The notes under the pieces: model-generated
Databases searched by the model: none
Told to the model about the DNA's origin: nothing
Seen by the model: only the letters and a program-made list of their open reading frames with translations
Position numbers and translations under genes: made by a program
From: Gammaproteobacteria bacterium
GTDB taxonomy: Bacteria > Pseudomonadota > Gammaproteobacteria > Coxiellales > Coxiellaceae
NCBI GenBank assembly: GCA_030429175.1
Contig: JAUIDD010000004.1
Span: forward strand, 26,349-90,348
Reading direction: 5' to 3'
Length of the DNA: 64,000 bases
Shown: positions 1 through 64,000 of the stretch, piece by piece
How positions within the stretch are numbered: the stretch's first letter is position 1
Layout of the letters: each line of letters opens with the position of its first letter

Positions 1-179
1 ATTGGCATACGTATCACTTTTGCATTAGTACGACCTGGCGGCGGTGTATCTGCATATAAATAAGATTTAACAACAGCCGCGATATCCTTGTAGTATTGCA
101 TTTTGGATAATAAAAAGCAGGCCATCACGCCTGCTGCATTTAACTGAAAAATATGTCCTGGATTAATCACATGTATCAT
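1..179 (-). CDS. hypothetical protein, N-terminal 59 codons only (gene runs off the left edge)
   Basis: Hand translation of the minus strand from the ATG (complement of 177-179) stays open to position 1: MIHVINPGHIFQLNAAGVMACFLLSKMQYYKDIAAVVKSYLYADTPPPGRTNAKVIRMP. It is absent from the ORF track because it is truncated. No family recognised. Confidence 0.3.
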   Translation of the reverse strand, partial: MIHVINPGHIFQLNAAGVMACFLLSKMQYYKDIAAVVKSYLYADTPPPGRTNAKVIRMP

Positions 180-181
180 TT

Positions 182-342
182 ACATACTATCCATAAAAAA
201 CTGATACAAATCACTTTACAGAATTAAGATTAAATTAATCTTAATTTTTACTAGCAATTTTGTAGTAGCTGCAGATGATTGTTGCTCTGCTGCTACATTT
301 GCCTGTGCAAATAAACCAGATGACTGTCCACTAATACTTGCC
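182..342. repeat. direct repeat copy 1 (degenerate duplicate of the 3' end plus downstream flank of the 440-aa gene)
   Basis: About 160 bp nearly identical to 1271-1428, differing by a few substitutions, single-nucleotide indels and one 3-nt indel. On the minus strand it encodes ...GASISGQSSGLFAQANVAAEQQSSAATT, then frameshifts relative to the intact gene end. Confidence 0.9.
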
Positions 343-388
343 CCCCGCTTGCTCATAACCACATGATTAGTAGGAGCAAATTTTTATA

Positions 389-417
389 TTGAAATTAGTA
401 CCATATATTGGTACCAT
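389..417 (+). promoter_or_regulatory. putative hicAB promoter with a palindromic operator
   Basis: TTGAAA (389-394), 17-nt spacer, TACCAT (412-417). The palindrome GTACCA-TATAT-TGGTAC (398-414) lies directly upstream of the hicA ATG at 425. There is no clear SD, so the transcript may be near-leaderless. Confidence 0.35.
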
Positions 418-424
418 TTGACAT

Positions 425-682
425 ATGAAGGCAAAGCACAAGAAGGTACTAAATAATATATTTGATATACCAGTAAAATCAAATATTCAATGGAAAGATA
501 TCGAGCTCTTGTTAATTGCTCTTGGTGCGGAAATCACTGAGGGAAATGGTTCTAGAGTTCGTATTGCTTTAAATGGAGTGCGAGCCGTATTTCACAGGCC
601 GCACCCTAAAAAAGAAACGGATAAAGGTGCAATTGTTTCTATGAAGAGGTTTTTAAAAGAGGCAGGAGTAGATCCATGTTAG
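425..682 (+). CDS. hicA: type II toxin-antitoxin system toxin, HicA family
   Basis: 85 aa. The pattern ...WKDIELLLIALGAEITEGNGSRVRIALNGVRAVFHRPHPKKETDKGAIVSMKRFL... is typical of HicA-family toxins. It overlaps the downstream antitoxin gene by 7 nt. Confidence 0.85.
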   Translation: MKAKHKKVLNNIFDIPVKSNIQWKDIELLLIALGAEITEGNGSRVRIALNGVRAVFHRPHPKKETDKGAIVSMKRFLKEAGVDPC

Positions 683-1002
683 AATACAAAGGTTATGTTG
701 GTTATGCTGAATTTGATGATGAATCCGATATATTTTATGGAGAAGTGATTAATACACGTGATGTTATTACATTTCAAGGCACATCAGTTAGAGAATTAAA
801 TAAATCGTTTAAGGATTCAATTGATGATTATTTAAAGTTTTGTAAATCAAGAAATGAAAAACCAGATAAGCCATTTTCTGGAACTTTTAATTTGCGATTA
901 GATCCAGAGCTTCACAGAGAGGCTTTTATTAAGGCAAAAAAAGCAGGTTGTAGTTTGAACTCCTGGGTAAAAGACACTATTAAAAAAGCTGTTGGTGAAT
1001 AA
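676..1002 (+). CDS. hicB: type II toxin-antitoxin system antitoxin, HicB family
   Basis: 108 aa. The N-terminal MLEYKGYVGYAEFDDE...VITFQGTSV fold and the C-terminal DNA-binding tail (FNLRLDPELHREAFIKAKKAGCSLNSWV) are typical of HicB. The gene is coupled to hicA. Confidence 0.85.
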   Translation: MLEYKGYVGYAEFDDESDIFYGEVINTRDVITFQGTSVRELNKSFKDSIDDYLKFCKSRNEKPDKPFSGTFNLRLDPELHREAFIKAKKAGCSLNSWVKDTIKKAVGE

Positions 1003-1270
1003 GTCATATTTTAAATATTGTATCACTGAAGCCACAACTTAATCTGACAGCTCCATCTCTATTTTCTACCGACGCTGTCTTGTGAAAAGGCTAACAAATG
1101 CCATTTGTTTGTCGAATCTCTATTTCACCTGAATTAATATGCTTTTTATTAATTGATCTCAACAGTGCATTATTAGCACCATCGTTATTTTTCAGGTCTC
1201 CAAGAATGGCCTATGGCCTTATTAAAAAAGTGTTTTGTAGCATAGACGCTAAATTTGCAACACAACCTTT

Positions 1271-1428
1271 ACATCTATCCATAAAAAACTGATACAAATC
1301 ACTTTACAGAACTAAGATTAAATTAATCTTAATTTTTACTAGCAACTTTGTATGTAGCTGCAGATGATTGTTGCTCTGCTACGTTTACCTGTGCAAATAA
1401 ACCAGATGACTGTCCACTAATACTTGCC
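1271..1428. repeat. direct repeat copy 2 (genuine 3' end and downstream flank of the 440-aa gene)
   Basis: Partner of 182-342. Contains the stop codon (1329) and the last ~33 codons of the 1329-2651 gene. Confidence 0.9.
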
Positions 1429-2651
1429 TTCAGCAGTGGATCTTGCTCATATTTAATGTCTTCTAGTGTTTGGCGTTCAACAATAGGGGCTATTAAAGAC
1501 GCTCTTAAACTCTGTGGTAAAGTTTTTGCGGAAACCGGGCTTATGCTACCACTATGAGCTTTTATAAAAACTTGATTAGCATCACTCCATGTCTCAAAAG
1601 CCTGTACAATATCAACTATATTATCACTATCTTGATAAGTCCTATAAACAGCCAATAATCCTGTCATATAGCCTATAAGTTCAACACGTTCCCCCTCCAA
1701 ACTATCAACAACCTCATGATCCAACAAATCGCCAGGAATTACGTCAAAATAAGCAGCCACATAAGCATCTATATCAAGCACCGCTGTTTTATCACATTTT
1801 ATTGAATAGAAAAAATCTATTAATACTAAGTGCATCGCAGACCCTATCAATAAGTTACTATTTATTTTATCTATCTGTTCAGTAAGCGTGTTAAGCACAG
1901 CAACAAATGATGCTCGACAACGCTCATGTCTTTGTTGATGGTCAGGCTCAGTTGTAAACATGTAATACGTTTGATATTGATGGCGCAACAGCTTAGAACG
2001 TATATTTGTACGTATTGACTCAGGACGCTCAAAAAAATCTTTTATTATGCGCCCCATATGTATAGCTTGAATGTCAAAACAAGGAACATCCGGATCAAAT
2101 ACTAAATGATAATTTATTTCAGTATCCTCAGGCATATGCATGCCCTCTACTTCGCCTGTGCCCTTTCTTGATCTATGTCTCTTAGAAAGAACCATATTTA
2201 ACTGACCACTTTTATCTAAAAAGATATTCATACGCTTATAAGTGTTACCCATTAGCTCAGTCTCATGAAAAAGCAGTTCATAACTAAACACCCTAAAAAG
2301 ATGAATATCAACGTAGGGTATAGCTCTAGAAACAAGCTTATAGTCGCTTGGATCATAAAAGTTTAGCCCGAGCAGTGTCGCAAATTTACGGCGGTCTTCT
2401 ATCCAGCTGTCACTCGGCTTAAAGTCATTACGTAGCAATGGACGACCCTGTATCGTTATATGTATGCCATAAGACATAATAGCATTCGATAAATTATGAT
2501 GATCTAAATTAAACTTTAGTCCCGCCCCCCAATTAATATTTCCACTAATCTTTAGATCTTGCGTCTCAAACAAACTACAAAAAGGATAGGGTACAAATCC
2601 TTTTGTAGGAATAGTCACAAGTGCGCCGGTATATGGCTCTAATCTGCTCAT
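1329..2651 (-). CDS. hypothetical protein (orphan, no recognisable domain)
   Basis: Long uninterrupted 440-aa ORF with no competing frame. No signal peptide or TM segment is evident. The C-terminal tail is Ser/Gln/Ala-rich. Confidence 0.7.
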   Translation of the reverse strand: MSRLEPYTGALVTIPTKGFVPYPFCSLFETQDLKISGNINWGAGLKFNLDHHNLSNAIMSYGIHITIQGRPLLRNDFKPSDSWIEDRRKFATLLGLNFYDPSDYKLVSRAIPYVDIHLFRVFSYELLFHETELMGNTYKRMNIFLDKSGQLNMVLSKRHRSRKGTGEVEGMHMPEDTEINYHLVFDPDVPCFDIQAIHMGRIIKDFFERPESIRTNIRSKLLRHQYQTYYMFTTEPDHQQRHERCRASFVAVLNTLTEQIDKINSNLLIGSAMHLVLIDFFYSIKCDKTAVLDIDAYVAAYFDVIPGDLLDHEVVDSLEGERVELIGYMTGLLAVYRTYQDSDNIVDIVQAFETWSDANQVFIKAHSGSISPVSAKTLPQSLRASLIAPIVERQTLEDIKYEQDPLLKASISGQSSGLFAQVNVAEQQSSAATYKVASKN

Positions 2652-2754
2652 CTCGATTCCTCTTCACCAAAGACTCTATAAGTATACAAACTACCACAAT
2701 TATTACAAAAGAAAAATATTGGCGCTTGCTCTATGTTTTATGTAGAATCGCGCA

Positions 2755-4944
2755 ATGGATGTTTCATACCTACTCGACTCATTAAATGACCAACAACGCG
2801 AAGCAGTCGCGAGTGATCCTGGTAACCTCTTAATCCTCGCCGGCGCTGGTAGTGGCAAAACACGCGTGCTCGTACATCGCATTGCATGGCTGATGTCAGT
2901 AGAACATATATCACCCTACGCAATTCTTGCAGTTACATTTACCAATAAAGCCGCCTATGAAATGCGTGGGCGCATTGAAGCGTTACGAGGCGTACCGATA
3001 GGTGGTGGTATGTGGGTGGGTACCTTTCATGGTCTATCACATCGTTTACTACGTGCACATTGGCAACAAGCAAAACTACCTGAAACATTTCAAATAATGG
3101 ATAGTGATGATCAATATCGTTTGATTCGTCGTATCGAACGCAGTCTCGATCTCGATGAAACCAAATGGCCACCGCGTCAAGCACAATGGTTCATCAATAA
3201 AAGCAAAGAGTCCGGCAAACGCGCTAAAGATATTTTAAATACTGACCACAGTTACTTTACCGAAACGATGCTACGCATTTATCACGAATATGAATCTATT
3301 TGTGAACGCAGTGGTTTGGTTGATTTTTCAGAGCTGTTACTACGGTCCTTGGAATTATTACAAAATAACTCTGATATCTGTCAACACTACCAAAATCGCT
3401 TTCAGCATATCTTAGTCGATGAGTTCCAAGATACTAACACCATACAATATGCATGGCTCAATATACTAAAAGGCCCAGATAGTTTTATTATTGCTGTTGG
3501 TGATGATGATCAATCGATCTATAGCTGGCGTGGTGCAAAAGTTGAAAATATGCAGCGATTTGTCAATGAATTGCCAGACGTAAAAACCATCCGACTCGAA
3601 CAAAATTACCGCTCTACTAAAACTATTTTAGCGGCTGCTAATGCTGTGATTGCCCATAACAACGATCGTTTAGGCAAAGACCTTTGGACGAGTGGCGAAA
3701 CTGGTGACAAAATCACATTATATGCTGCATTTAATGAACGCGATGAAGCTTACTATATTGCATCAACCATCCAAGACTTAATGCGCCAAGGTTATAACTA
3801 TGCTGAGATGGCAATACTCTACCGTTCTAACGCACAATCACGCATACTCGAAGAACAAATGCTCGACGGCCAAATTCCCTATCGTATTTATGGTGGCCAA
3901 AAATTCTTTGAACGTGCTGAAATCAAAGACGCGCTCGCCTACTTACGCCTCATGTCTAACCACAAAGATGACGCTGCATTTGAGCGTATCGTTAATATGC
4001 CAACGCGCGGCATCGGCAATACTACACTCAATAAAATTCGTGAACAATCACAACAATATAGTATTTCTTTGTGGGAGTCAGTTGAATTAGCATTGCAAAA
4101 TGATAGCCTAAGCGCACGTGCGACCTCAGCATTACAAGGTTTTACTCAATTAATTAATCAACTCAGTCAAGATACCGAACACCAAGATCTCGATATTCAA
4201 ACACACGAAACCTTAAACCGCAGTGGATTGCTCGCTTTCTACCAAAAAGATCGCAGTGAAAAAGGTGTCTCTAGGGTTGAAAACTTAGAAGAGTTAATCG
4301 TTGCTACCAGCCAATTTAAAGCAGATGATAATACCGAGCATGCAAGCCCACTCGCTGCTTTCTTAACCCACGTCGCATTAGAAACAGGCGAAGGCCAAGC
4401 CGAATCAAATTCAAATGCGGTGAGCCTAATGACACTACATGCGGCAAAAGGTTTAGAGTTTGCCTGTGTGTTTATCGCCGGTGTTGAAGAAGATTTATTT
4501 CCACATAAAATGTCAATAGAAGAAGGACGCGGTATCGAAGAAGAACGTCGCCTGTGTTATGTCGGCATGACACGTGCGATGCAAAAACTTTATATCACTT
4601 ACGCAGAATCACGCCGTCTCTATGGTAGCGAACGCTTTAATAATCCCTCACGTTTTATCGCAGAAATCCCTGCTGAATATGTCTTTGCAGTAAGACCCAC
4701 AACCCAAGTCTCTCGCCCAACCAGTGCTAATACCACATGGCAAAAAAAACGTAGTATCGCCTTTGATAACGATGCTGCCGATACTGGACTTAAAGTTGGG
4801 CAACGCGTTAAACACGCCAAATTCGGTGAAGGGATTATCATTAACTTCGAAGGTAGCGGTGAACATACACGCCTACAAGTAAAATTTGATCGCAATGGTA
4901 CCAAGTGGCTGGTAGCGAGCTTTGCTAAGCTTTCTGCTGCTTAA
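2755..4944 (+). CDS. uvrD: DNA helicase II (UvrD)
   Basis: 729 aa. Walker A is AGAGSGKTRV, with the helicase motifs DEFQDTN, GDDDQSIYSWRGA, QNYRST and TLHAAKGLEF. The UvrD-type C-terminal tail is GQRVKHAKFGEGIIINFEG. Confidence 0.95.
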   Translation: MDVSYLLDSLNDQQREAVASDPGNLLILAGAGSGKTRVLVHRIAWLMSVEHISPYAILAVTFTNKAAYEMRGRIEALRGVPIGGGMWVGTFHGLSHRLLRAHWQQAKLPETFQIMDSDDQYRLIRRIERSLDLDETKWPPRQAQWFINKSKESGKRAKDILNTDHSYFTETMLRIYHEYESICERSGLVDFSELLLRSLELLQNNSDICQHYQNRFQHILVDEFQDTNTIQYAWLNILKGPDSFIIAVGDDDQSIYSWRGAKVENMQRFVNELPDVKTIRLEQNYRSTKTILAAANAVIAHNNDRLGKDLWTSGETGDKITLYAAFNERDEAYYIASTIQDLMRQGYNYAEMAILYRSNAQSRILEEQMLDGQIPYRIYGGQKFFERAEIKDALAYLRLMSNHKDDAAFERIVNMPTRGIGNTTLNKIREQSQQYSISLWESVELALQNDSLSARATSALQGFTQLINQLSQDTEHQDLDIQTHETLNRSGLLAFYQKDRSEKGVSRVENLEELIVATSQFKADDNTEHASPLAAFLTHVALETGEGQAESNSNAVSLMTLHAAKGLEFACVFIAGVEEDLFPHKMSIEEGRGIEEERRLCYVGMTRAMQKLYITYAESRRLYGSERFNNPSRFIAEIPAEYVFAVRPTTQVSRPTSANTTWQKKRSIAFDNDAADTGLKVGQRVKHAKFGEGIIINFEGSGEHTRLQVKFDRNGTKWLVASFAKLSAA

Positions 4945-4983
4945 CGCCTTATATTTACATTATATCAATAGATTACAATACTA

Positions 4984-5081
4984 TATGGTGAGATAATCAC
5001 TACCTTAGTGAGATTAGTGAGCTATTTTGGCTATTGGTTAGATTGGTGAGATATTTTGACATATGGTGAGATTGGTGAGAT
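4984..5081. repeat. array of GGTGAGAT-type short direct repeats (iteron-like) upstream of the AlbA_2 gene
   Basis: Perfect GGTGAGAT at 4987-4994, 5045-5052, 5065-5072 and 5074-5081. One-mismatch copies at 5007-5014 (AGTGAGAT) and 5036-5043 (GGTTAGAT). A degenerate copy lies at 5016-5022. Confidence 0.8.
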
Positions 5082-5091
5082 AATTAGTGTT

Positions 5092-6441
5092 ATGGATATG
5101 AATATACTTACAGAGCGCGAATCAAAACTCTTAGAGTTTAAATCAACTATTCCTAAATTTGATACCCTCATAAAAACCTGCATAGCCTTTGCTAATGCGT
5201 CTGGAGGTAAAATTATTATTGGTGTTGAGGACAAGACGCGTGAAATAGTTGGCATAACCAATAATGATCGCAATAGAATTTATGATGACTTTACCAATAG
5301 CCTATTTGACTCTGTTAGCCCAACTATTATTGCTCAAATTTATGAAAGAAACTTTGGGAAAAAATCTGTTCTAATTATAGAAATACCGATGAGCCCACGA
5401 AAGCCCTACTTTCTTAAAAGCAAAGGTATAAAAGATGGCACTTATATTCGTGTTGGCTCGAGTACACGTAAAGCTTCTCAAGAGTATATTGAGGATCTTA
5501 CACGAGAAGCGCAGCGTATTAGCTATGACGAAGAAACGATATATACTCCCATAGATAATCTTGATAAGGAGCTGCTATATCAATTTTTTAATGCTACCGT
5601 TACCAAAAAAAGGTTATTTGCCGAAAAAATAATTGGCGCCAAGCATGCCAATAAAGAGATTTACTGCCCAACCGTTTCAGGCCTGCTAATGTTTTCAGAA
5701 AATCCACATCACTTTGTTCCAGAAGCGCTAATAAAGTGCACAAGGTTTAAGGGCACACAAGGCAGAAATATATTACGCACAGAGGATATTACAGGCACAA
5801 TAGAACAACAAGCTAGTGCAGCCTTAAGACTTATCAGTGACTGGATCGCCATTGATTATGCTTTACGTGGCATCAAATTAACAGGAACACTTCCCATTCC
5901 AGAGGAAGCACTTAGAGAAGCAATCTTAAATGCATTATTACATAGAAAATACTCTATTCCTGGAGCCACTAAAATTGCAGTATATGACGATAGGTTAGAA
6001 ATATTTAACCCAGGCGATTTTCCGGGACTCATTGATATTAATAATTTAGGAGATGGTACTACTTTTTTACGTAATCCAACATTAATTAAACTCGCTTACA
6101 AAAGCAAACTTGTTGAAACACGTGGCACTGGCATAAGACTTATCTATGATAGTTGTAGAAACGCTGGTATAAAAAAACCTGTTTACGAAGATGAAGGCGA
6201 CTTTGTGAAACTAATTTTTTATTTCGATAAAATAGCAAATCCACTTCAAGCAGAAGACACGTCAATTATAAATTATATCAAAGAACAAAAATCAGTAACT
6301 TCACAACAAATTGCGGATTATCTCTCTGTTTCTCGTAATACCGCCATTAGAAAATTAAATACGCTTATTATAAGTAATAAAGTGATTAAAACTGGTCAGG
6401 GCCCATCTATAAAATATCAACTAAAGAAATTCCACCAATGA
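5092..6441 (+). CDS. AlbA_2 (Schlafen-type) DNA-binding domain / ATPase-like / C-terminal winged-helix protein (often annotated as RecG-like or as a transcriptional regulator)
   Basis: The N-terminal RESKLLEFKSTIP...AFANASGGKIIIGVED is the AlbA_2 signature. The C-terminal IINYIKEQKSVTSQQIADYLSVSRNTAIRKLNTL is wHTH-like. The start is placed at the ATG at 5092 because the track's upstream residues (MTYGEIGEII) are just the translated repeat array. Confidence 0.7.
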   Translation: MDMNILTERESKLLEFKSTIPKFDTLIKTCIAFANASGGKIIIGVEDKTREIVGITNNDRNRIYDDFTNSLFDSVSPTIIAQIYERNFGKKSVLIIEIPMSPRKPYFLKSKGIKDGTYIRVGSSTRKASQEYIEDLTREAQRISYDEETIYTPIDNLDKELLYQFFNATVTKKRLFAEKIIGAKHANKEIYCPTVSGLLMFSENPHHFVPEALIKCTRFKGTQGRNILRTEDITGTIEQQASAALRLISDWIAIDYALRGIKLTGTLPIPEEALREAILNALLHRKYSIPGATKIAVYDDRLEIFNPGDFPGLIDINNLGDGTTFLRNPTLIKLAYKSKLVETRGTGIRLIYDSCRNAGIKKPVYEDEGDFVKLIFYFDKIANPLQAEDTSIINYIKEQKSVTSQQIADYLSVSRNTAIRKLNTLIISNKVIKTGQGPSIKYQLKKFHQ

Positions 6442-7031
6442 TGCTTCGGCAGGCGTGATTCGCAATTTTGTAGTTGTGCATGATAACGATTAGCCATACG
6501 CTGCACTTTTTTGGCAATAATGATAAGCCAAGGTTTACGTCGATAGGTTCGCTGCTGATATCCAATTGTGCCTTCATGATAAGCAAGATATAAAGCATAG
6601 GCATTGTTACGTGAAATTCCAACACGACGATAAGCACGGTAAGAAAACCAACTGATAAAATCAGCTGCGCTAGCAAAGTTATCGCGATCGGCACCATTGC
6701 TTTTGGTCGCTTGTAAATACTGGCGCCATGTATCATTCACCGCTTGCGAATAGCCTTCAGCTGTAGTCGGACGCGACCATGGGATCAACCATAATAATTT
6801 AGTACGTGGTGGTTTTGCATCGGCACGAAAGTGAGACTCTTGATGCATAATTGCCATCTGCACACTAATTGGCACACCCCATTTTTTTTGTGAACGCTGT
6901 GTTGCCCAATACCATTTCGGATATTGAAAAAAAATACTACATAGGTTTGTTTGAATGCGTGGTGGCGGTGGCGCACAACCTGCTAATAAGAAAATAATAA
7001 CCAATAAAATACAGATACAAAATCGTTTCAT
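6417..7031 (-). CDS. lipoprotein with a lytic-transglycosylase (SLT)-like domain
   Basis: The internal start MKRFCICILLVIIFLLAGC gives a signal peptide plus lipobox. MHQESHF and AEGYSQAVNDTW resemble the SLT catalytic Glu-Ser and downstream motifs. The upstream part of the tracked ORF overlaps the MFS gene end. Confidence 0.65.
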   Translation of the reverse strand: MKRFCICILLVIIFLLAGCAPPPPRIQTNLCSIFFQYPKWYWATQRSQKKWGVPISVQMAIMHQESHFRADAKPPRTKLLWLIPWSRPTTAEGYSQAVNDTWRQYLQATKSNGADRDNFASAADFISWFSYRAYRRVGISRNNAYALYLAYHEGTIGYQQRTYRRKPWLIIIAKKVQRMANRYHAQLQNCESRLPKHHWWNFFS

Positions 7032-7039
7032 ATGGTGCC

Positions 7040-8350
7040 TTAATTTTCTTGCTGAATACAATAGGTTTCTTTTACTGATACTGAAGCCAATAATGCAATT
7101 AAATACCCCACCAAAAAAATCAATGTTGCCCAACGAAAGTCTGAAGCCAAATAAGTGGTTGTGATATGATGCGCACGCGCTGTTGCGTGTGATTGCAAAC
7201 AATAGCCATATAAACTTTGAATTAAACCGATACCACCCACTGTACTTAAATTAACTACACTGACTGACATCGCTGTGACAATACGCTTGCTGCTTTCAGC
7301 AACCAATGGGTAGCCAATAATTTGCGTGCTGGAAAAAAAGCCTATCGCAAAAAATAATAACATCAACAGCTCAAAATTTAGTGCAGGTGACCACAATACA
7401 AATCCAATCAAGGCGATTGCAATGATCGCCCCCATAATCATTGGTGGCTTACGTCGCGCTAATTTATCTGAAAGCCAACCCGCCAAAGGTGAGCCAAAAA
7501 TTGTACCAGCAAACAGCATCGATGTAATATAAGATGCAGCTAGCTTAGTAAAATGATAACTGGTAGTTAAATACATCATCCCCCATAAACCGCCGAGCAC
7601 ATTAATCGGTAAGTTCATCATGCTGGTATAAATACCACCAAGCCAATTTTGACGACGTAAAAATGCCATGCGCAAGCTTTTCCAATAACCAATCTGGCTT
7701 AATTGTTGCTGCTCTAATTCATGTTGCTGTTGCGCTGAACTGGGATAATCACGAATAACCACCGCATTTAAGAATAATATCACCACACCAAACATCGCAT
7801 CAGCAAATAAAGTATGCCGCCAACCAATATGCTTTACTAACGCTTCAAACGGTGTTTGCGATACCATACCACCGACCATCGCAATCGTGACAATTACACC
7901 AGTTACGCGCGCCATTTTACAAGGTGTAAACCAACGCGATGCTAAGCGCAGCACACTCAAAAAACAAAAAGCGCTGCCAATGCCGGTTAAAAAGCGACAG
8001 ACTGTTACCCAAAACAGACTGGTCGCCCAACCAAATAACATCGTACCCAGGACACAAACACCAAGTGACCATAAAATCACACGGCGGGTTGAAAAACGAT
8101 CGAGCAGTGTACCGGCTATAAATAAAAAGATCACATTCGCTAAAAAATAATAGGCCGACATATTGCCTAATTGACTTGCGGTTGCATGAAATGATGCCAT
8201 TAACTCTTGGCTAATTGCATCCAACATATTCATTTGAATGAATTCATAGAAGAAGAATAAAGACGCAGTTAAGATGATTATCCATGACGATAGTTGTGAC
8301 TGCTTTTGTCCTGCTACTAAGGGTGCTTTAATCGCCACACTTGGCATCAT
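7040..8350 (-). CDS. MFS transporter, Pht (phagosomal transporter)-like, distal copy of a tandem pair
   Basis: About 12 predicted TM segments. Clear paralogy to 8328-9668 (FFxEFxQxNM..., ANVIFLFxAGxxLDRFSTxRVI, RLASRWF). The start is uncertain (8347/8350 versus 8398). Confidence 0.8.
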   Translation of the reverse strand: MMPSVAIKAPLVAGQKQSQLSSWIIILTASLFFFYEFIQMNMLDAISQELMASFHATASQLGNMSAYYFLANVIFLFIAGTLLDRFSTRRVILWSLGVCVLGTMLFGWATSLFWVTVCRFLTGIGSAFCFLSVLRLASRWFTPCKMARVTGVIVTIAMVGGMVSQTPFEALVKHIGWRHTLFADAMFGVVILFLNAVVIRDYPSSAQQQHELEQQQLSQIGYWKSLRMAFLRRQNWLGGIYTSMMNLPINVLGGLWGMMYLTTSYHFTKLAASYITSMLFAGTIFGSPLAGWLSDKLARRKPPMIMGAIIAIALIGFVLWSPALNFELLMLLFFAIGFFSSTQIIGYPLVAESSKRIVTAMSVSVVNLSTVGGIGLIQSLYGYCLQSHATARAHHITTTYLASDFRWATLIFLVGYLIALLASVSVKETYCIQQEN

Positions 8351-9668
8351 CGTGTTGTCTCTCCTCGAACGAACGACAATAGGTTTCCTTAACTGCAATA
8401 GCGGTTAGTATACTTAAAATAAACGCAACTGGCATCAATAAAAATGCCACATGATAGGCATGTAACGAATATACCGGCAACCCCTGTACAAAATAATGAT
8501 GCCAATTGAGATCTAATAATTGGGCAAAAATTGGAATTAAAAAGCCACCCGACATAATCAACATTGCAGTAACCCCTTCCGCTGCACCGGTTAATGCTTC
8601 TGGATTACTCTCAGCAACCACTGCATAAGAGATAATCTGCGAACTGATCATAAAGCCAATTAAGAAAAATAAGATTGCAAGCATATGAAAACTTAAGTGC
8701 TGCATATACATTATTGGCAACATTACGATTAAAGAAAGTACTGCACCGATAATCATTGGCAATCGACGCCTTCCCATTGCATCAGAGAGTGCACCAAATG
8801 CTGGCGATCCAAAAATTAACCCAACAAATAACATCGATGTAATAATAGATGCATCTCTGCGCGTAAGACCAAAGATCTGATGTAAATACATCATACCCCA
8901 GCTACCTAAAAGAAATACTGGCAAGTTAACTAATGACGAATATATACCTGCTAGCCAGTTTTGGGTATTCTTCAGTGCTGCAACAATGGTCTTGATCACA
9001 CCCAATTCATTGAGCTGTTGCTGCTGTGTCGCAATTTTTTGTCGATCACCTTTTGGGTAATCACGTACAAATAACACAATTAACATGAGCATCACAAAAC
9101 CAGCCATACTGTCAATTAACAAAGTATGCCGCCATCCATAATGCTGCGTCAAAATCGTAAAGGGTGTTTGCGCGATCATCGCACCTGTCATCGCAAATGT
9201 GACGATCAAACCCACTACTAGCGCCATATGCTTAGGCGGAAACCAGCGTGATGCCAGGCGCACACTACTCAATAAACAAAATGCACCGGCAATGCCCGTC
9301 ATAAAACGACATAACTCACCTTGCCACAGCTCCGTGGTCATCGAGAATAACAACGTAAATACCACACAACAAAGCATCGCCGCTATGATGACACGCTTAG
9401 TTGAAAAACGATCAAGGATAATCCCAGCTGGAAACAAGAAGATGACATTGGCATACATATAATTCGCTGCCAAGTTACCAAGCTGAGTGCTATCGTGAAG
9501 GCGATACGCTTTAAATAAGTCTGGGTCTAACGCGTTAAACATGTTGACCTGCATAAACTCAAAGAAAAAGAATGTCGCGGCAATAAATACAACTACCCAT
9601 GGCTGGATTGCCTGAAAAGCGGTCCGTTGCGTTACGATTACCGACCTCTCGGCCATCAGCTCTGTCAT
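8328..9668 (-). CDS. MFS transporter, Pht (phagosomal transporter)-like, tdk-proximal copy of a tandem pair
   Basis: 446 aa, polytopic, paralogous to 7040-8350. It lies immediately downstream of tdk in the same orientation. Confidence 0.8.
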   Translation of the reverse strand: MTELMAERSVIVTQRTAFQAIQPWVVVFIAATFFFFEFMQVNMFNALDPDLFKAYRLHDSTQLGNLAANYMYANVIFLFPAGIILDRFSTKRVIIAAMLCCVVFTLLFSMTTELWQGELCRFMTGIAGAFCLLSSVRLASRWFPPKHMALVVGLIVTFAMTGAMIAQTPFTILTQHYGWRHTLLIDSMAGFVMLMLIVLFVRDYPKGDRQKIATQQQQLNELGVIKTIVAALKNTQNWLAGIYSSLVNLPVFLLGSWGMMYLHQIFGLTRRDASIITSMLFVGLIFGSPAFGALSDAMGRRRLPMIIGAVLSLIVMLPIMYMQHLSFHMLAILFFLIGFMISSQIISYAVVAESNPEALTGAAEGVTAMLIMSGGFLIPIFAQLLDLNWHHYFVQGLPVYSLHAYHVAFLLMPVAFILSILTAIAVKETYCRSFEERQHDDAKCGD

Positions 9669-9736
9669 ATATCACCATCGCATCAATTGGGACGAAGGCA
9701 TTATACCTTTAGTACAGGAAAAATGTCTAATTATAG

Positions 9737-9883
9737 TTGGTGTCAGATTCGGTGATTCTTTTTTTTATTGTTGTTAATCAGTGAGTTAGCGTCAGAGAAA
9801 TAATGAGTTGGACTAGTGCTTTCTTTGACGCTAACTCACTGATTAACAACAATAAAAAAAAGAATCACCGAATCTGACACCAA
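9737..9883. repeat. 58-bp perfect inverted repeat (arms 9737-9794 and 9826-9883, 31-nt spacer); putative strong hairpin/terminator or MITE-like element
   Basis: The arms are exact reverse complements (TTGGTGTCAGATTCGGTGATTCTTTTTTTTATTGTTGTTAATCAGTGAGTTAGCGTCA). The right arm overlaps the last 6 codons and the stop of tdk. Confidence 0.9.
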
Positions 9884-10485
9884 TTTGATTCAACAGATTT
9901 TCCAGAGCAAGCCTTACCTAAGCGATAGTGGCGGCGGCAGACTGAAACATAGCGATCATTACCACCGATCTCGACTTGGCTACCTTCACGCACAGGTTGA
10001 CTATTTTCATCGATACGCATATTCATCGTGGCCTTGCGCCCACAGTGACAGATAGTTTTAATCTCTATCAGTTGATCAGCCCAGGCCAACAGATAAAGGC
10101 TGCCTGGAAATGGCTCACCCTGAAAATCAGAACGCAAGCCGTAAGCCAATACTGGGATATTCATATCATCAGTGATCTGACAAAGGTCATATACTTGTTC
10201 TTTAGATAAGAACTGTGCTTCATCAATCAAAATGCACTTAATGTTAGGGTTTTTAAGGCATTGTGCACGAACGTCGGCGAAAATGTTGCTATATTTGGTG
10301 AAAACAATAGCATCTGACTGTAACCCGATGCGCGAGGTTGCCACGCCTTCACCATAGCGATCATCAATCGCCGGGGTGAAGATCAGCGTGTCCATACCAC
10401 GCTCTTGATAGTTGTAACTTGATTGCAGCAGTGTCGTCGTCTTCCCTGCATTCATCGCCGAATAATAAAAATGAATCTTTGCCAC
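9865..10485 (-). CDS. tdk: thymidine kinase
   Basis: 206 aa. The P-loop is [12 protein letters not shown], followed by ILIDEAQF and the C-terminal zinc-ribbon-like CHCGRKA...VCRRHY. The extreme C-terminus ([10 protein letters not shown]) is encoded by the inverted-repeat arm. Confidence 0.93.
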
Positions 10486-10579
10486 TGGACTTCCCTAGCT
10501 TTGTCTGGAGTAGCAACGATTGTACTACCTAACCATAGTTATTTCTATTAGACTATCGGGCATAACATGGAGGAGTCAT

Positions 10580-12001
10580 ATGAATATATTTTCTTTTCGC
10601 AATCACGGTTTAACTCTTGTTATTGATGATCAACTGTTTCCAGCATCACTGATACTTCAGTATATTCAAAATGCAGCAGGATGGCTGCTTGAAAACAATA
10701 TTAATACCATCGGCATTTATGCTAATCGCAGCCTGGAAACGTACATAGGTATCTTTGCCGCTTTTTATGCGGGCGTAACTTATGTACCATTATTGCCAAA
10801 ACTACCACAACAAAAATTAAATGCGACTGTTGACGCTGCAAACATCGATGCCATATTTTTCGATCAAGCACATGCTGACACTTGCGAGGCTACATTTAAA
10901 CGTACTGCAGTCAATCCTTTAGATACAATGTTCTACACAAAGCCGCCTCAAGATTTAGATCCGAATGCTTTAGCCTATATTTTATTTACTTCAGGCTCGA
11001 CCGGCACCCCCAAAGGTATTCCCGTACGATATGCCAATCTCGCGCATTATATTGAAACAACACAAGCGCGTTATCAATTTAATCAAAACGATCGCTTCTC
11101 ACAGTTTAACGAAATTACTTTTGATTTATCGATGTTTGACTTAATGATGTCTTGGCAGGCACATGCCACATTAGCCGTCGTGCCAGAAACACAATTATTT
11201 GCACCGGCACGTTTTATTCATGATCAACAGATTAGCGTTTGGGTATCGGCACCATCAGTGATTGGTTTTTGTCATAAATTACGCATGCTAACTCATGATA
11301 ATTTATCTTCATTGCGTTATTCTATTTTTTGTGGCGAAGCACTCACAACCAAACTTGCCTATGCCTGGCAACACTGTACACCTAATGGTGTCGTTGAAAA
11401 TTTATATGGACCGGCTGAAGCAACTATTAGTGTCACATCTTTTCGTGTAGGACCTTGTGATAGTGAACAACAGTTTGTTAGCATTGGCAAACCACATGCT
11501 GGCATGTTAACAATGATAAAGGATGAAGAACTTTTATTAGCAGGACCGCAAGTGATTGACCATTATTTAAATCGACCTGAGCTTGATCAAAAACAATTTA
11601 TCACCCTTACACATTCAGAATATGGTGAACAACGCTGGTATAAAACGGGTGACAAATGTCGTATTGATAACACGGGCAATTTACACTTTCTTGGCCGACT
11701 TGATCATCAATGTAAAATTAATGGCCATCGTGTTGAACTCGAAGAAATTGAATTGCATCTACGCCAAATAACGGGCTGTGACTATGCCTATGCGTTAGCA
11801 ATTCCGAAACAAGATGGCACCGGTGTGATGCTAGTAGCAATGATTTCAGCACAACATATCGATGTGGCACACATTCGCAAACAATTACAATTACGTGTGC
11901 CACACTATATGGTTCCACAAAAAATCACCCGGCTTGATAGCATACCGCACACCATTCATGGTAAAGTGGACCGCCGTCAACTAATGGAACTCATACAGTA
12001 A
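10580..12001 (+). CDS. DltA-like adenylation enzyme (amino acid--carrier protein ligase)
   Basis: The GGAGG RBS lies upstream of the ATG at 10580. Adenylation cores are present: LFTSGSTGTPKGIPV, FDLSMFD, LYGPAEAT, YKTGD, GRLDHQCKINGHRVELEEIE and HGKVDR. There is no C, T or TE domain. Confidence 0.8.
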   Translation: MNIFSFRNHGLTLVIDDQLFPASLILQYIQNAAGWLLENNINTIGIYANRSLETYIGIFAAFYAGVTYVPLLPKLPQQKLNATVDAANIDAIFFDQAHADTCEATFKRTAVNPLDTMFYTKPPQDLDPNALAYILFTSGSTGTPKGIPVRYANLAHYIETTQARYQFNQNDRFSQFNEITFDLSMFDLMMSWQAHATLAVVPETQLFAPARFIHDQQISVWVSAPSVIGFCHKLRMLTHDNLSSLRYSIFCGEALTTKLAYAWQHCTPNGVVENLYGPAEATISVTSFRVGPCDSEQQFVSIGKPHAGMLTMIKDEELLLAGPQVIDHYLNRPELDQKQFITLTHSEYGEQRWYKTGDKCRIDNTGNLHFLGRLDHQCKINGHRVELEEIELHLRQITGCDYAYALAIPKQDGTGVMLVAMISAQHIDVAHIRKQLQLRVPHYMVPQKITRLDSIPHTIHGKVDRRQLMELIQ

Positions 12002-13389
12002 TGCTGATTGCCAGGCATTGGAATACAATTTTCGAACAACCCTCACTGCAACAGTTTGCACAAACGCGCTTAGGCAAGATCACTCTTATTAGTTTGATGA
12101 CACTAGCACTAATTATTTATCATCAAGTTGGTTTAACTTGGTGGCCAATTATTGCTTTACCTGGGCAATACCAAGGCCTATTACGTTGGCCATTTGTAAC
12201 AGCAGCGATTACCACCACCACTTTTTTACCTCAATACAGACGTGCTATTGTTGCACTTATGGGTATTATCAGTTTGGCAACTTTGCCCTGGTTTCAATGG
12301 AAAGCGTTACCACAATTAACCATTAACCATGGACTTGTAATGGCTTGTGTATTTTCAGCCATTGGAGTATTTATACTTGCAGTGAAACATCTCAATATAC
12401 AAAAACCCGTTGCACTGTTACTTGGATTGACATTTACACTCATTATCATTGCCTCTTATACGCATGCTATGTATTTATGGGCAAGCTTTATCGTTTTATC
12501 AGCGCTATTATGGTTTGTATGTTATAGCTTGCAAACAAAATCTTTCAAAAATATATTTTTTTATTTACCCTTCTGGGGTAGCACTACCACACCACTACCC
12601 AAAGGCAATCAATATTTAGATCATATCGAAGCAAAAAATGCAGCAGCATTAGCCAAATCGCAACTCGAAGGTATAAAATTAATTTACTGGTCACTATGTA
12701 TGGCTGCATGTATTGGACTGCTATATAAAGCTTATTTATATTTTGATATTCCAAAATTATCCGACGCTTTTGCACGCTTAAACACAAACCATCCCTGTCT
12801 ATGGTATCAAGCATGGGCAGCAGTACTAGAACAATTTGGTTTTGAGCTGTTTGCAATTGCGATGTATAGCCATCTTGCCATTGGCCTATGTCGCATGACC
12901 GGCTTTAACGCTCAACGCAATATGGACAGCCCATTAACTGCAACTACGATCACCGACTTTTGGAATCGTTATTATTTTTATTTCAAAGAACTCTTAGTCG
13001 AATTTTTCTTTTATCCAACCTACTTTCGCTACTTTAAAAAACACCCGCGCCTGCGCATTTTTTGCGCCACAATGATGGCTGCCTGTGTGGGCAATATACT
13101 ATTTCACTTGCTTGCTGAACCAAAATATCTTATTCAATATGGTCTTTGGGGTGCGCTCAAACGTTTTCAGGTTTATCTTTTTTATGCGTTTATCTTGGGG
13201 CTTGCGATTAGCATTTCACAATTACGAAAAGTGAAAAAGAAAACACAAGCACATCCACTGCAACGTTATGTACTTGCACCTATGACTGTTATCGGTTTTT
13301 ATTGTATAATGACCGTTTTTAATCGACCTTATCAATCTTTCGATTTAAAACAAAATTTATTATTTTTAGTGAGCATGTTTCATCTATGA
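12001..13389 (+). CDS. MBOAT-family membrane O-acyltransferase (DltB/AlgI-like)
   Basis: 462 aa, polytopic. The region ...YSHLAIGLCRMTGFNAQRNMDSPLTATTITDFWNRYYFYFKELLVEFFFYP resembles the MBOAT catalytic-His/FWRRWH region. The start overlaps the upstream stop (TAATG). Confidence 0.7.
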   Translation: MLIARHWNTIFEQPSLQQFAQTRLGKITLISLMTLALIIYHQVGLTWWPIIALPGQYQGLLRWPFVTAAITTTTFLPQYRRAIVALMGIISLATLPWFQWKALPQLTINHGLVMACVFSAIGVFILAVKHLNIQKPVALLLGLTFTLIIIASYTHAMYLWASFIVLSALLWFVCYSLQTKSFKNIFFYLPFWGSTTTPLPKGNQYLDHIEAKNAAALAKSQLEGIKLIYWSLCMAACIGLLYKAYLYFDIPKLSDAFARLNTNHPCLWYQAWAAVLEQFGFELFAIAMYSHLAIGLCRMTGFNAQRNMDSPLTATTITDFWNRYYFYFKELLVEFFFYPTYFRYFKKHPRLRIFCATMMAACVGNILFHLLAEPKYLIQYGLWGALKRFQVYLFYAFILGLAISISQLRKVKKKTQAHPLQRYVLAPMTVIGFYCIMTVFNRPYQSFDLKQNLLFLVSMFHL

Positions 13390-13622
13390 ATACTGAACAA
13401 CAAGTCAAAGACATCGTACAGCAAACCGTTGCCGACATTGATCCCAACATTCACATCGACAATACTACATCACTCGTGGTGAGTGGCTTGTTAAGCTCTT
13501 TACAAATAATAGATCTTGCTTCAACCCTCGAAGCTAAATTTGGCCTTGATTTTGCTGTACGTGGCTTTAATCAATATGACTTCGAAAATATTAACAGTAT
13601 TATAAATATGTTAGAATCATAA
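13386..13622 (+). CDS. small acyl/peptidyl carrier protein (DltC-like)
   Basis: 78 aa, acidic. VVSGLLSSLQIIDLASTLEAKFG resembles a phosphopantetheine-attachment helix. It has an ATGA overlap with the MBOAT gene. Confidence 0.65.
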   Translation: MNTEQQVKDIVQQTVADIDPNIHIDNTTSLVVSGLLSSLQIIDLASTLEAKFGLDFAVRGFNQYDFENINSIINMLES

Positions 13623-13718
13623 TGACGCATACCTAAAAAACACACAATCCCGCATCTAGTAGACCAGGCACGATTCTGCTAAAATACCTGATCCATTATT
13701 AGTCTACTTGAGGTTCTA

Positions 13719-14198
13719 ATGCGTTATTTTTTTTCATTACTTACATGTCTTTTATGTACAGGTGTCTTAGCCGTACCACTTGCCAATACACCGAAACCCA
13801 ATGTAATGCACTGCCCAACCATTGCTAAGATTTATCATAGCCAGCAAAATCACTGGGGCACGTCTGATGCGTCATTTCGTAGTCTAGATACTTCGTTCTC
13901 TCATCATCTCGACACTTTTTTAGGCGCACAGTGGCAAGGCATTAATGTCGGATATATTTTATGTGTCTATAAACCAGTAGAGCGCAACTTGTTTAAAGTG
14001 ACGTTACTCTATGGACCACTAACACTACAACCCACCAGTCAAAAATGGCAGAAAAATAAAGAGGGCAATTACAACTGCATTTCCACTAACGTAAATGACT
14101 GTCCTTTTACACCAAAACCAGCAGAAAAAAGCACCAAAAGCCTTTATCAACAAGTGTTAGATGTAAACTCGGGTACGAATGATAATGCAGGTTTTTAA
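13719..14198 (+). CDS. secreted hypothetical protein
   Basis: The N-terminal signal peptide is MRYFFSLLTCLLCTGVLAVPLA. Several Cys residues are present. No family recognised. Confidence 0.6.
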   Translation: MRYFFSLLTCLLCTGVLAVPLANTPKPNVMHCPTIAKIYHSQQNHWGTSDASFRSLDTSFSHHLDTFLGAQWQGINVGYILCVYKPVERNLFKVTLLYGPLTLQPTSQKWQKNKEGNYNCISTNVNDCPFTPKPAEKSTKSLYQQVLDVNSGTNDNAGF

Positions 14199-15078
14199 TT
14201 TTATTCGTGGCAGCATTGCCACCCTACTCATCATTATTAACATGCTGGTGCATGCAACTTTAACGCTTATCTTTGGATTATTACTCTGGCCCATTCTTAA
14301 CAACACAAAAGTATCTGCTTGTGCACAGAGTTTTGTATTGCAGATTCCACGCTCATGGTCCTACTTTAATTTTATGATTTTTCAAATGAGTTCTTTTGGC
14401 AAATGGGATATTCAAGGTAATGTCACTTTAAGTCGTGACCAGTGGTATATCCTTGTTTCTAACCATCAATCCTGGGTCGATATTCTTATTTTAGGCGGTT
14501 TTTTCTGCAATAAAATTCCACCGATTAAATTTTTCATGAAAAAAGAATTACTCTGGACTTTACCTATTGCGGGTCTGTGTTGTTATTTACTGGGTTATCC
14601 GATGATGGAACGTCATTCACGTGCCGACATTCGCAAAAACCCAGCGCTTAAGGGCAAAGATATTGAAACCACCAAAGCTGCGTGCCAAAAATTTAAATTA
14701 CTACCCACTACTGTGATTAACTTTGTTGAAGGCACACGCTTTACCCAAGCAAAACATGATAAACAAGGCGCTCCATTTAAGCATTTACTCAAGCCCAAAG
14801 CTGCTGGCACTGCGATTGTAATCAATGAAATGGTCGATTGCCTTGCGGGCATACTTAACGTTACAGTTAACTATGATATCGAAAAAATCACCTTCTTTAA
14901 CATCTTAAGCGGTAACTTCAAAAAAATATCGCTGCGTTATGAGCTACTACCCATTCCTGAAGATGTACTTGGTAATTACTTCGAAGATCGCCAATACCGC
15001 AGTCGTTTTCAGCGCTGGCTTAATAACCTTTGGGAAGGCAAAGACCAACTACTCGATGAGCTCGACAATAATGCCTAA
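14179..15078 (+). CDS. yihG: lysophospholipid acyltransferase, PlsC family (YihG-like)
   Basis: Contains the HX4D motif NHQSWVDILIL, plus VINFVEGTRFT, LKPKAAG and C-terminal FQRWLNNLWEGKDQLL. Colinear with my recollection of E. coli YihG. The start could be 14179 or 14185. Confidence 0.7.
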   Translation: MIMQVFNFIRGSIATLLIIINMLVHATLTLIFGLLLWPILNNTKVSACAQSFVLQIPRSWSYFNFMIFQMSSFGKWDIQGNVTLSRDQWYILVSNHQSWVDILILGGFFCNKIPPIKFFMKKELLWTLPIAGLCCYLLGYPMMERHSRADIRKNPALKGKDIETTKAACQKFKLLPTTVINFVEGTRFTQAKHDKQGAPFKHLLKPKAAGTAIVINEMVDCLAGILNVTVNYDIEKITFFNILSGNFKKISLRYELLPIPEDVLGNYFEDRQYRSRFQRWLNNLWEGKDQLLDELDNNA

Positions 15079-15973
15079 TACGCTACGTATAGCCACACGC
15101 CAAAGTGCGCTTGCCTTATGGCAAGCAGCGCATGTAAAACAGCACCTACAAACGCTACACCCCGATCTTAATATTGAACTGGTCAAAATAACGAGTGATG
15201 GCGATAAAGATCTCACACGTCCTCTGGCCGAAATCGGCGGCAAAGATTTATTTGTCAAAAAATTACAACAAGCCATACTCGACAACAAAGCCGATATTGC
15301 CGTGCACTGCATTAAAGATATGTCAGTGCATCATCACCCTGAATTAGTTCTTGGCGCCATATTAAAACGCGGCAACCCTTATGATGTTGTTGTATCACGC
15401 CACTCTAGCTTAGAAACAGTCGCTGTTATTGGCACTGCAAGTCCACGTCGCCAATCCCTAATTCGCGCACTTTATCCAGACTGCCAAACTCAATTGATAC
15501 GCGGCAATGTAAACACACGTCTCGCTAAACTCGATGATGGCGCATATGATGCGATTATTCTTGCAGCAGCTGGGCTGATTCGCTTAGGCCTTGAAAACCG
15601 TGTGAGTCACTATCTGCCACAAGATGTTTTTACACCAGCAATTGGTCAAGGCGCGCTTGGTATTGAGTGTAAAAAAAATAATGCAGAACTGATTGCATTC
15701 CTACAACCCTTACACGATCAAACAACTGCGTATTGTATCGATGCAGAAAAGGCGGTAAACCAAAAATTAAATGGCAGCTGCTTTACGCCAATGGGTGCGT
15801 ATGCAACTATCAATAATAATCAACTTAACCTGAGTGCCTTTGTCGGTAGCCTCGATGGTAAAACAATTTTACGTAGCAAAGCCTCTGGCAGCCCTCTTGA
15901 TGCGATTAGGATTGGCACACGAGCTGCAAACGACTTAATCGATCAAGGTGCTTTAGATTTATTACGCGTATAA
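15071..15973 (+). CDS. hemC: porphobilinogen deaminase (hydroxymethylbilane synthase)
   Basis: The start is MPNTLRIATRQSALALWQA (ATG at 15071, overlapping the upstream stop). It also has GGKDLFVKKLQ, TRLAKLDDGAYDAIILAAAGL and the cofactor-Cys region NGSCFTPMGA. Confidence 0.93.
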   Translation: MPNTLRIATRQSALALWQAAHVKQHLQTLHPDLNIELVKITSDGDKDLTRPLAEIGGKDLFVKKLQQAILDNKADIAVHCIKDMSVHHHPELVLGAILKRGNPYDVVVSRHSSLETVAVIGTASPRRQSLIRALYPDCQTQLIRGNVNTRLAKLDDGAYDAIILAAAGLIRLGLENRVSHYLPQDVFTPAIGQGALGIECKKNNAELIAFLQPLHDQTTAYCIDAEKAVNQKLNGSCFTPMGAYATINNNQLNLSAFVGSLDGKTILRSKASGSPLDAIRIGTRAANDLIDQGALDLLRV

Positions 15974-16007
15974 ACATTTAGGTGCCTGGCACCAAAAGGT
16001 TGATAGT

Positions 16008-16679
16008 TTAGGAGAGCTCGCGGCGGGCGAAGCGATACTGCTGAATAAAGTTAGGCGTCATACCAAACACATAAAAGATTAATACCAACTTCATAAAAAA
16101 GCCTGACTCTAAATGCAGTGCTGTTGCTATGTTAAGTGCTATCGGGTTTGATAGGTGTTGCATGATATTAAAATGTGGATAAAGGTAAGAAAAGACCATC
16201 ACTAATGTCATCAACAAAAATTCACCGCCACCTGAGAAACGTGTCAAGTACATCTTGCCAGTATGGTTTTGCACGATAAACACAACTGTGCATAAAGTGA
16301 AGCGGCATAAAATAACAAAAATATAAAATGGATATAGTAAATCAAACTTCAATATAAACACCGAAAACATAAAAATGAAAAAGACATTATCAAGATAATG
16401 ATCGAGAAACCCACCAAACTCCGAAGACTGACCTGAAATCCGCGCATGCATCCCATCTAAGGCATCAAAAATAAACCAACAAAAATTAAAAAATGCCCAG
16501 TATAAATAAGCCACTGGTGACTTTATAAAATAAAGACAGGCACAAGACACCAGCGAAAACATAAATGCTACAAAAGTAATTTGATTTGGCCGAATTGATG
16601 TAGGAATTAATTTCGCAACATCTTGCAACATATAGTAGGTAAAACGATAAATCACATCGTAATATCCATCAGTTGGCAT
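16008..16679 (-). CDS. CDP-alcohol phosphatidyltransferase family protein
   Basis: Carries the signature D-x2-DG-x2-AR-x8-G-x3-D-x3-D as DALDGMHARISGQSSEFGGFLDHYLD. Polytopic. The start is set at MPTDGYY (GGAAGGAAG RBS upstream) rather than the longer tracked ORF. Confidence 0.8.
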   Translation of the reverse strand: MPTDGYYDVIYRFTYYMLQDVAKLIPTSIRPNQITFVAFMFSLVSCACLYFIKSPVAYLYWAFFNFCWFIFDALDGMHARISGQSSEFGGFLDHYLDNVFFIFMFSVFILKFDLLYPFYIFVILCRFTLCTVVFIVQNHTGKMYLTRFSGGGEFLLMTLVMVFSYLYPHFNIMQHLSNPIALNIATALHLESGFFMKLVLIFYVFGMTPNFIQQYRFARRELS

Positions 16680-16701
16680 GCCTGAAACTTCCTTCCCCAC
16701 T

Positions 16702-17427
16702 TTATACCTCCATTTGTGTTTTTTTAGAAAATAATCGCTCTGCACGTTGTAAGTGATCGACATTGTCAATCTCGCTCCACACCAAATCGCTTACGAATTG
16801 GCAATGCAATGGCCTCTGCTTAGTTAAAGCAATCCAAGCATCTTCATCATAATAGCCATCACGTAATAATTTTATATCACGATCAGCTAATGCCACTAAC
16901 GTTTCAAATGCTTGTTTACTTAATCGCGTCAACCCAACAAACTCGCCTAAAATAGGCGCATTTAACTGTGAACGTTGCTTGCTCAAATTTACTAATTGAC
17001 GATGTTCGTCTACCTCAACATAAACTTCATCACCCGATTGTGTCGGACCACTAACTAAAATCACATCTGCTGAAGGTGTATGTAATAAATTGGTAATCGC
17101 ACGAGGTTCATAAATAATATCTGATTCAATAACCAAACAACTATCTTGAACCCAATCACGTGCTAAATATAAAGAATAAAAATTTGAATAGGTGGCAAAC
17201 TGAGCATTATAAATCGTCTTAAACAACTTTGTTTTTGCCGCCAATACATCATAATGTTCATGACCATAACCTGTCACCACTAAAATATCATCGATACCTT
17301 GCGCGCGTAGCGCCTCTAGTGAATACATGATTAGTGGCTTGTGGTCAATCTGAATAAAACCTTTGGGTAGCGCATGAAAATCACGAATACGCGTCCCCTG
17401 TCCCGCGGCTAAAATAACAGCCTGCAT
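16702..17427 (-). CDS. LicC-like nucleotidyltransferase (CTP:phospho-alcohol/phosphonate cytidylyltransferase)
   Basis: Starts MQAVILAAGQGTRIR...LPKGFIQIDHKPLI and contains YSNFYSLYLA. This closely resembles my recollection of LicC (..AIILAAGLGTRLR.., YNNFYSLYL). Confidence 0.7.
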   Translation of the reverse strand: MQAVILAAGQGTRIRDFHALPKGFIQIDHKPLIMYSLEALRAQGIDDILVVTGYGHEHYDVLAAKTKLFKTIYNAQFATYSNFYSLYLARDWVQDSCLVIESDIIYEPRAITNLLHTPSADVILVSGPTQSGDEVYVEVDEHRQLVNLSKQRSQLNAPILGEFVGLTRLSKQAFETLVALADRDIKLLRDGYYDEDAWIALTKQRPLHCQFVSDLVWSEIDNVDHLQRAERLFSKKTQMEV

Positions 17428-17527
17428 AGCTTGTCCTTAATAACTATAAATGTATGTAATCATAGCGGCTATTCAGCAAAAACTCCAGGTGAATAAAGAT
17501 TGAACCGAAAGGGTTTTCACTTTAATA

Positions 17528-18247
17528 TTGAGCGATATGCTTATTAATAAAATATTCCTAATCACGCGCCCTCAGCAACAAACAAAAAGCTTAATTAAAG
17601 CCATTGAAGCTACCGGCAATCACTGCATCTCTTTCCCATGTATTGAAATTGAAACAATAAAGCGAGAAAAACCCGCACCAGTCACACAACAAGATATCTG
17701 TATTTTTACCAGTGCTAATGCAGTTCACAGACTTATTGAAAATGAGTTACTACAATTACCGAAAATAATCATTGCAGTAGGCCCTGCAACTGCTGCTGCT
17801 TTAGAGCACTGTGGCATTAAAAATATTTTGATGCCCAAACAACATAGCTCTAGCGGTATACTCGATTTAGAACTGCTGCAACATATTTCTCAAAAAAATA
17901 TTATGATTTTCACTGGCGAAAATCCAAAACCATTACTCACAGATGAACTGAGCAAACGTGGTGCTGTAGTAAATGAAGTATATTGCTATCGTCGCATAAA
18001 GCCACAGTATAGCCGTGATGACATAGAAAAAATTGTGAATACTAAAATAGACTGTATTATTACGCTTAGTACAGAAACACTCTCAAATCTAAGTGATATT
18101 TTTAAAACACATCACGATTGGCTTACTTCACATAGTATTATCGTTGTCTCACAAGATGCTAAACAGAGAGCAACAATAGCTGGCTTTACAAAAATTTTTC
18201 TTGCACCCAATCCAACACCCAGATCTATAATTCACGCTTATTTATAG
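17528..18247 (+). CDS. hemD: uroporphyrinogen-III synthase
   Basis: 239 aa. It has a HemD-like pattern (ITRPQQQ..., FTSANAV, VGPATA) and sits upstream of hemX-hemY. The start could be the TTG at 17528 or the ATG at 17537. Confidence 0.8.
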   Translation: MSDMLINKIFLITRPQQQTKSLIKAIEATGNHCISFPCIEIETIKREKPAPVTQQDICIFTSANAVHRLIENELLQLPKIIIAVGPATAAALEHCGIKNILMPKQHSSSGILDLELLQHISQKNIMIFTGENPKPLLTDELSKRGAVVNEVYCYRRIKPQYSRDDIEKIVNTKIDCIITLSTETLSNLSDIFKTHHDWLTSHSIIVVSQDAKQRATIAGFTKIFLAPNPTPRSIIHAYL

Positions 18248-18308
18248 AATGATAGAGTTCGTGTACAATGTTATCTTTTCATAGTTAGATTTTTAATTTG
18301 AGGACATT

Positions 18309-19364
18309 ATGAACGATCAAGAAAATAAAAGACAGCATGTTGGCTCGAATAAATCGTTATGGCTGAGCATGATTGGCGTCATTATCGCTATTATTGCGCT
18401 TATTACAGCAAGCTTTTCATGGACACAGTATAAGCAAGATAAAGCCACCTCATCAGCAAGTACACTTTCTAGCAATATTGAACAACAAACCATTAAAACC
18501 AGCCTACAACAATTAAATACTAAATTAGATAATACTCAACAAAATGTCGCTCACTTAATGGCATCAGTAAATAACAACCAACAACAAAGCACACTGAGCC
18601 AGATTTCTTATTTGATTAACCTTGCCAATTTGCAGCTTAGCATTAATCACAACATCCACTCAGCACTGCATTTACTGACTCTTGCGCAAACCAAAGTGGA
18701 TGCGCTCGATGACCCACGTTTATTTGCCTTAAACAAATCATTACTCTCAAATATTCAAACTTTAAAAGCAGCACCAACATTCAACATGGCTAAGTTGATC
18801 GCTCAAATTGATGCCCTTAGTGATAAAATCAACATATCTAAATTGATGCCTGATCAAGCAGACCTTAAAAAAGCACAGCAGGCTGCGACCCAAAAAGCAC
18901 AAGTAAAAGATAAACAACCCGAAGGCAAATGGTATCATCGCCTATGGCATCATGTATCTAGCGTTAAAAATTTAGTGATTATTCGCCACACCCAAGGAAC
19001 AATAAAACCTCTGTTAGACCCAGAGCAACAATCATTATTGAAAACAATGATGCAAAGTAAGCTGACATTAGCAGAATTTGCAGTGATGCAACATAATGAT
19101 ACGGTGTTCCAGAAAGAGCTCAACGTTCTAAAAAAATGGATCAATAACTACTATCAAGACTCAATGGGACGCTCTGAATTACTCGATAACTTAGCTGCCA
19201 TCATGCAAACAAATGTTGACCCTGCAGTACCAGATATTAACGATACAATTGCTGTGCTTAACCAATCGATGAGTATGGCACAAGAACCCTCAACACCACG
19301 AAAAGAGCAGAACCTACAAAAAAAACCTTTAGAGGCTGATGCAAATCCAGGAGTTGCGATATGA
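18309..19364 (+). CDS. hemX: HemX-family membrane protein (uroporphyrinogen-III C-methyltransferase-like annotation)
   Basis: A single N-terminal TM segment (LWLSMIGVIIAIIALITASF) is followed by a coiled-coil, Gln-rich periplasmic region. The gene sits between hemD and hemY. Confidence 0.75.
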   Translation: MNDQENKRQHVGSNKSLWLSMIGVIIAIIALITASFSWTQYKQDKATSSASTLSSNIEQQTIKTSLQQLNTKLDNTQQNVAHLMASVNNNQQQSTLSQISYLINLANLQLSINHNIHSALHLLTLAQTKVDALDDPRLFALNKSLLSNIQTLKAAPTFNMAKLIAQIDALSDKINISKLMPDQADLKKAQQAATQKAQVKDKQPEGKWYHRLWHHVSSVKNLVIIRHTQGTIKPLLDPEQQSLLKTMMQSKLTLAEFAVMQHNDTVFQKELNVLKKWINNYYQDSMGRSELLDNLAAIMQTNVDPAVPDINDTIAVLNQSMSMAQEPSTPRKEQNLQKKPLEADANPGVAI

Positions 19365-20530
19365 AAAAGCTCTTTATCGCTATCATTCTTATTTTGCTCG
19401 CAGTCTTAATTGGCTACCTGATCGATAAAGATGCGGGCTACGTGATGCTGTCTTATAATGGCTACACAGTAGAAACAAGCCTATGGGTAACTATTGTTGT
19501 GGTTATTGTTTTTTTCTGTTTACTCTATTTTTTGATTCGTTTGATGAAAGGTACCTCAAACCTAGGCAATTCCTATAAAAAATGGGGCAATCAACGCAAA
19601 GCTGATAACGCGCGTGAACTCACTAATCAAGGATTATGTGATTTAGCTGAAGGTAATTGGCAGGCAGCACAAACAAACTTAGCTAAAGCCGCCAAACATC
19701 ATCCCGATCCATTGATTAATCATCTGGCAGCAGCACGTGCGGCACACACTGCCAAAGACTATAACAAACGTGATGAGCATTTACGCTTAGCACACCGCTC
19801 TAAAAAATCAGCAGCCGTTGCCATTGGTCTTACCCAAGCAACCTTACAAATCGATGGTAAACAATGGGAGCAAGCACTTGCAACCTTAAATCATTTAAAA
19901 ACTATCGCCCCTAATCACAAACATGTGCTTAAATTATTGTGTGACGTACACCTTGAATTACAAGACTGGGAACAACTACAAAAACTATTACCTAATTTAA
20001 AGCGTGCTAAAATCTTCGATGATACAGAGTTTGAAGCTATCGACAGGCAAATTCATTTCGGCCTGTTACGCCAGGCATGCCAATCTCAAAACATTGATAC
20101 TCTACATCAAACCTGGAATGCCTTACCTAAAAAATGGCGACAAGATCCATTAATATTAACCGAGTATACCAGCAACTTAATTGCACTTAATGATGCACAA
20201 CATGCCATAGATCTTATCACCAAAGCACTTAAGAAGAATTGGAACACACATCTTGTCACTAATTATGGCCTGGCAACAAGTGATGATATACATAAACAAA
20301 TTAACATGGCAGAGCACTGGCTTGAACAACATCCTGGCGAACCTGAGCTATTACTTTGCATTGGTAGACTTTATCTAAAAGCAAATTTACCAGGTCGTGC
20401 AGAAGACGTCTTAAGTAATTGTATCACTAACGCAGATATGCCAGAGGCCTATAAAGCACTGGCCCAAGCCTTCGAAGCATTAGGTAAAACTGAGCAGGCA
20501 ATGGTGATGTATAAAAAAGCACTACAATAG
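19361..20530 (+). CDS. hemY: HemY-family TPR membrane protein
   Basis: Two N-terminal TM segments are followed by TPR-like repeats. It has an ATGA overlap with hemX. Confidence 0.8.
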   Translation: MKKLFIAIILILLAVLIGYLIDKDAGYVMLSYNGYTVETSLWVTIVVVIVFFCLLYFLIRLMKGTSNLGNSYKKWGNQRKADNARELTNQGLCDLAEGNWQAAQTNLAKAAKHHPDPLINHLAAARAAHTAKDYNKRDEHLRLAHRSKKSAAVAIGLTQATLQIDGKQWEQALATLNHLKTIAPNHKHVLKLLCDVHLELQDWEQLQKLLPNLKRAKIFDDTEFEAIDRQIHFGLLRQACQSQNIDTLHQTWNALPKKWRQDPLILTEYTSNLIALNDAQHAIDLITKALKKNWNTHLVTNYGLATSDDIHKQINMAEHWLEQHPGEPELLLCIGRLYLKANLPGRAEDVLSNCITNADMPEAYKALAQAFEALGKTEQAMVMYKKALQ

Positions 20531-20647
20531 ATAATAGCAGCATTTATCTTCTTCTGCTTTCATTAGATATCATCTTTAAACTAAAAATTTCTTAGACATT
20601 GGAGCATATTTAGTACTTCAATCATAAGGAGTCGTTTCATTTACTCC

Positions 20648-20752
20648 TTAGTCTCTAACTGTTTGAGATATCAGTTGCTCAAGTTCAGCAGTAAGATTTG
20701 CTGAAGAGTGTTTAAATTCTACTGTATAGCTTTTGTTTTTCTTAGCAGACAT
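20648..20752 (-). pseudogene. relic of an IS3-family transposase OrfA (N-terminal 34 codons only)
   Basis: The minus-strand mini-ORF MSAKKNKSYTVEFKHSSANLTAELEQLISQTVRD resembles the start of IS3/IS911 OrfA (MKKRNFSAEFKRESAQLV...). No remaining transposase body or inverted repeats were seen. Confidence 0.4.
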
Positions 20753-20864
20753 GCGCAATCTCTAGGTCGTAATAGTCTAAATTACTTGTCCAGATTAGTG
20801 TGGCTCTATCACTGTTACTTATATGAATCCCTAAAAATTTACATTCTAATCAGTTTTGAAAAAC

Positions 20865-21134
20865 TCATTTTTTAGGAGCGGGCCTAAAATTAGGTTTCTC
20901 TTGCCCCTCAATCTTAATACTTCTCGCAGTATCAGGCCAACCCGGTACTCTATCAAGTGTAACATCGACTTTATCTGGTACCTTATCTCCATTTAAATAC
21001 ATGGTAGGACTATTACCAGTATGGGTTGCCTTCGTCCCATCTACCCGATCACCTACCGTATATGTCACCCTTTTTTCGAATAAATTCGGACTATGACTAC
21101 GTGTAGCATCTCCTGTACTATTTGAGTTCCCCAT
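20865..21134 (-). CDS. small hypothetical protein with an MGxxxS N-terminus
   Basis: 89 aa with a GAGGA RBS upstream. It starts MGNSNSTGD, and the C-terminus is basic (NFRPAPKK). No family recognised. Confidence 0.55.
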   Translation of the reverse strand: MGNSNSTGDATRSHSPNLFEKRVTYTVGDRVDGTKATHTGNSPTMYLNGDKVPDKVDVTLDRVPGWPDTARSIKIEGQEKPNFRPAPKK

Positions 21135-21197
21135 TTAATTATCCTCGTTATTTATTTAAGTAATAATCTCATACTCAACTTTAATGAGAAAGGAGTT

Positions 21198-21374
21198 ATG
21201 AGTTGGAATGATACGACATATTATTATAATGTTTGGGTTTTGTTTGGAAATCAAAATATAGAAAAAAATGTTATATCACAGGAAGAACATATCATATCTG
21301 TTTATTGTTTTAAAGAAGAAACTTTGGGTATATTATTAATTAATTGTGTACTAGATAGTGTGCACCAAAACTAA
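21198..21374 (+). CDS. possible small ORF (58 aa), hypothetical
   Basis: AAAGGAG RBS, 4 nt, then ATG. Translation is MSWNDTTYYYNVWVLFGNQNIEKNVISQEEHIISVYCFKEETLGILLINCVLDSVHQN. It falls below the ORF-track length cutoff. Confidence 0.2.
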   Translation: MSWNDTTYYYNVWVLFGNQNIEKNVISQEEHIISVYCFKEETLGILLINCVLDSVHQN

Positions 21375-21589
21375 CAGATGCAAAGGAAATTACACTGGAA
21401 CTGCGAGTAACTTCATAAGATATAATACAGAGACAAAAGCATTTAAAATTATCCGTAAGTGCATAGTTGCCTTAGTAAAGACACGACCACATGCAGCTAT
21501 GAAAAAGCTTTGTTGTGTACAACGAACTTGACTTCGCATTCAGAAAATTTTAGCATGAAGCATTGGTAATATAATTTAAGGAGAATAAA

Positions 21590-21865
21590 ATGAGCCGTGA
21601 CAATAATCCAACAGGTTCTTCAAATCCAAGTTACTCAACTAATACTTTATTTAAAAACAATGGGAAAGACCCTTGCGGTGCACAAATAATACGAGAAACC
21701 CCTAACTCTAGTGTTGTGGTTAGCAGTACTTACCATGGATCTGGAGGTGCAATTTTCGCAAATGCTGAGCATAAAATTGGTGGAAGTGGTTTTGTAAATG
21801 CTGGCGGCTCTGTTAACAGCCAAGGTACGGGCAAAGCAAATGTTGGCATAGGATTTGATTTTTAA
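21590..21865 (+). CDS. small Gly/Ser/Asn-rich hypothetical protein
   Basis: 91 aa with a strong RBS (AAGGAGAATAAAATG). It starts MSRDNN, like the next gene. Confidence 0.55.
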   Translation: MSRDNNPTGSSNPSYSTNTLFKNNGKDPCGAQIIRETPNSSVVVSSTYHGSGGAIFANAEHKIGGSGFVNAGGSVNSQGTGKANVGIGFDF

Positions 21866-21879
21866 ATGGGAGTAATGTT

Positions 21880-22131
21880 ATGAGTAGAGATGATTCTAGC
21901 AATAACTTTTTTAAAAAAGGTGCTGAATTTTCCAGCCATGTTGCTGAGCATGGATTGTGGCATGCTGCTGGTGGTACTCCTGGTGGGTTTTTCGGTGCGC
22001 TAACTCATACGAGCACAATGGGAAATCCCGAAAAAGAAATGTTTGAGAAGCGTAATAAAGCATTACGTGATGAAATTGCTCAGAGTGGCAATCAGGCAAA
22101 GACAGCAGCGCCATTTCAACCTAAAAATTAG
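21880..22131 (+). CDS. small hypothetical protein
   Basis: 83 aa. It starts MSRDDSS, lies 14 nt after the previous stop, and has a GGGAG RBS. Confidence 0.5.
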   Translation: MSRDDSSNNFFKKGAEFSSHVAEHGLWHAAGGTPGGFFGALTHTSTMGNPEKEMFEKRNKALRDEIAQSGNQAKTAAPFQPKN

Positions 22132-22466
22132 TTAGAAGATTTATATAATGGTTTTGTGATATAGGAATAAATCGGCCTATTATGGGCCATATGATTAATT
22201 TGTAAAACTAGGCTCTTGAGCTGACCAAAGCTAGTGCATTAAAAATTATATCGTTTTACCTCTGCTAGAAGCATCCAGCTACTCCTTTAGTACACATGGA
22301 GCATTAGAAATTGGGTGTATATACTTTATGAGCTTAAGGAAGGCAACATTATTGCTGTTGTCGGTATTATATTATGTGGAGATTATGGCACTGGAAAGTT
22401 TGCGATTCATATGGTGCATGCTTCTGCAGTGAAGCGTCAGTTTATTGTAGCCCTATCAAATAAAGC

Positions 22467-23210
22467 CTAAAGTCTAACCCCCAAATTCAGCGTGACACAG
22501 TAAGTAAATGGAATAAAATCTTCTGCAGGTTTAGTATCGGCTCTACCGTAGCCAGTTGTATATTGGAATGATGCTTCGGAGTAAACATGCTCGCTAATAT
22601 TATAGGCGACACCGAAGCCAAAACTGGGGCCAAAGTGACCGTCATTTATCAGCGTATAATCATAAGGTATGTTCGGGTCTGGGTTACGTTCTACACTTTT
22701 ATCATCACGATACACATAAGTTATACCTGCATCAGCGTAGACATACACATGGGTAAACCCAAATGGCACCATGATTTTGCCTAACAAGGAATAAGTGCTG
22801 GTATTGGTATACAGTGTTTTAATGCCATAACTGCTATCAAGAAAATCATCTGCTTGAAAATCGACTGTAGTTTGATGATAACGCGTATAAACTGCTTCGA
22901 TAGTAAAATGCTCTGAAAACTGATACCCCAAAAAGCCACCATAAGCAAAACCACCTGATTTCGCGCCGATAGGCGCAGATAGCGCGGCAAGATTAGGCTC
23001 ATCAAGTGTACTGGGAGGTGTGGTAATTTCACTCCAGTCAGTATTGCCATAACCAGCACTGACACCAAAATAAAAAGGATGTAACACATGTTGGCTTAGC
23101 ATGCGGCGTGTTTCATCATAAGTACTTTTAACAATTTTCGGGAGCGCAAAAGTAGCTCCCGAAAATAAACATGCTGTAACAATAGTAAGAACGCATATTT
23201 TTTTATGCAT
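22467..23210 (-). CDS. outer-membrane beta-barrel protein (OmpA-like 8-strand / OMP_b-brl type)
   Basis: The signal peptide is MHKKICVLTIVTACLFSGATFALP. Alternating aromatic/Gly beta-strand patterns are present (FGVSAGYG, GGFLGYQF, FGFGVAYN). Confidence 0.7.
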   Translation of the reverse strand: MHKKICVLTIVTACLFSGATFALPKIVKSTYDETRRMLSQHVLHPFYFGVSAGYGNTDWSEITTPPSTLDEPNLAALSAPIGAKSGGFAYGGFLGYQFSEHFTIEAVYTRYHQTTVDFQADDFLDSSYGIKTLYTNTSTYSLLGKIMVPFGFTHVYVYADAGITYVYRDDKSVERNPDPNIPYDYTLINDGHFGPSFGFGVAYNISEHVYSEASFQYTTGYGRADTKPAEDFIPFTYCVTLNLGVRL

Positions 23211-23216
23211 AACGGC

Positions 23217-23609
23217 TTAGGTATTCCAAATGCCATTACAAGCAGAATTATGCTTCCCATGTTTTGTCATATTCACGGTTACCTCATTAATATCTTCTGT
23301 ACAACCGGCTTCTGTAACACCATAAGTTTGTAGGCTTTTAGCTTGGTTTCTACAAAATGCAGTAATACCACCTTCACGCATAATTTCCATTTCAGCAGAA
23401 TTCAGTAAGTAGCCTGGGTCTTCATCACAAATGCCGCCTTGTTTTAAATGATGGCAGTTATCACGAGCTGATTGCGCATAGCAACTGCAAAAACCTGCTT
23501 TTGCACCTGCTGGACCATAATTTTGTTTACATGGTAGTACATAACCAAAACTCGCTACAGATGTAATCGATAACCCCAATACCGCTATAGAGATTAATTT
23601 TTTTAACAT
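23217..23609 (-). CDS. secreted cysteine-rich hypothetical protein
   Basis: The internal start MLKKLISIAVLGLSITSVASF gives a signal peptide with an AGAGGAA RBS. The mature part has about 10 Cys residues. The gene is 6 nt upstream of the OMP gene. Confidence 0.6.
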   Translation of the reverse strand: MLKKLISIAVLGLSITSVASFGYVLPCKQNYGPAGAKAGFCSCYAQSARDNCHHLKQGGICDEDPGYLLNSAEMEIMREGGITAFCRNQAKSLQTYGVTEAGCTEDINEVTVNMTKHGKHNSACNGIWNT

Positions 23610-23899
23610 AGTCAGTTCCTCTTGCCTTTTATCATAATTTATGCATTCCATTGCACTACGACTTTTAACGGCCGACATAAATAAATTATGGTGGATTATT
23701 TTTCGAAAAACTCACACTGATGAGATGCTATTTTCGAACCAAGATCTGAAATTCTACCTAATTTCACTCATAAATAAAAGTAATCTCTGAGTAAGATTAT
23801 AATATTATCTCTTAGCTCAAAGTGACGTAACTTGTTATTTTTAAATGCGATATGTGGTTTCCTCAAAATAACGCTATACTTATAATATAGGAGGTTGTT

Positions 23900-24349
23900 A
23901 TGCAAATGATACACGCACATGATGGTGATACTAGTTGGCATGCTCTAGTTGAGCAAGCAAAGGTTGATAGCGGTCATAGCATTGCTCAGGGACTCGATCA
24001 TTATCTCGCACTGACACTTGAAGCACATCTTAAGGATATAACCCTTGCTTCAAATGTACTGGCGCTGAACTATCTTGAAAATATTAATGGCCAAACACAT
24101 GAAACACTTCAAAAAATGCGTCAGGTGGGCGATCAATGTCTGCTGTTATCTGGCTTGTTTCCTGAGCGTGCGCAAAAACGTAATGTCAGCCTTGAATATT
24201 ATATTAACCTCGGTAAAAATGCCTATCTTGATATCGCGCGCGCACATCCACAGTTGAAACTAAATAATGAATTGTTCTATGAGCTGAGCGTACACTTTGT
24301 TGGGCTTATGGATATCTTACACTTTATCGGCAAAGACTCCCCGCTTTAA
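23900..24349 (+). CDS. hypothetical protein
   Basis: 149 aa with an AGGAGG RBS upstream. No domain recognised. Confidence 0.6.
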   Translation: MQMIHAHDGDTSWHALVEQAKVDSGHSIAQGLDHYLALTLEAHLKDITLASNVLALNYLENINGQTHETLQKMRQVGDQCLLLSGLFPERAQKRNVSLEYYINLGKNAYLDIARAHPQLKLNNELFYELSVHFVGLMDILHFIGKDSPL

Positions 24350-24378
24350 AAAAGCGTCATTGGGTCCGAGATGATAAA

Positions 24379-25386
24379 TTACATTTTATCAGGAAAAACA
24401 CAGCGAAATAATGAACCTTTACCAAGTTCACTTTCAATTTCAAGGTCGCCATGGTGGCGCATTAATATATGTTTTACGAGTGCTAATCCTAGGCCCGTAC
24501 CGCCTGCTGCAGAAGAACGCGCTTTATCGACACGATAAAAACGCTGGGTGATACGTGATTGATGCTTTTGTGCAACACCAATACCCGTATCTTCGACTTC
24601 AACAAAAAGCGTATGATCTTTCTGATGACAACGAATCGTAATCGTACCATGTGCCGGAGTATAATGTACGGCGTTGTAAATCAAATTTGAAAAGGCACTA
24701 CGTAATTCTTCTGGATCACCATTAATTAATAAGTCTTCATCTAAGTCCAATACAAAATGATGTTGTTTGCTGCCGCTCAGCGATACAGCATCCGCATGAA
24801 TATTGCGTAACATTGAAGTAACGGGCACTTGCTGGTATTGATCAAGATCTGGCTCTACACTTTCTAAACGTGACAATAGCAATAAATCTTCAACTAAATT
24901 ATGCATGCGACTCGCCTGCCCATCCATATGTGAAATAATTTCAGTAAGCTGTTGCTCTGATAGCTCTGGGGATTCTTTAAGTAATTCAAGGTAGCCTTGA
25001 AATACCGTTAACGGTGTACGCAACTCATGCGATACGTTAGCTACAAAATCACGACGCATCGATTCTAATTTTTGGGTCACTGTTACATCCTGTGCAATCA
25101 ATAAGTGTTGTTCGTTTGAATATGAGCGTAACTTTAACAGTACTTGTAAGTTTGGTCGCAGATAGGGTCGCAGCAATAGTGTATTACCAGATTTTAATGT
25201 TGCTAATACCGGCTCATGCAGCACTTGATCAATCGCTTTATGGCAGTCAGCTTTCAAACTCAAACCCAATAATCTTGATGCCTGGCAATTCCACCAAGCA
25301 AGATGTCCCTCATCATCTAAAATCACAATCCCTTCAGGTAGTGCATCTGCAAGTAAACGTTCTGAATCTTGTCGATCAACTACCAT
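24379..25386 (-). CDS. phoR: phosphate regulon sensor histidine kinase PhoR (no N-terminal TM segments)
   Basis: A PAS-like N-terminus (GIVILDDEGHLAWWN) is followed by the HisKA H-box FVANVSHELRTPLT and HATPase motifs (DTGIGV, GGTGLGLALVKH). The start could be 25386 or 25419. It overlaps the phoB stop. Confidence 0.85.
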   Translation of the reverse strand: MVVDRQDSERLLADALPEGIVILDDEGHLAWWNCQASRLLGLSLKADCHKAIDQVLHEPVLATLKSGNTLLLRPYLRPNLQVLLKLRSYSNEQHLLIAQDVTVTQKLESMRRDFVANVSHELRTPLTVFQGYLELLKESPELSEQQLTEIISHMDGQASRMHNLVEDLLLLSRLESVEPDLDQYQQVPVTSMLRNIHADAVSLSGSKQHHFVLDLDEDLLINGDPEELRSAFSNLIYNAVHYTPAHGTITIRCHQKDHTLFVEVEDTGIGVAQKHQSRITQRFYRVDKARSSAAGGTGLGLALVKHILMRHHGDLEIESELGKGSLFRCVFPDKM

Positions 25387-26080
25387 TGATCTTCTCAGAA
25401 AAACGGTAGCCTGAACCATGAACTGTTTGAATTAACTTATGGTGATCACCTTTTTGCAAATTACGTCGTAGGCGACGAATATGCACATCAACAGTCCGCT
25501 CATCAACATAAACTTGCTCGCCCCAAACATACGATAATAATTCATCACGGCTGTATACGCGATCACGATGTTGTAAGAAAAAACATAGCAAACGAAACTC
25601 TAACGGACCGAGCTTGACATAATCATTATCGATCTTACAACGTTGCGCTTGTGTATCAACCACTAAATCCTTAACCGACAATAATCCATCAGTTGATTCT
25701 GGTGCGCCACGACGTAATACTGCACGAATGCGCGCAACCAGTTCACGCGGTGAAAATGGTTTAACCACATAGTCATCCGCGCCACTTTCTAAACCCGTTA
25801 CTTTGTTGTCTTCTTCTGCTTTTGCTGTCAATAAAATAATAGGGATATGCTGTGTTTTGATATTTTTCTTAAGGCGATGAGTAAACTCGATACCCGATAG
25901 TTGTGGCAACATCCAATCGAGTAAAATAAGATCCGGCTGACTCTCTGACATGATCTGCTCGGCTTCTCGCGCATCTGCCGCCTCATGTACGTTAAAATCT
26001 GTTTTTTCAAGCGCATAACGAACCATTGTCCGAATAGGCAACTCATCTTCAACAATTAAAATGGTTTTCCTTGTAGACAT
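25376..26080 (-). CDS. phoB: phosphate regulon response regulator PhoB
   Basis: The receiver domain has ILIVEDE...DLILLDWMLP...LTAK. The OmpR-type winged helix has RVYSRDELL...VDERTVDVHIRRLR...VHGSGYRF. Confidence 0.9.
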   Translation of the reverse strand: MSTRKTILIVEDELPIRTMVRYALEKTDFNVHEAADAREAEQIMSESQPDLILLDWMLPQLSGIEFTHRLKKNIKTQHIPIILLTAKAEEDNKVTGLESGADDYVVKPFSPRELVARIRAVLRRGAPESTDGLLSVKDLVVDTQAQRCKIDNDYVKLGPLEFRLLCFFLQHRDRVYSRDELLSYVWGEQVYVDERTVDVHIRRLRRNLQKGDHHKLIQTVHGSGYRFSEKINGS

Positions 26081-26098
26081 TGCGCACCACAACCCTTG

Positions 26099-27364
26099 CT
26101 ATTTTTTATTGTCCTTCATCGAGCTAAAGAATTCTAAATTCGTCTTACACAATTTCAAACGATCAACCAAGAATTCATTCGCAGCCACTTCATCCATTGG
26201 ATGCAAGATCTTACGAAGAATCCACATCTTCTGTAATTCATCTGGCTTAGTAATAAGCTCTTCACGACGCGTACCCGAACGGTTAATGTTGATCGCTGGG
26301 AACACGCGTTTCTCAGCAATACGGCGATCGAGATGCACTTCCATATTACCCGTACCTTTAAACTCTTCATAGATCACTTCATCCATCTTCGAGCCAGTAT
26401 CGATCAATGCAGAGGCCAAAATAGTTAAACTACCACCCTCTTCAATGTTACGTGCCGCACCAAAGAAACGCTTAGGTCGTTGTAATGCATTTGCATCCAC
26501 ACCACCTGTTAAAACTTTACCAGAAGCAGGTACCACTGTATTATAAGCACGCGCAAGACGCGTAATAGAATCTAACAGGATCACCACGTCTTTTTGATGC
26601 TCAACTAAACGCTTAGCCTTTTCAATCACCATTTCAGCTACCTGAACGTGACGTGTTGCCGGCTCATCAAAAGTCGAAGCCACAACCTCACCTTTCACCG
26701 AGCGCTGCATTTCAGTTACTTCCTCTGGACGTTCGTCAATGAGCAATACAATCAAATAGCATTCAGGATGATTCTTGGTAATCGAGTGTGCGATATTTTG
26801 CATCATAATCGTCTTACCTGCCTTCGGAGGTGACACAATTAAGCCACGCTGACCTTTACCAATTGGTGCTGCTAAATCAATCACACGCGAAGTAATATCT
26901 TCACTACTACCATTGCCCACCTCAAGACTAATGCGTTCGTTGGGATGTAATGGTGTTAAATTTTCAAATAAGATCTTACGGCGAGTTTTATCTGGTGACT
27001 CGAAGTTAATCGTTTCTATTTCAAGTAAAGCAAAATAGCGCTCTGCCTGTTTTGGTGGGCGAATTTTACCAAAAATAGTATCACCCGTACGTAAACTAAA
27101 ACGACGAATCTGACTTGGTGACACATAAATATCATCCGGGCCAGCTAGATAAGAACTATCCTCAGAACGTAAAAAACCAAAACCATCTGGTAAAATCTCA
27201 AGTGTACCACCCCCAAAAATATCCTCACCTTTCTTCGCATGTGCCTTCAAAATCGCAAAGGTCATGTCCTGCTTACGCATATTGGCAATATTATCAATAC
27301 CCATTTCTTGAGCGATATTACTCAGGTTTTGAATAGGTTCTTGCTTAAGTTCTGTTAAGTTCAT
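26099..27364 (-). CDS. rho: transcription termination factor Rho
   Basis: 421 aa. It has an N-terminal RNA-binding domain (GFGFLR), Walker [18 protein letters not shown] and a conserved C-terminus. Confidence 0.97.
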
Positions 27365-27383
27365 AATGTCTCACTAATCTAGG

Positions 27384-27713
27384 TTAAAGGTGGCCTTCGA
27401 TAAATTGCACCAATTGCGATTTAGCAAGCGCCCCCATTTTTGAATCAACGACTTCACCATTTTTAATGATGATTAAATTTGGTATACCACGCACACCATA
27501 TTTAACTGGTGTTTCGCTATTTTTATCAACATCCATTTTAACGACCTTCAAACGGCCCGCAAACTCTTGTGCCACTTCATCCAGAACTGGTGCAATCATT
27601 TTGCATGGGCCACACCATTCTGCCCAAAAGTCCACTAATACAGGGACACTTGAGTTTAATACGTCTGCTTCGAAATCAGCATCCGAAATTGAATGTACAG
27701 CTTCACTAGTCAT
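27384..27713 (-). CDS. trxA: thioredoxin
   Basis: 109 aa with active site WAEWCGPCK. Confidence 0.95.
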   Translation of the reverse strand: MTSEAVHSISDADFEADVLNSSVPVLVDFWAEWCGPCKMIAPVLDEVAQEFAGRLKVVKMDVDKNSETPVKYGVRGIPNLIIIKNGEVVDSKMGALAKSQLVQFIEGHL

Positions 27714-28052
27714 AATTTCTCCTAAGAAGTTAATTAATAGATCATCCCAATGCAGCCACTGGAATACAGAAAATTAAGATTATGGTTTTTGTTTTTTTAA
27801 CATTACTCGTTGAATGTCCATTCCTAACATCTACGACTTTGTCGCAGCTAAGGCATTTATCTAATAAAGTTGGGATAGATATTGGATACCAAATATACGA
27901 CAAATCTACACATTTTTTTAAAGGATCTCAAGTGTTATTTTTAACTAGGTGAAATTATTCTAATTTTCAGTTAGATAGCCCCCTCGTAATTACTCAAGGC
28001 GGGTATATATACATACCACACCGTTTTGTTACAGAGCTAGTTTTAGCAATAA

Positions 28053-28619
28053 TCAGGACACGGCCCAGTCAAAACACCAATTCTGCAGTGGCGCCACTAT
28101 AAAACTTAAAATCAAATATAAAATCAACACCACCACAAGAGGTGATAAATCAATGCCACCAACAGGTGGCACAAAGCGGCGCACCGATCTGATCAGTGGA
28201 TAAGAAATCGTGCCGGTAATTTCTGACAACGGGTTTCGTTGATTCGTGATAATCCAACTTAAAACCGTCCAAATTAAAATTGCAAACCAAAATAAGTAAA
28301 GTGCTTTATTGATCAAAGCCATCACTGAATAAGCAAGTACACCACCCACATTGGGTGTAAACCCATGCGATACCCACATTGTAAAATAAAATTCAACAGC
28401 CTCTAACACAAATGCAATCGCCACGATTGAAAAGTCAATACCTTTAAAACCTGGAATAAACTTTCTGACTGGGCTAACAATAGGATTCGTAACCGAAACA
28501 ACGAACTGCACCAGCGGGCTATGCCAACTGGCACGAACGCTTTGAAAGATCACACGTAACAATAAAATAAAAATATATACATCAAATGCATAATTGATAA
28601 TAGTCGCTAAGAATTGCAT
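28053..28619 (-). CDS. yggT: YggT-family membrane protein
   Basis: 188 aa with two YGGT-like repeats and 4 TM segments. It lies directly downstream of proC, overlapping it by 13 nt. Confidence 0.8.
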   Translation of the reverse strand: MQFLATIINYAFDVYIFILLLRVIFQSVRASWHSPLVQFVVSVTNPIVSPVRKFIPGFKGIDFSIVAIAFVLEAVEFYFTMWVSHGFTPNVGGVLAYSVMALINKALYLFWFAILIWTVLSWIITNQRNPLSEITGTISYPLIRSVRRFVPPVGGIDLSPLVVVLILYLILSFIVAPLQNWCFDWAVS

Positions 28620-29428
28620 AAGTCTTCCGTTAACTCCTGTGAACGTTTTTTAGCAGCGTGCATCGCATCAATAAGTACTGTTTGTATGTTGGCTGCATTC
28701 ATCGAGTCTAAGGCAGCCTGCGTGGTACCATTGGGGGATGAGACGTGTTTTATTAGCGTTGTGAAATCATCCTCTGATTCAAGCGACAATTTTGCCGCCC
28801 CCAATGCCGTTTGTGCCACCATAAACTTTGCCACTTCCTCTGGCAGACCTTGTTTAACCACCTCTTGTGCCATAATCTCCATAAAACGAAAATAATAGGC
28901 AATACCAGAACCTGATGTCGCAGTAATAATTGGTATCTGCGATTCATCATCTACAAATATTAGCATACCTATCGTTTCTAATAAATTTTCGATAAATAAC
29001 TCTTGTGCCGCCACAACGTGTTTATTCACAAAGATGCCAGTGACACCCGCTGACACAGAAGAAGCTGTATTTGGCATAGCACGCGCGACAGGCCTTTCGC
29101 CACCGAGACAATCTTCAATAAATGTTGTCGGTACGCCAGCAGCGATTGATATAATTAGTGTTTTTTCCTGCAACCCCTCTTTTATTTCTTTACAGGCGGT
29201 TTTGATATGATTAGGCTTCACTGCGAATAATACGACATCGGCATGCTCAACTGCTTTATAATTATCCTGAGTAACACGAGCACCTAACTTTTTAAAGTGA
29301 GCAAGTTTATCATCTGAATGATCGGTTAAAGTAATCTTATTCGCTGGGTAGCCTGCCTCTATGATACCCAACACAATGGCACGCGCCATATTGCCCGCAC
29401 CGATAAATGTAATATTCAAATATTCCAT
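28607..29428 (-). CDS. proC: pyrroline-5-carboxylate reductase
   Basis: The Rossmann fold is FIGAGNMARAI. The C-terminal P5CR dimerisation region is SPNGTTQAAL. Confidence 0.92.
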   Translation of the reverse strand: MEYLNITFIGAGNMARAIVLGIIEAGYPANKITLTDHSDDKLAHFKKLGARVTQDNYKAVEHADVVLFAVKPNHIKTACKEIKEGLQEKTLIISIAAGVPTTFIEDCLGGERPVARAMPNTASSVSAGVTGIFVNKHVVAAQELFIENLLETIGMLIFVDDESQIPIITATSGSGIAYYFRFMEIMAQEVVKQGLPEEVAKFMVAQTALGAAKLSLESEDDFTTLIKHVSSPNGTTQAALDSMNAANIQTVLIDAMHAAKKRSQELTEDLCNS

Positions 29429-29510
29429 AATAGAGACTCTCTCACAATACGGGCTTTAAAACGTCTTTCTGTTAAAAACAAATTGAGTTTTTAATAATTA
29501 TAAAACAACC

Positions 29511-30371
29511 TCACGGGTTATTACTAACAACGCGCACAGGTTTTTCTGGTGACTCTTTTTTCGGCACTTTAGAGAACATCATTGATAAGTTATACTTAAC
29601 GTCAAGTTTATCAGAGCCAAATTTATCAGCGAGTGTTTTTTCATGATCTATATTCAACTTATCAATTTGCTCGCTGGTCAAATTAGAATTACCACTAACG
29701 CCTGAAGTAGTCTTGAAAAAGTCTACCCATTCGCGCTGACTAACAAATTTTTGATCTATAAACACCTGTAATTCCACATCAGTAAAACTTTCTCTCATCA
29801 ACTGATTAAGATATTCATACTCACGATCAAACTTCCGCTCAATTGGAAGCTTCCAAGTTGGATCATATTTTTGAATTACCTTTGTTGTAACATCTAAGGC
29901 ATTTTCTGGTTTAAGCTCAGGATCATAATGAGTGATAATAAATGTAGCATTAGGTTTGCTTATTCGTTTGATTTCTTGAATTGTTTTTTCTTGATCAAAC
30001 CAATGCCAGCATCGCCCAGCAATAATAAGGTCAAAAGAATTTTCAGGTAATGCGATGTCTTCTGCCGGCGTGCAACAATAAGAAATGTTTGTTATACCCA
30101 TTTCTTTGTCTCGTTTAACTCCAGCTTCCAACATATTCTGCGCACAATCTGCAGCAGTTATTAAACAGTCTGGCTCCAACTGAGCAATTCTGTTTGCAAT
30201 CAATCCTGTACCAGCACCAAGATCTAAAACAGTTTTGCCAGGAGCAATAAGCCCTCTTTTTTTAAGTTGCTCAAAAAAACTTTCAGGAAATTGTTTTCGA
30301 TGTTTGTCATACTCTTCAGCTACTTTTCCGTAGTCAAAATTTCTTTCTTCACTTTTATCTGCACGACTCAT
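29511..30371 (-). CDS. class I SAM-dependent methyltransferase
   Basis: Motif I is VLDLGAGTGL, and motifs post-I/II are DLIIAGRCWHWF. The start is set at MSRADKSE (GGAG RBS) rather than the upstream ATG at 30470. Confidence 0.8.
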   Translation of the reverse strand: MSRADKSEERNFDYGKVAEEYDKHRKQFPESFFEQLKKRGLIAPGKTVLDLGAGTGLIANRIAQLEPDCLITAADCAQNMLEAGVKRDKEMGITNISYCCTPAEDIALPENSFDLIIAGRCWHWFDQEKTIQEIKRISKPNATFIITHYDPELKPENALDVTTKVIQKYDPTWKLPIERKFDREYEYLNQLMRESFTDVELQVFIDQKFVSQREWVDFFKTTSGVSGNSNLTSEQIDKLNIDHEKTLADKFGSDKLDVKYNLSMMFSKVPKKESPEKPVRVVSNNP

Positions 30372-30682
30372 TGTAGTCTCCTTTATTGATAGGGGTTTAT
30401 CCTTTCTAGCTTTAGATGTTACTCTTAAGCTTGTTTCTGTAAATCTATCTATGGCATGTCTCGAAAGCATAACAAACCTAGTTTGGTAAAATTTACTACG
30501 AGCTAGAAAAAAAATATTGAGCCCCCAAGGTTATGATGATTTAACATCGCATATACTAATCTGATTCACTTTGCTTATCAATACTCACGCTATCTTGACA
30601 GATGCCAGTTTATCGTTTAGCTTCCCTATTTACCTTTAGCAGCAATATCACTAAATAATTGTCAGCTTAATCAGGAGTGCAT

Positions 30683-31144
30683 ATGAGCATTACACTTGAT
30701 GAATATACTTCACAACTAAACTCACTAGGAAAAAGCAAATGTCTAGGTATTTTTTTTAGAAATTCATCCCTACGTACTCTAACACAAAATTGTCTTGCTT
30801 ATGCTTCTATCAACACACCCGATGAAATGGAAGAAAAAGATAAAATTTCTCGACTGAACGCATTTTTAATTTCTGCTTACAATAAATACCCTCGCCTAAG
30901 AAAACACCTAAAAAAACTATTGAGTCAGACTCTAGAAATTGAAAAAGCCAAATGGGATGAGTACAAACTAGGCAACTTAAGATTACAAGCGTCACTATTC
31001 CCAGCATATGTGAAATGTGATCTTCCTTCGCCAAGACCAGAAAAAATAATTCAAGATCCCATTATCACTTACCTAAAAAATCACCCAAAACTAAAAATAT
31101 CGGATATTCATATTGACAATAAACGCAAAGGAGCTTTTGTGTGA
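30683..31144 (+). CDS. hypothetical protein (orphan), translationally coupled to panB
   Basis: An AGGAG RBS lies 5 nt before the ATG at 30683. About 153 aa. The stop overlaps the panB GTG start (GTGTGA). Confidence 0.55.
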   Translation: MSITLDEYTSQLNSLGKSKCLGIFFRNSSLRTLTQNCLAYASINTPDEMEEKDKISRLNAFLISAYNKYPRLRKHLKKLLSQTLEIEKAKWDEYKLGNLRLQASLFPAYVKCDLPSPRPEKIIQDPIITYLKNHPKLKISDIHIDNKRKGAFV

Positions 31145-32016
31145 ACAATACCTGCCCACCCAATGAAAAACAAAGAAAAAAAATCAGCTTGCTACACTTG
31201 AACAAGATGAAAGTGGATGGTGAAAAAGTCGTTTTTCTTACTGCTTATGATTACCCATTAGCCAGCTTAGCTGATCAGGCTGGCGTAGACATGATACTAG
31301 TAGGTGACTCATTAGGCATGACTGTACTTGGTCACAAAACAACACTTCCCGTTACAATGAATGACATGATATCTCATTGCCAGGCTGTAAACCGAGCCGT
31401 TAATCATGCCTATATTGTTGGTGACATGCCATATATGTCCTACCAACCATCAGACCGTGATGCCATTATCAATGCAGGGCGCTTTATGTCAGAAGCAGGC
31501 TGTGATGCAGTCAAATGCGAAGGAGGAAAGCGTATTGAATCACGTGTAAAAGCTATGGTTGATGCCGGAATAACAGTAATGGGGCACTTGGGTTTAACAC
31601 CTCAGAATATGAGCCAACTCGGTGGATTCAAAGTGCAGGGGAAAACATTTGAAAGTTATAAAATACTCCTCGAAGACGCAATAGCTCTTGAAGAAGCTGG
31701 CGCCTCTTTCTTGCTATTAGAAGCAATGCCGCCTGAAGTAGCCACCAAAATTTGTGACCAACTTTCTATTCCAGTATATGGGATTGGTGCTGGAAGTGAG
31801 CTGGATGGGCAACTTGTTATTATGCATGATATTATTGGCCTATTTGACCAATTTAAGCCTAAATTTGTGAAACAATACTGTAATGCTGGAAAATTAATTA
31901 AAGAGGCAATTACAGATTACTGCCATGATGTAAGACACAAACTATTCCCTCAGCCAGAGCACTTTTACAAAGCAAAAGATGCTGAGCTTGGTAAGAAATT
32001 ACTCGAACATAATTAG
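31141..32016 (+). CDS. panB: 3-methyl-2-oxobutanoate hydroxymethyltransferase (ketopantoate hydroxymethyltransferase family)
   Basis: Contains KISLLHLNKMK...FLTAYDYPLASLADQAGVDMILVGDSLGMTVLGH...GDMPYMSY...VKCEGG, colinear with PanB. A GTG start is needed to keep the conserved N-terminus. Confidence 0.88.
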   Translation: MNNTCPPNEKQRKKISLLHLNKMKVDGEKVVFLTAYDYPLASLADQAGVDMILVGDSLGMTVLGHKTTLPVTMNDMISHCQAVNRAVNHAYIVGDMPYMSYQPSDRDAIINAGRFMSEAGCDAVKCEGGKRIESRVKAMVDAGITVMGHLGLTPQNMSQLGGFKVQGKTFESYKILLEDAIALEEAGASFLLLEAMPPEVATKICDQLSIPVYGIGAGSELDGQLVIMHDIIGLFDQFKPKFVKQYCNAGKLIKEAITDYCHDVRHKLFPQPEHFYKAKDAELGKKLLEHN

Positions 32017-34659
32017 GTCAAACTTCTCTGTGTAATTCTCTATGATTTGCTTAAGTGCGCTTGTGTTCTTTTGCTCTATGATACTCATATGTGTTGTATT
32101 TGGAATTTCATGTATTTGTATCTCTTTACGACTAAATGACTTCCAGCCATTTACTGTTGTTATATCAGAGTGCTCTGCTTTAATGAAGAATATTTCCTCA
32201 ACACTGCCAGTAAGGTGGACATCAAGCCCAGCCCTTACTGTTCCTTCAAATGTGAAAATAAATCTTTCGAGCACTCCCATAAGCGCTTTGTCCTGAATTA
32301 GCCTCTTAATATCTATCTTCTCATATATAAAACGAATTAAATCTGGCAAGTACATACTTAAATCAAAATCATTTATTTTTTCTAAGTCCTCAAGTGTGAT
32401 CGATGTATGAAGATATTTATTTAATTCATTTATATAAAATGATATTGCTTGGGCATTTACTTTAGCTACCTTCTCTTGTTGCTCCCGATAAACATTAGCA
32501 CAAGCGCTATCAATCATAATAAGTAATGGCACACAATAACCCAGCTGCTCCATTCTTTTAGTGGTTGCATAAGAAATTGCCCCCCCAGCAGACCAACCTC
32601 CAATGATACAAGGGCCTTGTACAATTGATGTAATTTTTTTCGCGTATAAATCGGCTAACCACTCCATTTTAAAATATGGCGTGCGGTGTATGCTACTAAC
32701 TTCTTTATAAGGAAACTCGATAGCATAAACTTTTCTATTAGAAATAGCACTACCTAAGCTTTCATAGCAAATGACCGTTCCCCCACCAGGATGCATTAAA
32801 AATAAAGGCAAATTATTACTTTTTCCTCCGTGAGTTTTTTTATTTAATAAAATCGGCAACTCTAATTTGTTTGGACTTTTTTGATATGAAATTAGCTCGT
32901 TAGAAATACTTTTTACTGTTGCACTACCTAATATCAAGCTAATCGGAAAATAAATTGCATATTTATGTTCTATTTTAGCAACAATAGCTACAGCCAAAAC
33001 AGAGGTGCCGCCTAAAGATAGGAAGTTATCATCAGTGCTGATATTATCTGTCGCTAAAACACTTTTCCAAATGGCTAATATTTCTTTTTCTGTTTCATTC
33101 TCTGGCGCTATTAATGATTTTGATACATTATGCGCTCTAATTGAAAATAAAGACTTAAGTTTTAACTTATCTACTTTCCCATGTTTTGATAGAGGCAATG
33201 CATCAAGTATTACTATCAAGCTTGGCACCATAAAGGAGGGTAAGAGACCTGCTAAGAAAGCTCTAATATCTTCACTAGTAATATTTGCATGTTGATTCAA
33301 AACAATCGCCGCGGCTAATTGAACTGAGTTATTGTTTGTTTTTAAATCCAAAATAACAGCCCGACTAATATCTGAATGTGATAATAAAGTTTTTTCAATT
33401 TCAGGTAACTCGACACGATAACCGTTAATTTGAACCTGTTGGTCGATGCGACTTATGAATTCAATGTTTCCATCTGGCAAAAGTCGGCCCATATCTCCCG
33501 ATTTATAAAAACGCTCCCCAGTCTTTGGATGTACGATAAACTTTTCAGCCGTTAATTCTGGTGCTTTCCAGTATTCTCTAGCTAGCCCAATACCAGAAAA
33601 AAACATTTCTCCAATTTCCCCAACTGTACAGCGAGTGAAATTTTCATTAAATAGCTGCATATGTTGGCCTTCAATTGCCTTACCATATGGAATACTCTTC
33701 CAGCTTGGGAGTACCTCATTAATAATGTACCAGCATCCCCAAATAGAAGTTTCTGTCGATCCGCCCCCAGACATTACAGTCGCATTAGGAAAAATCTTTT
33801 TAAGTCTATCTGGCAGATTTAATGGGATCCAATCTCCACCAAGGGCAACTAATTTTACTTTTGGAAAAACATAATCGTCTGATTTACCCATAAACTCTAC
33901 ATAGTCTGCGAGCATTTGCCCTAAAGCTGGTGCTGTATTCCAGATAGTTACATCATATCTATCAAGATACTCGAGCCAACATTTTGGATCGTTTCTTTTT
34001 TCAGGATCAGGCATAACAATCGTGCCACCAGCACTTAACAGACCAAAAATATCATAGACAGATAAATCAAAAGAAACCGGCGAGAGCGATAAGACAGAAT
34101 CTGCTGCAGTCACAGAAAACGTTTGATTAAAAACTTCGAGCGTGTTGTAAATAGAGTGATGTTCAATAGCAACACCCTTTGGTGTTCCAGTTGAGCCAGA
34201 AGTAAATATCACATATGCAAGATCTGATGAGCTGGTATCTTTATCATCCCATGTAGTTTCTTCAACCTGCTGCTTTGCGTTAATATTAATTAAGTCATAA
34301 TCTTGTAACCATTTATATTTTGATATAATATACTCATCTGTGATAACAAGCCTAGCACAACTCACCTTCAATATATTTTTAATTCTACCTTCGGGCCATG
34401 TGGGATCAATAGGAAAATAAGCACACCCAGCCAATACAACACCTAAATTCGCTATGACCTGATCACAGCTTTTATCTAATACAACCGCAACCAAATCATT
34501 AGATACTGCATGCGTTAAAATATTATTTGCAATAGTTTGAGCATAATGAAAAAGTTGTTTGTAACTCAAGGTAGCATTCTTTTGAATCACGGCTATTTTA
34601 TTTGGGACCCTTTGATATGCCCTCACAGCATTAGTGTAAATTAATTTTTCAACATTCAT
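31999..34659 (-). CDS. NRPS-like single module: adenylation - thiolation - thioesterase (A-T-TE), no condensation domain
   Basis: The A cores are LSYKQL, FTSGSTGTPKGVAIEH, FDLSVYDIFG, GGGSTETSIW, YKSGDMGR, GRIDQQVQINGYRVELPEIE and HGKVDK. The T site is FLSLGGTSVLAV. The TE has GGWSAGG plus IPNTTHMSI. Confidence 0.9.
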   Translation of the reverse strand: MNVEKLIYTNAVRAYQRVPNKIAVIQKNATLSYKQLFHYAQTIANNILTHAVSNDLVAVVLDKSCDQVIANLGVVLAGCAYFPIDPTWPEGRIKNILKVSCARLVITDEYIISKYKWLQDYDLININAKQQVEETTWDDKDTSSSDLAYVIFTSGSTGTPKGVAIEHHSIYNTLEVFNQTFSVTAADSVLSLSPVSFDLSVYDIFGLLSAGGTIVMPDPEKRNDPKCWLEYLDRYDVTIWNTAPALGQMLADYVEFMGKSDDYVFPKVKLVALGGDWIPLNLPDRLKKIFPNATVMSGGGSTETSIWGCWYIINEVLPSWKSIPYGKAIEGQHMQLFNENFTRCTVGEIGEMFFSGIGLAREYWKAPELTAEKFIVHPKTGERFYKSGDMGRLLPDGNIEFISRIDQQVQINGYRVELPEIEKTLLSHSDISRAVILDLKTNNNSVQLAAAIVLNQHANITSEDIRAFLAGLLPSFMVPSLIVILDALPLSKHGKVDKLKLKSLFSIRAHNVSKSLIAPENETEKEILAIWKSVLATDNISTDDNFLSLGGTSVLAVAIVAKIEHKYAIYFPISLILGSATVKSISNELISYQKSPNKLELPILLNKKTHGGKSNNLPLFLMHPGGGTVICYESLGSAISNRKVYAIEFPYKEVSSIHRTPYFKMEWLADLYAKKITSIVQGPCIIGGWSAGGAISYATTKRMEQLGYCVPLLIMIDSACANVYREQQEKVAKVNAQAISFYINELNKYLHTSITLEDLEKINDFDLSMYLPDLIRFIYEKIDIKRLIQDKALMGVLERFIFTFEGTVRAGLDVHLTGSVEEIFFIKAEHSDITTVNGWKSFSRKEIQIHEIPNTTHMSIIEQKNTSALKQIIENYTEKFDLIMFE

Positions 34660-34866
34660 TGAGCTCTCTCATAAATTTCACCGACAGACGTTTGAAAACC
34701 GAGAATGAAAGCTAACATTTAATAATTAGTTCATCAAGTAAATTTTTATAACAATCTGGTCTCTATTTAATTGAAATAATTTTTAAACTGTATATAGTTT
34801 AAAGCAACAGCCCTTGAAAAAACTATAGCATACGTTTTCATTGAAAACTGTACTTACGGAGACATT

Positions 34867-35694
34867 ATGGAAAATCATGATCTACCTTACACATCCAATA
34901 AGCCAAACACGTCAAGTTTCAGAAGTGATTTTTTTCGCTCCATCTTATTGGGCTCAACAACTGTTACAGTTGTCACACCAATATCAAACTACAATAACCA
35001 TTTAATTCGCATCTTAAATCATCAAACTAAATCAGCCTTTACTGCGCGAAGAGCATTTGATGGTGTAATTGCATACAATACCTCAGTTGCCCCTACAATA
35101 GCGATATCATTAATTATTAATGAAGTTTTACGAAAGAAAGATCAAAAAAACAATCAAATGACAACCAGCTACAAACAATTTGCGTATTCCATATACTCTG
35201 GGTGTATTTCGGCTATGTTTGGAAACTTCCCTGAGGCAATTGCGCAAGCACAACAATTATCAACCCCTAAACCATCCTTTGTAAAAATTCTAAAAAATGC
35301 AGTTCATCACAATGGGCCACTTGTGATTAATAGAGGATTATTTGCGACTGCGGTAAAACAAGTCACATTTAATATCGGGTTTATGTGGATGATGCCAATG
35401 CTCATTAATGAAACAGAATCAAAAGGTAGCGGCAAAATATGCTCTTTAGCTACTGCATCAATTTTAACAGGGCTCTTTGTAGGCATTAGCACAGCTCCCA
35501 GTAACACCTTACGCTGGCACAAACATCATCAAGTTGACCGTCCTTCAAATGTACCTTCATATACCAGCGTACTTAAAAACGCATTTAATAACCGATCATA
35601 CGGGGCCAGTTTATTTTCAGGCTGGAAACCACGATCAATCATGTCTGCTGTCTCTATGCTGATACTGCACGAAGGTCGAAAAGTATTAAATTGA
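34867..35694 (+). CDS. hypothetical membrane protein with possible threefold mitochondrial-carrier-like repeat
   Basis: 275 aa. Three ~90-aa segments each end in a G..(Y/F/W)..-type helix (AFDGVIAYNTSVAPTIAISL; INRGLFATAVKQVTFNIGFMWMM; SLFSGWKPRSIMSAVSMLILHEG). Each is preceded by degenerate Px[DE]xx[KR]-like sites (FPEAIAQA, APSNTLRWH). Confidence 0.6.
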   Translation: MENHDLPYTSNKPNTSSFRSDFFRSILLGSTTVTVVTPISNYNNHLIRILNHQTKSAFTARRAFDGVIAYNTSVAPTIAISLIINEVLRKKDQKNNQMTTSYKQFAYSIYSGCISAMFGNFPEAIAQAQQLSTPKPSFVKILKNAVHHNGPLVINRGLFATAVKQVTFNIGFMWMMPMLINETESKGSGKICSLATASILTGLFVGISTAPSNTLRWHKHHQVDRPSNVPSYTSVLKNAFNNRSYGASLFSGWKPRSIMSAVSMLILHEGRKVLN

Positions 35695-35695
35695 G

Positions 35696-37057
35696 CTAAT
35701 CATCTCTTTGGCTGTAGGTAATACCTAGTATTACCCCCACAAGATAAATGCCCATTGCACTAAGCAATGTAATTTCCATGCCAACTATATACGATGGACT
35801 AATCGCTAAGATTGAACCAAATGCAGCAACACCAACCAAACTGCCCATTTGTCGAGCTGTGGTAAACGTGCTTGTAGCCATACCTGCATATTTTTCTGAT
35901 ACGGCATGAATTACAATGTAGGTTGCTGCTGGCATAGTAAATGCAGCACCAAAACCAATTGCAGCTAAAGGAGCAACAAGCCAGTAATATGCTAGATTCG
36001 CTTTAATTGTCATAGCAAGAGATAGAAAACCAACTGCACCAACCATTAGCCCTAAAAGCACTGAAATGCGCGGGCCGTTACGAGCAATTATCCTACCTGA
36101 TAAATATGATGCGACAGCTGCTAAAATTAAAAATGGCAATACAGCAAAACCTATTTTAGTCACTGAATATTGCCTAACCTTACTAAAATATAATGGTAGT
36201 AAAAATAGTTGGCCATATGCCCCACAGTTGATAATGAAACCTATTATATTCGAGCATGAGAATGCAGTTGATTTAAAAAAACCTAAGGGTAGCATAGGAT
36301 ACTGCACATATTTCTCAGTAATGATTAGAAGCGCAAAGCTAACAAAAATGAGAATTAAAATACTTATAATAAACGGCGACCCCCACCCATATTTTTCTAC
36401 TTCTATCAATACTATTGCTAATGACACAGTAAACAAAAATGCAAACATTTGACCAAGCCAGTCTATTGGCTTTTTATCAGTAGTTTTTTTTGTTACATTA
36501 ACCACAGAATATATTAGCAAAATAGCACATAGTGCTATAGGTATATTCACAAAAAATACTGCACGCCAATTGAAAAGCGCTGTCAATACTGAGCCGGCCA
36601 CTGGCCCGCTTGCAGAAGCAACGCCAGCTACACCACCCCAAATACCAATGGCTTTAGCAAATTCTCTTTTTTCGATAAACGTTAGCTTAATAATACTTAG
36701 TGATGCTGGAATTAGAAATGTTGCAGTGAACCCCTGAAGGACGCGAAATATAGACAACATTAACACATTGGAAGACAACCCGCAGGCAAGTGAAGTAACG
36801 AGAAAACCAATCAACCCTAAAGCTAAAGTGCACTTGGGACCAAAGTAATCTGTTAAATTACCAGCCAATAATAATAAGCTAGCAAAGCTAATCGTATAAC
36901 CAACAATAACCCATTGCACGCCAGAAATATTAGTATGTAGTCCCTCAGTAATAGCAGGCAATACAACATTTACAATTGTCGTGTCGAGAATTACCATGAA
37001 AAAACCAAGACACATTGTAAAAAGGATAATCTTTTTTTGACGTTCAGAACTAAGCAT
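35696..37057 (-). CDS. MFS efflux transporter, DHA2 (EmrB/QacA, 14-TMS) type
   Basis: Starts ...LFTMCLGFFMVILDTTIVNVVLPAI and contains LAGNLTDYFGPK. Many TM segments. The start is set at the ATG at 37057 (MLSSERQKK) rather than the TTG at 37093. Confidence 0.8.
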   Translation of the reverse strand: MLSSERQKKIILFTMCLGFFMVILDTTIVNVVLPAITEGLHTNISGVQWVIVGYTISFASLLLLAGNLTDYFGPKCTLALGLIGFLVTSLACGLSSNVLMLSIFRVLQGFTATFLIPASLSIIKLTFIEKREFAKAIGIWGGVAGVASASGPVAGSVLTALFNWRAVFFVNIPIALCAILLIYSVVNVTKKTTDKKPIDWLGQMFAFLFTVSLAIVLIEVEKYGWGSPFIISILILIFVSFALLIITEKYVQYPMLPLGFFKSTAFSCSNIIGFIINCGAYGQLFLLPLYFSKVRQYSVTKIGFAVLPFLILAAVASYLSGRIIARNGPRISVLLGLMVGAVGFLSLAMTIKANLAYYWLVAPLAAIGFGAAFTMPAATYIVIHAVSEKYAGMATSTFTTARQMGSLVGVAAFGSILAISPSYIVGMEITLLSAMGIYLVGVILGITYSQRDD

Positions 37058-37199
37058 ACTTATTATAGTGGGCAAAAAAAATAAAAATAGCAAGTTCTGA
37101 GTAACGATGAAACAGTATAATTATATTGATTACTTGATCACAAGGTATCTACTGATATATATTCACATGCTTACTCAAAATATATTATTAAGGATGCTT

Positions 37200-38717
37200 A
37201 TGAACTGCCTAAAACAACTCGACATCAAAGACCTTAACTCCGGTGCTTGCTCAGGCATTGATAAGTGGGCCGAGATAGGCACACAACAAATCAGCTCAAT
37301 TAATCCATCGACCGGGGAGACAATTGCAAAGGTAGCGACTGTTAACAAAACACAGCTAGATTTCAATATAGATACGGCCATGCAAGCGGCAAAAAAATGG
37401 CGTGATGTACCTGCACCACAACGTGGTGAAATTATTCGTCAAATAGGTATCGCCCTGCGTGAACATAAAGATGCGCTTGGCACATTAGTTTCTCTTGAAA
37501 TGGGTAAATCAAAGCAAGAAGGTGATGGCGAAGTACAGGAAATGATTGATATTGCAGATTTTGCTGTAGGGCAGTCACGCATGCTGTATGGAAAAACTAT
37601 GCATTCAGAACGCCCATTTCACCGTATGTATGAGCAGTGGCACCCATATGGTGTAGTTGGGGTGATTTCAGCATTTAACTTTCCTGTAGCCGTATGGGCC
37701 TGGAATGCTTTTATCGCAGCAATTTGTGGTAATGTCACAATTTGGAAACCATCTGAGAAAACACCCCTATGCGCAATAGCCGTTCAGAATATCTGCAATG
37801 CTGTCCTCAAATCAAATCAGTGCCCAGATATTTTTTCTTTTTTTCTACCACATGATCATACCCTTGTTGAAAACTTTGTGCGTGATCCACGGATACCTTT
37901 AATTTCTTTCACAGGCTCAACACAAACAGGAAAACATATTTCAAAAATAGTAGCAGGCCGTTTGGGCAATTCAATTTTAGAACTGGGCGGCAATAATGCT
38001 GTGATTATCGATGAGTCTGCAGACTTATCGTTAGCACTTCCTGCAGTTGTATTTGGCGCTGTCGGTACAGCAGGCCAACGCTGTACCTCAACACGTCGCG
38101 TTTTTATTCATCATTCAATATATAATACATTTCTTGCTTCTTTAAAAAATGCATATCAACAAATTACCGTTGGTGACCCACTTAATGAAAATAATCTGAT
38201 GGGGCCCTTGATCGATCAAGGATCAGTACAAAATTTTGTTAGCACAATTGAGCAAGCGGTAGCGAGTGGAGGTAAAATCGAATCTGGCGGTAGCGCACTC
38301 AAAGGTGATGGATTTTACGTTGAGCCAACGATCATTACCGGCCTTTCGAATGAGTCTGCACTCATTCAAAAAGAAACGTTTGCACCTATTTTGTATGTCA
38401 TGCCATTCGACACCATGGATGAAGTACTCACCATACATAATGATGTTAAACAGGGTTTATCATCAGCCTTATTTACGCAAAATTTAAAAAGTGCTGAGTT
38501 ATTTTTATCTGCAAAAGGTAGTGATTGCGGCATCGCTAATATTAATATTGGCACTTCAGGTGCTGAAATTGGTGGCGCATTTGGCGGCGAAAAAGAAACT
38601 GGTGGCGGACGTGAATCGGGCTCAGACGCCTGGAAAGCCTATATGCGTCGGCAAACCAACACCATAAATTGGAGTGATGATCTGCCATTAGCACAGGGCA
38701 TAAAATTTAATTTATAA
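37200..38717 (+). CDS. ALDH7/antiquitin-type aldehyde dehydrogenase (piperideine-6-carboxylate / alpha-aminoadipic semialdehyde dehydrogenase-like)
   Basis: Contains [87 protein letters not shown] and GQRCTSTRR. This closely matches my recollection of ALDH7A1/AmaB. The start choice of 37200 (AAGGA RBS) is uncertain, with alternatives at 37107, 37167 and 37194. Confidence 0.85.
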
Positions 38718-38731
38718 GCAAAAATTTTCGG

Positions 38732-39628
38732 TTACTGTAAATTTACTCCAGCTTTAGGCTCAGTTTGTGGGTTTTCATGACACTCGGCTATAATTTGCTT
38801 CAGTTGTGTAAGATGCTTTTCTTCTACTATTGATAAGTGAGATGTATTTGGAATTTCACACAATTGCATTTTCTGACGACTAAAGTTCCCCCAAGCATTC
38901 GCTGAACTTTTATCAGATTGCGCTGCTTTGATATAGAAGATACTTTCGACATCTTCATTAATATGAGAACTCAGCACTGCCCTCACAATACCTTCGATGG
39001 TATACTTAAACGCTTCCAATCTATCAATTGAGGCTTCTTTTTTGATAAGGCTTTTGATATCTAATGTTTCATAGACAAAATGCATCAAGTCCGGTAAGTG
39101 CATATCTATGTCAAAACCTTGTTTTTCTTCTATGGTGCTCAACTGTACTCTACTTGAAAAATATTTATTTAAGTTATCAAGATAAAACATTAAAGCTTGA
39201 CGATTTACCATCGCCACCTTGTCCTGCTCTTCGCGATAAACATTCGGGCAAGCACTATCAATCATAATAACTTGAGGAACAGACTTACCTAATGCTGACA
39301 TCTGCTTAGCAACCGCATATGCAATGGTACCACCAGCTGACCAGCCACCAATTAAACAAGGACCCTCTACAACTGATCTAATTTTTTGCACATACAAATT
39401 AGCTAGCCATTCAATTTTAAAGTTAGGCGTGTCAAATACACGCTTAACTTCATGATATGGAAATTCAATGCCATATATCTGTCTACTATCTACAGACAAT
39501 AATTTATCATAACAATCAATAGCACCACCACCTGGATGTATCAAAAATAAAGGCAAACAGTCAGGCTCTTGTAGATCTATGTCACCATTTATTAAAACAG
39601 GCATGGCTTTTTTATGATCACGAAACAT
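38732..39628 (-). CDS. stand-alone thioesterase (alpha/beta hydrolase), paralog of the TE domain of the A-T-TE protein
   Basis: Contains LFLIHPGGGAIDCY, GGWSAGG, MIDSACPNVYRE and IPNTSHLSI. Colinear with residues ~610-886 of the 31999-34659 product. Confidence 0.85.
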   Translation of the reverse strand: MFRDHKKAMPVLINGDIDLQEPDCLPLFLIHPGGGAIDCYDKLLSVDSRQIYGIEFPYHEVKRVFDTPNFKIEWLANLYVQKIRSVVEGPCLIGGWSAGGTIAYAVAKQMSALGKSVPQVIMIDSACPNVYREEQDKVAMVNRQALMFYLDNLNKYFSSRVQLSTIEEKQGFDIDMHLPDLMHFVYETLDIKSLIKKEASIDRLEAFKYTIEGIVRAVLSSHINEDVESIFYIKAAQSDKSSANAWGNFSRQKMQLCEIPNTSHLSIVEEKHLTQLKQIIAECHENPQTEPKAGVNLQ

Positions 39629-39663
39629 ATTTCTACCCTTATAGTTTTGTTGAAAAAATTAAA

Positions 39664-40449
39664 TTATAATGCGCCACATAAATTTCCCGCATCAACAACC
39701 ATCGCACTACCATTAATATAAGAAGACGCATCAGAAAGTAAAAACACAACCGTATCAGCTACTTCCTCGGGTGTACCAAGCCTACCGCCTGGAGAGCTTT
39801 CGATCAAATTTGCAAGCTTTTCTTCTGGTATATGATCTAAAATAGGTGTTTTTATGATGCCTGGGCAGACCGCATTTATACGAATATTATCTCGAGCATA
39901 CTCCACTGCAGCCGCACGTGTTAAACCAATAAGTGCATGCTTACTAGCTGTGTAAGCAATGGATCGACTGTTCGCCGTTTTTAAGCCTGCAATAGATGCA
40001 CAATTTACAATGGAACCAGATTTATTTTGGAACATATGATGCAATTGATGACGCATACAGTGCCATACTCCTTTTAAGTTAGTATCAAATATATCATCCC
40101 AATTTGCTTCGGATGAATCATGAAAACGCTGTCCATTTAAATAACTATCATTGCCTATCTTCCCAGCACAATTAAATGCACCATCAATTCTTTTATAGTC
40201 AGAAATTGATCTCATAAAAAAATCATCAATACTGCTCTTACACGTGATGTCTGCTTTATAAAAGGACGCTTTAACGTTAAATTTTTGCTTGAGCGTATCT
40301 GCTATTTCATTACCTTTCTGGATATTTCTACCGGCAATTATAATATTAGCCCCTTGCTTTGCTAATGCAAAAGCCGTTGCAGCACCTATACCCGAAGTAC
40401 CACCGATTATCATGATATTTTTGTTACTAAATTTCATTTCCATTTGCAA
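39664..40449 (-). CDS. short-chain dehydrogenase/reductase (SDR, FabG-like)
   Basis: Contains IIGGTSGIGAATA (TGxxxGxG), NCAG, the YTASKHAL catalytic Tyr-x3-Lys, and PGIIKTP. The start may be a few codons downstream (MKFSNK). Confidence 0.88.
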   Translation of the reverse strand: MQMEMKFSNKNIMIIGGTSGIGAATAFALAKQGANIIIAGRNIQKGNEIADTLKQKFNVKASFYKADITCKSSIDDFFMRSISDYKRIDGAFNCAGKIGNDSYLNGQRFHDSSEANWDDIFDTNLKGVWHCMRHQLHHMFQNKSGSIVNCASIAGLKTANSRSIAYTASKHALIGLTRAAAVEYARDNIRINAVCPGIIKTPILDHIPEEKLANLIESSPGGRLGTPEEVADTVVFLLSDASSYINGSAMVVDAGNLCGAL

Positions 40450-43400
40450 TCCTATCTAAAGCTTTTTCAATTTGATCTTGCGTATGCATAGCAGTTACAG
40501 ACGTTCTTATCAAGGATTTGTTTTTTGCATTCCATGGGGGGAGTGCTGGAAAAACATAAACTCCAGCATTATAAAAACGTTCATAGAGTTGTTTAGTATG
40601 ATCATCATCACGTGTCTTTATGGCAGTAATTGCCGATTCACTTTTGATTATATCAAAGCCTAGTTTTTCTAACCCATCACGCCACATTACAGTATTTGCC
40701 CGCAGGTTTTCAAACAAGCTGGGTGTATTCTTAATAACCTTAAATGCGTATGCTGCAATTCTTGCTTGTATAGGCGGTATTGCACCGGAAAATATGCTAC
40801 CGCCTTTCATTTGAACATTTTCAAATATGGCTTTATTAGTGGCAATATAGCCGCCAATACTGGGGATGGCCTTACTTAACGTACCAATACGAATATCTAT
40901 TGTACCCGGCATATTAAAATATGATTCTACCCCAGCACCATTAGCACCGAGCTGCCCTAATGAACAGGCTTCGTCAACCATAAGTAACGCCTGATACTTG
41001 TCTACTAAAAATTTTATTTCAGGTAATGCTAATATCGTTCCCTCCATACTATAGAGCCCTTCAGTAATAATGATTTTTTTACCTGTCGCATTTCTCAGGC
41101 GATGTAATTTTTTTTCTAAATGCGTCATGTCGTTATGCTTAAAGCTGTGAAAGTGTGCATGAGACAAAGAACAACCATCTATAATTGATTGGTGGCAAGC
41201 ACTATCAATAAAAATATGATCATGCGAATTAGCTAAAGTAGGTATTATAGAAATGTTAGCCATATAAGCAGAATTATATAACAATACTTCATTACAATTA
41301 TAAAGCTGCTTTATTTCATTAATTAAATCAACATGAAAACAAGTTTTCCCGTTAAGCTCCATAGCGCCATGCGAATTGATACTACAATCTTGATCTAGGT
41401 GATCTAATACTGCTTGACGAACGATAGAGTGTCTACCTAAACCCAAATAACTATTAGAACAAAAGTGATCTATTATTTTTTTATCTATTTTAATTTTAGT
41501 AGAAGAAATATATTCGATATGTTTATTCTTTAGAATTTTCCCTGCATGAACATCACCATTAGCAACCACAAAGGCATAGTTAGTATTTGAGTTATTCACT
41601 TGATCAATACTGTTGATGATTTCCAATATTGTTGGCATTTTAGAATTGTAAGTTAAGTTAATATTGTACTTTTTTCTAATTCTATTTAAAAATTCTATAT
41701 AGTTTAAAGAGGTAAATCCTAGCTGATTAAGAGTAGTTTTGTTATCAATCAAGTGAATAGGTATGCTTAAAATATCAGAAACCATACTAATGATACTTTC
41801 AGATATTGTGGATGCTTTCGTTTGATGCAATACTTTATTTCTACCAACATAGTCATGTGCATTAGACTTTAAGAGCTTATAGTCTACTTTTCCATTTTTA
41901 GTTAATGGTATCTTATCTTTGATGATAAAAACTCTAGGAATCATATATTTTGGTAAATGCTTCTCTAAAAAATGTCTAGCTTCCTTTTTAAATTTTTCAT
42001 TATCAGTTTCACCCCCTGATATATTCGCAACTAAAAAAGCGATTAATACATGCTCTTTTCTCTGAGTGAAGATAGCTAATGTAACAGCATCTTTTATCTT
42101 ATTAAATTGTATAAGTATGTTATCGATATGAGATAACTCTACTCTGTGACCATCAATTTTAATTTGACTATCGACTCTACCTAAGCACTGAGCACCAAAA
42201 TCACTTGAATAGACGCCTAAATCACCGGTCTTGTAGATAAAATCATCTTTTAATTGTGAAAAAGGGTTAGTTGAAAATGCATCATTACCTGGAGCATTAA
42301 GATAACCTTTAGCAATGTAAGGGCTTCTAACCCATATTTCTCCAACTTCACCAACATCACAAAGCTTTTTTGTTGCTTGATTTACAATTAAAATATCCAC
42401 ATCCTTCATGCCCTTGCCTATGGGCACTACACTTGGAATTTTCTGTAAATTTTGTGTCACATTAAAATAACTAACTGCTCTCTGAGTCTCAGTTGAGCCA
42501 TATAAATTGATCACATCAACATAAGGCGCTATATATTGCAAATCTTCGACTTGTTTTTTTAACAGGCTTGTACCAACAAAGAAGATTTTTCGTAACGTGT
42601 TAAGCTTTATGTTCTCTGAATTATATAAAGTTAGAAATTGGCACATAGGAGGTGTTAGACAACACACAGTAATTTTTTTATGGGCCATCCACTGGGGCAG
42701 TTGCCCTGGCGTAAAAATTGCCTGTTGACTAGGTATTACAATTGTACCGCCTAAACAAATAGCTGTAAAAATATCCCTCTGAATTGGATCATGTGACAGG
42801 TTTGAACACATAGCAAACCTGTCACTGCCATTGATGCCAAACTCTTTTTGCATCCACCCCTGAAAGTGACTAAGGGAGGAATGCCGCCCCATCACAGCTT
42901 TAGGAGTCCCATTGCTTCCAGAGGTAAAAGTTATTGTGGCAGTATCATCACCTGAGATTTTAGGAAAAATAGCATTTTCTTTGGCAACATGATGTAACTG
43001 TACTAAATTTGCTATATCAGTAATAGAATTTAAATTAAAAGTTAGTTTAAATACACGCTTAATAAGCAAATCAATTTCTAACTTTTTTTCTTTGTTAATA
43101 GTACAAGCCTCATGGCTTAGGTCAATCCATACAGATGGCTTGGCTTGTTTTATACAACTCTCAAGATACTCAACAGGGTCACTCGGATCCAAAAGAGAAA
43201 ACGTGGCACCTACTTTCAAAGTTGCTAGAATACTAATAACCAACAATGGTGTTCTACTAGCATAAATAAACACCGTACTATTTTTTTTTACTCCCTCTTG
43301 TAGTAGTACTATAGCAAAATCAGTCACTGCGTGGTTCAGATCATGATAACTTAGGCTCACTGTATCTGACTCAATCGCAATATCATTTGGATTAGCCCGC

Positions 43401-43534
43401 GCCATTTCTAACAAGATTTCCGACACCAGCTTATCTTCGCTTGGCTCACTGTGACACGGGAACGCCTCAGAAGGCAATGGTATGTTATTACAAGAAGACT
43501 TAAGGGTTTTTATATCTAAATTATATACGCTCAT
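40427..43534 (-). CDS. trifunctional adenylation - thiolation - PLP-dependent alpha-oxoamine synthase (AONS/SPT/KBL family) fusion protein
   Basis: The A cores are FTSGSNGTPKAV, NLSHDPIQRDIF, LYGSTETQ, YKTGDLG, GRVDSQIKIDGHRVELSHID and NGKVDY. The T site is LNQLGFTSLNYIEF. The AOS domain has FCSNSYLGLG, NGKTCFHVDL, SAYMAN, DSACHQSIIDG, TEGLYSMEG, VDEACSLG and GTLSKAIPSIGGY (PLP lysine). Confidence 0.9.
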   Translation of the reverse strand: MSVYNLDIKTLKSSCNNIPLPSEAFPCHSEPSEDKLVSEILLEMARANPNDIAIESDTVSLSYHDLNHAVTDFAIVLLQEGVKKNSTVFIYASRTPLLVISILATLKVGATFSLLDPSDPVEYLESCIKQAKPSVWIDLSHEACTINKEKKLEIDLLIKRVFKLTFNLNSITDIANLVQLHHVAKENAIFPKISGDDTATITFTSGSNGTPKAVMGRHSSLSHFQGWMQKEFGINGSDRFAMCSNLSHDPIQRDIFTAICLGGTIVIPSQQAIFTPGQLPQWMAHKKITVCCLTPPMCQFLTLYNSENIKLNTLRKIFFVGTSLLKKQVEDLQYIAPYVDVINLYGSTETQRAVSYFNVTQNLQKIPSVVPIGKGMKDVDILIVNQATKKLCDVGEVGEIWVRSPYIAKGYLNAPGNDAFSTNPFSQLKDDFIYKTGDLGVYSSDFGAQCLGRVDSQIKIDGHRVELSHIDNILIQFNKIKDAVTLAIFTQRKEHVLIAFLVANISGGETDNEKFKKEARHFLEKHLPKYMIPRVFIIKDKIPLTKNGKVDYKLLKSNAHDYVGRNKVLHQTKASTISESIISMVSDILSIPIHLIDNKTTLNQLGFTSLNYIEFLNRIRKKYNINLTYNSKMPTILEIINSIDQVNNSNTNYAFVVANGDVHAGKILKNKHIEYISSTKIKIDKKIIDHFCSNSYLGLGRHSIVRQAVLDHLDQDCSINSHGAMELNGKTCFHVDLINEIKQLYNCNEVLLYNSAYMANISIIPTLANSHDHIFIDSACHQSIIDGCSLSHAHFHSFKHNDMTHLEKKLHRLRNATGKKIIITEGLYSMEGTILALPEIKFLVDKYQALLMVDEACSLGQLGANGAGVESYFNMPGTIDIRIGTLSKAIPSIGGYIATNKAIFENVQMKGGSIFSGAIPPIQARIAAYAFKVIKNTPSLFENLRANTVMWRDGLEKLGFDIIKSESAITAIKTRDDDHTKQLYERFYNAGVYVFPALPPWNAKNKSLIRTSVTAMHTQDQIEKALDRIANGNEI

Positions 43535-44736
43535 TTTTGTCGTGCTCTTAGGGTCACATAGCTTTGGTCAAAATAGTTTTTTTGCTCATTATCAAAAATG
43601 AATTCAACCTGATCCTTGATGTTGCTAAGAGGTGTATCTTGTAACAAATCATTTTTGCTAAGATGTCTAAAGAAACTATGAAATAAATTTTTTATATTTT
43701 CTTTCTCAGATGTAGAATTATATTGGCTCATATTTGTGGGAATGTAATCTAGAAGCATATCAGGTAGCAAGGGTACAAACCCCTGTGTTCCGGAAATTTT
43801 ATAATTAAATGGTTTTGCACAGAGTACTTCAAATGTATATTTACTACCGAAAATATTTTCAAAGAACTCTTTGAACGCGTTATAAGGTAACTCAGCTTCG
43901 CCCGCCTGAGCAAAACTTGTTAGGCTGCCACATGCAATGCTGATTAAATGCTTCACAAATGACACTGTCAGTGGACTCTCATCATTGTTAACACATTGTG
44001 TTAGTAAGCCATCCCACGCCCACCTAAAACGCCAAAGCTTTGATCTAAGCCAAATCAACTGTTTGATTTCATCATAAAAAGGCTGCCACGCTGGGTTGTT
44101 TTCATTTTCGTACCAGCTACTTGGAAACAAGAGTATTTCAGAATACCAATCTTCAGCATGAAAAAGCTTATTTTGAACTAATGCTGAAGCCACGCAATCA
44201 AAATTTACACAACCATATTTTGTTAAGCCTCTATGAGAAATGCCTAGCTCATGGCAAATTTTTTTGCCAATACTCTCTTGATCTTCCTGACAATAAAGTA
44301 ATGATGTTTTAACCCCGGAATACCAATTCCAAATATGCGGAACCATACTTGAAAAAGTATCATCCCTATCATTGAGTCCAGTTAACTTCCCTGGTGATAG
44401 TATTGAAACAGGGAGATTCACCTTTGGATAGTCAAATGATACCTCTATGTGATTATGAGAACATAAATACATCGGAAAGAAGCGAATACCATTGAAAGCC
44501 TTCCTTACGAGCTTATCAGTATTTTTATCATCTAGCGGTACTAAATCGCCAGAAGCACTTGGAAAGCATAATACGCCATCATGAAGTATTTGTGACCCAT
44601 AAGAATATCGAGCTAGAAACAAGCTATGCTCATCTTGCAAAGGTAACTTGTCAACAATTCTTGCAAAGTCAGGATTTAATTTAGAAATACTATCTTTTGA
44701 TTCGCTCAAAGTTAGTTTTTTAATAGAAGAATGCAT
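43531..44736 (-). CDS. hypothetical protein (orphan ~401 aa), translationally coupled to the A-T-AOS gene
   Basis: An AGGAG RBS precedes the ATG at 44736 (MHSSIKKLTL). The stop overlaps the start of the downstream gene (ATGA). It is Trp-rich, with no TM segment and no recognisable motif. Confidence 0.65.
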   Translation of the reverse strand: MHSSIKKLTLSESKDSISKLNPDFARIVDKLPLQDEHSLFLARYSYGSQILHDGVLCFPSASGDLVPLDDKNTDKLVRKAFNGIRFFPMYLCSHNHIEVSFDYPKVNLPVSILSPGKLTGLNDRDDTFSSMVPHIWNWYSGVKTSLLYCQEDQESIGKKICHELGISHRGLTKYGCVNFDCVASALVQNKLFHAEDWYSEILLFPSSWYENENNPAWQPFYDEIKQLIWLRSKLWRFRWAWDGLLTQCVNNDESPLTVSFVKHLISIACGSLTSFAQAGEAELPYNAFKEFFENIFGSKYTFEVLCAKPFNYKISGTQGFVPLLPDMLLDYIPTNMSQYNSTSEKENIKNLFHSFFRHLSKNDLLQDTPLSNIKDQVEFIFDNEQKNYFDQSYVTLRARQK

Positions 44737-44968
44737 ATTATCTCCTGCTAATTGCAATACCCAATTTTCCAAAATTGTTAAGTTTATCTGGTTCCAACTA
44801 AATTTCAATACAATATCATAGGAGTTTCTCACTTTTAAAGTGCGAAACTCCTTGTATCACTAAAAAGACCATTCCCTCATAGCTACTAAATAAACCCGTA
44901 TGTGTATATTTTTTATTGTTTATTTGATAGTGTAGACACCTCAAAGCAATTTAATAGGATAATAAATA

Positions 44969-46066
44969 ATGGACAAATACCCCGTAATGGCTCAAGTTAA
45001 GCAAAATGATACTGTTATTGATATCACACAAGAAAAAAATAAAAACATCAAAGTCAGATTATTATTAGCTGGAACTTGTTTTATAACATATTTTTCTGTC
45101 ACACAAATAGGTGGGGAAGGGATTGAAAAACTATTTAATTTATCTCATGATTCTTCCTTTGGCCCTATTTTAGCTGTTGGCGTATTAGCAAGTCTAACAG
45201 CTGGCGGGTTCTATTTTCGTGCATTAAATGGAATAAAGTTAAAACCACAGAAAGCTAATGAATATTATTTACTGCCATTTACACCATTTGCAGCAGCACC
45301 AATCTTTACTGGCGCTTACCTTGGTGCAAAAACCCTTGGGCTACCTAAATCATTGTGCATAATAAATGCCCTCATTTCTTTTATGATTAGATTTTCAGTC
45401 GTATGGGATGGCGCGATCAAGTGCCCTACAAAATTAAAAGACATGAAATGCAGCTTTAACAATGCATATATTAGTCGAAATATACCAAATCTCATACGCT
45501 TAACTGCAGCATGTCTGCTCACATTAGGGTATTCAGTGAGTCTTTCAGATGCAATCTATGAGGCAAGCGCTCTTATGCTTTCTTGGGCACATGTCTCTGA
45601 ATCAATTATCCTCCCTTTTGCTTATACGACAAGCGGACTTGGTATTGTTGGAACGATACCTTACATTTTATATTGGTTAAGCTTAGGACTCGATATGCTC
45701 ACTAATGGGAAAAACTTTAATGATTCCATCACTGACCGCTACACTTACATAGCCGCAGTTATGTCAATCCCAAGTATCATTGGCATTCTCGGTACTGCAA
45801 CATCAGCTTCTGGAGAAGTTTTTGCAAAACTCGGCCTAACAGCTGCAATTATTCGTTTTATTACATCTGTTAGCTATGGAATTGTAGTTAATACAATCGC
45901 GTTTTCAGGCGTCATACGAAAAGCTACTCAACGACACTACAATCCTGGCATTTTCTCGGCGCAGGGCTCGAGCACAAAAGTAGAATACGAACCTTTTCTT
46001 ATCAATGACCCTGAAAAAGATCCAGATGATGTAATACCTAACTCAAACTCTTATGGTACACTTTAA
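44969..46066 (+). CDS. polytopic membrane protein, hypothetical
   Basis: 365 aa with about 8-9 hydrophobic segments and a hydrophilic acidic C-terminal tail. No family recognised. Confidence 0.6.
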   Translation: MDKYPVMAQVKQNDTVIDITQEKNKNIKVRLLLAGTCFITYFSVTQIGGEGIEKLFNLSHDSSFGPILAVGVLASLTAGGFYFRALNGIKLKPQKANEYYLLPFTPFAAAPIFTGAYLGAKTLGLPKSLCIINALISFMIRFSVVWDGAIKCPTKLKDMKCSFNNAYISRNIPNLIRLTAACLLTLGYSVSLSDAIYEASALMLSWAHVSESIILPFAYTTSGLGIVGTIPYILYWLSLGLDMLTNGKNFNDSITDRYTYIAAVMSIPSIIGILGTATSASGEVFAKLGLTAAIIRFITSVSYGIVVNTIAFSGVIRKATQRHYNPGIFSAQGSSTKVEYEPFLINDPEKDPDDVIPNSNSYGTL

Positions 46067-46101
46067 TAAGTTTTCGAAAGGAAAAATTCATCAAAAACTT
46101 A

Positions 46102-56539: not shown

Positions 56540-57646
56540 TTGGTTAATATTTTGTATATAACAAATCTCAACATAAAATCGTTTCGAAATATCAATGAAT
56601 TATCTATTGAGCTCAGGAAAAATTTTAATATTTTTTATGGTGAAAATGGGGCAGGAAAAACCAGTCTACTAGAGAGTATTTATTATCTTAGTGTTGGCAA
56701 ATCCTTTAGAACTAATCTTGCAACACGTATTATTCAACATCAACAAGACAGTTTAATGCTAACAACTGGTTTTAACGATGGTAATTCACAGCATTTTATT
56801 GGCTTTGAGCGGCATAGAAATGGCTCAAGAACAATTAAATTAAATGGTGAGGCACAGTTTTCCATTGCTCCCATCGCAAGACTTATGCCATTACAAGTGA
56901 TTGGTGTTGATAGCTATCGCTTCTTTAGTGATGGACCAAAACAACGGCGTGCATTCTTAGATTGGGGTGTGTTTCACGTGAAACAATCTTTTTTAGACAT
57001 CTGGCAGCAATTTAGTAAAGTATTAAAGCAACGAAACTCTTGTTTAAAACAAAAAAGGCCGAAAGAAGAAATTCAAGTGTGGAATCAGCCGGTTATTGAG
57101 CTCAGCGAGCATATTCATGGTTTTAGAATAGAGTATATTTATAATTTTGAGCCCATATATAAGGAAATTTTTAATTTATTGCTACCAGACCTTAGTAATA
57201 AGATGTCCATTCGCTATAAAAGAGGCTGGTTAAAAGAGTCTTCTTTAGAAACACTACTCAATATACATTATCAGCGTGATTTAAATTTTGGCTTTACCCA
57301 AGATGGGCCGCATCGTGCTGATATCCAAATATATATTGATAACACTCCTGCTGATGATATTCTTTCCCAGGGACAACAAAAATTAGCGGCATACGCACTA
57401 CACCTTGCCCAAGGCGTATTATTCAAACAACAACTCAATAAATCTCCTATCTACCTTATCGACGACTTACCCTCTGAACTGGATACCTATAAACAAACAG
57501 CTGTTATTAACGTCCTAAAAAGCCTAAACTCTCAGGTTTTGGTCACTTGTATCAACAATAATGACTTATCAGACCTATCAGAGCTTGATGAAAGCCAGAT
57601 GTTCCACGTGAAACATGGAAACACCCTCATTAAAGGCCAAACCTAA
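56540..57646 (+). CDS. recF: DNA replication and repair protein RecF
   Basis: Contains FRNI, Walker A GENGAGKTSLLE, the signature SQGQQK and Walker B YLIDDLPSELD. A TTG start is inferred. Confidence 0.93.
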   Translation: MVNILYITNLNIKSFRNINELSIELRKNFNIFYGENGAGKTSLLESIYYLSVGKSFRTNLATRIIQHQQDSLMLTTGFNDGNSQHFIGFERHRNGSRTIKLNGEAQFSIAPIARLMPLQVIGVDSYRFFSDGPKQRRAFLDWGVFHVKQSFLDIWQQFSKVLKQRNSCLKQKRPKEEIQVWNQPVIELSEHIHGFRIEYIYNFEPIYKEIFNLLLPDLSNKMSIRYKRGWLKESSLETLLNIHYQRDLNFGFTQDGPHRADIQIYIDNTPADDILSQGQQKLAAYALHLAQGVLFKQQLNKSPIYLIDDLPSELDTYKQTAVINVLKSLNSQVLVTCINNNDLSDLSELDESQMFHVKHGNTLIKGQT

Positions 57647-58046
57647 ACAGTTCATAGCTATAAAGCTAAATTTGCAGCTAGAAAGGATGGAAATTGTCTC
57701 AGCCCCTAATGTTTCACGTGGAACACTATTTTTTTAGTAAAAAATCAAATAGCGATAGATAATCCTAGGACTGAGCAGCCCAACCAACCATTCTTAATAG
57801 GTCTGTGGAAAAATAGCGCTCACTCATTGAAAACCTAAAAACTGTAGTTAAATCACATTTTCTAGTACAGCATCCATTTGAGTGATAAGCACCATATAAT
57901 TTACTATTTTTCCAGCGTACGGAGGGGTTATTATCATGCTGGTTTTTAGATTTCACTGTGCAAATGGACATTCAAAACGTTATCACTCCCTTATAGCTAA
58001 TAAACAGATATTTTGATATAATAGCCATCACTAAAATTTCAATTAA

Positions 58047-60491
<2,445 letters not shown>

Positions 60492-60628
60492 TTTTAAGCA
60501 GATTTACATATAAACCTTGCTGTTTAGTTGCGAACGCTAAAATAGTATAGATGTTCTTGTAAAAAATTAAAAGATCATATATCTTACCGATAAACTTTCA
60601 TAAGTATATACTAGGCTGGGAGCAATCA

Positions 60629-63370
60629 ATGGCACGCAAACCTTTTAAACCTTCACACCAACACATTCTTGATGGCAAAATAGAAGCTCTTCGAAAACGG
60701 GCTATTGCAGAAGAAAAATCACAACAAGAAGGGGCACAGCAAATGAGAAAGGATCAAGGTAATTCGCAACAGGCATCAGCAGCTGCTGCCGCAGGATCTT
60801 CGTTAACGACACCAGCATCAACAAGAAGCCAGCAACTTCAGCATCTATCAAGCACACCGGACGTACATGCAGTAGCTACGCAGCAATTACTACTAATGCA
60901 ACAGCAACATCAAGCTGCTACTCCAACTACAGCAGATAATACCATCTCAGCATTATTCGCTTTTTTAAGTAACCCAAGTGAAAGTGACTTAACAGCAATC
61001 ATAATAGCACCTAAAAAAGATTTAACTAAACTTCCAGCTTCTACTGATATATTTACTCAAGTGGCACCCTCAGGTATAACTCGAGCGCAACTGTTCAGCC
61101 AAGATATATTTGTTATTGTCTCTGAGTATAGAGTAAAACAAAAGGAAATACAGCTCGATATTAAGGATCTTAAAGCAGTCGTAGTCAATCAACAATCACA
61201 GGGACATTGCGCGCTCGCAGCCCATTACTTAGCCACGATTAAAACTCAAACATCTGATTATAATATTGCTACTGTATGTTATACCAAGATAAACCAACAA
61301 GTACGCATAAAATTCGAATATTCTAAAACAGCAGCAGAGCTCCAAAAAGTGATTGAGCAATTTGATACTTATGCACTCTGTCTTGATGCAGCACCTCCCC
61401 TTGTAGCACAACGCTTGCAAGAAAAAATGCAACAGCAAGCCCATACGGCACAAGCAGAATCAGAAAGAAGTACAGTAACAACCCAGGATGCGAGCACACA
61501 GACAGAAAATTTCTTATTAAAAACACCTGCGGTTACCACAACAATGCCTGCGGCACCAGTACCACAGCCACTAAATTTAGCGACTAACATCATAGCGGCA
61601 ACACCAGCTATTGCTAATGATGATCATCCAACACCACAGCCACTCACCATCGAGGCATTAAGCCAGGCTGAAATAAAAAAAGCTGAAGGTTATGGGTTTG
61701 CCGACATTCAGAAAATGAATATTGAGCAATCGGTACGTACTGGTTTAGCACTACTCCTTAAAAAGCCAGCACTAGCATTATATTGCACACTTAAAGCAGC
61801 ATTCATAGAAAGTGATAACTCAAAGATCGAGAATTACTATCAACTACAAGCACGTCGTAACCTGTATATTTTCCTTAACAAGCACCATCGAAAGCAAGAA
61901 GATGCTGTTTTTCTCTGTGTATTGCAAGATAAACCTGATGCTGACAGCATACTCAATGAAAGATTCATGGAGAGCCGCAATAACATTGCCTGGTTTATAT
62001 TGAATTATCATTCTGACGGACTACAAGAAGATACCACGTTACGCGCTATGCTTAAGCAAGCAGCCGATAAATTTATGACTGGAGGTAGGCCTTCCCGTCG
62101 CGCCAGTATCACACCCAGCACACCTACGATACCAGATCAAGCGCAACAAAAACCTGAATCTGAAAGAAAAAAGAGAAAAAGAGAAAAAGAAAAAAACCTC
62201 AACACAAGTGCAGAGCCAAAGAAGAAAAAGATTTGTCTGAGTCCTGTCGATGATAAAAAAGATGCGATCATGGCAGATGCAACAGCAAACGAAGCCAAAA
62301 AAGCATTTCACACGAAAAGTGAACCTGATACTGAAAGTGAAGATGAAAGTATAAAGCAATTTAGATCCAAGAATAAACGCAGCAGAAAAAGACGCGTCAT
62401 TGATAGTGACGACTCAGATGAGGATGCAGCAGATAGTCTGCCATTATCATCCGTCTTTGAACTGCATCACCTTCCTGATAGTCATGACAAACTAGGTAAC
62501 CCTACTGATGATGAACAAACGACGCATAGTCGCGCCACTACCAGCACCAATGGTGCTGGTTTGTTCGTAGTTCCTAAACCTGCTGCAAAACCAAATTTAT
62601 CAGTGACTAGAAATAATATTACTGTTGCTAGCGCACTACCTGTAGAGGTAGAAGGATCATCACTATTACGCCGTATGTATAGAGCAGCCTACAATGCAGC
62701 TACTTGCACTACTGACGCAGTTCAGGCACATGAAGCAGTCTTAAGTACAATTGAATCTGTGCAAAGCAATACAAGCAGAGATGCAGCTCAAATAGACCTG
62801 ATACGCACAATTAGAGCATGGTCAACACAATTGGCTAAATCTCAGGATGATTTAATTCTATTGCTTGAAGATTGTGTTGGTATCAGCTTCAACAGGACAC
62901 CACTTGCTTTATATATCTATGTTAAACTCAAAGAAACACTCACGGAGCTTCGAATTAATGGTCTCTCGAACAATCTTAGCATCGAAGATCTTGCACTTAA
63001 AAAGAGAAAAAAAGAAAATTACTACTACCTACCAGCAATAGTGGAAACTTGGTTACTTGAAAGAGGACAAAATCCAACATTACCATTAACTCATTTTATA
63101 GAAAATACTAATATACCAGCCGAAGATTTAAATGAGTATATGCAGTTTTTTGCTGCATTTGATAATGCGGGAAAAACAGGAGATCCTCAATCAACCTTAG
63201 AAAAATATATTGCCCTTAAAACTGTTTGTAACATTATTCCAGAAGCACTCAGCGAATATGCCTACTTCAAAACATATCTAGCGCTGTTTAAAGAAGTACT
63301 CGATAAAGAAGATGCTTACCTATACGAATATCAAAAACAAGCAGAGCCTAGATCAATACATCTCACATAA
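60629..63370 (+). CDS. large low-complexity hypothetical protein with NLS-like basic clusters (candidate secreted effector)
   Basis: 913 aa. The N-terminus is Gln/Ala-rich. Basic clusters are ESERKKRKREKEKN, EPKKKKI and KNKRSRKRRV, flanked by acidic Ser-rich tracts (SEPDTESEDES, DSDDSDEDAAD). No bacterial domain recognised. Confidence 0.7.
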   Translation: MARKPFKPSHQHILDGKIEALRKRAIAEEKSQQEGAQQMRKDQGNSQQASAAAAAGSSLTTPASTRSQQLQHLSSTPDVHAVATQQLLLMQQQHQAATPTTADNTISALFAFLSNPSESDLTAIIIAPKKDLTKLPASTDIFTQVAPSGITRAQLFSQDIFVIVSEYRVKQKEIQLDIKDLKAVVVNQQSQGHCALAAHYLATIKTQTSDYNIATVCYTKINQQVRIKFEYSKTAAELQKVIEQFDTYALCLDAAPPLVAQRLQEKMQQQAHTAQAESERSTVTTQDASTQTENFLLKTPAVTTTMPAAPVPQPLNLATNIIAATPAIANDDHPTPQPLTIEALSQAEIKKAEGYGFADIQKMNIEQSVRTGLALLLKKPALALYCTLKAAFIESDNSKIENYYQLQARRNLYIFLNKHHRKQEDAVFLCVLQDKPDADSILNERFMESRNNIAWFILNYHSDGLQEDTTLRAMLKQAADKFMTGGRPSRRASITPSTPTIPDQAQQKPESERKKRKREKEKNLNTSAEPKKKKICLSPVDDKKDAIMADATANEAKKAFHTKSEPDTESEDESIKQFRSKNKRSRKRRVIDSDDSDEDAADSLPLSSVFELHHLPDSHDKLGNPTDDEQTTHSRATTSTNGAGLFVVPKPAAKPNLSVTRNNITVASALPVEVEGSSLLRRMYRAAYNAATCTTDAVQAHEAVLSTIESVQSNTSRDAAQIDLIRTIRAWSTQLAKSQDDLILLLEDCVGISFNRTPLALYIYVKLKETLTELRINGLSNNLSIEDLALKKRKKENYYYLPAIVETWLLERGQNPTLPLTHFIENTNIPAEDLNEYMQFFAAFDNAGKTGDPQSTLEKYIALKTVCNIIPEALSEYAYFKTYLALFKEVLDKEDAYLYEYQKQAEPRSIHLT

Positions 63371-63397
63371 GAAAATATAAATTAGGGAAACAGCGCC

Positions 63398-64000
63398 ATG
63401 ATAAAAGAAATAACAATGGAACATGCACGTAAAGTACTCAATAGTATGTGTGGTGTGATTAAAATAATTAACGCCCCCATTCAAATAGATAACACACCTC
63501 TTACTGATGATTTCTCAACAACAATAGATATGCTTGAAACACCACATCTAAATCGTCAAATCCAATTAAAAAACCCTGACCCAGGCACTACCATTACTCC
63601 TGGAATTACTTATGATATGCTTCAAGAACGTTATGACCCTACAACGAATATGTGGCACCTTATCAAGACGAAACTAAATTCGCAGCATATTCGGGGGCAA
63701 GATAAACCAAAAGGCTACAGATACACTAAAAAAACATCGGTAAGCTTATATCACCCAGGGCGTACAGACACAAAATCATATTATGGCATTGAGAGTATGG
63801 TTGCAGCGTTAGGCCTTTTATTTGATGTTGACGAATTGAATAGAAAGGGTGACCGCTATGTGTTTCGTCAAAATGTTGTAACCAATCTAAAAACCACCTT
63901 AACAGCTGTGAAAGGTAAAAAACCGCCTGCTTACGATCACTATTTCCCATTCGATCAACTTAAAAGATCATATGTTGCTATGTGGCAACAAGGACAAACA
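63398..64000 (+). CDS. hypothetical protein, N-terminal 201 codons (runs off the right edge)
   Basis: Hand translation from the ATG at 63398 stays open to the window end: MIKEITMEHARKVLNSMCGVIKIINAPIQIDNTPL...HPGRTDTKSYYGIESMVAALGLLFDVDEL... It is absent from the ORF track because no stop lies within the window. Confidence 0.5.
   Translation, partial: MIKEITMEHARKVLNSMCGVIKIINAPIQIDNTPLTDDFSTTIDMLETPHLNRQIQLKNPDPGTTITPGITYDMLQERYDPTTNMWHLIKTKLNSQHIRGQDKPKGYRYTKKTSVSLYHPGRTDTKSYYGIESMVAALGLLFDVDELNRKGDRYVFRQNVVTNLKTTLTAVKGKKPPAYDHYFPFDQLKRSYVAMWQQGQT

Follow-up and report, generated by a model that had tools for sequence, protein, structure and literature searches.

The 64,000-nucleotide stretch of gammaproteobacterial DNA analysed here (the window) raises the question of what is made by a protein in which an adenylation (A) domain is followed by a thiolation (T) domain and an alpha-oxoamine synthase (AOS)-type PLP domain (Table 1). 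The reading frame proposed in the initial annotation is intact and could be placed on the minus strand, which had not been specified, and the A-T-AOS order was borne out by Pfam matches to AMP-binding at residues 44-412 (E 3e-63), AMP-binding_C at 470-549, PP-binding at 580-628, and Aminotran_1_2 at 691-1029 (E 7e-39). The motifs quoted at that stage were all recovered, namely HDPIQRD (residues 248-254), GFTSL (from residue 606), VDEACSLG (containing Cys857), and GTLSK (containing Lys888). The fusion is not an assembly artefact, because the identical protein is present on two independent assemblies and 16 further full-length homologs exist, giving a family of 17 full-length members. This family is found in ~13 of 185,579 species genomes, its hosts being Coxiellaceae-like gammaproteobacteria, Nocardia, Dactylosporangium, and a few others. 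Our best explanation, held with moderate confidence, is a single-module NRPS-like enzyme that uses its AOS-type PLP domain for product release; judging from its sequence, the enzyme probably loads alpha-aminoadipate on its carrier and condenses it with an amino acid to yield an unusual amino-ketone.

Table 1. Features of the A-T-AOS locus, in window coordinates
Feature	Coordinates	Strand	Details and evidence
A-T-AOS tridomain gene	40427..43534	minus	1035 aa, ATG start; ORF list, Pfam domains, homologs
Lys2-type adenylation domain	41888..43405	minus	aa 44-549; Pfam, TIGR03443, specificity code; codons verified
Thiolation (carrier) domain	41582..41824	minus	aa 571-651; PP-binding and ACP_SdgA_C matches
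AOS-type PLP domain	40448..41464	minus	aa 691-1029; Pfam, NCBIfam, PDB alignments to SPT, KBL, AONS
SDR, translationally coupled to A-T-AOS	39664..40449	minus	Pfam adh_short_C2, E 1e-64
Conserved protein, no assigned function	43531..44832	minus	~400 aa from MHSSIKK
L-piperideine-6-carboxylate (P6C; alpha-aminoadipate semialdehyde) dehydrogenase	37107..38717	plus	NF050084, 758.4 bits (cut-off 730)
Saccharopine-dehydrogenase-fold enzyme, probably L-lysine 6-dehydrogenase	46102..47259	minus	Pfam Sacchrp_dh_NADP and Sacchrp_dh_C
A-T-TE NRPS-like enzyme	31999..34659	minus	886 aa; Pfam; specificity code DLYNAGGIWK
Stand-alone thioesterase, paralog of the TE domain of the A-T-TE protein	38732..39628	minus	Pfam Thioesterase
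DHA2-family MFS efflux transporter, within cluster	35696..37093	minus	TIGR00711, 240.7 bits (cut-off 230.2)
MATE efflux transporter, cluster edge, membership uncertain	47472..49001	minus	TIGR00797, under cut-off

The proposal that the A domain is of the Lys2 type was upheld. Its best NCBIfam match is TIGR03443 (L-aminoadipate-semialdehyde dehydrogenase), with 408.6 bits over model positions 263-965, a score far under the family cut-off of 1030 bits; the protein was rejected as a member of the Lys2 family proper, having this sub-cut-off score and neither the N-terminal nor the reductase domain. The Lys2 orthologs P0089 and P0067 read AHDPIQRD, sharing HDPIQRD with the A domain. The specificity residues (D249, P250, R253, C292, F318, V320, L344, R352, A353, and K549), whose comparison with Lys2 had been suggested, give the Lys2-like code DPRCFVLRAK, which equals that of the Lys2 orthologs (DPRHFVMRAK) at 8 of 10 positions and a DPRCFVMRAK code found in the match list at 9 of 10. 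Invariant in 17/17 family members are H248, D249, P250, Q252, R253, D254, C292, R352, A353, and K549, and the predicted phosphopantetheine site of the carrier, Ser609 (codon 41708-41710, verified), is also invariant across the family.

The gene context includes a possible source of alpha-aminoadipate, which is the product of P6C dehydrogenase. The second candidate supply enzyme, of the saccharopine dehydrogenase fold, has as its best PDB match 3abi (PH1688), which we take to be an L-lysine dehydrogenase. At locus L086, genes for a 51%-identical P6C dehydrogenase and a 43%-identical lysine-dehydrogenase-like protein stand side by side directly upstream of a 42%-identical A-T-AOS gene, on the same strand and no more than a few bases apart. 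These two lineages are the only ones in which the fusion is accompanied by supply genes; L082, L084, L085, and the actinobacterial loci have none within 10 kb. Because Legionella has a housekeeping lysine dehydrogenase (PMC10117105), their position in the window could be coincidental. The lack of supply genes at most related loci would suit an enzyme that loads another acid (glutamate, a different dicarboxylic or basic amino acid, or an analogue of the 2-oxo or hydroxy type) and whose Lys2-like signature reflects ancestry only, but the two genes share an operon with the fusion in L086 and fall within the cluster in the window. Such a change of substrate would also be in keeping with Cys at code position 278, where fungal-type Lys2 has His, and Leu rather than Met at position 322, although the same Cys occurs in the protist C-A-T-R Lys2-like proteins P0039, P0040, P0044, and P0047. 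Furthermore, DPRxFVxRAK codes are common to many bacterial C-A-T(-TE) NRPS modules with no substrate assigned, and the code may mark lineage rather than prove aminoadipate specificity. With 8-9 of 10 code positions matching, we nevertheless consider the loading of a different acid unlikely.

The best solved relatives of the PLP domain are SPT, KBL, and AONS (E down to 3e-58). In HMMER alignments to the PDB SPTs, Cys857 (codon 40964-40966) falls on the conserved PLP-O3' histidine, His234, and Lys888 (40871-40873) on Lys265, both of the Sphingomonas enzyme (2jg2 numbers, obtained by counting along the alignment), with an identical spacing of 31 residues, in agreement with the His-to-Cys replacement first noticed in the initial annotation. 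D854, H781, and R1010 correspond to D231, H159, and R390 and, like Lys888, are invariant in the family, which thus keeps the catalytic Lys and Asp together with the stacking His and the carboxylate-binding Arg. The residue at the Cys857 position is Cys or Ser in 17/17 full-length fusions, whereas it is His in 119/119 of the nearest stand-alone AOS enzymes; loss of this histidine could alter the reaction type. Conversely, all of the fusions share N694, His722 (41369-41371), N728, Q861, R882, and W1001, which the nearest stand-alone enzymes seldom or never have; His722 lies on the active-site loop that the partner subunit provides. As the AOS domain is conserved across the family as strongly as the A domain, we argue that it is functional. 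The selectivity-loop residue, Ala724 (Ser, Ala, or Thr across the family), aligns with SpSPT Ser102, which corresponds to ThAOS Val79 (PMC11906848).

The adjacent SDR is confirmed by its adh_short_C2 match, its start overlapping the 3' end and stop of the A-T-AOS ORF, and the partnership is kept at every related locus examined: a homolog (44-84% identity) is directly downstream of the fusion gene in L002-L012, L082, L084, and L086, and nearby in L001, L013, and L085. On the other side, the stop of the gene of no assigned function overlaps the A-T-AOS start (ATGA), and homologs lie upstream of the fusion in L001, L082, L084, and L086. Its product has no Pfam, NCBIfam, or PDB sequence match, belongs to a distant family of 754 representatives, and gave an AF2 model (pLDDT 91.6) with weak cNMP-binding-like fold matches only. 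The A-T-TE gene co-occurs with the fusion in L001, L082, L084, L085, and L086, the thioesterase and MFS transporter genes are conserved in L001 and L082, and NRPS genes of the A-T, C, or TE kind occur close by in the window as well as in L001, L005, L010, L082, L084, L085, and L086. In six Nocardia loci, a LysE exporter gene is located upstream of the fusion, the minimal module in this genus consisting of LysE, A-T-AOS, and SDR. The exporter and the nearby NRPS genes fit an amino-acid-like product and count in favor of our reading.

From homology, the specificity code, and gene context, the following pathway can be proposed. L-Lysine would be converted to L-alpha-aminoadipate by the lysine 6-dehydrogenase-like enzyme and P6C dehydrogenase, whose functions are assigned by homology and whose role here is suggested by clustering. 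The A domain would then adenylate aminoadipate at its distal C6 carboxyl, as in Lys2, and load it as a thioester on Ser609. In the PLP domain, an amino acid held as the external aldimine on Lys888 would be deprotonated and attack the T-bound thioester, and decarboxylation would be followed by release of a 2,7-diamino-6-oxo acid, i.e. an alpha-aminoketone with a free alpha-amino-acid end. The second substrate likely has a small side chain (Ser, Ala, or Gly), given the small Ala724, as in SPT and AONS. Either the C6 ketone or its cyclic imine, to which 2-amino-6-oxo acids close spontaneously, may be the substrate of the co-translated SDR, and reduction would yield an amino alcohol or a 6-substituted pipecolate. 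In Nocardia, the LysE-type exporter probably carries this product out of the cell; in the window genome and several others, small NRPS enzymes (A-T-TE, TE) and efflux pumps probably receive it.

Since a Lys2-type A domain leaves the alpha-amino acid end of the tethered substrate free, PLP might instead engage this end, the C2 carbanion attacking the C6 thioester in a Dieckmann-type closure to 2-aminocyclopentanone, or to 1-amino-2-oxocyclopentane-1-carboxylate if the carboxylate is kept, with reduction by the SDR to an aminocyclopentanol. The ring would have five atoms, as in the C5N unit reportedly shown by Zhang, Walsh and colleagues in 2010 to be formed by an AOS-family enzyme, the minimal Nocardia module contains no gene for a special second substrate, and the family-wide rewiring of the active site (the lost His at 857 and the six residues shared by all fusions) would be in line with such chemistry. 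However, decarboxylation would leave a product that is no amino acid, a poor fit to the LysE exporter and the neighboring NRPS adenylation enzymes, and the loss of His would be left unexplained, as the cyclising 5-aminolevulinate synthase (ALAS) keeps it; intramolecular closure appears improbable to us. We see still less reason to deny the PLP domain Claisen activity, whether as a structural or dimerisation remnant or as a catalyst of transamination, decarboxylation, or racemisation of the tethered substrate. The histidine it lacks is present in all of the nearest stand-alone enzymes and is reported to be identical throughout the carrier-embedded AOS domains (PMC3870968), but its other catalytic residues are invariant, its conservation equals that of the A domain, Cys and Ser are potential hydrogen-bond donors to O3', the conserved SDR suits a ketone or imine product, and the T-bound acyl group would have no other release domain through which to exit. 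Finally, a lipid pathway in which a fatty acid is loaded to give a sphingoid-base-like or autoinducer-like long-chain aminoketone would recall SPT, the best solved relative, and its ketoreductase logic, but is highly implausible given the NRPS/Lys2-type A domain (fatty-acid ligase models score far lower), a pocket with two Arg and one Asp (D249, R253, R352) suited to a polar substrate, and a context of aminoadipate supply, LysE exporter, and NRPS genes with no lipid genes.

The proposed loading and condensation of aminoadipate has counterparts in several known systems. SxtA, PigH/RedN, and RedL all have domain orders in which an AOS is fused to a carrier. In these and in the uncharacterised 'A-CP-PLP2' proteins, the carrier is directly N-terminal to the AOS and the bound acyl group is off-loaded by amino-acid condensation, but acetate-, polyketide-derived, or fatty-type acyl groups are loaded, in contrast to the Lys2-type A domain of A-T-AOS, and none of them is among its full-length relatives. 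A-CP-AOS tridomain proteins from Microscilla marina and Blastopirellula marina feature in the survey of Milano et al. (2013, PMC3870968), and the PLP-O3' His is reported to be identically conserved in carrier-fused AOS domains (PMC3870968), whereas the present family has Cys or Ser. As the 2013 survey (PMC3870968) had already recorded the plain A-carrier-AOS architecture, only the Lys2-type, His-less subfamily, for which our literature search found no published report, appears undescribed. SPT with 3-ketosphinganine reductase offers the same succession of acid activation, carrier thioester, PLP-dependent Claisen condensation with an amino acid, and SDR ketone reduction; among solved structures, SPT comes closest to the PLP domain. 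A bacterial version uses three proteins, an acyl-ACP synthetase, an ACP, and Spt, whereas A-T-AOS fuses the activating enzyme, carrier, and PLP enzyme in one polypeptide, replaces His234, and is predicted to take its acyl group from a polar amino acid, not from a fatty acid. Cyclising ALAS of C5N-unit pathways, an AOS-family enzyme performing intramolecular Claisen closure on an amine-bearing thioester, ALA-CoA, provides a precedent for ring closure but is stand-alone, acts on a CoA thioester, and has a canonical active site; the present analysis found no sequence-specific link between the two. BioW is not known to be an ANL-family A domain. Its natural fusion to AONS, BioWF (pimeloyl-CoA synthetase-AONS; PMC9544090), likewise joins an ATP-dependent acid-activating domain, for C6-C9 diacid-type substrates, to an AOS, but operates in biotin synthesis through free pimeloyl-CoA and has no carrier domain. 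Lys2/alpha-aminoadipate reductase (TIGR03443; ADA-A-T-R) has the same type of A-T didomain, with HDPIQRD and a near-equal code, and the same substrate, activated at the distal carboxyl, is predicted for A-T-AOS. The latter lacks the N-terminal pseudo-condensation (ADA) domain and carries an AOS-type PLP domain in place of the C-terminal NADPH reductase, so that release of the thioester would come about through C-C bond formation and not through reduction.

The ATG-started open reading frame of 1035 codons fills exactly the interval in which the initial annotation had placed a fusion (A-T-AOS) of an adenylation (A) domain, a thiolation or carrier (T) domain, and an α-oxoamine synthase-type (AOS) PLP domain, and Pfam recovers the three domains in that order, the last match following directly on the T domain. 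The motifs TSGSNGTPK, YGSTE, YKTGD, and NGKVD are visible in the A domain, and the strings quoted in that annotation were all found and their codon coordinates checked, namely HDPIQRD (residues 248-254), GFTSL (carrier Ser609), VDEACSLG (Cys857), and GTLSK (Lys888). With intact A core motifs, a carrier serine that is invariant across the 17 full-length members of the A-T-AOS family, and a release domain at the C terminus, but no C domain, the protein has the makeup of a single-module NRPS-like enzyme. An assembly chimera is excluded, since a 14-kb Logan assembly, made independently of the 149.7-kb NCBI contig, encodes the identical protein; the initial annotation described a genuine feature and read it correctly. 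Among 5.8 billion proteins, a word-indexed search retrieved 17 full-length A-T-AOS clusters, and a pattern scan of one genome per species (185,579 species) detected full-length relatives at only 13 loci, belonging to a Coxiellaceae MAG, several Nocardia, two Dactylosporangium, Nocardiopsis potens, Actinacidiphila yanglinensis, and a Reyranella MAG. The nearest relatives of the protein studied here come from a "Gammaproteobacteria bacterium" MAG (70% identity) and a Coxiellaceae MAG (57%).

Features of the A-T-AOS protein, its gene cluster, and related loci
Feature	Locus	Position	Strand	Remark
A-T-AOS	window	40427-43534	-	1035 residues
AMP-binding domain	A-T-AOS	residues 44-412		Pfam, E 3e-63
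AMP-binding_C domain	A-T-AOS	residues 470-549		Pfam
PP-binding domain	A-T-AOS	residues 580-628		Pfam; T domain, residues 571-651
Aminotran_1_2 domain	A-T-AOS	residues 691-1029		Pfam, E 7e-39
SDR (short-chain dehydrogenase/reductase)	window	39664-40449	-
Unannotated 433-residue protein	window	43531-44832	-	translationally coupled upstream of A-T-AOS
Counterpart of 433-residue protein	L001	20002-21213
Counterpart of 433-residue protein	L082	8799-9998
Counterpart of 433-residue protein	L084	8799-9998
Counterpart of 433-residue protein	L086	6197-7369
A-T-TE (NRPS-like enzyme)	window	31999-34659	-
TE domain of A-T-TE	window	31999-32880	-
Stand-alone TE	window	38732-39628	-	paralog of the A-T-TE thioesterase domain
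P6C (L-piperideine-6-carboxylate) dehydrogenase	window	37107-38717		equivalog model, 758 bits (cut-off 730)
Lysine-dehydrogenase-like protein	window	46102-47259		saccharopine-dehydrogenase fold; most similar PDB entry 3abi (PH1688)
PanB homolog	window	31141-32016	+	Pfam, 357 bits
PanB homolog	L082	19182-20054
PanB homolog	L084	4951-5967
Carrier-like 275-residue protein	window	34867-35694	+
Carrier-like protein	L082	21652-22476		68% identity
Predicted membrane protein, 365 residues	window	44969-46066	+	divergent
YggS-family protein	window	49175-49825	-	TIGR00044, 241 bits
AlkZ-like DNA glycosylase	L005	19468-20586	-	Dactylosporangium roseum

The description of the A domain as Lys2-like is borne out by the database comparisons. 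The best NCBIfam model for the protein is TIGR03443 (L-aminoadipate-semialdehyde dehydrogenase, Lys2), the match of 408.6 bits (model positions 263-965) spanning the A-T part only and lying far below the full-length cut-off of 1030.1; since Pfam also gave no match to PF00668 (ADA, condensation-like) or PF07993 (NAD(P)H reductase), the protein is not a member of Lys2, the α-aminoadipate reductase, and its A-T part alone is of Lys2 type. The eukaryotic Lys2 orthologs P0089 and P0067 (C-like-A-T-R, ~1300 residues) read SGIAHDPIQRDVFTP, and A-T-AOS reads SNLSHDPIQRDIFTA. At the ten specificity-code positions, read off after aligning the A domains of the 120 best matches with MAFFT, A-T-AOS has DPRCFVLRAK, agreeing with P0089 (DPRHFVMRAK) at 8 of 10 positions and with DPRCFVMRAK, a code found among the matches, at 9 of 10; Cys at code position 278 also occurs in the protist C-A-T-R Lys2-like proteins P0039, P0040, P0044, and P0047. 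Asp249, Pro250, Arg253, Cys292, Arg352, Ala353, and Lys549 are invariant in all 17 fusion proteins. With TIGR03443 as the best model and both HDPIQRD and the specificity code Lys2-like, the domain falls outside the ordinary A domains of the fatty-acyl or amino-acid kind. The A-T-TE enzyme of the same window carries the unrelated code DLYNAGGIWK. As a caveat, codes of the form DPR[HN]FVxRAK also occur in numerous bacterial C-A-T(-TE) NRPS modules of Acidobacteriota and Chloroflexota. Hundreds of modules with Lys2-type codes (DPRHFVYRAK, DPRNFVLRAK, and others) were retrieved (loci L014-L080, proteins P0018-P0120); these are C-A-T and C-A-T-TE modules, mostly from Acidobacteriota, Chloroflexota, and Thermoanaerobaculia MAGs, and the ~1400-residue C-A-T-TE proteins may represent Lys2-like enzymes in which a thioesterase has taken the place of the reductase.

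For the PLP domain, NCBIfam gave bioF (281 bits), SPT (275 bits), and KBL (267 bits), each below its own equivalog cut-off, and the closest solved structures are the serine palmitoyltransferases 3a2b (E 3e-58, aligned over residues 9-361 of the 367-residue query) and 2jg2 (the Sphingomonas enzyme, SpSPT; E 4e-51), followed by KBL, ThAOS, ALAS, and AONS. The initial annotation had proposed that the usually invariant His of the D-x-A-H motif is replaced by Cys, and HMMER alignment to the PDB serine palmitoyltransferases supports this, "mvdeaCslgqlg" of A-T-AOS falling on "lvdeaHsmgffg" of SpSPT. Cys857 thus takes the place of SpSPT His234, the residue hydrogen-bonded to PLP O3', and precedes the Schiff-base Lys888 (SpSPT Lys265) by 31 residues, the spacing found in SpSPT, where Asp231, His234, and Lys265 are numbered by counting from the alignment start. 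The other catalytic residues examined are in place: Asp854, which contacts the pyridinium N, aligns with Asp231, the stacking and carboxylate-binding His781 with His159, and the carboxylate-binding Arg1010 with Arg390, and these three and Lys888 are invariant across the 17 family members. The O3' His position is occupied by Cys (n = 12) or Ser (n = 5) in 17/17 fusions and by His in 119/119 of the nearest stand-alone AOS proteins (35-41% identity), the only other Cys among all retrieved sequences being in a 450-residue sequence taken as a fragment of a fusion protein. The loss of His is therefore a defining trait of the family, not a sporadic one. Homology to SPT, KBL, AONS, and ALAS holds along the whole domain, and because the O3' His is replaced we class the domain as AOS-derived and divergent rather than as a canonical AOS. 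Another family-invariant residue is His722, where SpSPT has Asn100; it may compensate for the lost His. Two residues further on, Ala724 aligns with SpSPT Ser102 and ThAOS Val79, a site on a partner-subunit loop that lies ~3.5 Å from the substrate Cα and controls amino-acid selectivity (PMC11906848).

In the window, where the cluster spans 31.1-47.3 kb, the operon runs from the gene for the 433-residue protein through A-T-AOS and the SDR gene to the stand-alone TE gene; the first two share an ATGA stop/start overlap, and the SDR gene starts inside the last codons of A-T-AOS. SDR homologs 44-84% identical to that of the window lie directly downstream of the fusion in 11/11 actinobacterial loci and in the related loci L082, L084, and L086, and near it in L001, L013, and L085. 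The SDR is the one universally conserved partner of A-T-AOS among related loci, which supports the earlier idea that it acts on the A-T-AOS product. The lysine-dehydrogenase-like protein most resembles PH1688, an L-lysine dehydrogenase, and together with the P6C dehydrogenase it would turn lysine into α-aminoadipate. In L086, which carries a 42%-identical fusion, homologs of both (43 and 51% identity, respectively) lie directly upstream in the same orientation, the genes overlapping or standing a few bases apart, an arrangement linking aminoadipate supply to the Lys2-type A domain; these supply genes are absent within 10 kb of the fusion in loci other than the window and L086. It is this context, with the two genes present both in the cluster of the window and in the L086 operon, that supports the predicted activation of L-α-aminoadipate at its C6 carboxyl.

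The same neighborhoods bear on the nature of the product. Six Nocardia loci share a module of TetR, LysE-type exporter, A-T-AOS, and SDR genes. An A-T-TE gene lies near the A-T-AOS/SDR pair in the window, L001, L082, L084, L085, and L086, and further small NRPS genes accompany the pair in L086 (A-T and C), Dactylosporangium (C-T and A-T), and Actinacidiphila (A-T). This company of an amino-acid exporter and adenylating partners suggests that the product is still an amino acid. The stand-alone TE is ~57% identical to the TE domain of A-T-TE, and the same duplication is seen in L001 and L082. A homolog of PanB (ketopantoate hydroxymethyltransferase) adjoins the A-T-TE gene in three related clusters, of which that of L084 has transposases on either side; instead of being a housekeeping PanB, the homolog may act in the pathway, for instance by modifying a 2-oxo acid. 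The 275-residue protein, which has a counterpart near the L082 cluster, has a weak mitochondrial-carrier Pfam match (E 1e-4, approximately at the cut-off). Eukaryote-like carrier proteins are known effectors in Legionella, and by analogy the protein would fit a Legionellales- or Coxiellaceae-like host-associated organism. The 365-residue predicted membrane protein, encoded between the operon and the lysine-dehydrogenase-like gene, matched no Pfam or NCBIfam family. The YggS-family PLP-homeostasis gene just past a MATE pump is probably a housekeeping gene whose position near a PLP-dependent pathway is coincidental. In Dactylosporangium roseum, an AlkZ-like DNA glycosylase is encoded ~6 kb from the A-T-AOS/SDR pair, beyond the C-T and A-T NRPS genes; AlkZ-type genes confer self-resistance in clusters for DNA-alkylating metabolites, which hints by analogy that Dactylosporangium may make a genotoxin with a vicinal amino alcohol as its building block.

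The 433-residue protein gave no Pfam, NCBIfam, or PDB sequence match. Its profile retrieved 754 representative clusters, 466 of them at E<1e-10, whose proteins are mostly 430-460 residues long and likewise unannotated; ten distant relatives scanned with Pfam and NCBIfam gave no match, and the genomic contexts of three were uninformative. An AF2 model reached a pLDDT of 91.6 with a 97-sequence alignment (48.6 with a 5-sequence alignment), and Foldseek against the PDB returned only weak matches to cNMP-binding/CRP β-barrels (best E 1.5e-3, TM ~0.25). The protein appears to belong to a sizeable uncharacterized family.

From the observed domain order, residue identities, and gene neighborhoods, we infer the rest of the mechanism. 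Lysine would be converted to α-aminoadipate, whose C6 carboxyl would be activated by the Lys2-type A domain and loaded on Ser609. The AOS domain is predicted from its sequence to join an amino acid to an acyl thioester by decarboxylative Claisen condensation: the amino acid, which is probably small, would form an external aldimine and then a carbanion, which would attack the T-bound thioester and, with decarboxylation, release a 2,7-diamino-6-oxo acid. Like aminoadipate semialdehyde, a 2-amino-6-oxo acid of this kind is expected to be in equilibrium with a cyclic Δ1-piperideine, and the SDR would then yield a 6-hydroxy compound or a 6-substituted pipecolate. In this genome the product would probably be elaborated and exported by A-T-TE, the stand-alone TE, the conserved 433-residue protein, and two efflux pumps.

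The cyclizing ALAS closes a five-membered ring on ALA-CoA, and by analogy the tethered aminoadipate could supply its own PLP-bound amine and close such a ring intramolecularly. This would need no second substrate and could rationalize the rewired active site, but after decarboxylation the product would no longer be an amino acid, and it fits less well with the LysE and NRPS context. We consider it rather unlikely that the loss of His and the invariant His722 on the partner-subunit loop mark a rewired AOS site with new chemistry on the acyl-donor-and-amino-acid substrate, the most striking form of which would be ring closure of tethered α-aminoadipate to an aminocyclopentanone. The condensation proposed here may involve an acid other than aminoadipate, loaded by the same A domain. 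The PLP domain may also have changed reaction type or lost activity; however, the AOS domain is conserved within the family at least as well as the A domain (76/74% identity for close members and ~36/38% for the most distant), which argues for a functional domain and makes a pseudo-enzyme unlikely. A sphingolipid or SPT-like lipid pathway was rejected, since both the type of A domain and the gene context speak against it.

If the proposed condensation is correct, C-C bond formation would be a third release route for a Lys2-type aminoadipoyl thioester, beside reduction (Lys2) and peptide bond formation (ACV synthetase). A-T-AOS and SDR would then form a compact two-gene cassette that makes a non-proteinogenic amino acid, of the diamino-hydroxy or pipecolate type, from a lysine catabolite, and small nonribosomal peptide pathways of Coxiellaceae-like intracellular bacteria and of actinomycetes could draw on this product; were the ring closure to hold instead, a single enzyme would turn a lysine catabolite into a carbocyclic amine or amino acid. 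The universal change of His to Cys or Ser offers PLP enzymologists a natural experiment on a residue regarded as invariant in AOS enzymes, and because a self-contained, carrier-based A-T-AOS needs no CoA thioester, it could be a useful α-aminoketone biocatalyst. The finding pairs a concrete, testable hypothesis of biosynthesis with an unexplained active-site change.

Carrier-AOS fusions are known from SxtA, PigH/RedN, and RedL. Bare A-CP-AOS tridomain proteins (A-CP-PLP2) were catalogued in 2013 as uncharacterized, in Microscilla marina and Blastopirellula marina, and the representative modeled there was a Synechococcus "AMP-binding enzyme" (PMC3870968), so the architecture as such is not new and only the Lys2-type, His-less form appears to be undescribed. 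Full-text literature searches returned no report of a Lys2-type A-T-AOS or of a His-less AOS family, an absence that weighs little because the coverage of the literature searched was incomplete; a paper on Legionella secondary metabolism does not mention a Lys2-type A-T-AOS gene. The carrier-embedded AOS domains of the Aminotran_1_2 group share the carrier-adjacent position with A-T-AOS, but their His212 (S. multivorum SPT numbering) is identically conserved (Milano et al. 2013, PMC3870968), whereas the corresponding residue here is Cys857. From canonical AOS enzymes the PLP domain departs in this one active-site feature, the O3' His. With Lys2, A-T-AOS has HDPIQRD and most of the specificity code in common, but it lacks the ADA and R domains. 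A-T-AOS is hybrid-like, resembling Lys2 in substrate activation and SPT plus its ketoreductase in release and reduction.
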